Positions 1 to 64,000 of a stretch of 64,000 bases of DNA are shown here, piece by piece. The notes beneath the pieces are model-generated. The model had not been told where the DNA came from. It made no database searches and saw nothing but the letters and a program-made list of their open reading frames with translations. Origin of the DNA: a virus; IMG/VR virus record IMGVR_UViG_3300046167_000554, positions 32,001 to 96,000 of that record. The stretch is one strand, 5' to 3'. A program made the position numbers and the translations under genes. How positions within the stretch are numbered: position 1 is the first letter of the stretch; every line of letters starts with the position of its first letter.

Positions 1-1
1 G

Positions 2-136
2 GTTGCACTAGTATCTTTAGTGTCATTCTTCTTTTTTGATGAGGGTACAAAGGGGGTGCAGAGAGACCCTTATTACGGGAAGAAAACAGGAACAATATAT
101 ACTGCAAAATCATCACGAAGTGACCATCTATTGTGA
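2..136 (+). CDS. 3' end of small membrane protein (partial)
   Basis: Frame 2 reads VALVSLVSFFFFDEGTKGVQRDPYYGKKTG...DHLL*; its stop overlaps the next start. Confidence 0.5.
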   Translation, partial: VALVSLVSFFFFDEGTKGVQRDPYYGKKTGTIYTAKSSRSDHLL

Positions 137-777
137 GTTGGAATGATGACTATGCAGTAGTGTTGATGTCGGGTGGAGTTGAATCCACTGCAACACTTGA
201 TTGGGCAGTAAAGAAGAAGTATAAGAAACTTATTGCAGTCCATAGTATGTGGACAGACATAGAGATAACAGGGTCACGAGAGTTTAACCCAAACATACAA
301 AAGATATGTGATTGGTATGATGTACCATTATACATATATAAACAATCTAACCCTTTAGAGGGATTAGATATTGAAGGGATTGATTATGTGCATTCCTCAA
401 ACCATTGGTTGATTACTGCAATGAATATTGCATCAAGGTATCCAACAATAAAGAACTTCCTTTGGGGAGTCAACAATGGGATAAGGGCAGTTGGAGATAG
501 TGGTGGAGATTTTCCATTCCTTCCAAGGTCATGGCAGTTCACAATTGCATTTGACCAATATGTGCATAACATGGGTAAGGATGGGGGTCAACGATTATGG
601 CCACCTTGTTCATTCATGACCAAGTTGCAGATGTGGGAAACGATTCCCGATGAAGTCAAACCACTGGTTCAATCATGTGGAAGACCACTTAAATACGATG
701 GTGTATCACCATGTGGGGAGTGTTTTAAGTGTAATGAATTTAAGACAATGTTAGATGGTGTAACCCCAAAACCATAA
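133..777 (+). CDS. queC: QueC-like PP-loop ATPase (7-cyano-7-deazaguanine synthase family)
   Basis: N-terminal VVLMSGGVES PP-loop; C-terminal SC...CGECFKC zinc motif. Confidence 0.7.
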   Translation: MSWNDDYAVVLMSGGVESTATLDWAVKKKYKKLIAVHSMWTDIEITGSREFNPNIQKICDWYDVPLYIYKQSNPLEGLDIEGIDYVHSSNHWLITAMNIASRYPTIKNFLWGVNNGIRAVGDSGGDFPFLPRSWQFTIAFDQYVHNMGKDGGQRLWPPCSFMTKLQMWETIPDEVKPLVQSCGRPLKYDGVSPCGECFKCNEFKTMLDGVTPKP

Positions 778-786
778 GGAGAAATT

Positions 787-1041
787 ATGATTGAAATATT
801 CGGAAAAACACAATGTCCATATTGTGATAAAGCAAAAGCTTTATGTGAGAAGGAAGGACTAGAATACACATACTCACAACTAGACGCTGACTTTACAAGA
901 GAAGAACTCTTTGAACAGTTTCCAACTGCAAGAACCTTTCCACAAATCAGAGTCAGAGAAACAGAAAATACTTGGACTTACATTGGTGGTTACGACCAAC
1001 TTGCAGAATATGTAAAACACGGAGACGTTTGGGAAGACTGA
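787..1041 (+). CDS. nrdC: Glutaredoxin
   Basis: CPYC active site, TFPQI and IGGYDQL motifs; SD AGGAG. Confidence 0.92.
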   Translation: MIEIFGKTQCPYCDKAKALCEKEGLEYTYSQLDADFTREELFEQFPTARTFPQIRVRETENTWTYIGGYDQLAEYVKHGDVWED

Positions 1042-1286
1042 TGTCTAGTTACCATATATATCTTAACCTCAAACATATGCAAGATGTAAATGACGAGAGG
1101 TTACAACATATTGTCAAAATGGTCGATAAAGAGATTCATGAAGTGAGGGTATATACCAAAGGATTAGACTTCCAAGGTAACCCACATGACAGACCATTAC
1201 CTTATGGTATTATTGATGGTAAACCAAAAACACATGAAAACTTCTTTAAAGAGGTTATAGGGGAGAAAGAGTTAGATGAAGATTAA
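1041..1286 (+). CDS. Hypothetical protein
   Basis: ATG overlaps the glutaredoxin stop (TGATG); MSSYHIYLNL... Confidence 0.6.
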   Translation: MSSYHIYLNLKHMQDVNDERLQHIVKMVDKEIHEVRVYTKGLDFQGNPHDRPLPYGIIDGKPKTHENFFKEVIGEKELDED

Positions 1287-1434
1287 AGTATTTTGTAATG
1301 CATGTAAATCAGAATGTGATGTATTGCATGACATGGATTCACACCAATATGAGATAGACCATTGTCCATTTTGTGGTGCAGACATAACTGAAGATGAAAG
1401 AGAAATTTTAGAGGATGATGAAAGTGAGGAATAG
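1276..1434 (+). CDS. Small zinc-ribbon protein (52 aa, below the ORF track cutoff)
   Basis: MKIKVFCNACKSEC...HCPFCGAD with acidic tail; CxxC...CPFC. Confidence 0.75.
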   Translation: MKIKVFCNACKSECDVLHDMDSHQYEIDHCPFCGADITEDEREILEDDESEE

Positions 1435-1775
1435 TGGAGATATATTGCAAAGACAATAACATGTTGAACAATGCAATTTATCTTGCACAACAACTAGGTA
1501 TTGAAACAGAGAAAGGGGTCGAGTTAACCATAAAAAGACTACCACCCCAATTCGTTCAGAAGGGACTAATCGAGTACCCTAGAATAACATCCAAACAAAA
1601 AATGCATCTAGACATCTTTGTCAAATATGACAAGGAAAGATACATTACACTTGCACATGAAATGGTGCATGTAAGACAGGTAATTAGGGATAAATTCATT
1701 GATGAGAACGAGGCTTATATCCTTGAAAAGACGTTAAAAACACTTGACAATGACCTACTAAAAGTTGTATACTAA
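1434..1775 (+). CDS. HEXXH zincin-like metallopeptidase domain protein
   Basis: LAHEMVHVRQ...E motif. Confidence 0.6.
   Translation: MEIYCKDNNMLNNAIYLAQQLGIETEKGVELTIKRLPPQFVQKGLIEYPRITSKQKMHLDIFVKYDKERYITLAHEMVHVRQVIRDKFIDENEAYILEKTLKTLDNDLLKVVY
1744..1773 (+). promoter_or_regulatory. sigma70-type early promoter
   Basis: TTGACA-18 bp-TATACT; member of the repeated TTGACA(A/G)TG(A/T)CC family. Confidence 0.75.
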
Positions 1776-1779
1776 CAGT

Positions 1780-2280
1780 ATGGAAAATAAAGTAATAAAG
1801 AGAATCTTCGTTGATATGGACGGAGTACTTGCAGATTTCAACACTGGTGTTGAAACATTGACAGGGAGAGAATTCCCTAATACCGACCAAGGTCATAACG
1901 ATTATGACGAAAGGAAGGAAGAGTTAACGAACAAGAGATTGTTCAGAATGTTACCACCTATGCCCGATATGTATGACCTTGTTGGTTATATAAGACATAC
2001 AGGACTTCCTTGGGAAATCCTAACTGCAGCTGGTGTTATCAACAGAGAATTAGTAGTGTTCGATAAGAACGAATGGATTAAGGAACATGTGAGTCCAACA
2101 GTGGTAGTTACATGCACCATGACTGGTAGTCAGAAAGGTATGTTTGCAATCAAAGGAAGTGTTCTTATTGACGACAGACAAAAGAACCTTGATGCATGGA
2201 TAGAACATGGTGGAATAGGTATCCTTCACACGAGTGCAGAAGATACGATTAACCAACTAAAAGTTTTAAGAAACAGTTAA
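1780..2280 (+). CDS. HAD-family 5'(3')-deoxyribonucleotidase-like protein
   Basis: IFVDMDGVLADF, LIDDRQKN and W...GG.GILH motifs. Confidence 0.8.
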   Translation: MENKVIKRIFVDMDGVLADFNTGVETLTGREFPNTDQGHNDYDERKEELTNKRLFRMLPPMPDMYDLVGYIRHTGLPWEILTAAGVINRELVVFDKNEWIKEHVSPTVVVTCTMTGSQKGMFAIKGSVLIDDRQKNLDAWIEHGGIGILHTSAEDTINQLKVLRNS

Positions 2281-2338
2281 TTCTAGACTACTAAATATAA
2301 GACACCATATGGTGTCTTTTCACATATGTGGAGAACTT

Positions 2339-2602
2339 ATGAAATTTGATATAACAAAACTAAAAAACATAGGATGGAGATTTTGGGAATGGTTGAAATC
2401 ACTATTCAAATCTCAATACGAGATAACAGTGTATCGTCAATCAGAAACAGGAACTGGTGCAATGTATAAATCCGAATATGTGTCAAGAAACATCTTGATA
2501 AACAAACCAAAACACTTAAAGTTTAAAGACTACGAGACCAAGAACATGGTAGAGATTCGTAGTGTCAAAGGACTCGAAGTGAAAATAGTAGAGGTAGACT
2601 AA
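2339..2602 (+). CDS. Hypothetical protein
   Basis: SD GGAG; ACTAAATA late-like promoter at 2290. Confidence 0.6.
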   Translation: MKFDITKLKNIGWRFWEWLKSLFKSQYEITVYRQSETGTGAMYKSEYVSRNILINKPKHLKFKDYETKNMVEIRSVKGLEVKIVEVD

Positions 2603-2985
2603 TGAACCAATTAACAATGGGTCTTCTAGTTGCACTAGGTCTAGTGACGTTCTTTTTATATAATCAGAACCAAACACTTACTGAAAACAACTTGAAACTA
2701 GAAAATGCAGTTGCAGAACAACAGGCAACAATGGATGCAATGAAAGAATCCTTTGAGAAACAAGGAAAGGCATTACAGAACATGTCAAGGGTAAATGCAG
2801 AGATAGAACAAGAGAAGGCAGAGTATCTACAGATATTTGCAAGACATAATCTTAATGCACTTGCAGTTGCAAAGCCAGGATTGATTACCAAGAGGGTAAA
2901 CAACGGAACAAACAAAGTATTTGAGGGAATAGAAGATGACACTAAGAACATTAGCAATCTTGACACTAGCACTAACGATAAGTAG
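2602..2985 (+). CDS. Inner-membrane spanin (Rz/i-spanin-like)
   Basis: N-terminal transmembrane helix, then coiled coil; AKPGLI motif; overlaps a lipoprotein gene. Confidence 0.7.
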   Translation: MNQLTMGLLVALGLVTFFLYNQNQTLTENNLKLENAVAEQQATMDAMKESFEKQGKALQNMSRVNAEIEQEKAEYLQIFARHNLNALAVAKPGLITKRVNNGTNKVFEGIEDDTKNISNLDTSTNDK

Positions 2986-3445
2986 TTGCAGTATTTTAGG
3001 AACAAAAAAGGTAGAGATTGTATCTAAACCTTTAGACATAGAAATCATTCAACCCGTCCTTCCAAGACCGATTGAAATGACTGCACCAATATGGTATGTA
3101 GTATCTGAAGCAGAAATCACTAACCCTTGTAAGAAGATAATGGTAGATGGTAAAGAGAAGAGACCAAAATCATGTGCATATGAAGATACAGAACATCCCG
3201 ACTGGCCCACTGATTACACTTACCTTGACCAATTCCTTGACGAGATGAAAGAACAGAATGGTGGAGAGGTAGTATTTGTTGCAACAACAATTGGTGACTA
3301 TGAAACCATGAGTATGAATATGCAAGAGGTCAAGAGATATATCAAACAGTTAGGTCAAGTAGTCGTTTACTACAGAGATGTAACAATCAAGACACCCGAA
3401 GGAGACAAGAAAGGTGTCGGAGTTAAAATAGAGACTAAAGACTAA
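2936..3445 (+). CDS. Outer-membrane lipoprotein spanin (o-spanin-like)
   Basis: Signal peptide with lipobox ISSC; Pro-rich segment; overlaps the i-spanin 3' end. Confidence 0.7.
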   Translation: MTLRTLAILTLALTISSCSILGTKKVEIVSKPLDIEIIQPVLPRPIEMTAPIWYVVSEAEITNPCKKIMVDGKEKRPKSCAYEDTEHPDWPTDYTYLDQFLDEMKEQNGGEVVFVATTIGDYETMSMNMQEVKRYIKQLGQVVVYYRDVTIKTPEGDKKGVGVKIETKD

Positions 3446-4284
3446 TGAAACCTATTGTAATGAGACCACCACTTGGTGATGAACCTATTGAACCACGTAT
3501 AGAGAAGAATGATTCTCAGATTGAAAATGAGTGGACTGAACCAGTAGTCGATTCTTACAGAGAACCCCATTCAGATTTTAAACCTGCTGAAGGTTCAATC
3601 TTTGATGTGTTCCCTACACCTATGTTCAGAGGTTACATGGATATAGACCATGATAAGGTATCTCAAGATGTTAGGGACATGGTTAGTAAAGTAAAGGAGA
3701 GGAACGGAGACGATGTATTACGGAATTACACTACTTACTTTGATACTGATATACGAGAATCTATGTATCAATTGGATTGGTATACAACATTTGCAAATGT
3801 ACTTAAAGATACGTACATCCAATTTATTCATGGGGAATTCAACAGAAGGGTAAACCACCTAACAAGGAAAGACATTCACCTGTTTACATGGGTGAACAGA
3901 TATGAGGGAGAACATGCACATGATGTTCATAACCATATCAACTCAACAATGAGTGGAACCTATTACCCATTAGTCAATGAACACACATCACCAATCAAAT
4001 TCTATAACCCGAATACCTTACAAGGATATGCAACTACTGATGGTAGTGAACCACAAGAAATGAATGGGATAACTAGAGTGGGTGGTATTGATTTCCATCT
4101 ACAACCAATACTCGGAGAGTTCCTACTATGGCCCTCTTACATGATGCATCAAGTACCCCAGTCGGGTCGCGATGATAGTAAAAATTACGAAAGAATATCA
4201 ATATCATTTAACCTAAGTCACAATGAACCTTTACTGGATACTGAACAGGGTGATGATTTACAATATGGATTTATGCATGACTAA
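3445..4284 (+). CDS. 2OG-Fe(II) oxygenase (TIGR02466-like)
   Basis: FPTP, WVN, H.H...SGTYY, LLWPSYMMHQV and RISISFN motifs. Confidence 0.8.
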   Translation: MKPIVMRPPLGDEPIEPRIEKNDSQIENEWTEPVVDSYREPHSDFKPAEGSIFDVFPTPMFRGYMDIDHDKVSQDVRDMVSKVKERNGDDVLRNYTTYFDTDIRESMYQLDWYTTFANVLKDTYIQFIHGEFNRRVNHLTRKDIHLFTWVNRYEGEHAHDVHNHINSTMSGTYYPLVNEHTSPIKFYNPNTLQGYATTDGSEPQEMNGITRVGGIDFHLQPILGEFLLWPSYMMHQVPQSGRDDSKNYERISISFNLSHNEPLLDTEQGDDLQYGFMHD

Positions 4285-4960
4285 AACATTTGCAATAGAA
4301 GAATTATATAAGGTCAGTGGTAAGATAGACCATACCTTTGATGGTTTCTGTATCACTATAGATAATTTCTATGAGAATGCAGAAGACCTCTATGACCATT
4401 TGATGGGTAGACAATATCCTATGTGGAAATACAATAGTGAAAGGAACACACCTAACGGAGTTGAATACAATGATTGTAGAATCGTTGACAAGATAGGACA
4501 CCCAACAAGATTACATGACAATGATATGAAAAGGGTTGAGTCTATATGTCAGAAGTATTTCCATAAAGGACATTACAACTACAATGACCTGTTAGAGTTC
4601 AACTGTTTCCAAACCATTACACAAACCGATACTAAGTTACAACACTACCCACATGTCGACTCTTCCTTTGATACATCTGATGAGTTATCAACACTTAACA
4701 TGTTGGTCTACATGGATAAAGAAGAGGATGGTGGAACTGCAGTTTATGGTGGTAATTGGATTACCAACGATGAACATCAATCACTACTCTATCCAGTAGA
4801 AGACACCTTTGACCTTGAAACTATTATACCACATAAGTTTAATAGATGTGTAATATTTCCAGGCAATAAACTTCATGGTGCATGGATAAATGATTACACT
4901 AAGTATATGGGAGATAAATGGAGATTCACCCAAGTGAAGTTTTTACACCCAACGAGATAA
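4277..4960 (+). CDS. 2OG-Fe(II) oxygenase-like protein
   Basis: PHVD, LVYM...GGT, FNRCVIFPG..LHG and R.TQV motifs. Confidence 0.7.
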   Translation: MTKTFAIEELYKVSGKIDHTFDGFCITIDNFYENAEDLYDHLMGRQYPMWKYNSERNTPNGVEYNDCRIVDKIGHPTRLHDNDMKRVESICQKYFHKGHYNYNDLLEFNCFQTITQTDTKLQHYPHVDSSFDTSDELSTLNMLVYMDKEEDGGTAVYGGNWITNDEHQSLLYPVEDTFDLETIIPHKFNRCVIFPGNKLHGAWINDYTKYMGDKWRFTQVKFLHPTR

Positions 4961-4961
4961 C

Positions 4962-5683
4962 ATGAAAAAGATAACAAGAGCATACAACAAGACTACAGAT
5001 GGTCAACATAGTGAAGACGATAGACTAGTCATTGCAAGAAAGACACTAGATGGTGAAGAATTGTTTTGGACGAATCATACATTATTAAGAAAGGGTGTAT
5101 TGACCAAAGATGATTGCAACAAACTGATAACAATAATGTTATCAAAAGAGTTCAGTGAGTTAGATGAATCATCTTTAAAGGGTCATAGTATCGAACCAAT
5201 GGATAAGACACTACTAGATAATAACACTTCATGGAAGTATGCACATCCCGATGGTAAAGACTATATGAACCTCATACCCGATTCATATGAATTCAATGAG
5301 GCAATGGAAATAGTAATGGATACATTACCCGATGATGAACAATACGGATTGGTAAACTTTGCACAAATAATCAAATACAATACAGGAACACTATTCATTG
5401 GCACAAAGACATTGCAGATTCAAATGATTCTGCAACTGTAATATTCACTCTCAATGATAATTTCGAGGGTGGTCAATTCAACCTAGATGGAGACACTTTT
5501 AACATAGGAGAAGGTGATTCAATTGCCTTCAATAACTCAATAGATAGATGGCACAATGTAAGTCCAATAACCAAAGGAGAACGATTCTGTTTTGCAATTT
5601 GGTTTGGGATTTCAGAGGACGACAATAATGAACAATCAGACAGTGAAATGCAGTCAATGTCAGAAGGAACTTCTGATACATGA
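4962..5683 (+). CDS. 2OG-Fe(II) oxygenase (prolyl-hydroxylase-like), frameshifted near 5395
   Basis: QIIKY in the first frame; another frame continues WHKD...TLNDNFEGG...WHNVSPITKGERFCFAIW. Confidence 0.75.
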
Positions 5684-5801
5684 GATTAAATATCACACAC
5701 CACAACATGAACAACCTATTTACGTATTCTGCGATGCATATTGCAGTCACGATTGGTACGTAAAGAATAAACCGAGAAAAGATAATGCCGATAAAATTTA
5801 G
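5628..5801 (+). CDS. Small zinc-finger protein
   Basis: CSQC...FCDAYCS. Confidence 0.6.
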   Translation: MNNQTVKCSQCQKELLIHEIKYHTPQHEQPIYVFCDAYCSHDWYVKNKPRKDNADKI

Positions 5802-6027
5802 TAAAACCCAAGTAGTAGTTGCAAGAGGAACAGGTAAAAAGACCACAACCAATTATTACATGAAGAACACTTCATTGAAAGAACTCATAGAAACATTTAA
5901 CAAATCACAAGGTGTTAAAGGTAAGGGTAAGTTGAGACAAAAGATTAGTAATGAATTTGCACGTAGAAGAAAGATAGGACAACCTACTGCAGACATAGGA
6001 GTTGCACCAAGTGACTCATTGGTATAA
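5785..6027 (+). CDS. Basic hypothetical protein
   Basis: ORF overlapping both neighbours. Confidence 0.6.
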   Translation: MPIKFSKTQVVVARGTGKKTTTNYYMKNTSLKELIETFNKSQGVKGKGKLRQKISNEFARRRKIGQPTADIGVAPSDSLV

Positions 6028-6661
6028 GAAACCAAGTGACCTAGAAGGTCAAGTGTTAAGTCCATTCGGCCCTCTTATCTATCAAGGTAGAATGAGTCAA
6101 GAGACTGTAGATAAAACCAATCAGTGTATTGATAAAGTCAAGGACGACTTATCACTGGACTTAGTCAGTCAGTTGGCAGGTAGAGTAGAACTTCAAAGAA
6201 GTCTACAAGAGAACATTGACCCAAGTTGCATGGATGAGATAATCGAACATGTAGAATCATTCACTGTTCAGATGGGATTACCAATAACTTCACAAGATTT
6301 TCAGATTCAAGGGTTATGGGCAAACGTTCAACAACGATATGAATACAATCCAATACATTCACATGACGGAATGTTTTCATTCGTATATTACACTAAGAAC
6401 ACTATAACACAAGAACAGGCAACAACAAACAAGTGGGATACAGTTCATGATGACACTGATGGGATGAATAAACCAATCGGTGGAAGTATTGAACTACATT
6501 ATGGAGAACCCCAATGGTGTTCTCAACCTTCATTCTTACATTTCCCACAAGAAGGAGACCTACTGGTATTTCCAGCATGGTTAAGACATTCTGTATACCC
6601 TTTCTATTGTGAAGGTGAGAGAGTAAGTATTGCAGGAAATATTCATCAACGAGAGAGGTAA
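6011..6661 (+). CDS. 2OG-Fe(II) oxygenase (TIGR02466-like)
   Basis: WAN...YNPIHSH..FSFVYY; FPAWLRHSVYPF; RVSIAGN. Confidence 0.8.
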   Translation: MTHWYKKPSDLEGQVLSPFGPLIYQGRMSQETVDKTNQCIDKVKDDLSLDLVSQLAGRVELQRSLQENIDPSCMDEIIEHVESFTVQMGLPITSQDFQIQGLWANVQQRYEYNPIHSHDGMFSFVYYTKNTITQEQATTNKWDTVHDDTDGMNKPIGGSIELHYGEPQWCSQPSFLHFPQEGDLLVFPAWLRHSVYPFYCEGERVSIAGNIHQRER

Positions 6662-6664
6662 ATT

Positions 6665-6829
6665 ATGAGTTTTTGGAATAAATTTACAGACTGGTTAGGT
6701 TTTGAATGGGTCAGAGCAAGAGACGAGAAAGGTCGTTTCATTGCAGATGATAAATCAACACCCGACATAGACGAGTCTAAAAAGAAAGTCTACAAGTCTA
6801 AGACTACTAAGAAACAGTCTAAGAAATAA
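6665..6829 (+). CDS. Small basic phage protein
   Basis: MSFWNKFTDWLGFEWVRARDEKGRFIADDKSTPD...; SD GAGG. Confidence 0.7.
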   Translation: MSFWNKFTDWLGFEWVRARDEKGRFIADDKSTPDIDESKKKVYKSKTTKKQSKK

Positions 6830-6838
6830 TTTAAGAGT

Positions 6839-6914
6839 GGGGTTATAGCTCAGTTGGGAGAGCACCTCGTTTGCAACGAGGGGGTCAACAGTTCGAACCT
6901 GTTTAACTCCACCA
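6839..6914 (+). tRNA. tRNA-Ala (anticodon UGC)
   Basis: 76 nt cloverleaf; acceptor stem GGGGTTA/TAACTCC with the G3:U70 Ala identity pair; anticodon arm CCTCG-TTTGCAA-CGAGG; GTTCGAA T-loop; encoded CCA. Confidence 0.97.
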
Positions 6915-6930
6915 TTTTTAAAGTGAAACT

Positions 6931-7554
6931 ATGCAAAGAATAAACAATAAGAAGAGTGAACGAGATATAGAAGATGTCGGAGAACACATATGGGTGTTCA
7001 AAAACTTCTTTAGTGAAGACTACATTGACGAACTTCTAGATACATTCAGAATTCATGAAGAGAAAGGATTGACCTTACCACGACATGAATATGATACCCA
7101 AGATATCTCTATGAAGAAGGATGATGCAATCTTTCTTAAACACTTACCTGCTTCTATGTTCAATGTTGGGGGTGTATTAGATATCCTCGAAGGGGACGTA
7201 GTCAGACATATGGAATTTGAATACCCAATTATTAAATCCGTTTATGAAGGGTTATTTGTCAGTGGTGCAAAACTACAAAAGACATTACCAAGTGGTGGGT
7301 ATCATAATTGGCATAGTGAACACAATACAGACCCAACATCAAATAGAACACTACTTGCATGGGGTCTGTTCTTAAATACATTAGAAGAGGATGAAGGTGG
7401 TGAACTGGAATTCTTATATCAATCTAAACGATTACGTCCATTACGTAATCATTTGGTAGTGTGGCCCGCAGGGTTCACACATCTACATAGAGGTAATCCA
7501 CCTCTAAAAGGGGAGAAGTTCTTACTAACTGGATGGTTAGACTGGAACGGATAA
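6931..7554 (+). CDS. 2OG-Fe(II) oxygenase
   Basis: GGYHNWHSE, LFLN...GGELEF, WPAGFTHLHRGNPP...K..LTGW. Confidence 0.88.
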   Translation: MQRINNKKSERDIEDVGEHIWVFKNFFSEDYIDELLDTFRIHEEKGLTLPRHEYDTQDISMKKDDAIFLKHLPASMFNVGGVLDILEGDVVRHMEFEYPIIKSVYEGLFVSGAKLQKTLPSGGYHNWHSEHNTDPTSNRTLLAWGLFLNTLEEDEGGELEFLYQSKRLRPLRNHLVVWPAGFTHLHRGNPPLKGEKFLLTGWLDWNG

Positions 7555-7565
7555 TCTAAAAACCC

Positions 7566-7595
7566 CTTACACGATAAGACATTATCGGGTATAAT
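7566..7595 (+). promoter_or_regulatory. Promoter with palindromic operator upstream of the porin gene
   Basis: CTTACA-18 bp-TATAAT; the spacer contains CGATAA-GACA-TTATCG. Confidence 0.55.
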
Positions 7596-7626
7596 AAGAT
7601 ATGCAATTAAGCATAAGGAGAAATAT

Positions 7627-8232
7627 ATGAAAAATATATTAATGACATTAATGTTAATGTCAACAACATCTGCATTTGCAGACGTTACAGGACATGTTGG
7701 TTACGAGAGTGACTACATGTGGAGAGGAGTATCACAATCTCAAGGTGCATCTTCATTTAATGCAAGTATCGAACTAGACACCAATGGTTTCTTTGTCGGT
7801 GCAACATATAATGATGTGGACTATTTGGATAATGATGCAACTAGTGAGAAAGACCTATACGTAGGATATAAGTTAGATGTCATGGACAATCTAGATGTAT
7901 CAATAGGTTTAATCCAATATCGTTTTGATGGTGGATTGGATAGAGTAGAAGAGGGATTTGTAAAGGTAGGATATAACAATCTTAACCTTGCATATTTCGT
8001 GGATACTGATTCAGAAGACGACTATGCATTCGTAAGTTATGACCTATGGTTCATTAACGGATTTGATGCAAGTATCGGATATGGATACCATGACGGAAAT
8101 GATGACTTCTCTATATTGAATGTATCAAAAGACATCAATAACTTTACACTAAGTGCAAAAGTTATGTTAGATGAGGCATTCGAGAATCAGACAACTGATT
8201 CTGTATCATTTGGTTTATCTTATAATTTCTAA
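7627..8232 (+). CDS. Outer-membrane beta-barrel protein (TorF/TIGR02001-like putative porin)
   Basis: Signal peptide ending AFA-D; SDYMWRGVSQS motif; alternating beta strands; C-terminal YNF. Confidence 0.8.
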   Translation: MKNILMTLMLMSTTSAFADVTGHVGYESDYMWRGVSQSQGASSFNASIELDTNGFFVGATYNDVDYLDNDATSEKDLYVGYKLDVMDNLDVSIGLIQYRFDGGLDRVEEGFVKVGYNNLNLAYFVDTDSEDDYAFVSYDLWFINGFDASIGYGYHDGNDDFSILNVSKDINNFTLSAKVMLDEAFENQTTDSVSFGLSYNF

Positions 8233-8253
8233 GATATAAGACCATTCTAAGAT

Positions 8254-8278
8254 GGGGTGCATGTCACCCCTTCTTTTT
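8254..8278 (+). terminator. Intrinsic terminator
   Basis: GGGGTG-CATGT-CACCCC followed by TTCTTTTT. Confidence 0.8.
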
Positions 8279-8396
8279 GTCTAAATACTATTGTGTCACA
8301 TAAATGACACATAACCGAAACAATTATGTCACGAAGACTAAGTAGGGAAACCGAAGTGCAGTTGACAAAACGTTTCAACAACAACAGGAGATATCA

Positions 8397-8510
8397 ATGC
8401 AAGAATATGCATCAATGTCTGCCGAGTACCTTAAGACCCTTGCAGACAAATTTAATATCATGATGAGAGAAGGACACATAGAACATGTGTTAGAAACATT
8501 GAAGTTTTAA
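8397..8510 (+). CDS. Small hypothetical protein (37 aa)
   Basis: SD AGGAG; MQEYASMSAEYLKTLADKF... Confidence 0.55.
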   Translation: MQEYASMSAEYLKTLADKFNIMMREGHIEHVLETLKF

Positions 8511-8521
8511 TCTAAACCCTC

Positions 8522-8551
8522 TTGACAATACCCATGTATTAGTAGTATAAT
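8522..8551 (+). promoter_or_regulatory. sigma70-type promoter
   Basis: TTGACA-18 bp-TATAAT. Confidence 0.75.
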
Positions 8552-8557
8552 TAGTGC

Positions 8558-8904
8558 ATGGGTTTTTTAAATCTAAACAGTAGTATCCGATACGGCCCTA
8601 CGGCCCTCATGGGAAGAAACGGAAAACACGTGCATTTAATACAAAATCAAAACGTACTAAATACAACGAACTAATCTCACAACAACAGGAACTATATGAC
8701 CAAGTGATGAGAGAGGTTAAACAAGAATATCCATCATACGAGGGTATCCCTTTGACAGGTAATATTACACCTAAGAAGGAACCCATGCAATATACTGGTG
8801 AACGTAAGTTAATTGGTATTGCGACTATGCATAAGAGTAATGCAGTCCCCATCTTTGAGGACGACAAACAACATGCAGTCGATATTGCACGTATGAGAAG
8901 ATAA
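8558..8904 (+). CDS. Conserved T4-like hypothetical protein, frame broken by an 8-bp duplication
   Basis: YTG..LIGIATMHKSNAVP...IARMRR C-terminus; TACGGCCC occurs twice in tandem at about 8591-8608. Confidence 0.65.
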
Positions 8905-8947
8905 CTAAATAAACATATACATTATAACATATTATGGAGTACAAATA

Positions 8948-9819
8948 ATGGCAATTGAATTGGTAGTAATAAAAACTGAAGATAACGGAATTACTTCAGA
9001 CATGGTAAACAGATTAGAATTATCATTGAGTAGAGAGAGAAGTCTCATTAATGATGGTTTCAGAATGGCACGTCTGAATATACTTACAGACGACAAGACG
9101 GGTATTAAGAAAACAGAGAACATCAGATTCTTACCTTACGAGGGTAACGACAAGATTACCAACCCCGATTTCCTTAGAATACTACCACATGGTGGATTAG
9201 ACGAGACGATTAGTGAAATGACTAAGACTATCGTATTGGATGGTAACATCATTGCAAGAAACCTTATCACATCATTCCTCATGGATGGTATACCCGACAA
9301 AGGGACATGTAACGAAGGAAACTTCCCATTCACCAACGAACAAAGAGACGATATCAGAGACAATAACCTTACATGTGTTGACCAAGGTCATAACTGGTGG
9401 AAGAGTGATTCTGCAACAGTCTTTACAAGTGCATACATGGGATTCAATCAAACAGAAACCAAATACATGTACGACCTATTCATGGAAGACTCTGTTGCAA
9501 TCCAAGAGAAGTATAACACATTCCAAGAGTGGTGGGAAGATACCTTTGATGGTTTCACTACCCATCCCAAGGTAGGGCTCTCATAGGTGGTTATGCAATC
9601 AACGAAGAAGACGTTAACCTAACCTACAACAAACGATATGAAGAAGTCGTAAGACCTACTTTTCCCGAGAATTGGAGAGGAATAGGTGGTGATGAGAGTG
9701 CAAAGTATATCCATTTAGACCATGAATACAGAACCATTACCAAACAAACCAGTATCCTAATATTAGAAGGGGAAGACGACCCTTCAACAGATAGATACCT
9801 TGAACTATGGATTCTCTAA
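8948..9819 (+). CDS. Hypothetical protein, possibly degenerate glycosyltransferase-like; frameshift near 9580
   Basis: VVIK...VNRL...ILTDD..GI pattern; reading continues in another frame to a stop at 9819. Confidence 0.45.
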
Positions 9820-10492
9820 ACAGACCCAAGATAGATTCAGACCTATACTATTACCAGTCTATACAAAAGGAATTTCTAACCCCTCATGAGTGTAACGTCA
9901 TTCGTGAGGAGTTATTCAAACACGAAGAAGAAGTCCTTAGTATACCCCAAGAACCAATACATGACCAAGACTATGAAGGTCTCACACGTCAACATAGAGT
10001 CTTCAACTGGTTAACCAATCCAAGGATATCACGTCTAGGATTACCTAACAAACTATTTCAGATAGAACCCTTCAACACATGGGATTCTGCATACATCCAA
10101 TGTTGGGGGAACATACTACGACAAGGGGAGAAACTACAAGAACATTGTCATAGAGGAGACCACGACAACTGGGTATACTCTCACGACACGAGGGAAATTC
10201 CAACAGAGAACATTCAGATGGGCCGTCAACATCTTCATATCGGGTCATACGGATACAGGTACGACCATAGAGGGAAAGAAACACGAGAATAGTATCGGAG
10301 AAGTCACTGTATTCGGTGAGTGTGTCTTACATGAGGTAAAGACGAACTTCCATCAACAACCAAGGGTCAGTATGGCATTCGACCTATACAACCAAGATTA
10401 CCCCTAGTCATACCAAAGAAGACCAAAAACTCAAGAATCAACCATGGAGATTCATTCATTTCTCCAACCCATTCATCAAACAAACCCCATAG
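9807..10492 (+). CDS. 2OG-Fe(II) oxygenase-like protein, frameshifted near 10215
   Basis: CWGNILRQGE..EHCH; another frame gives VNIFISG...LHEVKTN...RVSMAFD. Confidence 0.65.
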
Positions 10493-10762
10493 AATCAACG
10501 TTTAGAATATAATTCCTCGGAGTCATATCAGAGGATGAATATAATGTGTGTAGTAGTGTGCAGAAGTGTGTAATTATATTCGTATTTGAGATGGATGAGA
10601 GAAAGACGAATAAAACGACTTTAGGTGGTGTTGTTCGGAGACCTAAACACGAGTTTTAGTGAGGAGTCAAGTGGGTCGAGAGGGTCGTCACACGTCTCTG
10701 AGGGTCTTAGAACGTCTGAGAGGGGTCTCTGAGATGCAGTGCCAGTAAGGGTTTCAGAGGTG

Positions 10763-10792
10763 TTGACAGTGTCCCTCACTTTTTGTTATACT
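10763..10792 (+). promoter_or_regulatory. Early promoter cassette
   Basis: TTGACA-18 bp-TATACT; near-identical copy at 23641. Confidence 0.8.
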
Positions 10793-10801
10793 ATGTATAT
10801 A

Positions 10802-10930
10802 ATGAGTAAGACAAGAAAAACCCTAAGAAGACTAGACATTTGGTTCTGTAACAGTTCATTCTGTTGTTTCCTATGTATGTTTGGTATCCCTATGGGTCTT
10901 ATCACTCTAGTAGGAGTATTGACATCATAA
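10802..10930 (+). CDS. Small Cys-rich membrane peptide
   Basis: MSKTRKTLRRLDIWFCNSSFCCFLCMFGIPMGLITLVGVLTS directly after a promoter. Confidence 0.5.
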   Translation: MSKTRKTLRRLDIWFCNSSFCCFLCMFGIPMGLITLVGVLTS

Positions 10931-11111
10931 TGAATTAGTTAACGTAACAGGAAAATCCCCTAATTGCCTGTGACCATGGGGTGGAGAGAGGAGACAAGTG
11001 AGTCGTCTTAGTTATTGTTCTTCCCTTCATAGTAGTAGAGTAAGACTAAGGACACGAGAATCAGAGAATGAAACATAAGAACCCTCTCTGATTTGTTGTA
11101 TCTAGGGCTGC

Positions 11112-11141
11112 TTGACAATGACCCTCATAAAATGGTACACT
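11112..11141 (+). promoter_or_regulatory. Early promoter cassette
   Basis: TTGACAATGACCCTC...TACACT, 18-bp spacer. Confidence 0.7.
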
Positions 11142-11208
11142 AGTGTTATAATGGGGGAATGCATGTGAAAAACCTGTGCGGGAACATTCTTGACGCATAA
11201 GAAAGTAC

Positions 11209-11238
11209 TTGACAGTGACTCGTATTATTTGGTATACT
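11209..11238 (+). promoter_or_regulatory. Early promoter cassette
   Basis: TTGACAGTGAC...TATACT, 18-bp spacer. Confidence 0.75.
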
Positions 11239-11247
11239 ATGTACATA

Positions 11248-11457
11248 ATGGAGAAAGAGATGAACAACGGAATAATAGGTACTCACCTTGCAACCAATCA
11301 ACCCATAGAGATAGAACTGAACGAACAAGAGATGGAGTTAGGTCTATACAAGAGTGTTACTGGTGAAGAGAAGTGGGACACTATGTGTGCATTGGTACTT
11401 GAACGAACAGGTATAGAGATTATCGGACAGATAGAGATAGACTACATGGTAGGTTGA
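11248..11457 (+). CDS. Hypothetical early protein
   Basis: ORF after a promoter; start at 11248 or 11260. Confidence 0.6.
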   Translation: MEKEMNNGIIGTHLATNQPIEIELNEQEMELGLYKSVTGEEKWDTMCALVLERTGIEIIGQIEIDYMVG

Positions 11458-11800
11458 TGGAAATAAACATGTTTTCCACTAGACAGATAGGGAGAGAAGT
11501 GTTATAATAGATGTATTAAAGGGTTTACCACGGAGTTACCTTTATATTATGTGTCCAGTGAAGTCCGTGGGGGTTGTTACCGAAAGCACGTGAGGGAATG
11601 AGAAGTCCCTCTCCTTTAGAGCACGCTCTAGCACGTCTTTGTACGTCTCAGAGGGGTAAGGGTAGGGGTATGTGTCTCAAAACGTCTTAGAACAGTACTG
11701 AGGGACTCCTAGAGAGCTGTGAGAACGACTCAACCCCCCATCCAATTATCTGTGGAGAGACGTATCTATAGGACACTTAATTTTTTTTTGGGGTATTTTT

Positions 11801-12061
11801 ATGAGTAAATTCGAAATAATACAAGGGAGTAAGTCCGAGAAGGATAAAATACTCTTATATAATGGTAGAGCAGTTGCATTTGAAGATGTTGCAAAGATGT
11901 GTATCTTCTTTATGGCCAACGAAGACAATCTTTATCCACCCCCTAGATATAAAGGTGGTCAGATGTTTATAGATTACATGACAGAGGTCTTAGAGACACG
12001 TAAAGTACCCACCGACAGTAAGTATGCAATCAAAAAGAACCACGGAGTAGTGAAAGTATGA
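11801..12061 (+). CDS. Hypothetical protein
   Basis: First ORF of an overlapping gene string. Confidence 0.6.
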   Translation: MSKFEIIQGSKSEKDKILLYNGRAVAFEDVAKMCIFFMANEDNLYPPPRYKGGQMFIDYMTEVLETRKVPTDSKYAIKKNHGVVKV

Positions 12062-12282
12062 GTGTTAAGTCACGTAAGATACATAAAGAGACAGCAACAA
12101 CAGTAGGAACTGGGTTATTAATCAATTACCCATTGAATTTATTCCTGTTGTTTGTCTTTATTGACATATTATCATGGGAGAATACCTTTTACATAGGTAC
12201 TACCATTACTGCATTGATGACAGTCGTTGCATATACGAGAGTTTACACTATAAGGAGATGGTTTAATGACCGAACTGGATAA
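12058..12282 (+). CDS. Small 2-TM membrane protein
   Basis: Two hydrophobic helices; R.Y.IRRWFN end. Confidence 0.65.
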   Translation: MSVKSRKIHKETATTVGTGLLINYPLNLFLLFVFIDILSWENTFYIGTTITALMTVVAYTRVYTIRRWFNDRTG

Positions 12283-12568
12283 AGAAGAACCGATTTACAC
12301 TGAAGATGATAATATTCTTGTCTCTGAGACACCTTTTTATACCTTTGATTGGTATATTAAGTGGATTGCAAGTGTTTTTATTCTTGTGAGTATGTCTATA
12401 CGTGGTGTTGATGGGTTTGCAATGTTAGATTTGACCTTTAGTATCCTTGGTGTTGCACTATGGACTATTGTTGCATTCATTTGGAACGATAGAGCTCTCA
12501 TTGTCGTCAATCTTGTAGGACTCGGATTCCTTCTGAGGTCTTTTATTACGAATATGTGGTTACTCTAA
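12266..12568 (+). CDS. Small 3-TM membrane protein
   Basis: DWYIKW.AS...W.DRALIVVN. Confidence 0.65.
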   Translation: MTELDKEEPIYTEDDNILVSETPFYTFDWYIKWIASVFILVSMSIRGVDGFAMLDLTFSILGVALWTIVAFIWNDRALIVVNLVGLGFLLRSFITNMWLL

Positions 12569-13095
12569 TGATTCATACCCTTAAAGATTTCCTTCCCGAA
12601 GACCTTTCGTGTCGTATAAGGGATATTCTGATGGGTGATTCGTTTCCTTACTTCTATCGTGATGGTGTATCCTATGAGGGTGACAATAATTACTGTTTTG
12701 GTCATACCTTATTTAATGATGATGATGATTATCCCGAGGATTGTATTATTAATCCCGACTATAGTAAATTATTTAATCAGATTGGAATACCCCTCGTGTC
12801 TCGTATCAGTATGAGTAGACTGTTACGTATGAAAATCAACTGTTACCCTCGACAAACAAAAATAATTGCAGACAGGACGTTTGGTGGTATGCACGTGGAC
12901 TTTGCAAACAGACCTCATGTAGTGGGTATATACTCTGTGAATACGAACAATGGGTATACGTTGTTTGAAGATGGGACTGAGTGTCCTAGTATTGCAAACA
13001 CTATGTACATATTTGATGGTCGTATGCAACATTGTTGTGTTCACCAAACAGATGAAAACATACGTGTGAATATTAATATGGATTGGGAAGAATAA
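12568..13095 (+). CDS. 2OG-Fe(II) oxygenase-like protein
   Basis: RMKIN, MHVD, NTNNGYT.F, FDG..QH and RVNIN motifs. Confidence 0.75.
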   Translation: MIHTLKDFLPEDLSCRIRDILMGDSFPYFYRDGVSYEGDNNYCFGHTLFNDDDDYPEDCIINPDYSKLFNQIGIPLVSRISMSRLLRMKINCYPRQTKIIADRTFGGMHVDFANRPHVVGIYSVNTNNGYTLFEDGTECPSIANTMYIFDGRMQHCCVHQTDENIRVNINMDWEE

Positions 13096-13097
13096 TT

Positions 13098-13193
13098 ATG
13101 AAACGTTTATTTAAATGGTTGTTTATTGGTGTTATTATAATGATAATGACGTATTTAACTTTAATCGGATGGCTCATCTCTCATGTGGAGTAG
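13098..13193 (+). CDS. Small membrane peptide
   Basis: MKRLFKWLFIGVIIMIMTYLTLIGWLISHVE. Confidence 0.45.
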   Translation: MKRLFKWLFIGVIIMIMTYLTLIGWLISHVE

Positions 13194-13256
13194 GTATATG
13201 TACAGAAAGTATGGATTTCCCTTGTGTCGTCTCGGTGTGTATGTGGATGTGAGTGT

Positions 13257-13421
13257 ATGAGATTATTAGAATGTAATTATGGTACTGAGGTTCGTATCTT
13301 CAGTGAACGACCTTTTGGTTATAAAAGATATATTGTAGAATGGGAAGACCATACTGAAATATTTAATGGGATGTGGTATTCCCTAGATAAAGTAAAAGAA
13401 ATAGTGGAGAAAAGACTATGA
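13257..13421 (+). CDS. Hypothetical protein
   Basis: MRLLECNYGTEVRIFSERPFGYKRY... Confidence 0.55.
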   Translation: MRLLECNYGTEVRIFSERPFGYKRYIVEWEDHTEIFNGMWYSLDKVKEIVEKRL

Positions 13422-13615
13422 GTGAATTAATATTATTACCATGGGTATTATTTAAATATATATTCTCACTGGGTTTGTGGGGTGTGTTGTTTATGACCCT
13501 TCATTACCAGTGGAAGAAACACGACTGTACTGAGTGGACTGTCAATGCAATCCGTTCACGTAGAAAAAAGAAAGTAATCAAAGATGATATCGATTGGGAA
13601 AATGGTGTACAGTAA
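13418..13615 (+). CDS. Small membrane protein
   Basis: SD GGAG; N-terminal hydrophobic helix. Confidence 0.55.
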   Translation: MSELILLPWVLFKYIFSLGLWGVLFMTLHYQWKKHDCTEWTVNAIRSRRKKKVIKDDIDWENGVQ

Positions 13616-13794
13616 TGAGTAACACATTACTTGCAATTCACATAGTCTTTATTCTCGTGTTGGTATCTTCTTGTTGGTATCAAGGGTTTAAACATGGTAG
13701 AAAAAACATGGTCGAACAAATGATGGATGATGGTTTACTTACACCCAAACAATTAGTGGAATTTTACAAACTAAATAAACAGGTAGAAAAATAA
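13615..13794 (+). CDS. Small membrane protein
   Basis: TM helix followed by G...G; start overlaps the previous stop. Confidence 0.55.
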   Translation: MSNTLLAIHIVFILVLVSSCWYQGFKHGRKNMVEQMMDDGLLTPKQLVEFYKLNKQVEK

Positions 13795-13806
13795 TATAGG
13801 ATAATT

Positions 13807-14991
13807 ATGAAAATATATGGAGTTAATACATCTCATGACACTGCACTTTGTGTGAATGATGATGGTGTTATAAAAGATGTCTTTGAAGAAGAACGTAGTC
13901 GTAGACAAAAATACTTTACGATAGGTGAAAAGGAATGGGATACAGGTCTTGTTCTTGTTGAACATAAACAATTGGAGACGCCTGATGAGATTGTCTTTGC
14001 ATCTTTTGATAGACGACAACTCTCAATAGAGTTTAACGAAGACTTAATGAGGTTTAAACGTAAGAATCAAGACGAACTCTTGGAAGCCTTTACAGAATCC
14101 CAACTTACCTCAGATAGAATCGAAGAGATAAAACAAGAACACCCACAATGGTTTAATGTCTCAGACAATGTTTGTGAAGACAGTGACCATGGTATGTCGG
14201 AACCCGACTTTGCTATTTGTGAATCGGTTGCAGAACAACTGGGTATTGAAGAATATTTCTTTGAACACGAACATCACCTGTATCATGCAGAGTGTGGTTA
14301 TATTTTAAGTCCTTGGAAAGATACCGAAGATGCAATTGCAATTACCTTTGATGGTGGTGGAGCTCAGAAACATTATGATGCATATCCTAATTATCAAGAG
14401 ATAGAAGGTATATGGAAGTGTAGTCCGAACACTACACCCGTTCCTCAATTTCAGAAATTCTCTAACCATAGATTTTGTGGTGAGTTACACAATCAGTCTT
14501 TCAGTAATTACATGGAAGATTGTTTCACATGTCTTACTGATTTAACAGAAACCATTGATGGTGTTGAATGTGTCTTTACTAGTTTACCTAGTATGGGTAT
14601 GAACTTCTCTAACATGTCCTATGCACTTGGTTGTGACGACCATGGTCGTGCCGCAGGTAAGGTTATGGGAATGGCTTCCTATGGGTCACAAGGTCTCTCG
14701 ACCAATGTTTTTAATAAGTTTACAGTAGCACAAGAACTTGAGTTACAATCCTTTGGTCATACATGTGATTTAATACAGAAAGCAATCGATTTAAATCCCG
14801 AAATAAATAATATTGTATTGAGTGGTGGATTTGCATTAAATTGTACTAACAATTATAAGTACCTTCTTGCATTCCCCGACAAACAATTCTTTGTCGACCC
14901 CATTCCACATGATGGTGGGACAAGTGTTGGTGCATCATCTATATTATACAGAAATATCAAAGAGGGAGAAACAGAAAATGTTATTGACTAA
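13807..14991 (+). CDS. Carbamoyltransferase N-terminal (Kae1-like) domain, NodU/CmcH family
   Basis: SHDTA, EEERSRRQK, EHHLYHA, DGGG, AGKVMGMASYG, LSGGFALNC and PIPHDGGTSVG motifs. Confidence 0.9.
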   Translation: MKIYGVNTSHDTALCVNDDGVIKDVFEEERSRRQKYFTIGEKEWDTGLVLVEHKQLETPDEIVFASFDRRQLSIEFNEDLMRFKRKNQDELLEAFTESQLTSDRIEEIKQEHPQWFNVSDNVCEDSDHGMSEPDFAICESVAEQLGIEEYFFEHEHHLYHAECGYILSPWKDTEDAIAITFDGGGAQKHYDAYPNYQEIEGIWKCSPNTTPVPQFQKFSNHRFCGELHNQSFSNYMEDCFTCLTDLTETIDGVECVFTSLPSMGMNFSNMSYALGCDDHGRAAGKVMGMASYGSQGLSTNVFNKFTVAQELELQSFGHTCDLIQKAIDLNPEINNIVLSGGFALNCTNNYKYLLAFPDKQFFVDPIPHDGGTSVGASSILYRNIKEGETENVID

Positions 14992-15589
14992 TATATTAAG
15001 AGACCAAGAAGACGTGGTCAGAAGTTTAATTGACGACAAACAAATTATTGGTATGTTTCAGAATGCCTCTGAGTGGGGCCCTCGTGCATTAGGTAATCGT
15101 TCTATTATATTTGACCCTAGACATGAAGAAGCAAAACAAATCGTCAACGAGGTCAAACAGAGAGAAGCATACAGACCTTTTGCATGTACTGTATTAAAAG
15201 AAAATGCATCTGAATATTTTGAGATGTTACAATTAGAAGAATCCCCATGGATGTCATTTGCTATTCAAGCAAAAGAAAAAGCATATGATGAGATTCCTTC
15301 ATTGGTTCATGCAGACGGAACATGTAGAATCCAAACAGTGACCCAAGAACAGAACCCTAATTATTATAATCTAATAAAAGCATTTGGTGACGAGACTGGA
15401 ACTCCTATCTTGTTTAACACTTCATTTAACTTAGGTGGTGAATCATTAGTAGAAACAATCTATGATGCAATCGACACTTGTAATCGTTCAATGATTAATC
15501 AACTCTATGTTCCAATAGACCAAGAGATTGAAATACCTTATGCAATGATTAGACCCAAGAACACAAAAGAAATACAAAAAAGTGATTGA
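14978..15589 (+). CDS. Carbamoyltransferase C-terminal (YrdC-like) domain
   Basis: EWGPRALGNRSI, KQREAYRPFA, HADGTCRIQTV and NTSFNLGGE motifs; own SD. Confidence 0.9.
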   Translation: MLLTNILRDQEDVVRSLIDDKQIIGMFQNASEWGPRALGNRSIIFDPRHEEAKQIVNEVKQREAYRPFACTVLKENASEYFEMLQLEESPWMSFAIQAKEKAYDEIPSLVHADGTCRIQTVTQEQNPNYYNLIKAFGDETGTPILFNTSFNLGGESLVETIYDAIDTCNRSMINQLYVPIDQEIEIPYAMIRPKNTKEIQKSD

Positions 15590-15915
15590 AGTAACGGACT
15601 CAGCAATACAACAACTCCTTAAAAAGGATGTCAAGTTTATTAGACTTGGTGTTAAAGGTGGTGGTTGTGCTGGGTACGAATATTTTATAGAAGACACTAC
15701 ATCTTTTATTAAGATATCAGATAAGATTGTAAATTACGGAAAGGATTAATGTAGTGTTAGATGAATTGTCCGTACCCTATTTGAGTGGTTCAACATTAGA
15801 TTGGGTGCAAGAGGGACTTAATGAATTTTTTAAAATAATAAATCCAAAGGAAGAATCTTCTTGTGGATGTGGAGTGAGTATACAATTTAATGAAGACCTC
15901 GTCAGCAAAAGCTAA
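15582..15915 (+). CDS. iscA: A-type Fe-S carrier (IscA/HesB/ErpA family), frameshifted near 15745; missed by the ORF track
   Basis: IEVTDSA...IRLGVKGGGCAGYEY in one frame; L.GSTLDW..EGLNE.F...NP....CGCG.S in another. Confidence 0.85.
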
Positions 15916-16252
15916 AGGTAGAAAACTTCAACAGTGGTTTACCAAAGTCCTTATCGAAGGACTCAATCTAAACGAAGAAGACTTAGAGTCAAGACCAATG
16001 GGTTCTCAAGGTGAGGATATCATTATGGGTCGTGAGTCTCGTGAACAATTCCCCTACTCTATCGAATGTAAAAATCAAGAAGCAGTCAACGTGTGGAAAG
16101 CATACGAACAAGCAGAATCTAATTGCAAAGGTTACGAACCTCTCGTAGTCATAAAACGTAACAGAAGTAAACCTCTCGTCCTAGTGGATGCAGAACATTT
16201 TGTAACACTTCATAATAAGTCACTTGACAGTGACCCTCAAAAAGATATATAA
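15890..16252 (+). CDS. PD-(D/E)XK nuclease, Holliday-junction-resolvase-like
   Basis: SAKAKGRKLQ, GEDI, SIECKNQE and PLVVIKRN motifs. Confidence 0.7.
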   Translation: MKTSSAKAKGRKLQQWFTKVLIEGLNLNEEDLESRPMGSQGEDIIMGRESREQFPYSIECKNQEAVNVWKAYEQAESNCKGYEPLVVIKRNRSKPLVLVDAEHFVTLHNKSLDSDPQKDI

Positions 16253-16253
16253 T
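16224..16253 (+). promoter_or_regulatory. Early promoter cassette
   Basis: TTGACAGTGACCCTC...TATAAT, 18-bp spacer. Confidence 0.75.
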
Positions 16254-16260
16254 ACTTGTT

Positions 16261-16959
16261 ATGAATATGATACAAGAAAGAATGAAGAACAAAGCACTCG
16301 ATGCTTTTACGGAAGTAGAAGTACAGATTGATATGTTCTGTGACAAAGGTAAGTCTGATTTCTCAATGTACAAGTATCTTCGTCAATTAGATTACAGTGG
16401 TAAGGTCATTGGATATCTAAGAGGTGAACTTGCACAACAGATATTAGAAGTAAAGAACGAAGAAGGTTGTGAACAATTAGAAGAAGCTTATTCTTTTATG
16501 AACAAGACAACTAAGAAACGTTTTGTCAAATGGTTAGAAAGTATTGAGAAAGACATAGACAAGTATGTTGATGAATACAAACCAGTTCGTAAACCACCCA
16601 AACCTAAAACCCCAAAACAATTGGTGAGTAAATTACCTTACCTAAAACAATGGGGAAAATATAAATCAATCGACCCCGAAGCAATCATTCGTGCAAAGTT
16701 GTTATACACCTATAACACTTCAACACAAAAACTTACTAAGTTTGAATCCTATGGTGGACTCAAAGTTAGAGGAAGTAATATCATTGACTTTGACAACTGT
16801 ACAGAAAAGACCTTGACAGATGAGAAGTTACTTGATAGAATATATAAAGGTGGTAATATTATTGCAAGAGGTTTTATGGACGAGATACCTCGTTCCAAAG
16901 AGAAAGACGGAAACCCTAGGATTACCAAAAACATATTATTAATAAAAGTGATTACATGA
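16261..16959 (+). CDS. Conserved T4-like hypothetical protein
   Basis: QL.EAYS, SIDP..II.A..L..YNT, GL.V.G..I..FD; lies directly upstream of rnh. Confidence 0.7.
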   Translation: MNMIQERMKNKALDAFTEVEVQIDMFCDKGKSDFSMYKYLRQLDYSGKVIGYLRGELAQQILEVKNEEGCEQLEEAYSFMNKTTKKRFVKWLESIEKDIDKYVDEYKPVRKPPKPKTPKQLVSKLPYLKQWGKYKSIDPEAIIRAKLLYTYNTSTQKLTKFESYGGLKVRGSNIIDFDNCTEKTLTDEKLLDRIYKGGNIIARGFMDEIPRSKEKDGNPRITKNILLIKVIT

Positions 16960-17798
16960 TACTAATAGATTTTACACAAACAATCATCGCAGGGATGATG
17001 GCACAATTAAAGATGAATGGTGGAGAAGTTAATGAGGACATGTTAAGACACATGATTCTAAACTCTGTCAGAAACTATCAAAAGAAATATGCACCCGAGT
17101 ATGGAGAGATAACACTCTGTACTGATGCAGCTCATCCTTGGAGACGTGATTACTATCCACTGTACAAAGCAAACAGAAAGAAGACTAGAGAAGCATCCGA
17201 CATGGATTGGAAACTAATCTTTGATACACTACAAACAGTTAAGGATGAGATACGTGATAACTTCCCGTACAGATATATGTACGTAGAGAATTGTGAAGCA
17301 GATGATATCATTGCAATCCTAGTTAAGAAGTATGCACCTCATGAGAAAGTTTTAATTGTCAGTGGTGATAAAGACTTTCAACAACTACATAAATACCCTA
17401 ACGTGAAACAGTGGTCTCCTAATCTAAACAAAATGATTAAGTGTGAAGACCCCGACTTATTCCTAAGAGAACATATTCTTACAGGTGATAAGTCAGATGG
17501 TGTTCCAAACATTCTATCTAGTGATGATTGTTTTGATTTAGGGATAAGACAAACACCTCTGAGAAAACCTGTAAAGGATAAGTATCTCAGAATCACCATT
17601 GAAAAGGACGATAAATACTATCGTAACTATTTAAGAAATCAAACTCTAATCGACCTTGAGTTTATTCCACCTCACGTAGTGGAGAATATTATTTCTGAGT
17701 ATGACAATACTGCACCAGTAAAAGGTAAAGTGTTTGACTACTTAAGAACCCATAGGTTGAATGAGTTATTAAATCATGTAGAGGATTTTACACTATGA
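16956..17798 (+). CDS. rnh: T4-like RNase H (5'-3' exonuclease)
   Basis: MILIDF, WRR..YP.YKANRK, EADDIIA, SGDKDF.QL, GDKSDGVPN and RNQ.LIDL motifs. Confidence 0.95.
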   Translation: MILIDFTQTIIAGMMAQLKMNGGEVNEDMLRHMILNSVRNYQKKYAPEYGEITLCTDAAHPWRRDYYPLYKANRKKTREASDMDWKLIFDTLQTVKDEIRDNFPYRYMYVENCEADDIIAILVKKYAPHEKVLIVSGDKDFQQLHKYPNVKQWSPNLNKMIKCEDPDLFLREHILTGDKSDGVPNILSSDDCFDLGIRQTPLRKPVKDKYLRITIEKDDKYYRNYLRNQTLIDLEFIPPHVVENIISEYDNTAPVKGKVFDYLRTHRLNELLNHVEDFTL

Positions 17799-18313
17799 CA
17801 ACAGAAAAGAAAAAAGGAAGGGGTAGACCAAAAGGAGCTCCTAATAAACCAAAGTTAGAACTAATCACTGAAAGACAAACACTAACCAAAGATGCAGACA
17901 CATATGAAATACTATGTCAAGCAGATATCGTTGGTGCAGACAGTGTTGACCTTGCAGCTCAAGGACTAAAAGTTTACAACGATAGGAATGGTGCAATCAA
18001 ACCAATCCTACAGTGGGTGTTTGATGATAACATCACATCTAAGTTACCCGAAGGAACAACTCCTTATGGTGACAATGATGCACCAGCATCAGACCTTGCA
18101 CAAACAAGTTTAAGATTTGAACACAAGTTGTTTAAGTATTATGTAACAGAACAAATTCCACCCTCTAAAAGAGAGACTATGTGGATTGGTATGTTAGAAG
18201 GTATTCCAGTAATGGAAGCAAAATTAATAGATTTAGTTAAAGACGGAGTATGGCCATTCAAGAACATCACTAAGGATGTTGCAACAAAAGCCTTCCCCGA
18301 AGTAATCAAATAA
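17795..18313 (+). CDS. Conserved T4-like hypothetical protein
   Basis: LPEG..PY, RE..(W)I..LEG...EA.L...KD; N-terminal GRGRPKG AT-hook-like segment. Confidence 0.7.
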   Translation: MTTEKKKGRGRPKGAPNKPKLELITERQTLTKDADTYEILCQADIVGADSVDLAAQGLKVYNDRNGAIKPILQWVFDDNITSKLPEGTTPYGDNDAPASDLAQTSLRFEHKLFKYYVTEQIPPSKRETMWIGMLEGIPVMEAKLIDLVKDGVWPFKNITKDVATKAFPEVIK

Positions 18314-18417
18314 ATAAATATAAACAGTAGACAGAGACTATACATATTATAAAGGGAACTTAGTAATTAGTTCTAACAAGTTTTTAAATAGTTGAGTTCT
18401 ACTCCATGGAGTTTAAA

Positions 18418-19903
18418 ATGGCAGAAGAAGTGAAAAGTAATTTTTCAAGTGAACAAGCACCCCCAGTAAAATCAGAACTGGAACTAGTACAAGAACGTAT
18501 AGCAAATTATACAGTACCACTCAAACCTAATACAGCAAACGTAGTTAATGCTATGTTGGTAATGCAATTAGAAAAAGGTATGGTGAAAGCATCAGACCTA
18601 GAAGCATTCATTACTGTAAGGGATGATATCACCACGGGTCTTGCAGATTACCAACAACAAGTCACTAATGCAAATTCAAGAATGCAACAGTTGTTAGAAC
18701 AAGACCAACAAGTCAAGATGCAACAACTTGCTGAACAAGAACAACAAAGCACGTCAACAGAAAGAAGCAGAAGAACGTCAAAGACGTAAGAAAAGCAGAA
18801 GGTCGAGTTGCACAAATGGAAAGCAGTTCTTTTGTCTCACGGAATCTCTATGGACTTGAATGGTGACGGAGTCATTGGTGTTAAACAAGGAACACTTGGT
18901 CAAGATGGTTTTGTACAACTCACTGCACAAGAACAACAACAAGTCGATTCTATTGTAAGAGAACAAACACCTCTTGCAACACCTCAACAGAAACAACAAC
19001 GTAAAGGTAACATGGGTCTTGCACGTGCAATGAATCCAGTAGAAGTAGATGCCCCTGCTATTGTAGAACCTACTATTCCTTTAGATACACCTCAATCACA
19101 TACAGTGGTTCCATCCCCAGTTGCAACACAATCTCTCAAAGAGAAAGTATTACAAGGGGCCTGAAGATGTTGCATTAACACATGAACCTAGTGTTGCAGA
19201 TTTAGAAACTGCACCTACAGTTGTTACTGAAGACATTACAGACATAGATGAGGATTCATGGGATGAACCAATCATCTCACAAGGTGAAGACTTAGAATCA
19301 TTCTTTGATGAAGTAGATAGAGTAGAGGAAGAGTTAGAAGGAACTTACACTGAACCCACACCTCTATTCAATGTTGCAGAAGAAGATACTGAAACAAAAC
19401 CAATTGCAACCAGTGGTAATATCAAAGCAGTAGTTAGTGAACCCGAGAATATCGAAGCACCAATCTCAACAGATGAAGACTTTGTTGCAAAGGTAGAAGA
19501 AACCAAACAGGCATTTGCAGAAGAAGAACCTACCAAAGTCATACCAACGTATGATAGTGAAGAGGAATTACTTGCAGCAGCTGCACAAGCAAAGATTGAC
19601 CAACAGGTTCAAGATGATATCGATGAAGAACAATTCAACGATTCATTCGAAGACGAAACTGAAGAGGTAACTATTCCCGATAGAACAGATTTAGAATCAA
19701 TGTCTAGAGAAGCAATCTTAGAACAAGCATCAATGTTTGAATTTAATATTCCAGCATCCGTAAGTAAAGGTCAGATGATTGATATGTTTGAAAGTGAAAC
19801 AGAAGCATTTATTAAAAGACTACAGGACAGTGGTGAGTTTGTAAGTTCAGAGGAAAGTGAAGATGTCAAAGATGATGTACGGGATGGTGGATACTTCGGG
19901 TAA
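18418..19903 (+). CDS. Large acidic, low-complexity protein split by apparent frameshifts (about 18760 and 19140)
   Basis: Three overlapping ORFs with continuous composition; DLNGDG motif; acidic C-terminus. Confidence 0.55.
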
Positions 19904-20309
19904 ACCTTCCATCGTTAGAGAACTCAAACTAACAGAAGTAAGTTACAGATACGAAGAACGAATGAAGGACATTGAAGATGATGTCCTTCGTTTTGATTTC
20001 CCAAAAGAATTATCAGTAAAACTAGGAACGGAGTTTGATGTATCTTCCGTTAATCTATATCTAAAAGATAACACCCTAGTGTTTAGTGTCTTAGAACAAG
20101 ACATAGAACAACCCATAAAGTTACGACCTTATCTATTCAAAGAAGATGGAGACCCTAGGTCTTGCATGTTTGATGAACCTAATGATTCACAATTCTTTGT
20201 TATTCCAAAATACTTTGCAGAGGTATTTGAAGTAGGTGACAACATCACTTACACTTACGTACATGAAACAGAAGACGTAGAACGTCATGTGACTTGTCAT
20301 GTCACGTAA
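19857..20309 (+). CDS. Hypothetical protein
   Basis: ORF within an operon; start uncertain. Confidence 0.55.
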   Translation: MKMSKMMYGMVDTSGKPSIVRELKLTEVSYRYEERMKDIEDDVLRFDFPKELSVKLGTEFDVSSVNLYLKDNTLVFSVLEQDIEQPIKLRPYLFKEDGDPRSCMFDEPNDSQFFVIPKYFAEVFEVGDNITYTYVHETEDVERHVTCHVT

Positions 20310-21228
20310 CATCCCAATCACTGCAGTTGACCAACATGACTTCCTAGAACATCGCAGGAAACAAGAAGCACTACACTGGGGTAGACAGGACATGGGAGAA
20401 CTAAACGAACTTAGTTCTATCCTTACAGTTGAAGTTAACACTACAGAGTTATGCAACAGGACATGTTCATTTTGTCCACGTGCAAATCCCGAAGTATTCC
20501 CAAATAGAAATTTACATATGACTCCCAAGGCTGCAAAGACCATTGGAGATGAATTACATAAGAATGGGTTTAGAGGGAAGATATCTTTAAGTGGTTACGG
20601 AGAGAATCTACTTAACCCAAGGTTCAGAGAAATCGTTCATACCTTTAGGTCTGCAGTTCCTTATGCAACACTAGAGTGTAACACTAACGGAGATAAACTC
20701 ACTAGAGAATATGCAGAAGAGTTATTCGAGTTCAGTGGATTAGATTTACTCTACATCAATCTCTATGACGGAGTCGAACAGATGGAACACTTTGATGAGA
20801 TAATGAAAACCATCCCCGAAGAGAAATACAAATACAGAATGCACTGGGGTGATTTTGAAACACATGGATTGATACTAAACAATCGTAGTGGTGTTATGGA
20901 TTGGGTCGGAATAGAAGACGACACCATAGAGAACCTAAAAGGTAAAGTGTGTCACTACCCCTTCTACAAAATGTTTGTGGACTGGAACGGAGATGTGTTG
21001 TTCTGTAGTAACGATTGGGGAAGAGAACATGTCGTAGGTAATCTGTTATCAGAGACACTCCATAATGTTTGGTTTAGTAAACCTATGAATAAGATTAGAA
21101 AGAAATTAATGAAGGGTGACAGGTCTATGTCTCCCTGTAACAAGTGTAGTGTCGATGGGAGTTTATTTGGTAAACAATCATTTGACATAGTGAAGGAGTA
21201 TTATGAAAATAGCAATAACAGGAACTAG
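20299..21228 (+). CDS. Radical SAM protein with SPASM/twitch domain
   Basis: CNRTCSFC; NTNGD; C..PF...VDWNGDV..C..D; C..C. Confidence 0.9.
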   Translation: MSRNIPITAVDQHDFLEHRRKQEALHWGRQDMGELNELSSILTVEVNTTELCNRTCSFCPRANPEVFPNRNLHMTPKAAKTIGDELHKNGFRGKISLSGYGENLLNPRFREIVHTFRSAVPYATLECNTNGDKLTREYAEELFEFSGLDLLYINLYDGVEQMEHFDEIMKTIPEEKYKYRMHWGDFETHGLILNNRSGVMDWVGIEDDTIENLKGKVCHYPFYKMFVDWNGDVLFCSNDWGREHVVGNLLSETLHNVWFSKPMNKIRKKLMKGDRSMSPCNKCSVDGSLFGKQSFDIVKEYYENSNNRN

Positions 21229-21793
21229 TGGTCTTGCAAAGAATATTAAAGACACACTAGAAGCAACACCATATCAAGGAGACACTATTGAAGTGTGTAC
21301 TCCTAGGATAGACGACATAATAATGAATGACCCTTGGTTCGGATTCGATTATGAGAACCCTAATCATGTTGACGTGTTGATTAACTTTGCACATAGAGAC
21401 TTTGACCAGTCGAAGATTTTACTGAAAGCTCATCGTGCATGGAAAGATGATAGTACAAAGTATATTATAAACTTTTCATCCCGTGCATCACAATCAAATA
21501 TATCTAAGGGATATAAGTATGCAGCTGAGAAGGCCTCTCTAAACCATTTAAGTAACAACCTAACGTACAACTCAGATAAGAAATATAAACTCACTACACT
21601 CAATCTAGGACTCCTTAATCATGATGATTTACCTAGTCTACAGTGGTCTAGTGTATCGGGTCTAGTGTACTATTTGATTACCAGTTATCCCGACATAGAA
21701 ATTCCCGAACTTACGATTCAGGCATTTGCAAACTACCAAGAAGTTCAGAGTGATAAAGAAACTCTCAGAGACATGGAAAGATTCACTAAATAA
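21203..21793 (+). CDS. Short-chain dehydrogenase/reductase-like protein
   Basis: KIAITGTSGLA, INFA, IINFSS and YAAEK motifs. Confidence 0.75.
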   Translation: MKIAITGTSGLAKNIKDTLEATPYQGDTIEVCTPRIDDIIMNDPWFGFDYENPNHVDVLINFAHRDFDQSKILLKAHRAWKDDSTKYIINFSSRASQSNISKGYKYAAEKASLNHLSNNLTYNSDKKYKLTTLNLGLLNHDDLPSLQWSSVSGLVYYLITSYPDIEIPELTIQAFANYQEVQSDKETLRDMERFTK

Positions 21794-21797
21794 TAGT

Positions 21798-22043
21798 ATG
21801 ACAGACTATAACGATTTCGGATTTACAGCTATGGATGCAGATGAACTTGCATCTGTAGACACAAAGATAGTTGCAAAGACTACCTCTGCAGTAGAGGTAA
21901 TCAAGAACCTTGATGATTTCATCAGACCATTACTTGAGAACCTTGCAAAGGATTCCGATAAGGAATACATCTACTGGCCTAACCGAGTAGAAATCATAAA
22001 TAAAAAGATAGAAGAATTGGACTTAATTCAAAAAAGTCTCTAG
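21798..22043 (+). CDS. Conserved T4-like hypothetical protein
   Basis: DFGFTA...PLL.NL.KD..K.YIYWPNR. Confidence 0.7.
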   Translation: MTDYNDFGFTAMDADELASVDTKIVAKTTSAVEVIKNLDDFIRPLLENLAKDSDKEYIYWPNRVEIINKKIEELDLIQKSL

Positions 22044-22139
22044 TAACATAGAGAAGAATATAGTACAATAGTATTGTAGGTAAAACTACAAGGCAATAAT
22101 GCCAATAAAATAGAGAGTAACATCTCAAAGGAGAACGAT

Positions 22140-23252
22140 ATGTCAGTATATGACTTTAATCGAGCTGCGTTAATCGATGAAAATATAACCAACGCATTCA
22201 CCCAAGAACATTTAGAAACACACAAAAGATTGTGTCCTATTGAATCTTATCCCGAATTATTAAATCTACCAGTACAAGCAAGTGCTATTGAATACTCTGA
22301 AACTAGACTTACGGATAGACGTAAGATTAAAGATGGTTCTGCAGTAAATCCAAGAAGTCAAAAAGGTAGAGCTGGAGAAGCCATTCTAGATGAGGAAATG
22401 GATAATCTACAAAACAGTTATCACAAACATGGTGCTAAATTAAGAAACCTTGCACCTTGTATATTCATAAACGATAATGGTGAAGAAGTCTATATGACAG
22501 GTTCATCAAGAGATGAAATTTACGATAGATATAATTTTACAGATATCATTGTCAATGTATTTACTGGTGTCGATGGTACTACAGATATGGAACAACAATC
22601 TGCACTCTCATTTATGGCAACATGGTTAAACCCAGCGGTTGATGCACACGTTTGTGCAACCACTCATGACATTAGATGTGATATTAACAGAGCAACAGAA
22701 AATGGTTGGATTGAAAAAACATACGATGCAATCTTAGAAAGAATTCTACCTCAAACAGAAAGAGTTAATATCTCATATCTCAAATCAACTCACCTTGCAA
22801 TAGAACTATTTGAAGCAAGTAAGAAAGGTACTTCTGCAAAAGAAATCAGACCAATGGTATCTAGAGATTCTAAGAAGTGGGCCCAAGATAGTAAGTACGT
22901 TGATGTGAAAGACAAGGTCAAGTATTTCTTTAGGTCTCATGACAGAGACCAACAGGGAACTTGTGATGCAGTTAATTATGCACATAAGAATCCAAACGAG
23001 GAAGTTAGGATTGTGGTGTTTTGTGGTATCCTCACAAGTGGAGACCCACTCTCACAATGGGAAAAGAGAAGTCTTAAATTCCACACTTCATTTAACAATA
23101 TCTTAAATACATTTCAGAATGTAGTGTTTAATGGTGCGAGTATTAAATTAAAGAATCTTAAGTTGTATGGAGTGATTCCACAACTTGCAGAATTCCAATC
23201 CTTAAACAAGATATGTCTTTATAAAGACGATGGTACAACTTACCAAAAATAG
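22140..23252 (+). CDS. Hypothetical protein, possible ParB/Srx-like N-terminal fold
   Basis: 370 aa ORF with SD GGAG; L..S...G...P.I...G..R pattern. Confidence 0.5.
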   Translation: MSVYDFNRAALIDENITNAFTQEHLETHKRLCPIESYPELLNLPVQASAIEYSETRLTDRRKIKDGSAVNPRSQKGRAGEAILDEEMDNLQNSYHKHGAKLRNLAPCIFINDNGEEVYMTGSSRDEIYDRYNFTDIIVNVFTGVDGTTDMEQQSALSFMATWLNPAVDAHVCATTHDIRCDINRATENGWIEKTYDAILERILPQTERVNISYLKSTHLAIELFEASKKGTSAKEIRPMVSRDSKKWAQDSKYVDVKDKVKYFFRSHDRDQQGTCDAVNYAHKNPNEEVRIVVFCGILTSGDPLSQWEKRSLKFHTSFNNILNTFQNVVFNGASIKLKNLKLYGVIPQLAEFQSLNKICLYKDDGTTYQK

Positions 23253-23259
23253 TTCAAAA

Positions 23260-23294
23260 GGGGGTTTACAATGACCCCCATTTTTTTGTATACT
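23260..23294 (+). promoter_or_regulatory. Composite terminator/early promoter
   Basis: Hairpin GGGGGT...ACCCCC with T-tract; TTTACA in the loop, then TATACT 18 bp later. Confidence 0.75.
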
Positions 23295-23320
23295 ATACTC
23301 TAACAAATTAAGGAAATCTA

Positions 23321-23563
23321 ATGAATGAAATCGAAAAAACCTATGTTAATATAGGACGAGAACTTATAGCACTATGTGAACAGAACAGAATATTTGGTGG
23401 AGACGATGAAGAGTCTCTAACACTATGGAATGCAGCTGTAACAGCAGGGAATAAGTTTGTGACCTATGGAATGGTATGGACAAAGTTTACAGGGATAGAT
23501 TGTCTCTCTGCAATAGAGAAGACTGCTGTCAGACAATATTTAGAACTAAAGGAGAAACTATGA
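23321..23563 (+). CDS. Hypothetical protein
   Basis: SD AAGG. Confidence 0.6.
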   Translation: MNEIEKTYVNIGRELIALCEQNRIFGGDDEESLTLWNAAVTAGNKFVTYGMVWTKFTGIDCLSAIEKTAVRQYLELKEKL

Positions 23564-23637
23564 ATAACAATCAGATGATTATATTCGGTTTACTGGGGAT
23601 GTTAGTAACATTTCTTGTAATGAATCTTGTTGGATAA
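23560..23637 (+). CDS. Membrane micropeptide (25 aa)
   Basis: SD AGGAG; MNNNQMIIFGLLGMLVTFLVMNLVG. Confidence 0.5.
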   Translation: MNNNQMIIFGLLGMLVTFLVMNLVG

Positions 23638-23640
23638 AGC

Positions 23641-23670
23641 TTGACTATGTCCCTCACTTTTTGGTATACT
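23641..23670 (+). promoter_or_regulatory. Early promoter cassette
   Basis: TTGACT-18 bp-TATACT; near copy of 10763. Confidence 0.8.
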
Positions 23671-23703
23671 ATGTATATAATGAAAAAACAAAGAGGACAC
23701 ATT

Positions 23704-23799
23704 ATGAATAAAATAAAGAAACTTGGATTACTAGATGCTGACTTCCTACAAGGAATGTCATTGTTTGTACTTGCACTATTAGTTGGGGGTGCATCATAA
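23704..23799 (+). CDS. Membrane micropeptide (31 aa)
   Basis: SD GAGG; MNKIKKLGLLDADFLQGMSLFVLALLVGGAS. Confidence 0.5.
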   Translation: MNKIKKLGLLDADFLQGMSLFVLALLVGGAS

Positions 23800-24260
23800 T
23801 GAAATTATCAAAACTAGTAAATGATGTGAATGCAGAACAAGTTGCATTAGAAAAAGCAGACAACCTATGTACTGCAGTCGAGAAACTATGTGAAGACTTG
23901 ACTACTGCAATGCATGAAAGATGGGAACACACTCGTGGTGAAACAACCCACGACTTTTCAATTGGAAAGAAATACATTCGTGTTTATTCAGTAGAGAATG
24001 GTCAACCAGCATCTTGTTGGGGATTCATTAACATCTTAGAGTTTACCAAAGGTAATGTTAAGTTTGAAAGTGGTGATGTCTTAAAGTCAGCAGGGTGGAA
24101 AACTCCTGCTATCAATCAACCACGAGGAAACTTATTTGATGGTTATTCAATCGACCCAAATTCAGCAAGGATTATATGGGCCAGATTACTTAAGAGGGTA
24201 GGGGTTGACAATGCCCCCTACTTTTTGTTACACTATGTGTATAATATAAAAAGGAGATAA
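23799..24260 (+). CDS. Conserved phage hypothetical protein; the true C-terminus is probably YGPDYLRG ending near 24201
   Basis: GKKYIRV, GDVLKSAGWKTPA..PRGNL; YGPDYL appears in another frame. Confidence 0.65.
   Translation: MKLSKLVNDVNAEQVALEKADNLCTAVEKLCEDLTTAMHERWEHTRGETTHDFSIGKKYIRVYSVENGQPASCWGFINILEFTKGNVKFESGDVLKSAGWKTPAINQPRGNLFDGYSIDPNSARIIWARLLKRVGVDNAPYFLLHYVYNIKRR
24198..24234 (+). promoter_or_regulatory. Composite terminator/early promoter
   Basis: GTAGGGG-TTGACAATGC-CCCCTAC-TTTTT, then TACACT 18 bp after TTGACA. Confidence 0.8.
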
Positions 24261-24261
24261 T

Positions 24262-24666
24262 ATGAGTTTAGATAGAATCAAAGATGGAACTGCAAGATGG
24301 TATGTAATTGATACACAAAATCTTGAAGAGTATGGAGACAACTTTCACAAGTTCAAAGGTGGCTCCCAGTATACTGTTGGATTCCATGTGGACAAACTGG
24401 TCTTTGAGGAAGATGCATTTGGTGAGGGTGAACACTCTTATTACAATTCACCTTCTCTTACGGAGGCATCTGTTGCTGCTCTTGTTATGAAACACGTCAA
24501 CAGATATAATGGACTGAATGGTTCGTTTGATTACATCACTAATATTGAAGTGATTGATTCACCTTTCAATACTCCCGACCATCCAACATGGAGAGGTACG
24601 GAAGAAGACCTTATTTCCGAAATAAAGAATGAACAAAAAAGACAAAATAATTTAGAGGTAGCATAA
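24262..24666 (+). CDS. Hypothetical protein
   Basis: SD AGGAG; TQ..E.YG...KFKGG..Y. Confidence 0.65.
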   Translation: MSLDRIKDGTARWYVIDTQNLEEYGDNFHKFKGGSQYTVGFHVDKLVFEEDAFGEGEHSYYNSPSLTEASVAALVMKHVNRYNGLNGSFDYITNIEVIDSPFNTPDHPTWRGTEEDLISEIKNEQKRQNNLEVA

Positions 24667-24667
24667 T

Positions 24668-25057
24668 ATGATAATAAAAGATTACGAAGTTCTAAGTCCC
24701 GATATGACATCGGGTGGTACATCCCTAAAGGGATACAAGATTACAACCTACGATAGGTTATGTGCAGTGTTAGGGCCACCAACCTTCACTAGTGCCAACC
24801 CTAATGACAAAGTTAATTGTGAGTGGGTTATAGATTCAAAATGGTATGATGCAAACAACATCGATGAGATTGATTATGATGATTGGGAGTATGAGACTGT
24901 AACAATTTACAACTGGAAGGACGGTAGAATTCCTACTGAAGATTACAGATGGCATGTGGGTGGAACATCCTACAATGCAACAGATGTTGTTGATATGATA
25001 CTCGACAACTTTAATAGAAACGGTGAAAATTATAATGGAGAAAGAAATGTCGCTTAA
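24668..25057 (+). CDS. Conserved phage hypothetical protein
   Basis: GTSLKG, G.P, DKV..EW, TIYNWK and WHVGG motifs. Confidence 0.65.
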   Translation: MIIKDYEVLSPDMTSGGTSLKGYKITTYDRLCAVLGPPTFTSANPNDKVNCEWVIDSKWYDANNIDEIDYDDWEYETVTIYNWKDGRIPTEDYRWHVGGTSYNATDVVDMILDNFNRNGENYNGERNVA

Positions 25058-25250
25058 TTTAGAAAGTGCAAAACTACTTGCACAACAAACAGGTGGTAAG
25101 TTGAATGCAGAAGATGTATTGAATCTTGCTCAGTATGGAACAACCAACCCTATGGACTTTGCTCCTGTTGAAGAGGAAGTCGAAGGTGTATGCATATGTG
25201 GTATCGTGAATTGTCCCGATGCATATGCTCACACAACGAGTGGGTATTAA
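25047..25250 (+). CDS. Hypothetical protein with Cys/His motif
   Basis: CICG...C.DAYAH..SGY. Confidence 0.55.
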   Translation: MSLNLESAKLLAQQTGGKLNAEDVLNLAQYGTTNPMDFAPVEEEVEGVCICGIVNCPDAYAHTTSGY

Positions 25251-25251
25251 T

Positions 25252-25401
25252 ATGGAACTAGGATTCTTAGGAGGGACACTGTTATGTGTTATTATGTTTA
25301 GTATGGTATTTGTAGGATTACATTTAAACAAACCTTTCCCATGGGAGAGAAAGGTGTTTAATAAGGATGATGTAAAATATCAAGACGGAGATAACACATG
25401 A
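25252..25401 (+). CDS. Small membrane protein
   Basis: Hydrophobic helix; YQDGDNT end. Confidence 0.5.
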   Translation: MELGFLGGTLLCVIMFSMVFVGLHLNKPFPWERKVFNKDDVKYQDGDNT

Positions 25402-25913
25402 GAGCTGAGTTAAAAATGAGATACTATTATTTGGTATTAGGTGCAACACTAGGTTTTCTAACTGGTGCATTGACAATGAAGGTGCAAGCTTCAGATGCAA
25501 ACAATGAAATTTATTGTCTTGCACAAAATATTTATTTTGAAGCAGGTAATCAACCACTTGCAGGTAAAGTTGCAGTGACACAAGTAGTGTTGAATAGAAT
25601 GCAACATCCTAACTATCCAACAACTGCATGTGGTGTAGTGTATCAAGCAAAGTGGAAAACAAACTGGAAAGGTAAAGAAGTTCCAGTGAGAAACATGTGT
25701 CAATTCAGTTGGTTTTGTGATGGTAAGTCAGACGACCCAGTGGATAGTCCAACGTGGTTATCTTCACTTAACATTGCAAGGAATGTAGTGCAAGGTGCAT
25801 ATGGTGATATCACTGAAGGTGCAACACACTACCATGCAATAAGTGTAACCCCATATTGGGCAGATTCATTAAACGAGACTGTTAGAATAACAGACCACAT
25901 ATTTTATAAGTAG
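25398..25913 (+). CDS. Cell wall hydrolase, SleB family
   Basis: CLAQNIYFEA, VVLNR, CGVVYQ, CQFSW.CDG, GATHYH and H.FY motifs. Confidence 0.9.
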   Translation: MRAELKMRYYYLVLGATLGFLTGALTMKVQASDANNEIYCLAQNIYFEAGNQPLAGKVAVTQVVLNRMQHPNYPTTACGVVYQAKWKTNWKGKEVPVRNMCQFSWFCDGKSDDPVDSPTWLSSLNIARNVVQGAYGDITEGATHYHAISVTPYWADSLNETVRITDHIFYK

Positions 25914-25922
25914 GAGAAAATT

Positions 25923-26207
25923 ATGTATGATACAGTAGAAAAATTTAGAGAGTATCTTAAGGATACAAGTTACGTTATGAATGGAGTGCAACACAAATAT
26001 GCATTCCCAAATAACTATGGTGCTAGTGTTGTTAAACATGACGGAAGTTATGGTGGACAGAATGGTTTATGGGAACTTGCAGTTTTAGATTACTCTATAG
26101 ACAGCACAGGTGAGTTGTGTTATACTAGTGGTATAACTGATGATGTTATCGGACACTTGACGTGGAAGAATGTCGAAGAGTTCTTATCGGAGATTAAACA
26201 ACTATGA
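25923..26207 (+). CDS. Conserved phage hypothetical protein
   Basis: F.N.YGASV...SYGG..GLWELAVL...ITDDVIG.L. Confidence 0.7.
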   Translation: MYDTVEKFREYLKDTSYVMNGVQHKYAFPNNYGASVVKHDGSYGGQNGLWELAVLDYSIDSTGELCYTSGITDDVIGHLTWKNVEEFLSEIKQL

Positions 26208-26743
26208 ATTTATTTTACTTACACAAAGACCCAGTACAATCTGCAGAAATGCATTGTGACAAACATGTCGTTAAGATGATTATCGAGTATGCACAAATGT
26301 TATCTACTGCTCATCGTATGTTAGATGGTAAACAATATACCGATGCATCCAGTGGTCGTAGGATTCAAAGATGGAGACTAGACAACTCTAACATGGATGG
26401 TGTTCTATACAAAGCATCACACATCAACCACCCTTCTACACGTTGGGTCAGAGAGAATGCAATCCAGTATCAGTATGCATACGATATGTTTACTGCACTA
26501 TGTGACGAATACACTTATCGTTATGATAAAGTACACTTGACTGATACAAAACTCAGAGACTTACTTAATCAGATACCTAATAACATTACACTAGGTTCTT
26601 ATTCAGAACCACCCCAGTGTATGCCTGAAGATGTCAAAGTTCAAAATGACTCTATCTCTGCATACCATAAATACTATGCAAACTACAAGAAAGGTTTTGC
26701 AGTATGGACTGATAGACCAGTCCCACAATTTATGAGTATATGA
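26204..26743 (+). CDS. Pyrimidine-dimer DNA glycosylase/endonuclease V-like protein
   Basis: MNLFYL...HCDKHVVKM..EYAQMLSTAH; H.NHP...W; EY..RY.K.H; PPQCMP. Confidence 0.75.
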   Translation: MNLFYLHKDPVQSAEMHCDKHVVKMIIEYAQMLSTAHRMLDGKQYTDASSGRRIQRWRLDNSNMDGVLYKASHINHPSTRWVRENAIQYQYAYDMFTALCDEYTYRYDKVHLTDTKLRDLLNQIPNNITLGSYSEPPQCMPEDVKVQNDSISAYHKYYANYKKGFAVWTDRPVPQFMSI

Positions 26744-27051
26744 TGCCCTTATATGATTTTTTAAATAATGAGACAGGTGAAGTTGAAGAACATAACATGT
26801 CCTATACCAAACTCGACCAATTCAAAGAAGATAACCCACACCTCAAACAAGTTATACTTGGAACGCCAGGTATTGTTGGTGGACATGGTGACAGGGTAAA
26901 ACTCGATGGTGGATTCAAAGATGTCCTCAATAAAATTTCTTCTGCAAATCCAGGCTCACCTATGGACAGACATAGACAACGTGGGGTCAAAGAAGTAAAG
27001 ACTAAAGAAATAGTCAAAAAACACCTAGACATTCAGTCAAGAAAGAAGTAA
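26740..27051 (+). CDS. FmdB-like regulatory protein
   Basis: MPLYDF.N..TGE..E pattern. Confidence 0.65.
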   Translation: MMPLYDFLNNETGEVEEHNMSYTKLDQFKEDNPHLKQVILGTPGIVGGHGDRVKLDGGFKDVLNKISSANPGSPMDRHRQRGVKEVKTKEIVKKHLDIQSRKK

Positions 27052-27060
27052 AATAGAACT

Positions 27061-27741
27061 ATGAAATTAAAAACTAACTTAGTAGAGTTACATGAACTCG
27101 AACATCTAGACTTAAAAACAACTAACAAAGATGGTAAGAGATACTATACGGATGGAGAAGAGACTTTCTATTATCCAAGTGTTACCAGTGTAACAGGTTT
27201 ACTCTCAAGTGACCAAATCAAGTTATGGAGAAAACGTGTTGGTGAAGAAACTGCAAACAAGATTACTGCACAAGCAACCAAACGTGGAACTAACTTCCAT
27301 CAGATAGTGGAAGATTATCTAAGAAAGGAAAAAGAGTTTATTGAGTTTGATAACGTTTTACAGGAAGGTATGTTTAAGGCAATGCAACCAGTACTGGATG
27401 ATATCATTCCTATTAGTTTAGAAGCACCATTGTTTTCAAACGTTCTGCAGATGGCAGGTCGGGTTGATTGTGTTGGTATCTATGATGATGTATTACAAAT
27501 TATAGATTTCAAGACGAGTGCAAAGTTTAAAGAAGAGTACATGGCAAAGAACTGGTATATCCAAATGACTGCATATGCAATCATGGTAGAAGAGTTGACT
27601 GGTCATGAAATTGAAGAGATAACTGCAATGGTAGCTATTGAAGGTCATAACACTTTTCAAATATTTACAGCAGACCCTAGGGACTATGTAGATGAGTTAA
27701 ACGACTTACGAGTCAGATATAAAAATATATACGGAGTATAG
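27061..27741 (+). CDS. PD-(D/E)XK exonuclease (phage Cas4-like)
   Basis: YPSVT, RGT.FH, GRVDC, IIDFKTS and Q..AY motifs. Confidence 0.85.
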   Translation: MKLKTNLVELHELEHLDLKTTNKDGKRYYTDGEETFYYPSVTSVTGLLSSDQIKLWRKRVGEETANKITAQATKRGTNFHQIVEDYLRKEKEFIEFDNVLQEGMFKAMQPVLDDIIPISLEAPLFSNVLQMAGRVDCVGIYDDVLQIIDFKTSAKFKEEYMAKNWYIQMTAYAIMVEELTGHEIEEITAMVAIEGHNTFQIFTADPRDYVDELNDLRVRYKNIYGV

Positions 27742-27742
27742 A

Positions 27743-28078
27743 ATGGAAGATATCAGAATAAGAGTGCATGAAGGACATCATGTTTCATTAATAAAAGAAA
27801 AACGAATCAGTGCAGAAGCACTAGAAGTCTTGGGTATATGTGATACCATGATTGAAGAGTTCATCGAGGATGGAGAAGTCGAAGTTGGTTTTGAAATAGA
27901 AAACGTAATTGACCCAAACTATGCACACCTCAATGGTTATCATGTTGATGATGCTATTAGAGAACTCATTGAATATTCAGAAACATTTGAGGATGAAGAG
28001 GATTGGATTTCAGATAGAAAAGGTTATACAGAAGTTACACATTCGTTTATCAAAGACGGAGAGGCATTGTACCGATGA
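27743..28078 (+). CDS. Acidic hypothetical protein
   Basis: SD GGAG. Confidence 0.6.
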   Translation: MEDIRIRVHEGHHVSLIKEKRISAEALEVLGICDTMIEEFIEDGEVEVGFEIENVIDPNYAHLNGYHVDDAIRELIEYSETFEDEEDWISDRKGYTEVTHSFIKDGEALYR

Positions 28079-28317
28079 TATCACGTAAAGAATTCACTGA
28101 ACAAGTTGAAAAATTGATTATGAGAGGGACGGAAGTTATGGATGCATGTGTAAAAGTATGTGAAATGAATAACATTGAACCCGAGTCAGCAAAGAGGTTA
28201 CTATCTCAACCTCTAAAAGAGAAACTAGAAGCAGAAGCAACTGGACTCAATATGGTAAATAGAGGTAATCATTCGCAGAGTTCCCTAAAAGGGTTCTTTG
28301 CAGTAACGGAGAAATAA
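28075..28317 (+). CDS. gp33: Late promoter transcription co-activator gp33
   Basis: F...VE...MDA....CE.N.IEPE...L...LKEKLE.EA..LN; position upstream of 59 and 32. Confidence 0.85.
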   Translation: MISRKEFTEQVEKLIMRGTEVMDACVKVCEMNNIEPESAKRLLSQPLKEKLEAEATGLNMVNRGNHSQSSLKGFFAVTEK

Positions 28318-28727
28318 TGAGTCATTTTATAGATATCATGAAGACAGTGTTGGTCACAAGAGCAACAGATTTTAACGGAAGGTCAGACAGACCCGAATTT
28401 TGGTGGTTCTCATTATACATAAGTATAATTGCAGTACTACTAGGATTAGTAGATAATTATGTAATAGGATTTACATTTTGGAGTATACTGGAACCATTTG
28501 GTGAAATGAACGAATGTGGAGTATTAGTAGCATTACTTATGGTAGCAACTTTTGTTCAAAGCATATCAGTAACAGCAAGAAGATTACACGACAGAGGTCG
28601 TAGTGGTTGGTGGCAGTTAATGTTTGTAGTACCAGTATTAAACTTTATACCATTATATTGGTGTGTAAGAGATGCAAAGGATACCTATGCAGCTAAGAAA
28701 TACAAAAACCCTTACGGAGCAAGATAA
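28317..28727 (+). CDS. DUF805 inner-membrane protein
   Basis: F.GRS.R.EFWW; RRLHD.GRSGWW. Confidence 0.88.
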   Translation: MSHFIDIMKTVLVTRATDFNGRSDRPEFWWFSLYISIIAVLLGLVDNYVIGFTFWSILEPFGEMNECGVLVALLMVATFVQSISVTARRLHDRGRSGWWQLMFVVPVLNFIPLYWCVRDAKDTYAAKKYKNPYGAR

Positions 28728-29038
28728 TGCAAACAGGTGACGTAGTAACAGTAGTTACAATTAGTGGAGAGTATGTTGGAAAACTAGTCTCTCAAGAAGA
28801 TAGTGCAATTACGATTGACAACCCTAGGATGATTCTATCCAACCCACAAGATGGGTCAATGGGGTTTGCAAAAGGTATAGCTGCAACGGGAGTGGAGAAT
28901 CCACCTGTTGCAACATTCCACAATGTAGTGTTCGTAGTTCCATCCAACGATAAGGTCGTTGAGGCACATGCAATATCAACAGGTGAAAAAGATGCACCTT
29001 TGATTGATGTACCAGCAGAGAAGAAGATTATTACTTAA
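28727..29038 (+). CDS. Sm-like beta-barrel hypothetical protein
   Basis: GDVVTV...GE.VGKL......I.NP. Confidence 0.55.
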   Translation: MQTGDVVTVVTISGEYVGKLVSQEDSAITIDNPRMILSNPQDGSMGFAKGIAATGVENPPVATFHNVVFVVPSNDKVVEAHAISTGEKDAPLIDVPAEKKIIT

Positions 29039-29631
29039 TGACTTCTAGAGAAGGATACGATGCTTACACATTATACCTTGGGATAAAGTTACACTTCTAT
29101 TCCAAGGATTATGATTTCGTTAAGTACAACGGAAAGGTAAAGTCAGATATCAATTCCTTCTTAAAACGTAAAGACAAATACCACTTTGGTAAATTGTTCC
29201 GAACATATAAACAAGAACTGCAAGACTTCTACATTGCAAACCTATCCTTTAAAGATTATTGGGCAGGTGACTTATTAGACAAAGAGTGTGATAAGAGATA
29301 TAAGGAATGGAAGAAGAGGAATCAGAAACTTGGATATATGTTTGAGACAGAAGTATCAGACTTAATGAGAAAGTATAAGATAGATACTCAACTTAAAGTG
29401 GTCAATGGTCAACACCCTCGTTTACTTAAATCATATATGAGTAAACAAACAAGTTTAGAAACCATCTGCATCATGGATGAGATAATAGGTTTCACTAAGG
29501 ATTGGGAAACACTTATAACAGAGAAGGTAGTGTATCCCGACTTACACATAAAGATTAACAAATACAAGTCGTTTATAACATACGACCAAAAGAAATACAA
29601 GAATAAATTGATAGAACTATGCTCTACTTAA
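29038..29631 (+). CDS. gp59: Helicase loader gp59
   Basis: Y..YL..K.HF...YDF.KY.GK...F.KRKD; SLET. Confidence 0.9.
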   Translation: MTSREGYDAYTLYLGIKLHFYSKDYDFVKYNGKVKSDINSFLKRKDKYHFGKLFRTYKQELQDFYIANLSFKDYWAGDLLDKECDKRYKEWKKRNQKLGYMFETEVSDLMRKYKIDTQLKVVNGQHPRLLKSYMSKQTSLETICIMDEIIGFTKDWETLITEKVVYPDLHIKINKYKSFITYDQKKYKNKLIELCST

Positions 29632-30356
29632 TAGGTAACGGCCCAAGTCGAAAAGACTTTGATTGGGATTCCTTTTTAGAGGAAGGACATGAATGGTGGG
29701 GATTCAATGGAATTTATCAACAACAGAAACCCGACTTATTGTTTGCACTTGATATACCAGTACAGAGACAAGTCATAGATGATATGTATCACTATGAGAA
29801 CAAAGTTGCAGTTGGAGACTTCGACCCGATACCTATGGAGATGTGGGACTTAATGACAAATGGGTTTGAATACAGTCACCAACCTCAGAACATATTTAAA
29901 GTTAGAAAAGACGGGGACGATTTATTTACGATACAGGGATTTGATGATGTGGTATCTTGTATTGGATATAGTAGTGTTCATAAAGATAACATAGTTATAT
30001 ATAATAATCCAAAACTTAAGAATTTATTTGGTGGAATGTCTGCATTAGGATATGCAGCCGAACATAAATATACGGATATATGTTTGATTGGGTTTGATGC
30101 ATTAGAACATGCAGACCCTACAAGTATATACAGTGGTGATTACTTAAATTACCAAGATGAGTATACAGAGGAGTCGAGAGTCTTCCATACTCAACAACAA
30201 CAGTTTCTTGCTCTGTTAAAAGAGTATGAAAACATTAATGTTTATTGGAAAAAACCCCTTGACGGGTTGGTGAAGGTAGACTATAATGTACTTAACTATG
30301 AAAATAGTGAAGAGTGGATACTTGGGGTGGGTCACCCATCTGAAGTATCTTTATAA
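29619..30356 (+). CDS. Maf/DUF115/sialyltransferase-fold putative glycosyltransferase
   Basis: LIGNGPSR, GFNGIY, PDLLFALD, G..A...A and I.LIGFD motifs. Confidence 0.5.
   Translation: MLYLIGNGPSRKDFDWDSFLEEGHEWWGFNGIYQQQKPDLLFALDIPVQRQVIDDMYHYENKVAVGDFDPIPMEMWDLMTNGFEYSHQPQNIFKVRKDGDDLFTIQGFDDVVSCIGYSSVHKDNIVIYNNPKLKNLFGGMSALGYAAEHKYTDICLIGFDALEHADPTSIYSGDYLNYQDEYTEESRVFHTQQQQFLALLKEYENINVYWKKPLDGLVKVDYNVLNYENSEEWILGVGHPSEVSL
30259..30287 (+). promoter_or_regulatory. Promoter for gene 32
   Basis: TTGACG-17 bp-TATAAT. Confidence 0.6.
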
Positions 30357-30402
30357 AATTGTAATAAAATGCGATATAATTGTAATAAAATAGGAGAATA
30401 CA

Positions 30403-31311
30403 ATGTCAAGTAGTTTAGATAAACTAAGAGCTGCAATGGAAACAGCTTCACCAACAGAAGGTGCAAAAAAATCCTACAATGACGATACTATGTGGAAACC
30501 CGAACTCGATAAGAGTGGTAATGGTTATGCAGTAGTTCGTTTCTTGCCTACTCCCGATGGAGAAGAGATGCCTTGGGTATCATACTTCGACCATGGATTC
30601 CAAGGGCCAGGTGGATGGTATATTGAGAAGTCTTTAACGACTCTTAATAAACAAGACCCTGTTAGTGAATATAATACCCAGTTGTGGAATACAGGTATTG
30701 AAGCAAATAAAGAGATTGCACGTAAACAGAAAAGACGTTTACATTATGTGTCCAATGTCTATGTTGTTTCAGACCCTAAAAATCCCGACAACGAAGGTAA
30801 AGTATTCAAATATAGATTTGGTAAAAAAATCTTTGAAGCACTCAAGGAAGCAATCTCACCAGCATTTGAAGATGAGAAAGCAATCAATCCTTTTGACTTA
30901 AGAGATGAAGGTGCAAACTTTCAAAATCAAAATCAGAAAAGGTCGATGGTTACTGGAACTACTGATAAATCAGAGTTTCGATTCAGCCTTGCACCATTAT
31001 TTACTGATGAAAATAAACTAAACGACATATATACAAGTGTCCATAGTTTAAGTGGTATTATTGCACCAAGTGAATTCAAATCCTACGAGGAACTCAAAGA
31101 GAAACTCGATAGAGTATTAGGTTTACAAGGTTCAGTAAGTAACTCTACAGCAGAGTCAGTTGCAGAAGATATGGAAGAAGTGCCATGGTCTAATGTAAAC
31201 ACTGAAACTGTTGCAGAAGAACCTGTAATCTCATCAGCAGAAGCAACCTCACCACAAGTAGAGGAAGATGATGCGATGGATTACTTTAAGAAGTTAGCTG
31301 CAGATAGCTAG
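30403..31311 (+). CDS. gp32: ssDNA-binding protein gp32 (local compensating indels at about 30915-30995)
   Basis: WKPELDKSGNGYAVVRFLP, HGFQGPGGWYIEKSLTT, KYRFGKKIF; acidic tail YFKKLA. Confidence 0.96.
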   Translation: MSSSLDKLRAAMETASPTEGAKKSYNDDTMWKPELDKSGNGYAVVRFLPTPDGEEMPWVSYFDHGFQGPGGWYIEKSLTTLNKQDPVSEYNTQLWNTGIEANKEIARKQKRRLHYVSNVYVVSDPKNPDNEGKVFKYRFGKKIFEALKEAISPAFEDEKAINPFDLRDEGANFQNQNQKRSMVTGTTDKSEFRFSLAPLFTDENKLNDIYTSVHSLSGIIAPSEFKSYEELKEKLDRVLGLQGSVSNSTAESVAEDMEEVPWSNVNTETVAEEPVISSAEATSPQVEEDDAMDYFKKLAADS

Positions 31312-31326
31312 TCTTCTTACAATGGG

Positions 31327-31510
31327 GTAGTCGTGTTTATTCAAAATGTGTCCTTGAAAATAAGACGACTACGAACTGAGGCCGTGGATTGGTTTAAATA
31401 TGTCATGTATTTAAATTGGGGGTATTCAGTAAGGGAAAGGTCAATAGCATATAGCGGATTGGTCGGTGAAGAACGGGTTGCTGTAAAGCGTGGGGTGACT
31501 TCACATTTTT
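31327..31510 (+). ncRNA. Candidate structured RNA leader upstream of rpsU
   Basis: Four consecutive stems in a GC-richer intergenic stretch, ending in a U-tract. Confidence 0.5.
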
Positions 31511-31522
31511 TAGGAAATAAAT

Positions 31523-31759
31523 ATGCCAAGTGTTAAACCAAGATTGAATCCGAAGAATAGAATGGAAGAACCATTCGATAGACTTCTTCGTAGATTCAAA
31601 AAAGAATGCGATAACGCAGGTATCGTACAAGAGGTTAGAGATAGAAAGTATCACGAGAAACCTAACGATACTAAGAATCAGAAGAACCAAGATTTAAAGA
31701 GAAAGAAAAAGTTAGACCTTAAGAGACGTAACAACGCAAACTACAGAAAGATAAGATAA
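31523..31759 (+). CDS. rpsU: Ribosomal protein bS21
   Basis: [12 protein letters not shown]....GI..EVR.R.Y.EKP. Confidence 0.9.
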
Positions 31760-31956
31760 TGAGTAATTGGCATGGGGGGAAAGGTTCCAAGAGAAGGAAC
31801 TCAAACGAAGAAGCCTATGCTGATGGATGGGAACTTGCATTCGGAAAAAAGAAACCTGTAGTTAAGGTAAGAAAAGAAACACCAAGTCATGGTGCATCAC
31901 AAGTCCATTCGGACAAAACAAAATATAATAGGAAGAAGTCAGACCCAATACTATAA
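31759..31956 (+). CDS. Small basic phage protein
   Basis: WHGGKGSKRR...Y..GW...F; H.DKTKYNRK. Confidence 0.65.
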   Translation: MSNWHGGKGSKRRNSNEEAYADGWELAFGKKKPVVKVRKETPSHGASQVHSDKTKYNRKKSDPIL

Positions 31957-31959
31957 ATA
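31952..31959 (+). promoter_or_regulatory. T4-type late promoter
   Basis: TATAAATA 5 nt upstream of the gp2 ATG. Confidence 0.8.
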
Positions 31960-31964
31960 GTAGT

Positions 31965-32582
31965 ATGTCTCGACTCACCTTCAAAGAAATAGAATTACTT
32001 AAACCCGTAGAACTCCAAGAAAGACAGAAGGAGTCCTTAGACTGGTTTAAATCAAACCTCAAGACAATCAAGTCATATGCAAAACCCGATAAGGTTTTAA
32101 ACCAAGCTGGTGAAGACATCATACCTACAGAAATGATAGTAGGAGAGATGTACATGTTTATGTATGATGCAAAACACAAAGATACCCTTCCCTACTACGA
32201 CAGATTCCCTTTAATCTTTATGTTAGAGAGTTACAACAATGGATTCTTAGGACTTAACTTACACTATCTACACCCTAGATTTAGAGTAGGACTACTAGAG
32301 AACTTGTATGCATACTCTAATGATTTTGATGATGAGAGTGTTGCAGATGAGAACGTTAGACTAGGGTTAAGATATCAATCACTTGCAACTGCATCCAATC
32401 TAAGAGTTGCAAAACCATGTGTCAAACAATATCTATTTGAACACTTGGACTCTAAGATAGTTAAAGTGAATCCAAGTCAGTGGGACTTTGTTCCTTTATT
32501 ACCACTTTCTAAGTTTACAAGTGCAACAGGAAGTATAAATACTAACACAGTTTACAGGGAAACTAGAGAAAAAATCATATGA
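31965..32582 (+). CDS. gp2: DNA end protector gp2
   Basis: G.MY.F.YDAKHK..LPYYD.FPL; GF.GLNLHYL; KPC.K.YL. Confidence 0.92.
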   Translation: MSRLTFKEIELLKPVELQERQKESLDWFKSNLKTIKSYAKPDKVLNQAGEDIIPTEMIVGEMYMFMYDAKHKDTLPYYDRFPLIFMLESYNNGFLGLNLHYLHPRFRVGLLENLYAYSNDFDDESVADENVRLGLRYQSLATASNLRVAKPCVKQYLFEHLDSKIVKVNPSQWDFVPLLPLSKFTSATGSINTNTVYRETREKII

Positions 32583-33328
32583 GTATACTAGACAGATTGA
32601 TTGGTCTTAAATCGGGAGATGAAAATCTTCAGATAGATAAATTAAAGTACAACTTTGACACGGGTGCAAGAGGAAACTATTTCATGGTTAACATCTTTGG
32701 GGTGGGCCACAAGGTATTGCACTTGAAGGTTGGAGATGTGAAACTGTACAAATTCCTTCTAGAGAATTGGAGGGCAAGTCAGTGGTCTTCATACGGCCCT
32801 GTTAGGAACATTCCAAACAATATAACAATGGATGGTCAAAGAGTTCCTATGACATTTTTATGTGACCAACACTTTGCAGATAAGTTTATATTAGATGCAT
32901 GGCAGTCCTATATCTATACTGGAACTGGAACACATGAAGACCAAGGTAATTCATTGAGACCTACATTTAGATATCAACAAGACTATGTTGGTAGAGTAGA
33001 GATTATCTCTATGAGAAAGGATGGTGCAGATGCAATGAAGACAACACTTCATAATGCATACCCAATAACATTAGGTGCTATGACACATAACACTGGTGCA
33101 AGAGATGAGATAATGAAATTTGAAGTAACATTCTCATTTGAAACATTTGATACTGAGTATGTAAATGCACCTAAATTATCCTTACTAAATAAAGGTAGAA
33201 GAGTATTAGATGCACTTCTAGAAACTGATAAATTGCGTGGAAGGTTTGGAAATAAAGTCCGAAGTTTAGACGCGAGATTGAAAAAATACGATGATAGATT
33301 GACTAGAATTTCAAATATCTTCGGTTAA
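32579..33328 (+). CDS. gp54: Baseplate tail-tube initiator gp54 (short mid-gene stretch out of frame)
   Basis: AR.N.F.V, YGP.R..P, TF.CD, W...I, Y..DY, L..AYP and VTF motifs. Confidence 0.75.
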   Translation: MSILDRLIGLKSGDENLQIDKLKYNFDTGARGNYFMVNIFGVGHKVLHLKVGDVKLYKFLLENWRASQWSSYGPVRNIPNNITMDGQRVPMTFLCDQHFADKFILDAWQSYIYTGTGTHEDQGNSLRPTFRYQQDYVGRVEIISMRKDGADAMKTTLHNAYPITLGAMTHNTGARDEIMKFEVTFSFETFDTEYVNAPKLSLLNKGRRVLDALLETDKLRGRFGNKVRSLDARLKKYDDRLTRISNIFG

Positions 33329-33343
33329 AATATGGAGTAAATT

Positions 33344-34045
33344 ATGGCATTACCGATACAATCGGCACCTACATTTTTTTGTGAGTTGCCCAGTGATGGT
33401 ACTGAAGTAAAATTTAGACCCTTCCTAGTGAAGGAACAAAGGAATCTTCTCCTAACTAAAGAAGACCCAAATCAAAAAGAGATTACAGAAAACATTATAA
33501 CTTTGTTGACTGCATGTACTTTTGAAAAATTGGATATATCAAAGTTATCTACTTTTGATGTTGAATACTTATTTCTACAAGTTAGGTCAAAGTCTGTTGG
33601 AGAAACAGTTAAACTGAATTTACCTTGTCAGAAAGATGATACACATCCTAAAGTTGAACTACCTATTAACCTTGCAGATGTTTCTGTAGATAAGAGTAAT
33701 ATGATTGACAATACAGTAATGATTAATGATGAAATTGGAATTGTTCTGAAATACCCAACTCTTATGGAGTCTATGAATATTTCAGAAAACGATGAATCAC
33801 AACTCTTGGATGTTATGAAAAAATGCATTGTTAGGATTTTTGATAATGAAGAAGTACATGAAATGATGGAGACACCCGATAGTGAAATAGAATCATTTCT
33901 AGACGGAATGACTATTGGTCAACTAGAAAAGGTTGGTGCATTCTTTACAGGAGCTCCTAATCTTTCACACACTGTAACTTACAAATGTCCTGAATGTGAA
34001 ACAGAACAGTCAATGACTATTAGGGGTCTAGAGAATTTTTTTTAA
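33344..34045 (+). CDS. gp26: Baseplate hub subunit/chaperone gp26
   Basis: MALP....P, FRPFLVKE, FDVEYLFL..RSKSVGE, YPT, CPEC and GL.NFF motifs. Confidence 0.92.
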   Translation: MALPIQSAPTFFCELPSDGTEVKFRPFLVKEQRNLLLTKEDPNQKEITENIITLLTACTFEKLDISKLSTFDVEYLFLQVRSKSVGETVKLNLPCQKDDTHPKVELPINLADVSVDKSNMIDNTVMINDEIGIVLKYPTLMESMNISENDESQLLDVMKKCIVRIFDNEEVHEMMETPDSEIESFLDGMTIGQLEKVGAFFTGAPNLSHTVTYKCPECETEQSMTIRGLENFF

Positions 34046-34065
34046 TAGCTCTTTCTCATGATAGC

Positions 34066-34224
34066 ATGATTAATTACTATCAAACCAACTTTCAACTCAT
34101 GCAACACCATAAATACACATTGAGTGACTTAGACGGAATGATACCTTGGGAAAGAGAGATATATTCGACATTACTTATGAACTACTTGAAAGAGGAGAAA
34201 GACCGACTGAGTCAAAAGAAATAA
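34066..34224 (+). CDS. gp51: Baseplate hub assembly catalyst gp51-like (below the ORF track cutoff)
   Basis: YYQTNFQLMQHHKYTLSDLDGMIPWEREIY..LL. Confidence 0.88.
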   Translation: MINYYQTNFQLMQHHKYTLSDLDGMIPWEREIYSTLLMNYLKEEKDRLSQKK

Positions 34225-34248
34225 CTAACTAAATTAGAGGACACACTA

Positions 34249-34629
34249 ATGAGCGATATAGATAAATTCTCGGGAGACATGAGTCGTAACGAGGTTGAAA
34301 TAGACTTGAAGAAGTTCATGGCCATGGTATCAGAGATTGGCGAACTTAAACAAGAAATTTTTGAATTGACAAACGAAGACAGAAAGAATCCATGGCAGAA
34401 ATGGATTTTCGCTGCAAAAACAATTGATGCATGGAGAATTATACCAAGAGCATTCTTAGGTATATACATGTATCTTCTTTACTACGCAACATTTTGGTTC
34501 ATGGACTTAGCAGACCCAACACTAGAACAATCAGGTTTGATATCTGTATTAGTCGGTGCTGGTGCGGCATGGTTTGGACTATACACTTCAAGTGCAGCTA
34601 AAGAACATGGGGACACTAACCCTAACTAG
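34249..34629 (+). CDS. 2-TM membrane protein (possible holin-like)
   Basis: D.WRIIPR followed by two TM helices ending GAGAAWFGLY. Confidence 0.55.
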   Translation: MSDIDKFSGDMSRNEVEIDLKKFMAMVSEIGELKQEIFELTNEDRKNPWQKWIFAAKTIDAWRIIPRAFLGIYMYLLYYATFWFMDLADPTLEQSGLISVLVGAGAAWFGLYTSSAAKEHGDTNPN

Positions 34630-34639
34630 GATTTAACAG

Positions 34640-36607
34640 ATGGCAGACGACCCACAAATACAAGGATTAGCTAAGACAATTTCAAGATTGTTGCTTGTTA
34701 ATGAAGCACAATTTGATGAACAACGTGCAGAGTTAAAGGAAGCTAAGAAACAGACTACCCAATTAGAAAGAACTGCTAACAAGATAAGTCAATCTAATGA
34801 AAAACAAATAAAGGAATTAGAAAAGAAACTTAAAGATGCTGAGGCTGCCAAAGCAGAAACAGTTATGCAAAAAATCCAAAAAGCATTTGGATTAGGTGGA
34901 CTAGGTGTCGATGAAGCAATCACCAAAAGTGGTAATCGTATTAAGAAGGGTGAACTAGGATTTGAAGCTGCATTAAATGCTTACAATAAAAGGATTCAAG
35001 ATGCATCAGATGACAGTGCAAAGGCGTACTCAAAGGTGGGTGAAGATTTAGCAAAGTCTAACAAAGAAGTTGCAGAAGGTTTTAAAACTGCATTTAGTAA
35101 TGTTGGAGATGACTTTAGTGAACTTTTTGGAAGTGCAATGGGGAGTCAGTTAAAAGATGCTGGTAAGAAAGTAAAGGCACTTATTAACATCCCATTTAAA
35201 CTGGTAAAAGGGATATTCCCATCATTCAAAGTACTTGGTGGTGTACTAAAAAATACTGGTCTTAGACTTAAGAAATTTGGGATGGGTTTAAAAAACATGT
35301 TCACTGGTGGTATACTAGGAAAACTAAAAATAGCACTCTTTGTTGGTGCTGGTATTTTAGGTTTTATTGCTATTAGAAAATTCATTAAGAGTGGTTTTAT
35401 GGAAGGTATCAAACTTATGATACATGCATTTGTACAAGGTTTTGATAGATTAAGAATTGCATTCCTTGAAGCTTTTGGTAAACAAGGTAAAGCAGATGAA
35501 ATTAGAAAGAAGACTATTGCACGAGAAATAGACGAACAAAAAAGATTAGGAAATATTAGTGAAGATGCAACAGGCAAGGATTTATATACTCAAGCTCTAG
35601 CTAATAATGAAGTAAGAGACTATATGGGTAATGATGAGACCTTCAATATGAGCTCAGATTTTGTCGGTAAGGAAGCTGGTCTTTCTGAAGAGGCTGTAGG
35701 GGGTATCAGAACTAATGCATCCGAAGGTGCATTAGATATCTATGGGACATTAAAGGGAAGAGAGGCAGCTGTAGATTACGATAGTCGAGAAATGACTTTC
35801 ATCCAAAAGGCAGATTTTGCCACAGGATTACAAGAACAGTATAATGTTAAGATAGGTTACTTAAATGCAGAGGGTAAACCAACTACTGCAGAAGAACTAG
35901 CAGCTGATTTAAATATGAATCTTGCAGAAGTAGTTACATTTGTCCAAGCAAATGACGATTTAACGATGGGTGATAATAATAAAATTTATAAGAAGGGAGA
36001 CTTTTTAATTAAAAAACAAGAAGATGGTAACTTTGCATTCCAAGGGGAAGCAGGATTTTTAAACTCTATGTATGAGAACACTGCAAGTTTTTTTGGTTCA
36101 GATAGTGACCAAACAGAAAGAATACCAATTGTTGGAGCTCCCGATGTTAAATCAACTATAGATACACAATATAGTCTATTAGATGAAGAACAACAAGAAC
36201 AATTAAGAAACACTATATCTCCACAAGGTGTTTCAGATACTGCTAGGTATGAAAAACTAAGAAGAAATGACCCCGAGTTCCTTGAAGCAGTTAAGGAAGA
36301 ATATGGTATAAACGCACACTTCTTGAGGAAGGATGCTAATGTAGACCAATTTGGAATGGTTGGTGATGTTCCTGTTACAAAATTGTTAATGTTAAACGAA
36401 CAATATTTAAGGGAGATGAAACTCTATAGAACACAGTTAGATGATTTCATGTCTCAAGGACAAGTTAAAGATTATGGTAATAGTAATATTAATACCATCA
36501 TGAATCAAGGTGGAAACGTTACTAATATTAGTTCAGGCACCCCAACTGCACAAGATGTAAACAATTTTTTCATGCCAACTCATGATAATGGTGTACCTAA
36601 GTATTAA
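34640..36607 (+). CDS. Tape-measure/baseplate hub (gp29-like) protein
   Basis: Helical, Gly/Ala/Lys-rich with a hydrophobic segment; Asn-rich C-terminus; follows gp26/gp51. Confidence 0.6.
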   Translation: MADDPQIQGLAKTISRLLLVNEAQFDEQRAELKEAKKQTTQLERTANKISQSNEKQIKELEKKLKDAEAAKAETVMQKIQKAFGLGGLGVDEAITKSGNRIKKGELGFEAALNAYNKRIQDASDDSAKAYSKVGEDLAKSNKEVAEGFKTAFSNVGDDFSELFGSAMGSQLKDAGKKVKALINIPFKLVKGIFPSFKVLGGVLKNTGLRLKKFGMGLKNMFTGGILGKLKIALFVGAGILGFIAIRKFIKSGFMEGIKLMIHAFVQGFDRLRIAFLEAFGKQGKADEIRKKTIAREIDEQKRLGNISEDATGKDLYTQALANNEVRDYMGNDETFNMSSDFVGKEAGLSEEAVGGIRTNASEGALDIYGTLKGREAAVDYDSREMTFIQKADFATGLQEQYNVKIGYLNAEGKPTTAEELAADLNMNLAEVVTFVQANDDLTMGDNNKIYKKGDFLIKKQEDGNFAFQGEAGFLNSMYENTASFFGSDSDQTERIPIVGAPDVKSTIDTQYSLLDEEQQEQLRNTISPQGVSDTARYEKLRRNDPEFLEAVKEEYGINAHFLRKDANVDQFGMVGDVPVTKLLMLNEQYLREMKLYRTQLDDFMSQGQVKDYGNSNINTIMNQGGNVTNISSGTPTAQDVNNFFMPTHDNGVPKY

Positions 36608-37229
36608 ACTGATAATCTAGTACAGACTCTTCTGTAAACTCAATCTCTTTTATCGTCTTCATAACTCTTTCACTGTTTGTATACATGTCAGGTCTATCCT
36701 CTTGAACATGCATCTCAATCATGTTAGGTGTCTCAACTGCAAACAAATCATTCCCACTTTTAGAATACAACTCTAACCAAGTATCAAAGTCTATTGATTC
36801 ATTACGAAAGGTTGACACATCCCATAACACAAACTCTTGGTCTAACTTATTCAAGTGTATAAGTGCATGAACTCTATGGGTGCCTGGATGCACAATCCAC
36901 TTATCATCTTTCATGTAAGCTTGTGGAGTTGAGTACAACCCCTTAGTTCTAATCTCATTGATTAACCATATGAGTTTAGTTGCATGAAAGTTCTGATTGT
37001 ATTCATGAATATCCATCTTCTCTTTGAAGTTCTTTGCAACAACTGGTTCTAAGTCTTTGTGTTTCAGTAGATGTTTTGCATATGTGATATGTGCATCAGG
37101 TTTACGTTCCCATTTATTTTCAAGTGCTTCACCTAGTGTTACTAACTTAGGTCTAACATGAAACTCGTCAAAGATGACTCTGAGTTCATCTATATCCTTT
37201 TGAGTGTGTAAGTGTTTAATTATTTCCAT
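36597..37229 (-). CDS. Hypothetical protein with ParB-like motif
   Basis: IVHPGTHRVHAL. Confidence 0.5.
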   Translation of the reverse strand: MEIIKHLHTQKDIDELRVIFDEFHVRPKLVTLGEALENKWERKPDAHITYAKHLLKHKDLEPVVAKNFKEKMDIHEYNQNFHATKLIWLINEIRTKGLYSTPQAYMKDDKWIVHPGTHRVHALIHLNKLDQEFVLWDVSTFRNESIDFDTWLELYSKSGNDLFAVETPNMIEMHVQEDRPDMYTNSERVMKTIKEIEFTEESVLDYQFNT

Positions 37230-37956
37230 TTAAGTATTCCTCTACTAACTTTATATCTTTGGGGGAGTCTACTGATAGACCCACATCATCTACATGCACC
37301 ATCTGAACATCATAACCATTCTCTAAGTATCTCAACATCTCTACACTCTCAGATTTCTCTAAACTCTGCATAGGTAGTTCTCTGAATAGTTTAAGTCGTT
37401 CTTTAGAGAATGCATAGAGTCCTAGTTGTTGATAAACGTTTCCATTCTCATGTCGTGGAAAGGGTATACCGAGACGTGAGTAATACATTGCACAATGATA
37501 TGAATTGAACACTACCTTCACTATATCATTATCCATAACCTTGTAGGGTTCGGTAATCTTGACATATGCATTTACAGTTCCGATATTAGGATTGAAGTAT
37601 TCAATCATTCTATCAATTGCATCAGGGTCAATCAGGGGTTCGTCACCTTGGATGTTAACGTATATGTCTGCATCAAGTGTATCAAGTGTAAGTGCAATTC
37701 GGTCAGTCCCCGTTTCTACATCGTCATCTACCCTGATTACATTCAGGTCATTGTCATTACAGTAGTTCTCAATTCGGTCATCATCCGTAACCACGTAGAC
37801 TTCGTCTAGTTTCTTCGACAACGATGCTCGGTCATAGACACGTTGTATCATTGGTTGGCCACTAATCATTGCAAGGGGTTTACCCTCGAATCTAGTTGAA
37901 CCCCAACGGGAAGGTATTAGACCGACTGTATTGATTTTGCTCTGTTCCAACAACAT
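37216..37956 (-). CDS. kdsB: 3-deoxy-manno-octulosonate cytidylyltransferase (CMP-KDO synthetase)
   Basis: IPSRWGSTRFEGKPL, TGTDRI, VNIQGDEP, VKVV, YYSR..IP, LEK.E..E.LR.LENG and VDSP.D motifs. Confidence 0.92.
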   Translation of the reverse strand: MLLEQSKINTVGLIPSRWGSTRFEGKPLAMISGQPMIQRVYDRASLSKKLDEVYVVTDDDRIENYCNDNDLNVIRVDDDVETGTDRIALTLDTLDADIYVNIQGDEPLIDPDAIDRMIEYFNPNIGTVNAYVKITEPYKVMDNDIVKVVFNSYHCAMYYSRLGIPFPRHENGNVYQQLGLYAFSKERLKLFRELPMQSLEKSESVEMLRYLENGYDVQMVHVDDVGLSVDSPKDIKLVEEYLNGNN

Positions 37957-38498
37957 TCTATTTCACCATATCCATATTCTGCAAATATAAAGTCCACACC
38001 TGATGCATCTGCACATTCTTTGTCTACTATCATGTCACCAACATAGACTGCATCACATGGACTTGTATTACAATGTGCAAGAGTATATAGTAGTTGGTCA
38101 GGTGAGGGTTTACCTCTTAGACCTTCAGTGGGACAACAGATAAAATCAAACTCAACATCTAGTTTAGATAGAATGTCATGTGTTCTATCTTTATGTTTGG
38201 ATGTAACGACTGCAATCTTTTTACCTTGGGACTTAAGGTACTTTAAGTGTTGTTCCACACCATCATAGAACTTAATCAAGTCACTGTTTTCTTGAGAGTG
38301 GTAATTGTATTCCACCATTAGTTGGTCTTGGTCAGTAAGTATACCCATCTCAGTTAAGATATCTTTAAAGGGTTTACCGATAAGTTTAAAGTATTCCTCA
38401 AAGGGTCTACCAGTGTTAAGGGAGTTGAATGACTTCTCCATGTTCTCTTCTGAGTCAATCAAGACTCCATCTAAATCAAATACATATAATGTTTTCAT
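37917..38498 (-). CDS. HAD-family phosphatase
   Basis: FDLDGVLIDS, VVTSK, KPSPD, YVGDM..D and YGYG motifs. Confidence 0.88.
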   Translation of the reverse strand: MKTLYVFDLDGVLIDSEENMEKSFNSLNTGRPFEEYFKLIGKPFKDILTEMGILTDQDQLMVEYNYHSQENSDLIKFYDGVEQHLKYLKSQGKKIAVVTSKHKDRTHDILSKLDVEFDFICCPTEGLRGKPSPDQLLYTLAHCNTSPCDAVYVGDMIVDKECADASGVDFIFAEYGYGEIECCWNRAKSIQSV

Positions 38499-38947
38499 TT
38501 CTTTTTTCCTTTCTTAGGTACTAAGTGGTCTTCAGTTAATATTCGGAACCCATACTTTCTATCGTTACAGTATTCATTTGCAGCTGCAAACTTTGCTTGA
38601 TTGACAACGTAGGTTGCAACTTCGTTGAGGTAACGTTTGGTTTGTCGTTTAGGTTCCTTCGGGGGTTTGAGTTGTTTCTTGGGTTTAACCTCTATAATCT
38701 CACGGACTATTTGTCCCTTTGTGGTTACATACTTTATAAAGAAGTCAGGAAAGTATCTATGTACTCTTTTATCAACAGGTGATATGTAAGGAATTACAAT
38801 TTCTTCACTTCCCCATTCGATAATTGCAGTGTTGTTATCACAATACATCATGAATCTTCGTTCCCAAAGAGAACGATAATAGATTTTTGTAGGGTCTCCT
38901 CTATATTTTTTGTAGTTCTTTGGTTTAAACTTCCCACTGTATGACAT
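38495..38947 (-). CDS. gp4: Head completion nuclease gp4
   Basis: YSGKFKPKN..KY.GDP..I.YRSLWE; W.SEE..IPY; RYFPDF; IEVKP; NQAK. Confidence 0.93.
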   Translation of the reverse strand: MSYSGKFKPKNYKKYRGDPTKIYYRSLWERRFMMYCDNNTAIIEWGSEEIVIPYISPVDKRVHRYFPDFFIKYVTTKGQIVREIIEVKPKKQLKPPKEPKRQTKRYLNEVATYVVNQAKFAAANEYCNDRKYGFRILTEDHLVPKKGKKK

Positions 38948-38985
38948 AAATAACAATACTATATTAACGAATATAACTATTTATA
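38945..38985. promoter_or_regulatory. Overlapping late promoters for the divergent gp4 and gp48 operons
   Basis: CATAAATA (+, 38945) and TATAAATA (-, 38978-38985). Confidence 0.65.
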
Positions 38986-38997
38986 CAGGACAAATGC

Positions 38998-40209
38998 ATG
39001 GCATCTCTAGACAAACTACTAGGTAAAATTGAAAAAGCTCAGTCAGCAATCAAATCTTTCAAAGGAACAGTATCAAAATTCAAGAATCTAAACTTCAATT
39101 CATTGGTTGATGAACTTGCAGAACAGAAAGGTCTTGCAAATAGTATACTAGATGCACGAAGAAGTTCTCTGCAAAGACAGTTGTCTGCAAAGAACACATC
39201 CAAACGTGCATGTAAAGGTCTACCTGATGAGAACACTAAGGATTTTATGTATCCACAAGACTTGGATTTTCATGAAAATTATATAACCTTTAGGTCTAGA
39301 CCTAGACAATTGCAATCTTTGAGTGATGGTACAACAGAAAGTCAAAGTGGTATACTAGGTAGAAGTGCAGAATTTGAAGTACATCTATACATTCCCGACA
39401 CACTTCTATCCCAAGCAAATGTTCAATATAAACAAGAAAGTATGGGTGGTATTAATAGAGTTGTAACTGATTTAATTACAGACCCAGGCTCATTAGGTGG
39501 TACTGGAACTAAGGAAGCACTAGCAAATACGGCACTCAGTACTGCAGTGAAGTTTGCATCTACCCTAAGTGGGGGTGGAGTTGAAGCAAGAGCTGGTATT
39601 GCAATAAATCCTATGAAGGAAATGATGTTTGAGGGTATAGGATTCCGTTCATGGAACTTTACATATGAATTTTACCCTAGAAGTAATTGGGAAGCAGCAG
39701 AAATAAACCATATCATTTATGCATTTAGAACTGCTATGTTACCCGACACATTTAATTTTGACTTGTTTGAGGGTGGTAATTCAAGTGCTCAAATGTTCCA
39801 AGACCAGTTCTTTAACTACCCCAATATATTTGATATAAGTTTTAACGGCCCGATTAAAGATAGAGTGGATGGGTTTCTTCCAGCAGTTTGCACTAAGTGT
39901 GATGTTGACCATACAGGTGGTCAGAAGTTCTCAGTATATGAAGATGGTCAACCTGTTAAATCTACCATGACATTAGAGTTTATGGAAATAAGGTTAATGA
40001 CACAAAATAATTATCAAACTCTTTCTCCCGTATCTAATAAGGGTGGTCTTCTTAAACTCAAAGAAGGGGGTTCTATAATAGAAGGAGACCGAATGACTCT
40101 TGGTGATTTGAAGAATAATTATACAGAACTGGGTACAAGTCTTAAGAAAAATATCGGTGGATTTTTAGGTGACAAAAATATGTCAGGCGAAAATGATGGG
40201 GGTGATTAA
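38998..40209 (+). CDS. gp48: Baseplate tail-tube cap gp48
   Basis: YP.DL, LYIP, NP..E..F.G..FRS..F...F.PRS..EA, P..F.I and L.F.E motifs. Confidence 0.85.
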   Translation: MASLDKLLGKIEKAQSAIKSFKGTVSKFKNLNFNSLVDELAEQKGLANSILDARRSSLQRQLSAKNTSKRACKGLPDENTKDFMYPQDLDFHENYITFRSRPRQLQSLSDGTTESQSGILGRSAEFEVHLYIPDTLLSQANVQYKQESMGGINRVVTDLITDPGSLGGTGTKEALANTALSTAVKFASTLSGGGVEARAGIAINPMKEMMFEGIGFRSWNFTYEFYPRSNWEAAEINHIIYAFRTAMLPDTFNFDLFEGGNSSAQMFQDQFFNYPNIFDISFNGPIKDRVDGFLPAVCTKCDVDHTGGQKFSVYEDGQPVKSTMTLEFMEIRLMTQNNYQTLSPVSNKGGLLKLKEGGSIIEGDRMTLGDLKNNYTELGTSLKKNIGGFLGDKNMSGENDGGD

Positions 40210-40211
40210 TC

Positions 40212-40923
40212 ATGGCAAATGAACTTTTTCAAGAACTTCCCCAATGTTGAGTATACACTTAATGATGGTAAGGTAATATCAATCAAAGACTTTTTCCGAA
40301 AGTCTAAAATAGAAACAGAAGCACTCGACAGTTTAGTTTCATACACTTACTATGAAATACAAGATGGTGAAAGACCCGATGTAGTTGCAACTAAACTATA
40401 TGGTAATGGTGACTTGCATTGGACATTGTTCCTTGCAAACGAATTTACTAACTACAATGATTGGCATAAAGACAACCAAACCTTTGAGACATACATGAGT
40501 GAAAAGTATGAAGGTCAGTACCTAGTCGGAAATGAAACAACAGATATTATAACATCAACCAATAAGTTTTTACTAGGAGAGAAGATAACTTCAACAGGTA
40601 AAGAAGCACACGTAGTTAAGGTCGACCCAACTATGAAACGTATTGGTGTTATAGGAAATCAGTTTGATGGTAATGATGTGGTAACAGGAAGTGTTAGTGG
40701 TAAGTCAATGACTGTACTTAATGCAATAGAACAGAGAGATGGTATTGCATATTATAAAGACCTCAATGGAGTTAGAAAGAACTTCTTTGAGAATGGGTTC
40801 TCTTCTGTATCTTTCTTTGATGAAGAATGGGAAACAAACGAAGCAAAAAGAAGAATAAAAGTGATACGTCCCGAATTGATTTCTGCAGTAGTTAATCAGT
40901 TTGAACGTATTATGTCAGTATAA
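40212..40923 (+). CDS. gp53: Baseplate wedge gp53 (1-nt indel near the start)
   Basis: F..FP...Y; I.DGERPD..A..LYG...LHW...L.N; NE.KR.IK.I.P. Confidence 0.9.
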
Positions 40924-40926
40924 ACT

Positions 40927-42360
40927 ATGAGTAGTAATCATAAAGCAGGTGAATTTTTCATTGAGGCAATATCAATTGTTACTCAAGCAGGTGATGTAGT
41001 TGATATAACAAAAATTGTAGTAATTTTAGAATGTATGAAAGTATATACGAAAATGTTTACAACTGCAGACATCATGGTTTTGGATGGAGTCAACTTACTT
41101 AAGAATTATGAGATTGTAGGACAGGAAAATGTAAGAATATCTGTAAGACAGAAAGAAGGTTTGGAAGATAAGTCTGATAACTCTCAATCTATAGATAGAA
41201 CATTTAGAATTACAAAGATTCATAACATTCAACGTATAAACGAAACCACACAAGCCTATCAACTTTTATGTCAAGACCCTAGGATGATACAAGTACAGAA
41301 GGAAAGAATTTCTCAATGTCTCTATGGTTCTTACAGTGCAATGATATTAGGGTATCCTAACTAACAGTATTAAATTAAGAAAGAAGAGACCGAGGCATGG
41401 GTAGACACAATGCCTGCAAACAACCAATTCTAGCACCCGACATGACTGTTTATAATTGCATTAAACATATGGTTAGTAATGCAAATACTTCTCTAGATGC
41501 ACCATGGAGAAACTCATGTTTCTTTTATCAAACACTCAATGGTGGTTTTAGATTCCATGATATTGCAGAAATGTATCAAAGAGAACATCCAGTTGTTTTC
41601 ACTAGAACTCCTAAGAATGTAGATAAAGAGAATTATGATATAAACATAAACTCTCCACGAGGATTGAATACACAAATACTAGACATTCATAGACCACAAG
41701 CTTTCGATGCATTAACAGGTGTTACAAGTGGTATGTATGCGTCTACACTTAGAGTGTGGAATCCAATAACACAAAGAGTAGAAGAACACATTTACAATAT
41801 GAAAGATGCATTCAACAGGGATGGTCATATGCATAAACCTTCTGCACATATAGATGTCCAAGAAATTACTGCAACACCTGATGATGCAATAACAACATCA
41901 GACCAAAAGTATTCACAAACAGATATTCAACCTGCGGTGAATGAATCATTTGATTCTAAGATTGTTAATGTCGACACCATGGTTCATTCGTATGGTAATG
42001 CAACAACACTAGATGCACCACAACCTTTCTTAGGTGAAACATATGATGACAATGGTGTACTAGAAAGAAATGCATTGATGCATTTACTTCATCAAAATAT
42101 GTATACAGTAGTAGTTCCATTTAGAACAGACCTAACTGTAGGGACAAGTCGTTAAACTTATGATACCTGAACCTGAAACAGATAAACCTGAAGGTACAGT
42201 AGATAAGAAGAATGATAATCGATACTTAATAACTGAAATAAAACTTATGGGTAAACCAGCAGACAACCAAGGGACTTTAACAATGACTTGTGTTAGAGAA
42301 GGTATATCAAAAGAATTAGAACCGAGTGTAAGCAAAATGAGTCAACAAATACACCCGAGG
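40927..42360 (+). CDS. Baseplate hub/tail protein (gp27-like), several apparent frameshifts
   Basis: Lies between gp53 and gp5; fragments I.G.E.V.I, FFYQTL.GGF.F and RYLITEI occur in successive frames. Confidence 0.65.
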
Positions 42361-42363
42361 ATG

Positions 42364-43428
42364 ATGAGTTTTTATGGAGTCGTAGAAGATAGACATGACC
42401 CTATGAAGATAGGTAGAGTTCGTGTTCGTATACATGGAATTCACAATGCAGATAAAACACAAATTGCAACACCTGATTTACCATGGGCCCAAGTTCTACT
42501 ACCAACAACCTCAGCAGGTCTATCAGGATTTGGAACACAACATGGACTCGTAGAAGGGTCTACAGTATTTGGTTTCTTTAGAGATTCGTCTCAACAGAAC
42601 CCAATCATTACTGGAACAGTAGCAGGTATCCCACAAGAAGGATGGAAGGTTGACGTTACAGGTAAAGAAGTTGCACGTAGTGTGGAGACTGGGTTCAATG
42701 ACCCAAGAAGGGTTGGTGAAGGAATCAGTGCATATACAGATACTATTGATGGAGTTGCAACTACTGAAAACCCTAATAGAAGTTGGGGACTAGAAGTAGG
42801 ATTAGACGATTCTCCTCAGATACCCGAAAGTATATCATTAAATTACTATCCAAAAGCAGACAAGGAAACTGGTAAAACTCTTGAAGCTTCTACTATCACG
42901 GAACCAACAACCAAAGAAACACCTTACTACCCATTAGAGTTTGGAGTAAGTGATGTAGACATCCATGCAAGAGGTGAGATAACATATGCAGACAGAGACT
43001 TTTCTCTATTAGATAACATGTCTTATGTCACTAAAGCAAAACCAGTTTACCCATTCAATAAAACCCTGAAGACAGAGTCAGGACATCTACTTGAGTTAGA
43101 CGATACAGTAGGTGCAGAAAGAATATCAGTTGCACATAGGTCGGGAACATTCCATTCAATAGAACCCGATGGGTCACAAATGACTAGAATAGTCAATGAC
43201 CAATACACTGTAATATGCAAAGACAATGAAGTGCATATCGGTGGTAAAGTAAATGTTGTGATAATGGGTGACTCTAATATTAAGACATATGGTGATGTTA
43301 AATTGAAGGGTTATGGTAAAGGTGAGATTGATGTTACAGGAACAATGCTTATTAAGTCAGGTGATAACATGACTATTCAATCTGCAAAAGTATTGTCCCT
43401 AAAAGGTCAAGTCGTACAACAAGGATAA
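42364..43428 (+). CDS. gp5: Baseplate central spike gp5 (OB-fold plus beta-helix, no lysozyme domain)
   Basis: GVVEDR.DP...GRVRVR..G.H, LPWA, G..VFGFF.D, YP.N....ESGH..E.DDT.G.ERI...HRSGT. Confidence 0.9.
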   Translation: MSFYGVVEDRHDPMKIGRVRVRIHGIHNADKTQIATPDLPWAQVLLPTTSAGLSGFGTQHGLVEGSTVFGFFRDSSQQNPIITGTVAGIPQEGWKVDVTGKEVARSVETGFNDPRRVGEGISAYTDTIDGVATTENPNRSWGLEVGLDDSPQIPESISLNYYPKADKETGKTLEASTITEPTTKETPYYPLEFGVSDVDIHARGEITYADRDFSLLDNMSYVTKAKPVYPFNKTLKTESGHLLELDDTVGAERISVAHRSGTFHSIEPDGSQMTRIVNDQYTVICKDNEVHIGGKVNVVIMGDSNIKTYGDVKLKGYGKGEIDVTGTMLIKSGDNMTIQSAKVLSLKGQVVQQG

Positions 43429-43433
43429 TTATA

Positions 43434-45272
43434 ATGACAGAAGAAAAGGTAGTTGTTACACCAGGCTTAGTTGTAGCTGAAACTGCAAATGCATTGAAGG
43501 TTGTATTACCTACTGCACTTCCATGTCCGACTGAGGACATATTCTCTATACCTTCAGTAGAAGATTTACTAAAACCTCTTTTAGAAATTGCACAACTTCC
43601 CGAGAAGTTGGATGCAAAACTAGCTTTGATGAAGAAAGAGAAGGAAGAAGAGATAGTCCTACTCGTCAAGAAGTTGGAGAACCCCGACTTAACTGCAGAG
43701 GAAAGAGCTGCAATACTAGAAGAGATAAGAATTGCAGAAGACTATGTTGACAATGTTATTATGGGTGAACTCTTTGAACAGTTCAGAGACATAAAAAAAT
43801 CTATTGAAAAGTATTTTGATAAATTACAAAAACTACTTAGTCCATATTGGAAAGAGTCCGAAGGGAAGAAAAATTTACAACAGGAACTTACGGATGCTAT
43901 CGATGAGTTGGTTGCAGATTTTCATATGTATATTCCTAACAAAATATCAGAGTTGATAGGAAAAATTGTACCACTTAGTTTAACCATTAACATCCTAGGT
44001 TTATCAATTGATATTGTTAAATTGGTAACTACTCCTTCTTATAGGGATGAGATAACAGACCAAATAGCTGGGAAGAATTTTGTAACTCAAATTATATCTA
44101 AAAGAAAACGACTTGCAGAAGTTAACAAAGAGTTAATGAATGCAAAGAACATGACTATAGAACAAATTGAGACATTAGAGAAACAGAAAGAACAACTAGA
44201 AAAAGAAATCCTTGCACTAGAAGAAAAGAGACGTGCATGGGTTGATAAGTTTTTTAATTTAGTTCCTGATGCAATCAGGAAGTTTGATGGTAAACTCTCA
44301 GAACTTAATGAAGATAGAAAGGCAAAACTCACATGGGACTACATCAAAACAGAAATTAAAGAATGGGTTACGAATGCACATATAAAAGCATTAGAGAAAC
44401 TTATTGATTTGTTTGATGAGATATGGGACTTACTTGGATTACCCGAGTTACCAATATCATCTATACAAGAACTATTGACAATGGACATACCTGCGTTAAT
44501 AGAAAAGGTCAAAGCATCCCTAAAGAGAAAGTTTCAAACTACTGCTAGTGAACTTAGAGAAAAGATTGCAGAGATTGATAAGAAACTGGAAACTGAAACC
44601 GACCCTGCTACGATTGATAAACTAAACGAAGAGAAGAGAGAACTAGAACAGAAACTTTTAGATGAGAAAGGAAAGTATCTAAGACAATTGGAAGAAGCAG
44701 TACTTGGATTTGAGATACCAATTATAGGAATGACCATTGAGGAGATAATAGGAAAGGATACTCGTACTAATTCAACCCTTGAAGAAAGACTACAAAGATT
44801 TGAAGAAAGGTTAGTAGACTTCAAAGAGAACTGGCAACAGAAACTTCTCTTTGCATGGGTCAAGTTAATAAAGAAATTCCTACAAGCAATCGGATTAGGT
44901 AAGTTAATCGATATGTTATTGTTAACTATGTGTGACTTCCTAAACCTAATTGGAAATCCATTTGCAGCTATGATTACTATACCTAATTTAGATGGTATAA
45001 TAGATTCATCCACATACAAACCTACAGTTCGTGTTGCAAATAAGAGTGACAGTAGTCTAGACTCAACATTAAAGGCCTCAGATGGAACTGCATTGGGTAA
45101 TTCATTCCCTATCGATGGTAATAGTGGAGATTTATATGTATTTGTTAATGGAGTCAGACAAGTTGAGGGTTCTGCAGACAATGAGTTTAGTGTAGTTGGT
45201 AACAATATAGTTATGAACACATTATTAGATGAAGGTTTGGTTGTTTGTGCAATTAAGGTTCCAACTGATTAA
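43434..45272 (+). CDS. Coiled-coil structural protein with C-terminal beta domain
   Basis: Heptad-rich helices; C-terminal VFVNGVRQ module. Confidence 0.6.
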   Translation: MTEEKVVVTPGLVVAETANALKVVLPTALPCPTEDIFSIPSVEDLLKPLLEIAQLPEKLDAKLALMKKEKEEEIVLLVKKLENPDLTAEERAAILEEIRIAEDYVDNVIMGELFEQFRDIKKSIEKYFDKLQKLLSPYWKESEGKKNLQQELTDAIDELVADFHMYIPNKISELIGKIVPLSLTINILGLSIDIVKLVTTPSYRDEITDQIAGKNFVTQIISKRKRLAEVNKELMNAKNMTIEQIETLEKQKEQLEKEILALEEKRRAWVDKFFNLVPDAIRKFDGKLSELNEDRKAKLTWDYIKTEIKEWVTNAHIKALEKLIDLFDEIWDLLGLPELPISSIQELLTMDIPALIEKVKASLKRKFQTTASELREKIAEIDKKLETETDPATIDKLNEEKRELEQKLLDEKGKYLRQLEEAVLGFEIPIIGMTIEEIIGKDTRTNSTLEERLQRFEERLVDFKENWQQKLLFAWVKLIKKFLQAIGLGKLIDMLLLTMCDFLNLIGNPFAAMITIPNLDGIIDSSTYKPTVRVANKSDSSLDSTLKASDGTALGNSFPIDGNSGDLYVFVNGVRQVEGSADNEFSVVGNNIVMNTLLDEGLVVCAIKVPTD

Positions 45273-45280
45273 CGGAGTGT

Positions 45281-45288
45281 TATAAATA
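45281..45288 (+). promoter_or_regulatory. Late promoter
   Basis: TATAAATA 5 nt before the gp25 ATG. Confidence 0.8.
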
Positions 45289-45293
45289 GAAGT

Positions 45294-45716
45294 ATGGCAG
45301 TTAATATTAAATCAGAAGGCAAGAATGTTGCAACTCCGAACAGGTATAAAGACTTAGATATTTTCTTTACACCTCATCCAGTCACGGGTGACATAACAGT
45401 AAAAACTGATACGGATGCAATAAGACGTTCTGTAAGAAACATAGTCCTAACCAATAAATATGAGAGACCATTTAAACCAAATTTTGGTGGTTCTCTTAGA
45501 GACATGTTGTTCGAATTGGACACTATGCCGAAAATTAGAAGGGTAAAAGAACGAATAGTAAAAACTGTAGAAACATTTGAACCTAGAGTTAATAACGTAT
45601 CAGTAATATTAGAAGAGAGTCAAAATACAAACACAATTAGATGTACTATATTCTATAATATCAACAATAGTGTATCTAATCAGAGAGTAGAATTCACACT
45701 AACAAGGGCAAGATAA
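45294..45716 (+). CDS. gp25: Baseplate wedge gp25
   Basis: YKDLD..F..HP.T.D; AI..SV.NI.LT...ERPF.P.FG; FEPRV. Confidence 0.95.
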   Translation: MAVNIKSEGKNVATPNRYKDLDIFFTPHPVTGDITVKTDTDAIRRSVRNIVLTNKYERPFKPNFGGSLRDMLFELDTMPKIRRVKERIVKTVETFEPRVNNVSVILEESQNTNTIRCTIFYNINNSVSNQRVEFTLTRAR

Positions 45717-47588
45717 TGGCAGTAAACAGTTCACAAATAAACGTAACAGATTTAGACTTCGATAGTATCTCTGATAATCTTAAAAACTATCTTAAAGGAC
45801 AGGACAAATTTAAAGACTATGACTTTGAAGGGTCTAGTATGTCTGTTCTTATTGACTTACTTTCATATGCATCACATATCGGTGCAGTGAACACTAATAT
45901 TGCAGCCTCAGAATTATTTTTAGACTCTGCACAATTAAGAAAGAATGTAGTGTCTCGTGCAAAGGATTTAGGTTTTACACCTGCTTCGGAAGTGTGTGCA
46001 AGTGCAACAGTAGATGTAACAATTAATGATGTTAGAAACCCTGATGGAACTTACCCGACACCCACTCAGATGACTATGCCTAGAGGAACTATTTTCTCTA
46101 CAACCTTTGATGGAGTTAACTACTACTTTGTGGTTACATCTTCAGCATTACCATCACAAAATAACACAACTTTCTTGTATTCAATGGTAGAAATAGTCCA
46201 AGGGACATATGCAACAGACCAATACGTGGTAGATACACAAATCAAAAACAATAAGTTTGTGTTATCAAATGGAAGAGTAGACAAAGCAAGAATGGTAGTA
46301 AGTGTAAATTCAGGTGGTGTATCTGAAACTTTTGCACTTGCAACAGATGTATCTGCAATCAAATCTACTACAGCAGTTTACTACACTCAAGAAAACGAAG
46401 ATGGATTTACCGAAATATATTTTGGTGACGGAGTACTAGGTAAAAAACTACTAGATGGTGATATCATAAGTGCAACATACATTATCGTAGATGCACAACA
46501 CGCTAATGGTGCAAAAAGATTTGCACAACAAACTGCAATCAATAGTTATGCAAGTTCAACTGTAATCACTACTGTAAATGCAAATGGTGGTGCAGAGAAA
46601 GAAAGTATAGAGTCAATCAAGTTTAAGGCAAACAAATTTTACACTTCACAAAACAGATTGGTAACCCTTAACGACTACAAAGCAAAAGTACAAGAGTATT
46701 ATCCGAATGCAGATGCAGTTGCAGTATGGGGTGGTGAAGACAATGACCCACCAGTATATGGTAAAGTATTCGTTGCACTTAAACCTAAGAATGCAGATTA
46801 CTTATCAGAAACAGAGAAGAAACAAATTAAAGGTCAACTTAACAAATTAAACATGTTAACTGTTAGACCCGAATTGATTGACCCCGAAATTGTTAAGATA
46901 CTTATCTCAACAGTATTCAAGTATGATGCATCTAAGACAGATTTATCAATAGGTGAATTGCAAACATTAGTAACTGGTGCAATCAATGAGTTTGATAATA
47001 CAAACCTAAAAGACTTTGATGCAGTATTCAGACATTCAAATCTATTGAAAGCAATTGACGATGCAGACAATTCAGTTCTATCCAATATTACAAACATTAG
47101 ACTTAGGAAAGCAGCCCAAGCTAAGATTAATCAAGAAGTAGGTTATACAGTAGACTTTGGTAATGGATTCAATAATCCCCATTCAGGACACAATAAGGAT
47201 GCTGGTGGTATTACAACTACTACTGGTTTCATGGTATCGGGAGATTCAGTCAACACACAATATTATGACGATGATGGAAGTGGTAACCTAAGACGTTACT
47301 ATCTATCAGGGTCAACAAGAGTTTATCAGGATAATGAATGCTGGAACAGTGGATTATTCTAAAGGAAAGATTTCAATCAATGCCATCATGTTTACCTCAA
47401 CAGTAAACGTTGATAGTACGATTGACTTTACAGTTATCCCATCAGGTAACGATGTAGTTGCAATTAGAGGTTCTCTAATTGACATATCAACATCTGATGT
47501 TAAGGTAACTGCTGAAGTAGACACCATCGCAAGTGGTGAAAGTAGTGCTGGAGTTGGGTATACATCCACCTCTAGTAGTTCATATTAA
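45716..47588 (+). CDS. gp6: Baseplate wedge gp6 (frameshift near 47338)
   Basis: LDFD.I..NLK..L..Q..F.DYDFEGS; ELFLDSA..R..VVS.AK; FGDG; QNR.VT..DY; WGGE; GTVDY..G.I in the second frame. Confidence 0.95.
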
Positions 47589-47671
47589 TATGAATAAAGT
47601 GGTCTGAGATGGTAGGTTCCATGCTCAGAGTAAGCATTCCATTAACTTGGTTTTTATAGGAGAAAAACAAA

Positions 47672-48148
47672 ATGGCAGATAAAAAAATAAGTGCATTAAC
47701 ATCAGTTTCAGATAGTGATATCGGTGCAGATGATTTATTACACATTGTAGATAACCCAGGCGGAACACCTGTAAACAAGAAGATGACTATTGGTCAACTT
47801 TTTGAAAACATTCCAACTCACCTTGCAGTTGACGACATTACAACTTTGTCTTCAACAGCAGCAGCTAACCTTGCTAGTTCTTTTGCATCTGCATTAGACC
47901 TTTCAGGTGCTGGTAGTGATATTGCGTTTACATTAGATGACGGAACAGACGTAGGTCAGTTAAAAATCATCTATATGAAAACTGCACCAGCTGGTTCGTA
48001 TATGGCTGACATCACAGTAGAATCATGGGGATATTCCTCAGATGAAACTGAACAGATTAAGTTAAATGCGTTAGGTGATGCAGTAATATGTTTTTGGGAT
48101 GGTTCCAAATGGTTCCCTATCACAAATCATGGTGCAACATTAACTTAA
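47672..48148 (+). CDS. Virion structural protein (MADKKISAL-type N-terminus)
   Basis: SD AGGAG; MADKKISALT...DLLHIVD; C-terminal WDGSKW. Confidence 0.65.
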   Translation: MADKKISALTSVSDSDIGADDLLHIVDNPGGTPVNKKMTIGQLFENIPTHLAVDDITTLSSTAAANLASSFASALDLSGAGSDIAFTLDDGTDVGQLKIIYMKTAPAGSYMADITVESWGYSSDETEQIKLNALGDAVICFWDGSKWFPITNHGATLT

Positions 48149-48164
48149 TATAGGATAACCATAA

Positions 48165-51100
48165 ATGTCACATACAGATTATGTCAGTGAACGTTTAAGT
48201 CACAGACTTCCAACTTTATTACCCGAGTATTTAAAGGAAGAAGCACCTGCGTTTGAACAATTCATCCGTGCATATTTTGAATTCTTAGAAGCAGAGATAA
48301 TTACTCTAGATTCTCAGAGTGACATTGATGGTATTTTATTAGAAGACAGTCAGGGTTCCATCTTTTTGGAACCCGAAACTGTTGGTGCAACACCCGACAG
48401 AGAAATTTCCAAGATTGTCAATGAGGCATCTATTGGAAACACTAATTCAACTGCAGACCCATATGTTGTCGGAGAGTACATCTTCGGAAAGACAACAGGT
48501 GCAGTTGCACGTATTGAAGTCATTAATAAAAATGTCTTATACGTCAAATCAATTTCAGGAAATGGTTTTAAAAGTAATGAAACCATTGAAGGTAGGAACA
48601 CAAAACAAACTGCAGTAATTAAAACATACAAAGAAAATTCTATACTTGCAAATAACAAGTTACTAGACTATTCGGATATCGACCATACTTCAGAAGAGTT
48701 TCTACAATATTACCAAAACGACTTTATTCCATCATTAGATTTATCATCTACACAGAATAAACGTCTTACAGTTAAAAATATAAACGACCTTTATCAAAAG
48801 AAAGGTACTGCAGAGTCTTTACAATTCTTAATGAGAATAATGTTTGGACAGGATGCAGAGGTCAGATATCCAATTGACGAGACATCACATGTCTCCGAAT
48901 CAGATTACAGTCAAAGAAGAAGGATGGTGGTTCAACTAACGAACTCAAACCTACTTCCAAAGTCAACAGATAAAATACAACACCTAAGAAGTTCAGATTC
49001 GTTTGTTCTTGCAGAGTCTATTATAGAACAGGTGTTTACCTTAGACGCTGCAGAAGGTATCTATTCATTAGAGATAATGGATAACCATGTTGGAACCTTT
49101 GAGAAAGGTGTATTCGTTACATTCCTTGACAGAGACGGAATAACAGAGTATACTGGTACAACATTAGGTGTAATAAATGGAGTAGATTTCAATGAGTCGT
49201 CCATCTACATCGAACATGATGATAGTGGAGTCATATCTACCGAAGATGGTGATGGTATTCTGTTTGAAGAAACAGGTGCTGGTTCACTATACACATTAAA
49301 TGATAGGATTAATTTTGTTGGTCAGAAACTAGACTCAGGTGTAGTTGAAGCAAAATCAATAGTCGATGGTATCACTTCAGGTGGTGTCGAACACATATAC
49401 ATTGAAGATGGTGGAACAGGTTTCCATAACACTTATAGTGCAACAACTAAAGGAACAGTTGATAGCATGAGGTCAGAGGATGGTGAAGACTATGTTGTCA
49501 TGGAAGACAGTGCAAACATCATTACCGAAACCTCTAAAGCATCTACACTAGTATCATTTGACAGTGCATTAGACACTGCAATAAAAGAAGGACACACTGT
49601 ATTTGGAACTAATGTAGATACAGTAAAAGTAGTTTCCATTGCAGACGATAGAAAATCTATAGTAGTTTCCAAACCAATATCTTTATCTACCGACTCTATA
49701 ATTCAAGTCGGTCTACCTCAAATGGTAGTGTTTGATAATACAGATACAGGTGGTTCGGGTGCAGAGGCCTTTATCGGTTCGGTTGGTGATGAAGTAATAC
49801 AAGAGAATGCATCACACTATGGTCAGTTTACATATACTGCAACTGCAAACCAAACACTATTCAATGGTAAAGATGATTTAAATAGAAGAATGTTCTTCAA
49901 TGATGGAACAGTTCAAGTGTTTGTTGATGGTGTAAAGAGAGACCCGTTAAATGCAACATCGGGTTATACACATAAGAACGATAGAGTGACATTTATCAAT
50001 GGTTTATCAGCAGGTGCAATAGTAGACATATACAGAGAGTTCAATAACGTCTTATACGAAGACGGAACACGAATGAACTTAGAAACTACTGAATCTAATA
50101 TCAGAAGTATCTTCATAAACAACCAAGGAACAGGTTATAAAATAGTTCCTAAAGTATATACAGGTGGTTACATCTACTTTAAAACTTCTGCAGAAGTAAA
50201 TCAATATGAAAAAGCAGAAGGTCTAACAGGTGGTACATCAAATGCAACTGGTAAAGTATTAAGACTTGAACCCAACAATAAGAGAATAGTAGTATCAAGA
50301 GACTCAACAGATACAGGAACCTTTGTAGCAGGTGAGATAATTAACGGAACAACTGCAGTCAATGTTGCAACTCAAGTCAATGTAACTAGTGGAACTGGTG
50401 CAAAGATATTTGCATGGTCAAGTAAGATTGGTGGTATTACCTCAGTCAACTTTGAAAGTCAAGGATATAACTTTGATTCAAATGGTGTGTTAGGTTCATC
50501 TTCACAACATAATATGTTGATTGAAACACCGACTGCAATTCCAACAAAAGATTTAGTACTAACTGGACAAGTATCAGGAACAACTGCAACTGCAGTATCT
50601 TATGATGCAGATAGACACATACTAAAATACTCATCATTAAATGGAGAGTTTGTTGATGGTGAACAAGTAAAATACAACAATACAGATTATTTTCATATCC
50701 TAAAAACACAAAGATTTAATGGTCAAGGTGTTATGGGTGGTGAAGGTATTATAGAAAGACAGTTCTTAGGAGATAGAGGTCAAGCAAGTTCAAGTGTTGC
50801 AAATATACAAGATGGATATCTCTATCAATCTCACTCATATGTTATCAAAGTCGGTGAGTCTATTAACAAATACAGGTCAGCAGTTAAAGACCTACTTCAC
50901 CCAGCAGGACACATCTTCTTTGGTGAGGTTGCAATTAAGAATAATATATCTGCAGTACCTGAAAATCAATTTAAATTTGTACCTACCATTGTAATATATG
51001 GAGAACCTACACTAGGTGTTGCAAATGCATTTACAAATTCAAGTAGAAGAATACAGTTATACACACTAGACTCTGAAATGAATGACCCACTTGTTGTTCT

Positions 51101-51989
51101 TAGAGCATGTGGGGTTCCCTCACCCGAAACAAACCCTGTAACTGGGGGTGCAATTCTACCATATCAGAAAGTTAATGGTGTAGAAAGTGGTAGAGGAACA
51201 GAAGTCGGAGACTCTATGATGAGAAGTCGTCATATGAACATTCTGAAAATTGTATCTAAGAATATGGCAATAACCCAGTCTTCACCAAGAATTGATGGAG
51301 TAATGTCAGTATTAAATATTGCAACTGCAAATAATGGTTATCTTAGAGTTGAAACCGAGAGAAGACCATCCGACCAAGGTAAGGTATTCCAAATATGGGA
51401 ACCTAACAATGAAGTGTTAATCCTTGAAAGTGGTGGACTTATAGAACTTGAAGAAGAGGCTTGCATCTTAAGGTTTGAACCCGATAAGGATGCAGAAGTT
51501 AAAGGTGACTATGGTGAGAGAATCATATCCGAGGATGGAACAGAACTTTTACGTTTAGAAAGTGCAACAACAGTTGAACCAGTACACTACTTTACGTCAG
51601 AAAGAAACATTGAGTACACTGGAAAGTATATGTATTTTGAAGACCACGATAGGATTGTATCTGAAAGTGGTGAACCAATCATCCAAGACGACAGTAGTGG
51701 TGGAAATTTATCATCATTCGTTCCACTTGGTAGTACAATTAGAACTATAAATACAATTGCAAGACAAAATACATATGATATATCATATTATTTGAAAGAT
51801 GAAACTAACAATGACGATATTGTATTAGAAGATGGAAGTGGTAATGTAATGGTTGAAGGTGCAAAGTCCGAAGGACTCAAAATATCCGACCTAGACAACA
51901 TGTATCCGAAGTTTTACATAGCGGATTATGAAAATCATCAAAGAAAAAGAACAAATTTAACATTTAGTGCATATATAAAGTCTGCATAG
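48165..51989 (+). CDS. gp7: Baseplate wedge initiator gp7-like
   Basis: F..F..AY.EFLE; DID.T..EF; LY..KGT..S..FL.RI.FG; IQD...YQ.HSYV.K; HPAG..FFG. Confidence 0.85.
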   Translation: MSHTDYVSERLSHRLPTLLPEYLKEEAPAFEQFIRAYFEFLEAEIITLDSQSDIDGILLEDSQGSIFLEPETVGATPDREISKIVNEASIGNTNSTADPYVVGEYIFGKTTGAVARIEVINKNVLYVKSISGNGFKSNETIEGRNTKQTAVIKTYKENSILANNKLLDYSDIDHTSEEFLQYYQNDFIPSLDLSSTQNKRLTVKNINDLYQKKGTAESLQFLMRIMFGQDAEVRYPIDETSHVSESDYSQRRRMVVQLTNSNLLPKSTDKIQHLRSSDSFVLAESIIEQVFTLDAAEGIYSLEIMDNHVGTFEKGVFVTFLDRDGITEYTGTTLGVINGVDFNESSIYIEHDDSGVISTEDGDGILFEETGAGSLYTLNDRINFVGQKLDSGVVEAKSIVDGITSGGVEHIYIEDGGTGFHNTYSATTKGTVDSMRSEDGEDYVVMEDSANIITETSKASTLVSFDSALDTAIKEGHTVFGTNVDTVKVVSIADDRKSIVVSKPISLSTDSIIQVGLPQMVVFDNTDTGGSGAEAFIGSVGDEVIQENASHYGQFTYTATANQTLFNGKDDLNRRMFFNDGTVQVFVDGVKRDPLNATSGYTHKNDRVTFINGLSAGAIVDIYREFNNVLYEDGTRMNLETTESNIRSIFINNQGTGYKIVPKVYTGGYIYFKTSAEVNQYEKAEGLTGGTSNATGKVLRLEPNNKRIVVSRDSTDTGTFVAGEIINGTTAVNVATQVNVTSGTGAKIFAWSSKIGGITSVNFESQGYNFDSNGVLGSSSQHNMLIETPTAIPTKDLVLTGQVSGTTATAVSYDADRHILKYSSLNGEFVDGEQVKYNNTDYFHILKTQRFNGQGVMGGEGIIERQFLGDRGQASSSVANIQDGYLYQSHSYVIKVGESINKYRSAVKDLLHPAGHIFFGEVAIKNNISAVPENQFKFVPTIVIYGEPTLGVANAFTNSSRRIQLYTLDSEMNDPLVVLRACGVPSPETNPVTGGAILPYQKVNGVESGRGTEVGDSMMRSRHMNILKIVSKNMAITQSSPRIDGVMSVLNIATANNGYLRVETERRPSDQGKVFQIWEPNNEVLILESGGLIELEEEACILRFEPDKDAEVKGDYGERIISEDGTELLRLESATTVEPVHYFTSERNIEYTGKYMYFEDHDRIVSESGEPIIQDDSSGGNLSSFVPLGSTIRTINTIARQNTYDISYYLKDETNNDDIVLEDGSGNVMVEGAKSEGLKISDLDNMYPKFYIADYENHQRKRTNLTFSAYIKSA

Positions 51990-51992
51990 TGT

Positions 51993-52000
51993 TATAAATA
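51993..52000 (+). promoter_or_regulatory. Late promoter
   Basis: TATAAATA upstream of gp8. Confidence 0.75.
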
Positions 52001-52029
52001 GTATTAAATATCTTAGGAGATAAAATAAA

Positions 52030-53508
52030 ATGGCAGCAATAATTACAGAAAAGTTTAGAGTACATAACGCTAGACAATTCAAAGAAGATTTTGGAGAGGC
52101 AGCTTCAAACACTTACATATTCATAGGACGTTCATACCCATGGACTGATGATACAGTTCCACCAACACCTGCCAATGCAGTTGGTGAAGAAATCGATGCA
52201 TGGTCAGATATGATTGCAATGAAGGAAGTAACTTCTGCAGATGTATCCCATGGTTTAACAAGATATGATTGGGACATCAATGGTGCAACTAAGTATGATG
52301 AATACTCACATGATGTTTCAGCTGCAAATCCATCATCAGCTACAAGTGCAACTAACTTGTATGATGCAAGATTCTTTGTTATAACAGAAGACTACAATGT
52401 ATACAAATGTATTAGAAGTGGAAGAAATAGTTCAGGTGTTGTTGTTAACTCAACAGAAAAACCTTCAGGAACTAGTCCAACTTCTCTAGTAACAACAACT
52501 GATACCGACGCTGCCGCGGGTAGAGGTTATATTTGGAAATACATGTATACTGTAACTGCATCAGATACAATCAAATTTGTAACAAACGACTTCATTCCAA
52601 TTAAAACACTGGGTGCTCAAACAGAAATCAATGGTGATTTAGGTGCATTCGGTTCAGCAGGAACAGATGATGGTTCTGCACAATACGATGTTGAAAACCA
52701 AGCAGTTGATGGTGCAGTTCACCATGTACACGTAAGTGCAGCTGGTTCAGGTTACGTTGGAAACAGTGGAACACATAACTACACTGGTATAACTATCGAT
52801 GGAGATGGTTCAGGTGGACTATGTACAGTTCACGTTGTATCAGAACAGGTTTCACATATTACAGTAACAACGCCAGGAACAGGATATAAACGTGCATCAA
52901 TTGATATTGCAAATATATCAGGTATCGGTAGTGGTAGTGGTGCAAGTGCAAAAGTTATTATCTCTCCTTTATATGGACATGGTGCAGACCCAGTTTCAGA
53001 ACTAGGTGGAAACTATGTAATCGTAAACTCAAGATTAGAGTTTGCTGAAGGTTCAGGTGACTTCCCAACAGACAATGATTTCAGAAGAGTTGGTTTAATA
53101 CAAGACCCATTCAATGTTGGAACAACAACAGTTGCAACAGCATCTACATTGACTGCATATAACCAGTTCTCATGTTCAAGTGTTGCATCTTTAAGTATTG
53201 ATGATACTATATTGAATGCAAACTCAAATGGAGCTGCAGTTGCAGTTGCAAAGGTTGTGTCATTAAGTACTTCAGGAAACATAGTTAAGTACACTACTAT
53301 CGCAAATAATGGTGGTGAGTATGTAAACTTTACAAATGGTGACCAAGTTTATGTAGATGGTTCAAGTGTTGCAACAACAGTAGCACTAAGTGCATCACAT
53401 CCCGAAGTTCAAAGATATTCAGGTGAAATCATGTATATTGAAAACAGAGGTGCAGTGACTAGAGCAGCTGACCAAATCGAAGATATTAAATTAATTATAG
53501 AAATGTAA
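52030..53508 (+). CDS. gp8: Baseplate wedge gp8
   Basis: MAAIIT.KFR..NA; Y.FIGR..PW; VYKC; GYIWKYMYT; GHG.D...ELG; NDFR..GL; ENR....RA.DQ.EDIK..IE. Confidence 0.92.
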   Translation: MAAIITEKFRVHNARQFKEDFGEAASNTYIFIGRSYPWTDDTVPPTPANAVGEEIDAWSDMIAMKEVTSADVSHGLTRYDWDINGATKYDEYSHDVSAANPSSATSATNLYDARFFVITEDYNVYKCIRSGRNSSGVVVNSTEKPSGTSPTSLVTTTDTDAAAGRGYIWKYMYTVTASDTIKFVTNDFIPIKTLGAQTEINGDLGAFGSAGTDDGSAQYDVENQAVDGAVHHVHVSAAGSGYVGNSGTHNYTGITIDGDGSGGLCTVHVVSEQVSHITVTTPGTGYKRASIDIANISGIGSGSGASAKVIISPLYGHGADPVSELGGNYVIVNSRLEFAEGSGDFPTDNDFRRVGLIQDPFNVGTTTVATASTLTAYNQFSCSSVASLSIDDTILNANSNGAAVAVAKVVSLSTSGNIVKYTTIANNGGEYVNFTNGDQVYVDGSSVATTVALSASHPEVQRYSGEIMYIENRGAVTRAADQIEDIKLIIEM

Positions 53509-53550
53509 TTTACGGGGTTCTTAGAACCCCAACAAACAATTGGAAATACT

Positions 53551-56500
53551 ATGCCTGAAAAGACAGACTTAAATATATCACCTTATTACGATGACTACTC
53601 AGAGGATAAGAACTTTCATAAGGTTCTTTATCGTGCTGGTCGTCCTATTCAAGCAAGAGAGTTAACTCAATCTCAATCAATTTTACAAAATCAAATTGAG
53701 AGATTTGGTGACCACATGTTTGAAGAGGGTTCTATTGTTCAAGGAGCTCAAACAGATGTCGACATGGAAATGTACTATGTCAAAGTCAAGAGTGCAAATC
53801 CGAATGATAGTGGAACTGCAACATCTGAGACTTATAGAACGTCTTTCCATGGTAAACTTGTCATCGGTCAAACTTCAGGAGTAGTTGCAAAGGTATTATC
53901 ATCAAGTGCAGAAACTTCAACAGATAAGATGACCTTGTTTGTTAAGTATATGAGACAGGGAACAGATTCTGCAAACTCATTTAAATTTACTGCAAACGAA
54001 GAACTACGTGAATGTCAAGTAGATTCAGGTGGAACATATTCAGAAGTATCAAACAATAACGAATTCCAAGTAGAAACTACAGCAAATGCACCTTGTGGTA
54101 TTGGTTCAATGTCAAAAATATCAGAAGGTATTATATATCTTAGGGGTTTCTTTGTCAAGGTTGATGCACAAGAATTAATACTAGAGAAGTATTCATTCAA
54201 ACCATCATATAGAATTGGTTTGACAATTACAGAAAGTATGGTAGACTCATCTTCTGATACCTCTTTACAAGATAATTCAACAGGTACATCAAACGAAAAC
54301 GCTGCTGGTGCAGATAGACTTAAAGTTGGATTAACACTTTCTAAGTTCACCATTACAGAAACTACAGATGCAAACTTTGTAGAACTTGCAAGAGTTAATC
54401 AAGGTGTCATTGAGATGAAGGTCAATAGACCTATGTACAATGCAATTGAAAACACACTTGCAAGAAGAACATTCGATGCAAATGGTGACTTTATTGTAAC
54501 ACAATTCACTCAATCAATGAGAGAACATTTAGATAACACTATTAACAGAGGGTTCTATCCTGCTAAAAATGGTGGAGATGAAAGTCAATTTGTTATGCAA
54601 ATATCGCCAGGTAAAGCATACGTTAGAGGTTATGAGATTGATAAGATTGGAACAACAACAGTTCCATTCCCAAAAGCAAGAACAACTAAGTCACTTGCAA
54701 ACACTAAGACACCTATTAGATTAGGAAACAAATTAAAAGTTAAAAATGCACACTCATTTCCCGAGTTTGGTAATGAGTCTTCAGGACAATCACAATCACC
54801 TTTCGGTGTTGTAAAGATTTATGATGCAGTTGTAGCTTCAGTAGGAACAGAGAATGCAAGTGGACATATTGGTTTTGCAAGAGTAAGAGATATTGACCAT
54901 AAGTCAGGAACTTCATCAAGTGGAGTATTTGCAAATAGTTCTATCTTTAACATGTACATGTTCGATATTAAGATGTTCACAAAACTTACTGGAACTGCAA
55001 GTGGAACAATCAATGTTGGTGATAAAGTAACAGGAAACGAAAGTAATGCAACTGGTATAGTTGCATATAAATCTAATAATGACCTTTATCTACATGACGT
55101 AATAGGTTCATTCTTAACTTCAGGTACAGAAGATTTAACATTTGGAAACTCAACAGGTAGTTTTGCAAACATATCTGCAGTAAGAAGTTATAATATTGAT
55201 AGAGCAAGGTCTCTATTCCAAGCACCAAAAGTCGGTGGTTCTGCACAAAAATTTACTGCAGACATTAGTTTAGATGCAGACAAAGTGTTGAGTGGAACAC
55301 TTAACATGACTCTTAATAGTCCAACTGTAACAGGTTTTGGAACAAGGTTCTCTGCAGAATTAAAAGAAGGAGATATCCTAGTTGATGGTGTTGGTAATGA
55401 GAGAATTATTCAGTCGTTCAATGCAGACTTTAGTGAGATTACCTTAACAGATGGTGCAGTTGCAACATACAGTGGTAATGTAACAAGAAGACGTGCAAAA
55501 CTAGATGACCAAGACCAAACTGCAAACATATTTGCATGGCCTAGAAACTGGGTTAAGACACATGATGCAGACTTTATAAAAGTAAGAAGACAACAAACAG
55601 AAACAATTTCATCTTCAGGTGCAATACAAATATCACAAACAGATGGTGCATTTGAAGCTAGAAATGCAGACAACTTTAGTATATCAGTTGTAGATGTAAC
55701 TGGTGCAACTTCACCAACACTAGGAAATGGTGACATACTAAACATAGAAGATTATACAAGTGCATCTCCTACAGAAAATGGAGATGGTCAGAACATTTCA
55801 ATCTCAGGATTTGGAGCTGCAAACGAAGATGTTATTCTTAAAGTAACATACTCTATTTTAATTGCAGACCCCGATGCAAGAAGTAAAGACCATAGAAAAG
55901 GAAGGGTTCTAAAAGTAAGTGGAGATAGAAGTGGTTCTTACACTGGTGTGTATGGTTCTGCATTTGCAGATAAAGAAATTACACTAGGTGTTGCAGACGT
56001 ATTTAAGATACATGCTATCTATGAAGGAACAGGGGGAACAACACCTCTTTCTCCTAACGCAACATTTGCTAATACAGTAGGAACGTTTGCAAACTATGAG
56101 ACAATCGTAGGACAAACATCAGATGCACGTGCAGTCATTATAGACTTTAACGCAGGTGCAACATCATATTACTATATGATATCAGGAGTATTTACCGAAG
56201 ATGAGTCTATTGTAGGACAAACTTCAGGTGCAACAGGAACAGTAGATAGTGTATCACAAGGTTCACCAAATATCAAAAACAGATACTTCTTTGACAATGG
56301 TCAAAGAGATGGTTACTATGACTTAGGTAAAATATCACTTAAGCCTGGCGAACCAGCACCTTCAAACTCTATTATTATAGTGTTTGATTACTTTGAAGCA
56401 GGAGCAGGTGACTTCTTTGACGTTGGTTCTTATGACGAGAGTCTTTATAAAGAGATTCCAGTTTACTCACCAAACAAAGTAGACTTGGGTGGATTAGAAC

Positions 56501-59500
56501 CCGATGGAACATTTGAACTTTCAGATTGTGTTGACTTTAGACCAGTTGCTGGTATTGTTCACAATGATACTGATTTTGGAACTGCACCTATGAATGTTGC
56601 AAGTCCAACCGACTTATCAACTGCAATTCAGTTTGCACCATTCGGATATGAAACTGGAACAAGTTTCGATAGTTCTAGAACAGGTATTTCACAAACTAAT
56701 GCATCAACACCCGATACACCTATCAATGGTTCAACAGTTCAAGGTGATATCACTTTCTATGTTGGAAGAATTGATAAACTATTCTTACATCAATCAGGTA
56801 TATTCCAAATAGCAACAGGGATACCAGCTTTATCTCCAACCAAACCAAAGGTTATTGATAATGCAATTGAACTATTCGAATTACAAATACCACCTTACAC
56901 TGCAAAACTTGACAGTATAAGAGTAAGGTCACAAGACCATAGACGATATACCATGAAGGATATCGGTAAGATAAACAACAGGGTTACTAACCTTGAAAGA
57001 GTTACATCTCTTTCTTTATTAGAAAAAGATACACAAACAAAACAGATACTAGATGCAGATGGATTCGATAGATTCAAGTCAGGTTTCTTAGTTGATAACT
57101 TTAGAGGTCATAAGATTGGTGATGTAAATCATCCCGACTATAGAGTTGCTATTGACACTAAACTAGGTGTACTAAGACCACAATCTTATTCACAATTCTT
57201 TGACATGACACTGAATACTGCATCATCTCAAAACTTTACACAAACTGGTGATTTAATCACCTTACCATATAGTGAAGTTAGTTATGTTAATCAAAGTAAA
57301 GCATCAAGACATATTAATGTTAACCCATACCATGTGTTTGCATTTATTGGAACTGTAAAGTTAACACCCGAATCAGATATTTGGAATGATAGTGAAAGAT
57401 TACCTGAAGTTAAAATTAACAGAGAAGGTAACTTTGATGCAGTCATGTCAGAAAATGCTAATGCAATGGGAACAGTTTGGAACTCATGGCAAACCACATG
57501 GGCAGGAGAACCTTCAGTAGTTTCATCAGAGGTATCTGCAACTTCTAATGGTTCATGGAGTGGAGACCCATCACAAGGTGGTGAATGGGTAGCAGGACTT
57601 GAGATTACTAGAGAGATTACAGAGACACCTGAAATACAAACAAGAACAGGTGTAACTACAAGTGTTGTAGAAGATATTGTTGAAACAAGAAACGATAGAA
57701 TTGTAAGTGTTGCACTTATACCTTTCATTCGTTCAAGAACGATTGAGATTGATGCAACAAACTTGAAACCAAATTCAAACCATTACTTCTACTTCGATAA
57801 TATTGCAGTAGACAAATATGTTAGACCACATAGTGCAACATATTCACAAGACAGTGGTGTAACAACAACATCATATTGTAAAACAGATGGTAATGGTAGA
57901 CTTAGAGCATTCTTTACAATACCTAATAATGATACAGAAAGGTTCCCAACAGGACAAAGAGAGTTAAGAGTAACATCTTCTTTCTATAACCTAAGTAACC
58001 CTGCGTCTAATGGTAGTGGAATGTATCAAGCACAAGGATTATTGCAATCATCACAAACAGAGATTACTGCTACAAGAAATGGTAGAGTTATTCTTGACAG
58101 AGTTAGGGGTGAGAGAACAATTAATAGAAGAGGTGAAAGACTTGCAACATCAACATTTGATGAGAATGCACCACCAATACCAGTTGACCAAACACCACCA
58201 ATTCTTGACCCAATTGATGAGTTACCACCAGTACCACCTAGAGGGCCACAATTACCACCACCACCGCCACCGCCACCACCAATCGTGCCACCAATATTAC
58301 CACCAGTAATTGATAGACCAGTGCCGATAGAACTACCAATCATAATAGACGATAGGGGCCCTAATGTCAGAGACTTCGTGTTAGTACCTGATGGAAGGTT
58401 TGTGAGTTCAAGATTAGAAAGAGGTTGGGGTGACCCACTTGCACAATCATTCTTGGTTGAAGCAGCGGGTGGAATGATGATGTCATCAATAGACATATTC
58501 TTCCAATCAAAAGACGCTAACTTACCAGTATCAGTAGATATAAGAAACATGGTAAATGGATATCCTGGCCAGACAATATTACCATTCTCAACAGTGACTA
58601 AAAATCCTGAAGATGTTAATGTCTCAGAAGATGGTGCAACTGCAACAACATTTACATTTGACTCACCAGTTCTTCTAGAAGAAGATTGTGAATATTGTTT
58701 CGTAGTATACTCAAACTCAAATGAATATGAGTGTTTCATATCTAGAATGGGTGAAACAGACCTTGCAACAAGTCAAACAATTAGTGGACAACCATACGCA
58801 GGTTCGTTGTTTATGTCTCAGAATGCATCCACATGGACTGCAGAACAGACTGATGACCTCAAGTTTAACATGAAGATTGCTAAATTTGATACATCTAAAA
58901 CCCCTGTATTATACTTTGAAAATAATGACTTGTCAAGTGCAAAATTACAAGAGAGTCCAATAGAAACATTTAGTGGACAAACATATGTTAAGGTATACAA
59001 CTATATGCATGGTATGTACAACACTGCATCTAATGTAACACTTTCGGGTGTAACAGGAGATAAGACAGGTTGTGTTATGACTATAGGAACACCTAGTGTA
59101 ACAGGAACACCTAATAATGGAACCTTTACGGGTAAAGCATCAACAGGTGGAACAGGAACAGGATTGACATTCGATATAACTGTAGTTGACAATGCAATAA
59201 CAAGTTGTACAATTGCAACTACTGGAAGTGGATATACAGCTGCAGACTCAATCACTATTACAGATTTTGATGGTGCAACTACAGCTGATGCAACTGTAAC
59301 AGTAAGTACTGTTGAAGACACATTAGGTGGAATACCAGTTAATGCAATTAACAAAACATTTACTACAATTGCAAATATGGGTATCGACTCATTCACTGTA
59401 GTACCCGACTTGTCACCATATAACCTTAAAACAAGTTATGCATCTGATGACTCAACATTGGGTGGTGGTGCAAATGTAATGTCAACACGAAACTATTACT

Positions 59501-60252
59501 TTGATGCAATTCATACAATGATACCAAATGTTCAATTAAAGAACACTAATATCTTTGTTGCAGTTAAGACAACCCCTATGAATTCACCTGAAGGGTCAAT
59601 CAGTGGAACAGTATATTCTAGAAGAACAAGTTCAGAGTTTATAACACTGAATGATAACGTGTTCTTTGATTCACCAAGTATTATTGCATCTCCAATTAAT
59701 GAAGTAAGTGAAATGTCAAGTACTAAATCATTTGAATGTGCAGTACAATTACAATCATACAACCCTAATTTATCCCCAATTATTGATACAGGGTCTATTG
59801 GTGCAATTGCAATTGCAAACAGACTAAACAACATAGATACCAGTGCAGATGTACCTACAGGAACCACGTATGTGAGTTCTAACGAACCCGAAGGAGATAA
59901 CAATGCAATGGTGTACGTCACACGTAAGGTGAACCTTAAAACACCTGCTAGTTCAATTAGAGTAACAGCAGATGTCTTTAGACCACCTACAACAGATGTG
60001 AAGTTTATGTATAAGATTATTAAGAACGATGAAGACACACCATTAGATGATATCGGTTTCTCATACTTTAATACAGATGGTTCACCCGATATATCAACAG
60101 AAGCAGATGCAAGAAACTTTAAAGAATATGAATTCACTGCAGATGATTTGCCTGAGTTTAGTTCATTCATTATTAAAATCGTAGGACAAGGAGAAAGTAC
60201 ATCAGTAGTACCATTGGTATCTGCATTGAGATGTATTGCACTTGCAACGTAA
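53551..60252 (+). CDS. Large virion structural protein (DUF4815/VrlC-like)
   Basis: N..PYYDD, QARELT..QSILQ.Q, A.GADRLK, RTFD..G.F, GKAYV.G, RYTM.DIG, DRFK.GF.VDNF, DPLAQSF and W...Q..DLKF motifs. Confidence 0.85.
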   Translation: MPEKTDLNISPYYDDYSEDKNFHKVLYRAGRPIQARELTQSQSILQNQIERFGDHMFEEGSIVQGAQTDVDMEMYYVKVKSANPNDSGTATSETYRTSFHGKLVIGQTSGVVAKVLSSSAETSTDKMTLFVKYMRQGTDSANSFKFTANEELRECQVDSGGTYSEVSNNNEFQVETTANAPCGIGSMSKISEGIIYLRGFFVKVDAQELILEKYSFKPSYRIGLTITESMVDSSSDTSLQDNSTGTSNENAAGADRLKVGLTLSKFTITETTDANFVELARVNQGVIEMKVNRPMYNAIENTLARRTFDANGDFIVTQFTQSMREHLDNTINRGFYPAKNGGDESQFVMQISPGKAYVRGYEIDKIGTTTVPFPKARTTKSLANTKTPIRLGNKLKVKNAHSFPEFGNESSGQSQSPFGVVKIYDAVVASVGTENASGHIGFARVRDIDHKSGTSSSGVFANSSIFNMYMFDIKMFTKLTGTASGTINVGDKVTGNESNATGIVAYKSNNDLYLHDVIGSFLTSGTEDLTFGNSTGSFANISAVRSYNIDRARSLFQAPKVGGSAQKFTADISLDADKVLSGTLNMTLNSPTVTGFGTRFSAELKEGDILVDGVGNERIIQSFNADFSEITLTDGAVATYSGNVTRRRAKLDDQDQTANIFAWPRNWVKTHDADFIKVRRQQTETISSSGAIQISQTDGAFEARNADNFSISVVDVTGATSPTLGNGDILNIEDYTSASPTENGDGQNISISGFGAANEDVILKVTYSILIADPDARSKDHRKGRVLKVSGDRSGSYTGVYGSAFADKEITLGVADVFKIHAIYEGTGGTTPLSPNATFANTVGTFANYETIVGQTSDARAVIIDFNAGATSYYYMISGVFTEDESIVGQTSGATGTVDSVSQGSPNIKNRYFFDNGQRDGYYDLGKISLKPGEPAPSNSIIIVFDYFEAGAGDFFDVGSYDESLYKEIPVYSPNKVDLGGLEPDGTFELSDCVDFRPVAGIVHNDTDFGTAPMNVASPTDLSTAIQFAPFGYETGTSFDSSRTGISQTNASTPDTPINGSTVQGDITFYVGRIDKLFLHQSGIFQIATGIPALSPTKPKVIDNAIELFELQIPPYTAKLDSIRVRSQDHRRYTMKDIGKINNRVTNLERVTSLSLLEKDTQTKQILDADGFDRFKSGFLVDNFRGHKIGDVNHPDYRVAIDTKLGVLRPQSYSQFFDMTLNTASSQNFTQTGDLITLPYSEVSYVNQSKASRHINVNPYHVFAFIGTVKLTPESDIWNDSERLPEVKINREGNFDAVMSENANAMGTVWNSWQTTWAGEPSVVSSEVSATSNGSWSGDPSQGGEWVAGLEITREITETPEIQTRTGVTTSVVEDIVETRNDRIVSVALIPFIRSRTIEIDATNLKPNSNHYFYFDNIAVDKYVRPHSATYSQDSGVTTTSYCKTDGNGRLRAFFTIPNNDTERFPTGQRELRVTSSFYNLSNPASNGSGMYQAQGLLQSSQTEITATRNGRVILDRVRGERTINRRGERLATSTFDENAPPIPVDQTPPILDPIDELPPVPPRGPQLPPPPPPPPPIVPPILPPVIDRPVPIELPIIIDDRGPNVRDFVLVPDGRFVSSRLERGWGDPLAQSFLVEAAGGMMMSSIDIFFQSKDANLPVSVDIRNMVNGYPGQTILPFSTVTKNPEDVNVSEDGATATTFTFDSPVLLEEDCEYCFVVYSNSNEYECFISRMGETDLATSQTISGQPYAGSLFMSQNASTWTAEQTDDLKFNMKIAKFDTSKTPVLYFENNDLSSAKLQESPIETFSGQTYVKVYNYMHGMYNTASNVTLSGVTGDKTGCVMTIGTPSVTGTPNNGTFTGKASTGGTGTGLTFDITVVDNAITSCTIATTGSGYTAADSITITDFDGATTADATVTVSTVEDTLGGIPVNAINKTFTTIANMGIDSFTVVPDLSPYNLKTSYASDDSTLGGGANVMSTRNYYFDAIHTMIPNVQLKNTNIFVAVKTTPMNSPEGSISGTVYSRRTSSEFITLNDNVFFDSPSIIASPINEVSEMSSTKSFECAVQLQSYNPNLSPIIDTGSIGAIAIANRLNNIDTSADVPTGTTYVSSNEPEGDNNAMVYVTRKVNLKTPASSIRVTADVFRPPTTDVKFMYKIIKNDEDTPLDDIGFSYFNTDGSPDISTEADARNFKEYEFTADDLPEFSSFIIKIVGQGESTSVVPLVSALRCIALAT

Positions 60253-60458
60253 TGGGAGTAAAGGTAGACGGACACTCAAAACTAGAACGAGATGAGAGTT
60301 CACACGCAATAGTTAATACTGATATGGAACAGTATAGACTTGCAAAGAAACGAAAAGAAGTATTTCATAATCAAAAAAATGAAATAAATACATTAAAGGA
60401 AGAAGTATCTGAAATAAAAGGACTTCTTCAGAATATTTTAGGAAAATTAAATGGCTAA
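60252..60458 (+). CDS. Small coiled-coil protein conserved after DUF4815 genes
   Basis: KV.G...L.RD..S.AI.N.D...Y; LK.E..EIK.LL. Confidence 0.75.
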   Translation: MGVKVDGHSKLERDESSHAIVNTDMEQYRLAKKRKEVFHNQKNEINTLKEEVSEIKGLLQNILGKLNG

Positions 60459-61704
60459 GACTGTAGACACATTCAGTACTATTGAAGACTTCAGAGTCAG
60501 GTATAACGAACTTGCAACTGATGTCGGAGATAAGTCGGGACTAAGAACTCAACAAACGGGTACTATTATTGATGCTGTAAATTCTATAGAAGATAAATCA
60601 TTCTTCTTCCAAGAGTTTATTTACAATGTAACATCATCACAAACAGTATTCAATGGAGACGATGCATTTGATAATTCCTTACTTTTCAGAAGAGATAGAA
60701 TTCAAGTATTCCATATAGATGGTGGAGTAAGTAAACACTTACTAGAGGGTAATGACTACTCTATTGCATCACCTGATGGAAATCTTCATAAAGAAATTCA
60801 ATTAAACGTAGCTGCAGAAAGTGGAGATAAACTAGTTGTTTACTCATTCACTGGTTCTTACTTAGGAACTGTTTCAAGTGGAACAGGTGCAGTTGGATAC
60901 TTCTCAGAAACATCTGCAAACACAATCTATAATAACAATGATAGTGGAATAATTTTAAATGGAACTTCAGTAGGAAGAACTACAGCACTTGAATCAGGTT
61001 ATGAAATACAATTAGCAGGTGAAACATACGTAGAAGATAACGTAACACTTGCAACAAGTAAGACACTTACTGCACCTACTTTGACTACAGGTGGTGCATC
61101 TATTACAGGAACAACTGGAACAGGATTTACAAACATAACATCCACATTGTTTAGTGGTAATGTTAATGGTACAACTGCAACCTTATCGGGTACAGTTACT
61201 GGTGGTTCTTTAACAGATGGTACTTTAACTTCTACAGGTGGTACTATTACTGGTGCAGCTTCTATTACATCTACAAAATTCGTAGGTGATGTCTATAAGG
61301 ATGATGGAACCACAAAGATTTTAGAAAACTCAACGGGTGCATTGACTGGTACAGTATCTAGTTTATCAAACCATGATACCGATGACCTTTCAGAAGGTAC
61401 TGCAAAATTCTTTACTGATGCAAGAGCAAGAAGTGCAATTAGTGTTGGTGGAGATTTAACATATAATAGTAGTACAGGTGTGATTTCCTTTACTCAAACT
61501 GAAGGTGATATCACTGCAATTACTACAAATAGTAGTAGTGGTTTGTCAGGTGGAGTCACAGTAGGAGCAGCTTCTTTGTCTGTAAATACATCGAATGGTG
61601 TGAAAAAAGTAAGTAATAATGTAGTTTTAGATTATGAGACTGTAAGTTCTGCACCAAGTAGTGTTGGTTCAACTTCAACTGGTCACTTATGGTTTGTGAT
61701 ATGA
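60451..61704 (+). CDS. Fibre protein (fibritin-like N-terminus, Thr/Gly-rich shaft)
   Basis: T.E.FR...N..A.DVGD...L.T...II.AVN; TDDLSEG..FFT.ARAR.AIS; C-terminal AP......G.LWF. Confidence 0.7.
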   Translation: MAKTVDTFSTIEDFRVRYNELATDVGDKSGLRTQQTGTIIDAVNSIEDKSFFFQEFIYNVTSSQTVFNGDDAFDNSLLFRRDRIQVFHIDGGVSKHLLEGNDYSIASPDGNLHKEIQLNVAAESGDKLVVYSFTGSYLGTVSSGTGAVGYFSETSANTIYNNNDSGIILNGTSVGRTTALESGYEIQLAGETYVEDNVTLATSKTLTAPTLTTGGASITGTTGTGFTNITSTLFSGNVNGTTATLSGTVTGGSLTDGTLTSTGGTITGAASITSTKFVGDVYKDDGTTKILENSTGALTGTVSSLSNHDTDDLSEGTAKFFTDARARSAISVGGDLTYNSSTGVISFTQTEGDITAITTNSSSGLSGGVTVGAASLSVNTSNGVKKVSNNVVLDYETVSSAPSSVGSTSTGHLWFVI

Positions 61705-61705
61705 T

Positions 61706-63013
61706 ATGTCAGACGAAATATATTTAAATACTGGTACAACGATACAACAGCCCTATCAAGCGCAAGGGCCTGCTAACGCACAACAACCCGTTATTGCACA
61801 ACAGGTTAGAAACTATACTGCTAATGCAAGACAACCTAGTGAGTATCAGACTCGTACACCATTTACATATAGAAATCCAAGTAATGCACGTCAACCTAGT
61901 ATAAGGAATACACAAAGTCCCTTTACATATGCAAGACAAGGTCAATCACCATTTACGTATAACTTTAGGTCACCTAGTACATATACAAGACAGGGTCAAA
62001 CACCATTTACATACAGTCATAGACAACCTATAACATATGCAAGACAGGGTCAAACACCATTTACGTATGATTATCAGTCACCTTCAACATATAGAACCCC
62101 TGTAAATCAACAAGAACCTAATATAAGGAGTAAACAATCTCCTTTTACATATGGTCATCCAGCAGCTGCCCAATCACCTTTTACATATAACTATAGAAGT
62201 CCGTTTACGTATCAAAGAACTGGTCAGTCACCATTTACATATCAAGCAACTGGGACAACACCAGTGATATACAGTTACCAACAACCTTTTCCGTATATTG
62301 CAAATGGACAGCAACCAAACATAAGGAATGCACAACAACCATATCCATATAGTACTACACAAGCATCTTCCCATCAGCAACCAAATTTAGCAAGTGGAAG
62401 ACAACCTTACATATATGCAGCGTACACTTATCACAATACTGGTTCTACAGGAACTACTGCCCCAGTATATCAAATAGATGTTAGTTCACAAGACCAAAAT
62501 GATGCGAATGCTTATATTTGGGTTAAAACTGTAGGAAGTAATTTAGAAGTATATGTATCTGCAAACTTCGACAATTATGCTGACTTTACATCAACAAGTG
62601 GTGGCAGTGGGACTATAAGTACTAACACTAATTATAAAGTTGCAACATTGGTAGATGGAGCTGGGTATAAAGTAAGATATACAGCAGGTAGTTACTATAA
62701 TATAACACAAGAGGGTGGTGAACCTACAGTAATAGGATTAGTACTAGCAAGTAATGTTCCAAACTCAACCAGTACAACTGGTGGTGTTACTATAGGAACA
62801 AACTCACTTTGGGGGTCAGGTAGTGTTCATTATGTACGTTCTAGAGTTCGTGCTTTGCCAGATGAAGGATTTGAAGGAATCGGAAGTGCTGGTGCGTCTG
62901 TAGATATAAATCTATTCTTTGATAAAACAGGAGCTACAACTATCTCATACCCAATTTCAATGATGTGTGAAACAGATTTCCCTGAAGAGGAAGAAGAGGA
63001 AGAAGGAGTATAA
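61706..63013 (+). CDS. Gln/Pro/Tyr repeat fibre protein A (22 repeat units plus C-terminal beta-rich domain)
   Basis: Units ending (Q/R)xP across residues 17-234; globular C-terminal domain; poly-Glu tail. Confidence 0.75.
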   Translation: MSDEIYLNTGTTIQQPYQAQGPANAQQPVIAQQVRNYTANARQPSEYQTRTPFTYRNPSNARQPSIRNTQSPFTYARQGQSPFTYNFRSPSTYTRQGQTPFTYSHRQPITYARQGQTPFTYDYQSPSTYRTPVNQQEPNIRSKQSPFTYGHPAAAQSPFTYNYRSPFTYQRTGQSPFTYQATGTTPVIYSYQQPFPYIANGQQPNIRNAQQPYPYSTTQASSHQQPNLASGRQPYIYAAYTYHNTGSTGTTAPVYQIDVSSQDQNDANAYIWVKTVGSNLEVYVSANFDNYADFTSTSGGSGTISTNTNYKVATLVDGAGYKVRYTAGSYYNITQEGGEPTVIGLVLASNVPNSTSTTGGVTIGTNSLWGSGSVHYVRSRVRALPDEGFEGIGSAGASVDINLFFDKTGATTISYPISMMCETDFPEEEEEEEGV

Positions 63014-63016
63014 ACC

Positions 63017-63838
63017 ATGCCTACAGGACAACAGCCATATATATACCAACACCAAATCGTGTTCCAACAGGTAACTATTACTGAGCTTCAAGGACAGTCT
63101 CCTTTTACTTATCAACATCAGTCTCCTTTTACTTATCAAAATTCAGGAAGAAATCCTATTGCTAATGTATCTGCACAACAACCTTTTCCGTATATTGCAA
63201 ATGGACAGCAACCTTATCCATATATTGCAAATGGACAAGAACCAAACATAAGGAATGCACAACAACAGTTCTTTTATCAAGACCAAAGGAATGCAAGACA
63301 ACCTATTATCTATCAACATAGGTCTCCACTTACATATAGAAATCCTGTTAATGCACAAAATCCTATAAGTGGAGTTAATGCACAACAACCTTACCCTTAC
63401 ATTGCAAATGGTCAAAGTCCATATATTGCAGATGCACAACAACCATATCCGTATACTGCAAATGCACAAAATCCAAGTATCGAATCTGCACAACAACCTT
63501 ATCCATATATTGCAAATGCAAGAAACCCTAGTACATATCAACATAGGTCTCCACTTACGTATAGGAATCCTGTATCGGGTCAACAACCTCATATTGTAAA
63601 TAAACAATCACCATTTTTCTATACAGGTTCTTACCAAGTAGCGTATGCATATAGAAGTCCATTCATTGCACAAGTGCAACAACCCTCAACTAGACCTGTA
63701 GGCCCAGTTGCAAAAGTAAAAGGAATATACCGAAATAATAACGGAACTGTAGAGAAAGTAAACCAAGTATATGTAAATGATGGTGGTTCTTTAGAAAAAA
63801 TTCATCAATCTGTACCTACTGCTCAGTTTCAGAAATAA
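63017..63838 (+). CDS. Gln/Pro/Tyr repeat fibre protein B (22 repeat units, mirror image of protein A)
   Basis: SD AGGAG; units across residues 8-227; C-terminal GIY.N..G....V..VYVN.GG. Confidence 0.75.
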   Translation: MPTGQQPYIYQHQIVFQQVTITELQGQSPFTYQHQSPFTYQNSGRNPIANVSAQQPFPYIANGQQPYPYIANGQEPNIRNAQQQFFYQDQRNARQPIIYQHRSPLTYRNPVNAQNPISGVNAQQPYPYIANGQSPYIADAQQPYPYTANAQNPSIESAQQPYPYIANARNPSTYQHRSPLTYRNPVSGQQPHIVNKQSPFFYTGSYQVAYAYRSPFIAQVQQPSTRPVGPVAKVKGIYRNNNGTVEKVNQVYVNDGGSLEKIHQSVPTAQFQK

Positions 63839-63843
63839 TTCTG

Positions 63844-63851
63844 TATAAATA
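63844..63851 (+). promoter_or_regulatory. Late promoter
   Basis: TATAAATA 5 nt before an ATG. Confidence 0.8.
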
Positions 63852-63856
63852 GTTAT

Positions 63857-64000
63857 ATGGCTATACTTGCAAACTTATTCATCGACCAAGGCACCGACTT
63901 TTCTATTACTGTAGATGTAACAGATAGTAATGGTGAAATTTTAAATATGTCAGGATATTCTTCTGCTGGTCAAATTAGAAAGACTTATGAGTCTTCAACA
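63857..64000 (+). CDS. Conserved T4-like virion protein (5' part; runs off the window)
   Basis: MAILANLFIDQGTDFSITVDV...SGY...QIRK.Y.S. Confidence 0.8.
   Translation, partial: MAILANLFIDQGTDFSITVDVTDSNGEILNMSGYSSAGQIRKTYESST

Follow-up and report, generated by a model that had tools for sequence, protein, structure and literature searches.

Mirror-ordered, complementary repeat arrays in two adjacent genes of a marine T4-like myovirus: a candidate two-chain antiparallel tail-fibre shaft

Two adjacent genes of an uncultured marine T4-like myovirus, referred to here as A and B, encode arrays of proline-terminated units that run in mirror order and, aligned in this way, set units of opposite type against each other. 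The mirror is real and lies far beyond chance. As an explanation of the whole we consider it probable, at roughly 80%, that A and B each supply one half of a single tail-fibre shaft with antiparallel chains. The position of the genes in a fibre block, together with their translational coupling, leads us to read the pair as an out-and-back beta shaft. The relevant features of the window, i.e. the whole stretch of 64,000 nucleotides that was analysed, are the following.

53551..60252, + strand: VrlC-like giant baseplate/structural protein, 2233 aa (DUF4815, phrog_358)
60451..61704, + strand: upstream fibre gene, 417 aa, C-terminal tail ...GHLWFVI; putative adapter or proximal shaft segment to which the A/B base would attach (spacing, motif in relatives)
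61706-63013, + strand: gene A, putative outgoing chain, 435 aa
61706..61753, + strand: A N-terminal cap, residues 1-16, conserved, proposed proximal end (invariant residues in relatives)
61754..62407, + strand: A outgoing array, residues 17-234, 22 proline-terminated units of 8-16 residues (unit cutting, mirror scoring)
62408..63010, + strand: A C-terminal domain, residues 235-435, hypervariable, predicted all-beta, acidic tail; proposed distal head (few relatives)
63005..63019, + strand: GGAG ribosome-binding site within the end of A, TAA stop at 63011-63013 and ATG of B at 63017 (sequence)
63017-63838, + strand: gene B, putative returning chain, 273 aa
63017..63037, + strand: B N-terminal cap, residues 1-7, short, proposed distal end (unit cutting)
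63038..63697, + strand: B returning array, residues 8-227, 22 units, mirror complement of the A array (unit cutting, family pairing)
63698..63835, + strand: B C-terminal beta domain, residues 228-273, AKVKG ... KIHQSVP motif; proposed docking knob beside the A N-cap (invariant residues)
63857..64000, + strand: start of a 110-aa ORF that leaves the window, LtfC-like beta-sandwich; candidate fibre accessory or assembly protein (phrog_3304, phrog_1084)

A gp8 wedge gene, the VrlC-like DUF4815 protein and flanking fibre-like genes place the pair, downstream of VrlC, in a T4-like tail-fibre module, and A and B are part of the tail-fibre block of this virus. The VrlC-like protein matches Pfam DUF4815 with E 3e-62 as well as phrog_358, and it is 33-36% identical to 'virulence associated protein' genes of cyanophages and to Methylophilales phage Melnitz. 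Tail fibres follow VrlC (PMC7029224). In the window, the host-recognition fibre block begins with the VrlC-like gene. No Pfam or PHROG match was obtained for the upstream fibre gene; among the relatives, its C-terminal ...GHLWFVI motif is found ahead of almost all type-1 pairs and fusions. On the other side, the 110-aa ORF matches phrog_3304, annotated as 'L-shaped tail fiber protein assembly' (E 1e-22), and phrog_1084 (E 3e-28), with Pfam LtfC below the cut-off at E 9e-4, and in L017 the fused gene is followed by an ORF of 111 aa in the corresponding position.

The spacing is 1 nt from the stop of the upstream fibre gene to the ATG of A and 3 nt from A to B. From the GGAG inside A and the proximity of its stop codon to the B start we read a tight translational coupling, and no terminator-like site is present within 60000-64000. 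Stop-codon readthrough joining A to B was considered and discarded; the frame is common to both genes here, but in L004 the genes overlap in different frames. Antisense ORFs over the arrays (e.g. 63143-63607, - strand) were set aside as by-products of repeat composition, their translations being unrelated.

The first-pass annotation had cut both arrays by eye into 22 units and claimed that the unit lengths of A, reversed, reproduce those of B. On re-examination the lengths land on the units as given and end exactly at residue 234 of A and residue 227 of B, and the two B boundaries described as lacking the proline, QIV and QQQ, do lack it. With units of 9 counted as 8, A reversed equals B at 22/22 positions. 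In the permutation test that the annotation had proposed, 0/10^6 shuffles of the B units reached 22 matches (mean 7, maximum 18), and when only the 12 long units were shuffled with the short ones fixed, 33/10^6 gave a full match (analytic expectation 1 in 27,720). We also scored the chains on all proline boundaries, free of any segmentation, in comparison with shuffles. The reversed alignment scored 19.5 and the forward one 13.5, against 6.8 +/- 1.2 for the shuffles with a maximum of 11.5, which corresponds to z = 10.2. The forward alignment of unit lengths gave 11 matches at its best offset, and part of the mirror is common to it because the central run of long-unit lengths, 10,10,10,12,12,10,10,10, is itself a palindrome. 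The opposite-type pairing likewise held, in 10/10 cases for the 8/9-mers and 6/6 for the 10-mers, so that 16/16 short units of the window face the opposite family.

A mirror of this kind might conceivably arise in proteins that never touch, each forming a separate parallel homotrimer, if repeat shuffling, shared ancestry or chance had shaped the arrays. The palindromic length pattern and the forward score well above the shuffles lend this some weight, and so do the direct DNA repeats of 60-78% identity that are common to A and B. Inverted DNA matches between the genes are trivial, at 14-20 nt, so that DNA inversion as the origin of the mirror is ruled out, and a reversed order of protein units cannot come from duplication or inversion of DNA. 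The comparative data presented below disfavour this account, which would leave unexplained the strict opposite-family pairing, the mirrored compensatory indels, the partner-specific covariation and the equal array spans; we regard it as extremely improbable.

Returning to A and B as halves of one shaft, homologous gene pairs were collected from viral metagenomes. They number 51 distinct pairs, mostly with z = 5-19 in mirror scoring, and pairs with differing unit patterns and lengths retain the mirror, as the annotation had asked to see. In 28 representatives the paired spans measure 84 to 532 residues, most of them having the same length in both chains (e.g. 180/180, 324/324, 392/392 and 532/532). 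Matched segments were of equal length in 700/742 cases, and segment lengths in both chains were even in 99.4%, as required of a continuous strand if it is to keep its faces. Proline positions are mirrored between the chains in most pairs. A weak mirror, with z below 3 by proline-based cutting, was seen in the diverged pairs L024, L025, L041, L058, L059 and L060, for which cognate and crossed scores are also close.

The units are 6, 8 or 10 residues in size, longer ones being fusions of these, and belong to two families. The TY family has the consensus F-T-Y-x-x-R-x-P, with R-Q-G in its longer forms; the IAN/AN family has Y-I-A-N-A-Q-x-P, preceded by Y-P in its longer forms. Over all aligned units, the 8-mers paired as TY8-IAN8 in 553 cases, TY8-TY8 in 3 and IAN8-IAN8 in 0. 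For the 10-mers there were 258 TY10-IAN10 pairings as compared to 3 and 0 like-with-like, and for the 6-mers 421 TY6-AN6 and 0 AN6-AN6.

In close relatives an insertion in one chain is accompanied by a complementary one at the mirror position of the other, in line with the expectation that gains in A be matched in B. The window genome holds a second pair, C and D, likewise divided into two genes at the proposed distal tip, and relative to L055 this pair has an 8+10 TY insertion in chain 1, 13 units from the N-end, together with a 10+8 IAN insertion in chain 2, 13 units from the C-end. Between L018 and L036 a 6+6 insertion is found at the same distance of 11 units from the N-end and from the C-end.

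Residue covariation between facing units was analyzed in 28 non-redundant pairs against a within-protein permutation null. In the 8-mers it was strongest for T1-I7 (z 20), T7-I1 (z 12) and T5-I3 (z 11), all odd positions with i+j = 8, and in the 6-mers for T1-I5 (z 14) and T5-I1 (z 13), values that overstate the number of independent events because unit pairs are phylogenetically non-independent. The 10-mers showed T1-I7 and T1-I9. With the partner shifted by one or two units the mutual information mostly drops 2- to 4-fold or more. Covariation only between exact mirror partners, and of the N-part of one unit with the C-part of the other, points to an antiparallel contact at the local level in which the prolines oppose each other. 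Note that T5/T7 and I1/I3 also covary inside their own units, which leaves the precise register (i+j = n) less secure than the polarity.

A cross-beta sandwich would likewise require facing elements to be equally long and to have complementary side chains. In such a sandwich each chain would form a beta meander on its own, the units being its rungs and the prolines lying at its turns, and the two sheets would stack by their faces, A_i above B_(23-i), giving a short fibre of about 10 nm in place of a 70-nm ribbon. Such a packing could keep the local antiparallel orientation constant, and it is compatible with the family code, the covariation and the length data. We nevertheless hold it to be unlikely, for reasons drawn from sequence alone. 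Neighbouring units within a chain are irregular, with an 8 beside a 10, 12 or 16, while lengths are strictly matched across chains, the opposite of what an intrachain hairpin requires; F or Y rather than the turn-typical G, N or D follows the proline in the unit profiles; and the nearly uniform even lengths, with covariation of same-parity positions at i+j = n, agree better with a continuous strand.

The one-shaft reading gains further from natural single-chain fusions, of which more than 30 were found. They join an A-type N-end with its N-cap to a B-type C-end with its C-domain and are themselves mirrored, as in P0123, where residues 17-152 match 301-436 with z 7.6. In nine genomes with two pairs, all type-2 pairs and most type-1 pairs scored higher with the cognate partner than when crossed. 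The type-2 pairs carry a KVK-type motif similar to that of B, on the first chain instead.

These fusions bear on the role of B as a template or assembly chaperone that pairs transiently with the A array, setting its fold or register, and is then released, leaving a mature fibre of A only. Phage fibres often need chaperones encoded just downstream, such as T4 gp38 and gp57A (PMC3004832), and B does lie directly downstream of A. Against this, the fusions hold both arms in one polypeptide, B itself ends in a conserved domain, the position of the KVK-type motif on the first chain in type-2 pairs suggests a shared structural end, and a separate LtfC-like accessory gene follows B. A chaperone role for B thus appears very unlikely.

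The homologue mirrors, the indels, the polarity of the covariation and the fusions together support the annotation's arrangement of A as the outgoing and B as the returning strand in the antiparallel register A_i:B_(23-i), and the retention of the mirror despite differing patterns supports its idea that the irregular unit order acts as a barcode for the register. In the architecture that we propose, A would run from the virion outwards and B would return alongside it in the opposite direction, both arrays being continuous series of short beta-strand units that each end in proline. Each TY unit would be apposed to an equally long IAN/AN unit, with the prolines of both chains opposed at the joints, and since the lengths vary irregularly and units of one family avoid each other, one register and the cognate partner alone would fit. 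The mirrored arrangement would bring the A N-cap and the B C-terminal domain together at the proximal end, where the product of the preceding fibre gene is their probable docking site, and would place the hypervariable A C-terminal domain with the B N-terminus at the distal tip. Binding of A to B, their beta conformation and the binding of a receptor are what we infer from these comparisons, as is a shaft length of about 70 nm for extended chains. Beta sheets do not usually contain prolines at intervals of 6-10 residues, and this counts against the proposed beta shaft. That three A/B hairpins assemble into a six-stranded needle like the gp37 tip is a guess, to which we give somewhat worse than even odds.

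A more specific version of the proposal, for which we see only slightly less than an even chance, is a peptide 'duplex' of antiparallel strands over hundreds of residues, held by a modular TY versus IAN/AN code in which unit order is the address. The code would operate on units of 6, 8 or 10 residues and include finer rules, e.g. that H/Y-R-S units face N-I-R units and N-R-Q units face Y-I-A units. The order of the units would fix the register, set the length of the fibre in steps of one unit pair and prevent cross-pairing of two pairs in the same virion. In that case the arrays would amount to a natural programmable alphabet of beta-strand pairing.

The annotation had known of no description of an intergenic complementary repeat code, and none turned up in the literature, Pfam, PHROG or the PDB; our literature searches likewise found no description of such a two-chain fibre. 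In Pfam and PHROGs A and B were without matches save for phrog_13729, of unknown function, to the C-terminal part of B (E 0.006). In the PDB sequence search A and C had no match at E <= 1, and the profile of the B C-terminal part returned only the unrelated 7txx_A (E 0.048). Searches of INPHARED phage records by blastn and tblastn gave no match, even for the non-repetitive C-terminal part of B at E <= 1; that these records contain no cultured carrier of the genes weighs against the one-shaft reading.

Among the closest known systems is the needle domain of gp37, the tip protein of the T4 long tail fibre (Bartual et al.), where the outgoing strand leads to a receptor-binding head and the returning strand lies antiparallel to it; it shares the distal head, the proximal position of both chain ends and the T4-like phage background with the sequence-derived topology of A/B. 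An out-and-back course with a head at the turn is indicated for A/B by the mirror order, the covariation and the fusions. The two nevertheless appear analogous rather than homologous. No sequence similarity of A/B to gp37 emerged from the Pfam, PHROG and PDB searches, and gp37 is a single chain with about 50 residues per arm, in contrast to two gene products (one chain in relatives) with 84-532 residues, and lacks the modular proline-delimited units and the two-family pairing code. The trimer is known for gp37 and a guess for A/B. Needles of the gp37 type carry HxH metal-binding motifs along their length; reading the translations, we found no H-x-H motif in the A and B arrays. We count A/B as a new class and not as a variant of the gp37 needle, because there is no homology and because the two-gene split and the pairing code are without described precedent.

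In heterospecific coiled-coil zippers and collagen heterotrimers, residues recurring periodically along two or three extended chains determine which partners associate and in what register. A/B would have such a code in common with them, but those systems are alpha-helical or polyproline-II, usually parallel and of uniform period 7 or 3, whereas the evidence in A/B is for antiparallel beta-type pairing, units of variable even length and facing prolines. The C-terminal needle of T4 gp5, a triple-stranded beta-helix (PMC3004832), resembles A/B in its fibrous beta structure and 8-residue repeats, but it is a parallel three-start homotrimer with one repeat type and has no second chain, mirror order or heterotypic complementarity; Pfam and PHROG gave no sequence match between gp5 and A/B. 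In A/B, two unit families avoid like-with-like pairing and their order is reversed between chains, unlike the repeats of parallel homotrimeric fibres.

If the chains do zip, they would represent a new principle of fibrous proteins, a heteromeric, antiparallel, length-programmable beta shaft in which a unit code sets register and partner. This would explain the variation in fibre length and the swapping of receptor-binding heads in abundant uncultured marine myoviruses, and would make many unannotated "hypothetical proteins" of ocean viromes recognisable as fibre parts. Structural biology would gain a fold without a solved relative, and protein designers a natural system that does with beta strands what leucine zippers or base pairing do elsewhere.

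Conservation differs strongly between the chain ends. In 38 relatives, single-chain fusions included, residues M1, I5, N8, Q14 and Q15 of the A cap are invariant, and the same number of relatives share A97, K98, V99, K100, N105, K112, H128, V131 and P132 (alignment A3) of the B C-terminal domain. The A C-terminal domain, in contrast, has only 5 relatives among 1.84 billion representatives and is without a match in Pfam or the PDB, and the ESM Atlas gave sub-threshold leads only, including the head against Laminin_G_3 at 0.80, which is chance level. A position of this domain at the distal tip would fit both the topology and its extreme variability, and together with the B N-terminus it is likely to form a putative receptor-binding head.

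An AlphaFold2 model of the domain was all-beta, but with pLDDT 35 it was unusable, as was that of a natural fusion, calculated from a 31-sequence alignment (mean pLDDT 40.6). In the latter, strand pairing was confined to the two proximal ends and had low confidence, and the B C-terminal domain was the only part with pLDDT 62-74. A Hint domain of the intein-like autoprocessing kind, C-terminal after a Gly-rich linker and a Cys, had no match in A of the window; sub-threshold to moderate matches to it were obtained for the relatives P0008, P0011, P0012 and P0018 and for A of L021.

The genes for A and B, each with 22 repeat units that mostly end in proline, form part of the following arrangement:

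53551-60252, + strand: VrlC-like protein of 2233 aa, with a DUF4815 region; 33-36% identity to Methylophilales phage Melnitz and to genes that cyanophage records annotate as 'virulence associated protein'
60451-61704, + strand: fibre gene of 417 aa, directly after the VrlC-like gene
61706-63013, + strand: A, 435 aa
63017-63838, + strand: B, 273 aa
63857 to past the window end, + strand (58-390 of L089, the downstream stretch of the same genome): ORF of 110 aa directly after B; phrog_3304 'L-shaped tail fiber protein assembly', LtfC-like beta-sandwich
L089 6974-8071 and 8082-9044 (G000:C1:102773-104843), 6.8 kb past the window end: second pair, 365 + 320 aa

We reproduced exactly the units into which the first-pass annotation had cut A and B, and its claim that the reversed lengths of A are those of B holds at 22 of 22 positions, with 9 counted as 8. 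In the permutation test that it had proposed, 10^6 shuffles of the B units averaged 7 matches and never exceeded 18; when the 12 long units alone were shuffled, 33 of 10^6 trials reached a complete match. The best forward, unreversed offset gave 11 matches, and a cut-free score using all proline boundaries reached 19.5 for the reversed and 13.5 for the forward order, with shuffles at 6.8 ± 1.2. Note that the central part of the length pattern is palindromic and that direct DNA repeats are common to A and B, so that the forward score is also above random; within this pair alone, the mirror signal is carried by the flanks and by the rule that facing units are of opposite type, which applied to 10/10 pairs of 8/9-mers and 6/6 pairs of 10-mers. 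No inverted DNA repeat was found between A and B. DNA inversion as a source of the mirror was rejected, as such a repeat is missing and inverting DNA cannot reverse the order of protein units.

A search of IMG/VR with B as the query yielded 79 loci, nearly all with two adjacent repeat genes, and 51 distinct pairs. The mirror is kept across differing unit patterns and lengths, in line with what had been predicted for homologues. At L003 the reverse-shared run is 8,8,10,8,10,8,8,8,10,8,10,8,10,10,8,10,8,12,8, including a triple 8-mer that the window pair lacks, and at L037 532 residues (69 units) in one chain mirror 532 in the other. Against unit shuffles, z was mostly 5-19 for the distinct pairs; a small number of diverged, proline-poor pairs scored weakly (L024, L025, L041, L058, L059, L060). 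Among 28 representatives the paired spans cover 84-532 residues and are mostly exactly equal between chains (180/180, 324/324, 392/392, 532/532). Matched segments had the same length in 700/742 cases, the unit pairs being non-independent samples, and 99.4% of all segment lengths, counted over both chains, are even. The expectation that gains and losses be mirrored was borne out by compensatory insertions at mirrored places. In the cleanest case, the second pair of this genome against its close relative L055, chain 1 has an additional 8+10 TY block 13 units from the N-end and chain 2 an additional 10+8 IAN block 13 units from the C-end; between L018 and L036, a 6+6 insertion lies 11 units from the N-end in chain 1 and 11 from the C-end in chain 2.

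The units fall into two families, TY and IAN/AN. TY units open with aromatic-T-Y and occur as 6-mers, as 8-mers whose sixth residue is R and as 10-mers with R-Q-G. In the IAN 8-mers position 2 is I and positions 3 and 5 hold small residues, the IAN 10-mers are a Y-P prefix plus an IAN 8-mer, and the AN 6-mers read V-N-A-Q-x-P. The 12-mers of the first-pass annotation are a TY 6-mer plus an AN 6-mer and therefore self-complementary. A finer sub-code places units with H/Y5 and S7 opposite N-I-R units, and those with N5 and Q7 opposite Y-I-A units.

Pairings of unit types, counted over all aligned units
TY8 with IAN8: 553
TY8 with TY8: 3
IAN8 with IAN8: 0
TY10 with IAN10: 258
TY10 with TY10: 3
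IAN10 with IAN10: 0
TY6 with AN6: 421
AN6 with AN6: 0
TY6 with TY6 (G-Y subtype): 63

Covariation was analyzed in 28 non-redundant pairs, against partners permuted within one protein only. In 8-mers, position 1 of TY units (T1) covaries with I5-I7 of IAN units (z 13-20), as do both T5 and T7 with I1 and I3 (z 11-12); the signal is strongest for odd positions with i+j = 8. T1-I5 (z 14) and T5-I1 (z 13) covary in 6-mers, T1-I7 and T1-I9 in 10-mers. When the partner is displaced by 1 or 2 units, mutual information drops, in most cases by 2- to 4-fold or more, and the N-terminal part of a unit would thus contact the C-terminal part of its exact mirror partner. These data point to local antiparallel contact between mirror partners. 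With i+j = n the prolines of both chains come to lie opposite each other, and even lengths keep both faces constant along the array: the predicted faces are F1 and Y3 against Y1, A3 and A5 on one side, and T2 and R6 against I2 and N4 on the other. Large residues opposite small ones (Y3-A5, R6-I2) would rationalise why like units do not pair.

In the model that we propose, built entirely on sequence comparison, A and B would form an out-and-back antiparallel beta shaft in which the order of complementary units fixes both the register and the choice of partner. Extended at ~0.33 nm per residue, it would measure ~70 nm here and ~175 nm for L037. The main rival, a face-to-face meander sandwich, is disfavoured by the irregular lengths of neighbouring units inside one chain, by the residue after the proline, F or Y, and by the even-length rule. 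The nearest known analogue of the proposed shaft is the T4 gp37 needle, which is six-stranded and antiparallel, from three fold-back chains (PMC9659904); by analogy, our guess for the copy number is three A/B hairpins. A and B showed no homology to gp37 or gp5, nor to any family in PDB, Pfam or PHROG.

More than 30 natural fusions, 446-610 aa long, have A's N-cap at the start and B's C-terminal domain at the end, and are self-mirrored (relative protein P0123, residues 17-152 against 301-436, equal lengths, z 7.6). The first 16 residues of A and the last ~46 of B are conserved, and given an antiparallel pair A's N-cap and B's C-terminal part would lie at the same end. At almost every locus with A/B-like pairs or fusions (type-1), split or fused, the preceding fibre gene has the conserved C-terminal motif G-H-L-W-F-V-I (~40 loci including type-2; window 61663-61704), and before type-2 pairs, those like the second pair, it ends in G-D-L-W-V-L-Y-S. 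These ends probably join the proximal fibre to the base of the zipper. A's C-terminal domain has hardly any relatives, 5 among 1.84 billion representatives, and together with B's N-terminus would be placed at the end opposite the caps. The predicted layout is as expected, with conserved attachment and a fast-evolving putative receptor-binding tip.

A itself ends in an acidic tail (62984-63010) of seven consecutive Glu, then G-V, and the first chain of the second pair in G-E-E-P. The first-chain relatives P0008, P0011, P0012, P0018 and L021:4268-5953 carry at the C-terminal end a Hint/intein-like domain, preceded by a Gly-rich linker and a Cys. This domain, with Pfam scores under the curated cut-offs where they were rechecked, finishes in H-N plus a non-nucleophile and in L021 is placed behind the head domain. 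This suggests self-cleaving rather than splicing C-terminal processing at the putative distal tip of these relatives, perhaps like that of the self-cleaving chaperone domains found in other phage fibres.

The second pair is likewise mirror-complementary and more regular than A/B, with paired arrays of 278/278 residues. It is capped by a KVK-type N-terminal domain on the first chain and a short conserved tail on the second; a similar KVK-type motif is found at the second chain's C-terminus in A/B. The fibre gene upstream of it ends in the G-D-L-W-V-L-Y-S form. Across the 9 genomes with both types, the mirror-plus-complement score was higher for cognate than for crossed chains in all type-2 and most type-1 pairs (this genome: 34.5 and 70 cognate, 23.5 and 19 crossed).

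The whole viral record of 153.5 kb, of which the window is G000:C1:32001-96000, is assigned to a marine T4-like myovirus. Its gp8 baseplate wedge gene has ~35% identity with Pelagibacter phage HTVC008M and cyanomyoviruses, and a gp5/lysozyme-like hub gene is also encoded. No carrier of the A/B genes was found among cultured phages (INPHARED records, blastn and tblastn). VrlC is followed in pelagi- and cyanomyophages by tail-fibre genes, those of the 'host recognition cluster' (PMC7029224); here the four genes directly 3' of the VrlC-like gene are the 417-aa fibre gene, A, B and the 110-aa ORF. The VrlC-like protein has a proline-rich stretch at residues ~1370-1400, with nine consecutive P, between the DUF4815 region and the C-terminal part. 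The four genes are probably co-transcribed and translationally coupled, because the gaps are 1 nt (fibre gene to A) and 3 nt (A to B), a GGAG lies within A's 3' end, 8 nt upstream of B's ATG, and no terminator-like site was found in 60000-64000. The 110-aa ORF may encode an accessory or assembly factor for the zipper fibre; in L017, a 111-aa ORF occupies the same position behind the fused gene.

A and B share a reading frame with only TAA and one codon between them (63011-63019), and readthrough would give a fused chain; we set this aside as a significant feature, as the genes at L004 overlap in different frames. Between the two pairs, at L089:782-6922, lie several more fibre-like genes, two of which begin M-A-T-V-I-x-x-K-R-S, and two small ORFs with hits to PHROGs named 'baseplate wedge tail fiber protein connector'. 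This gene set indicates a multi-part fibre chain.
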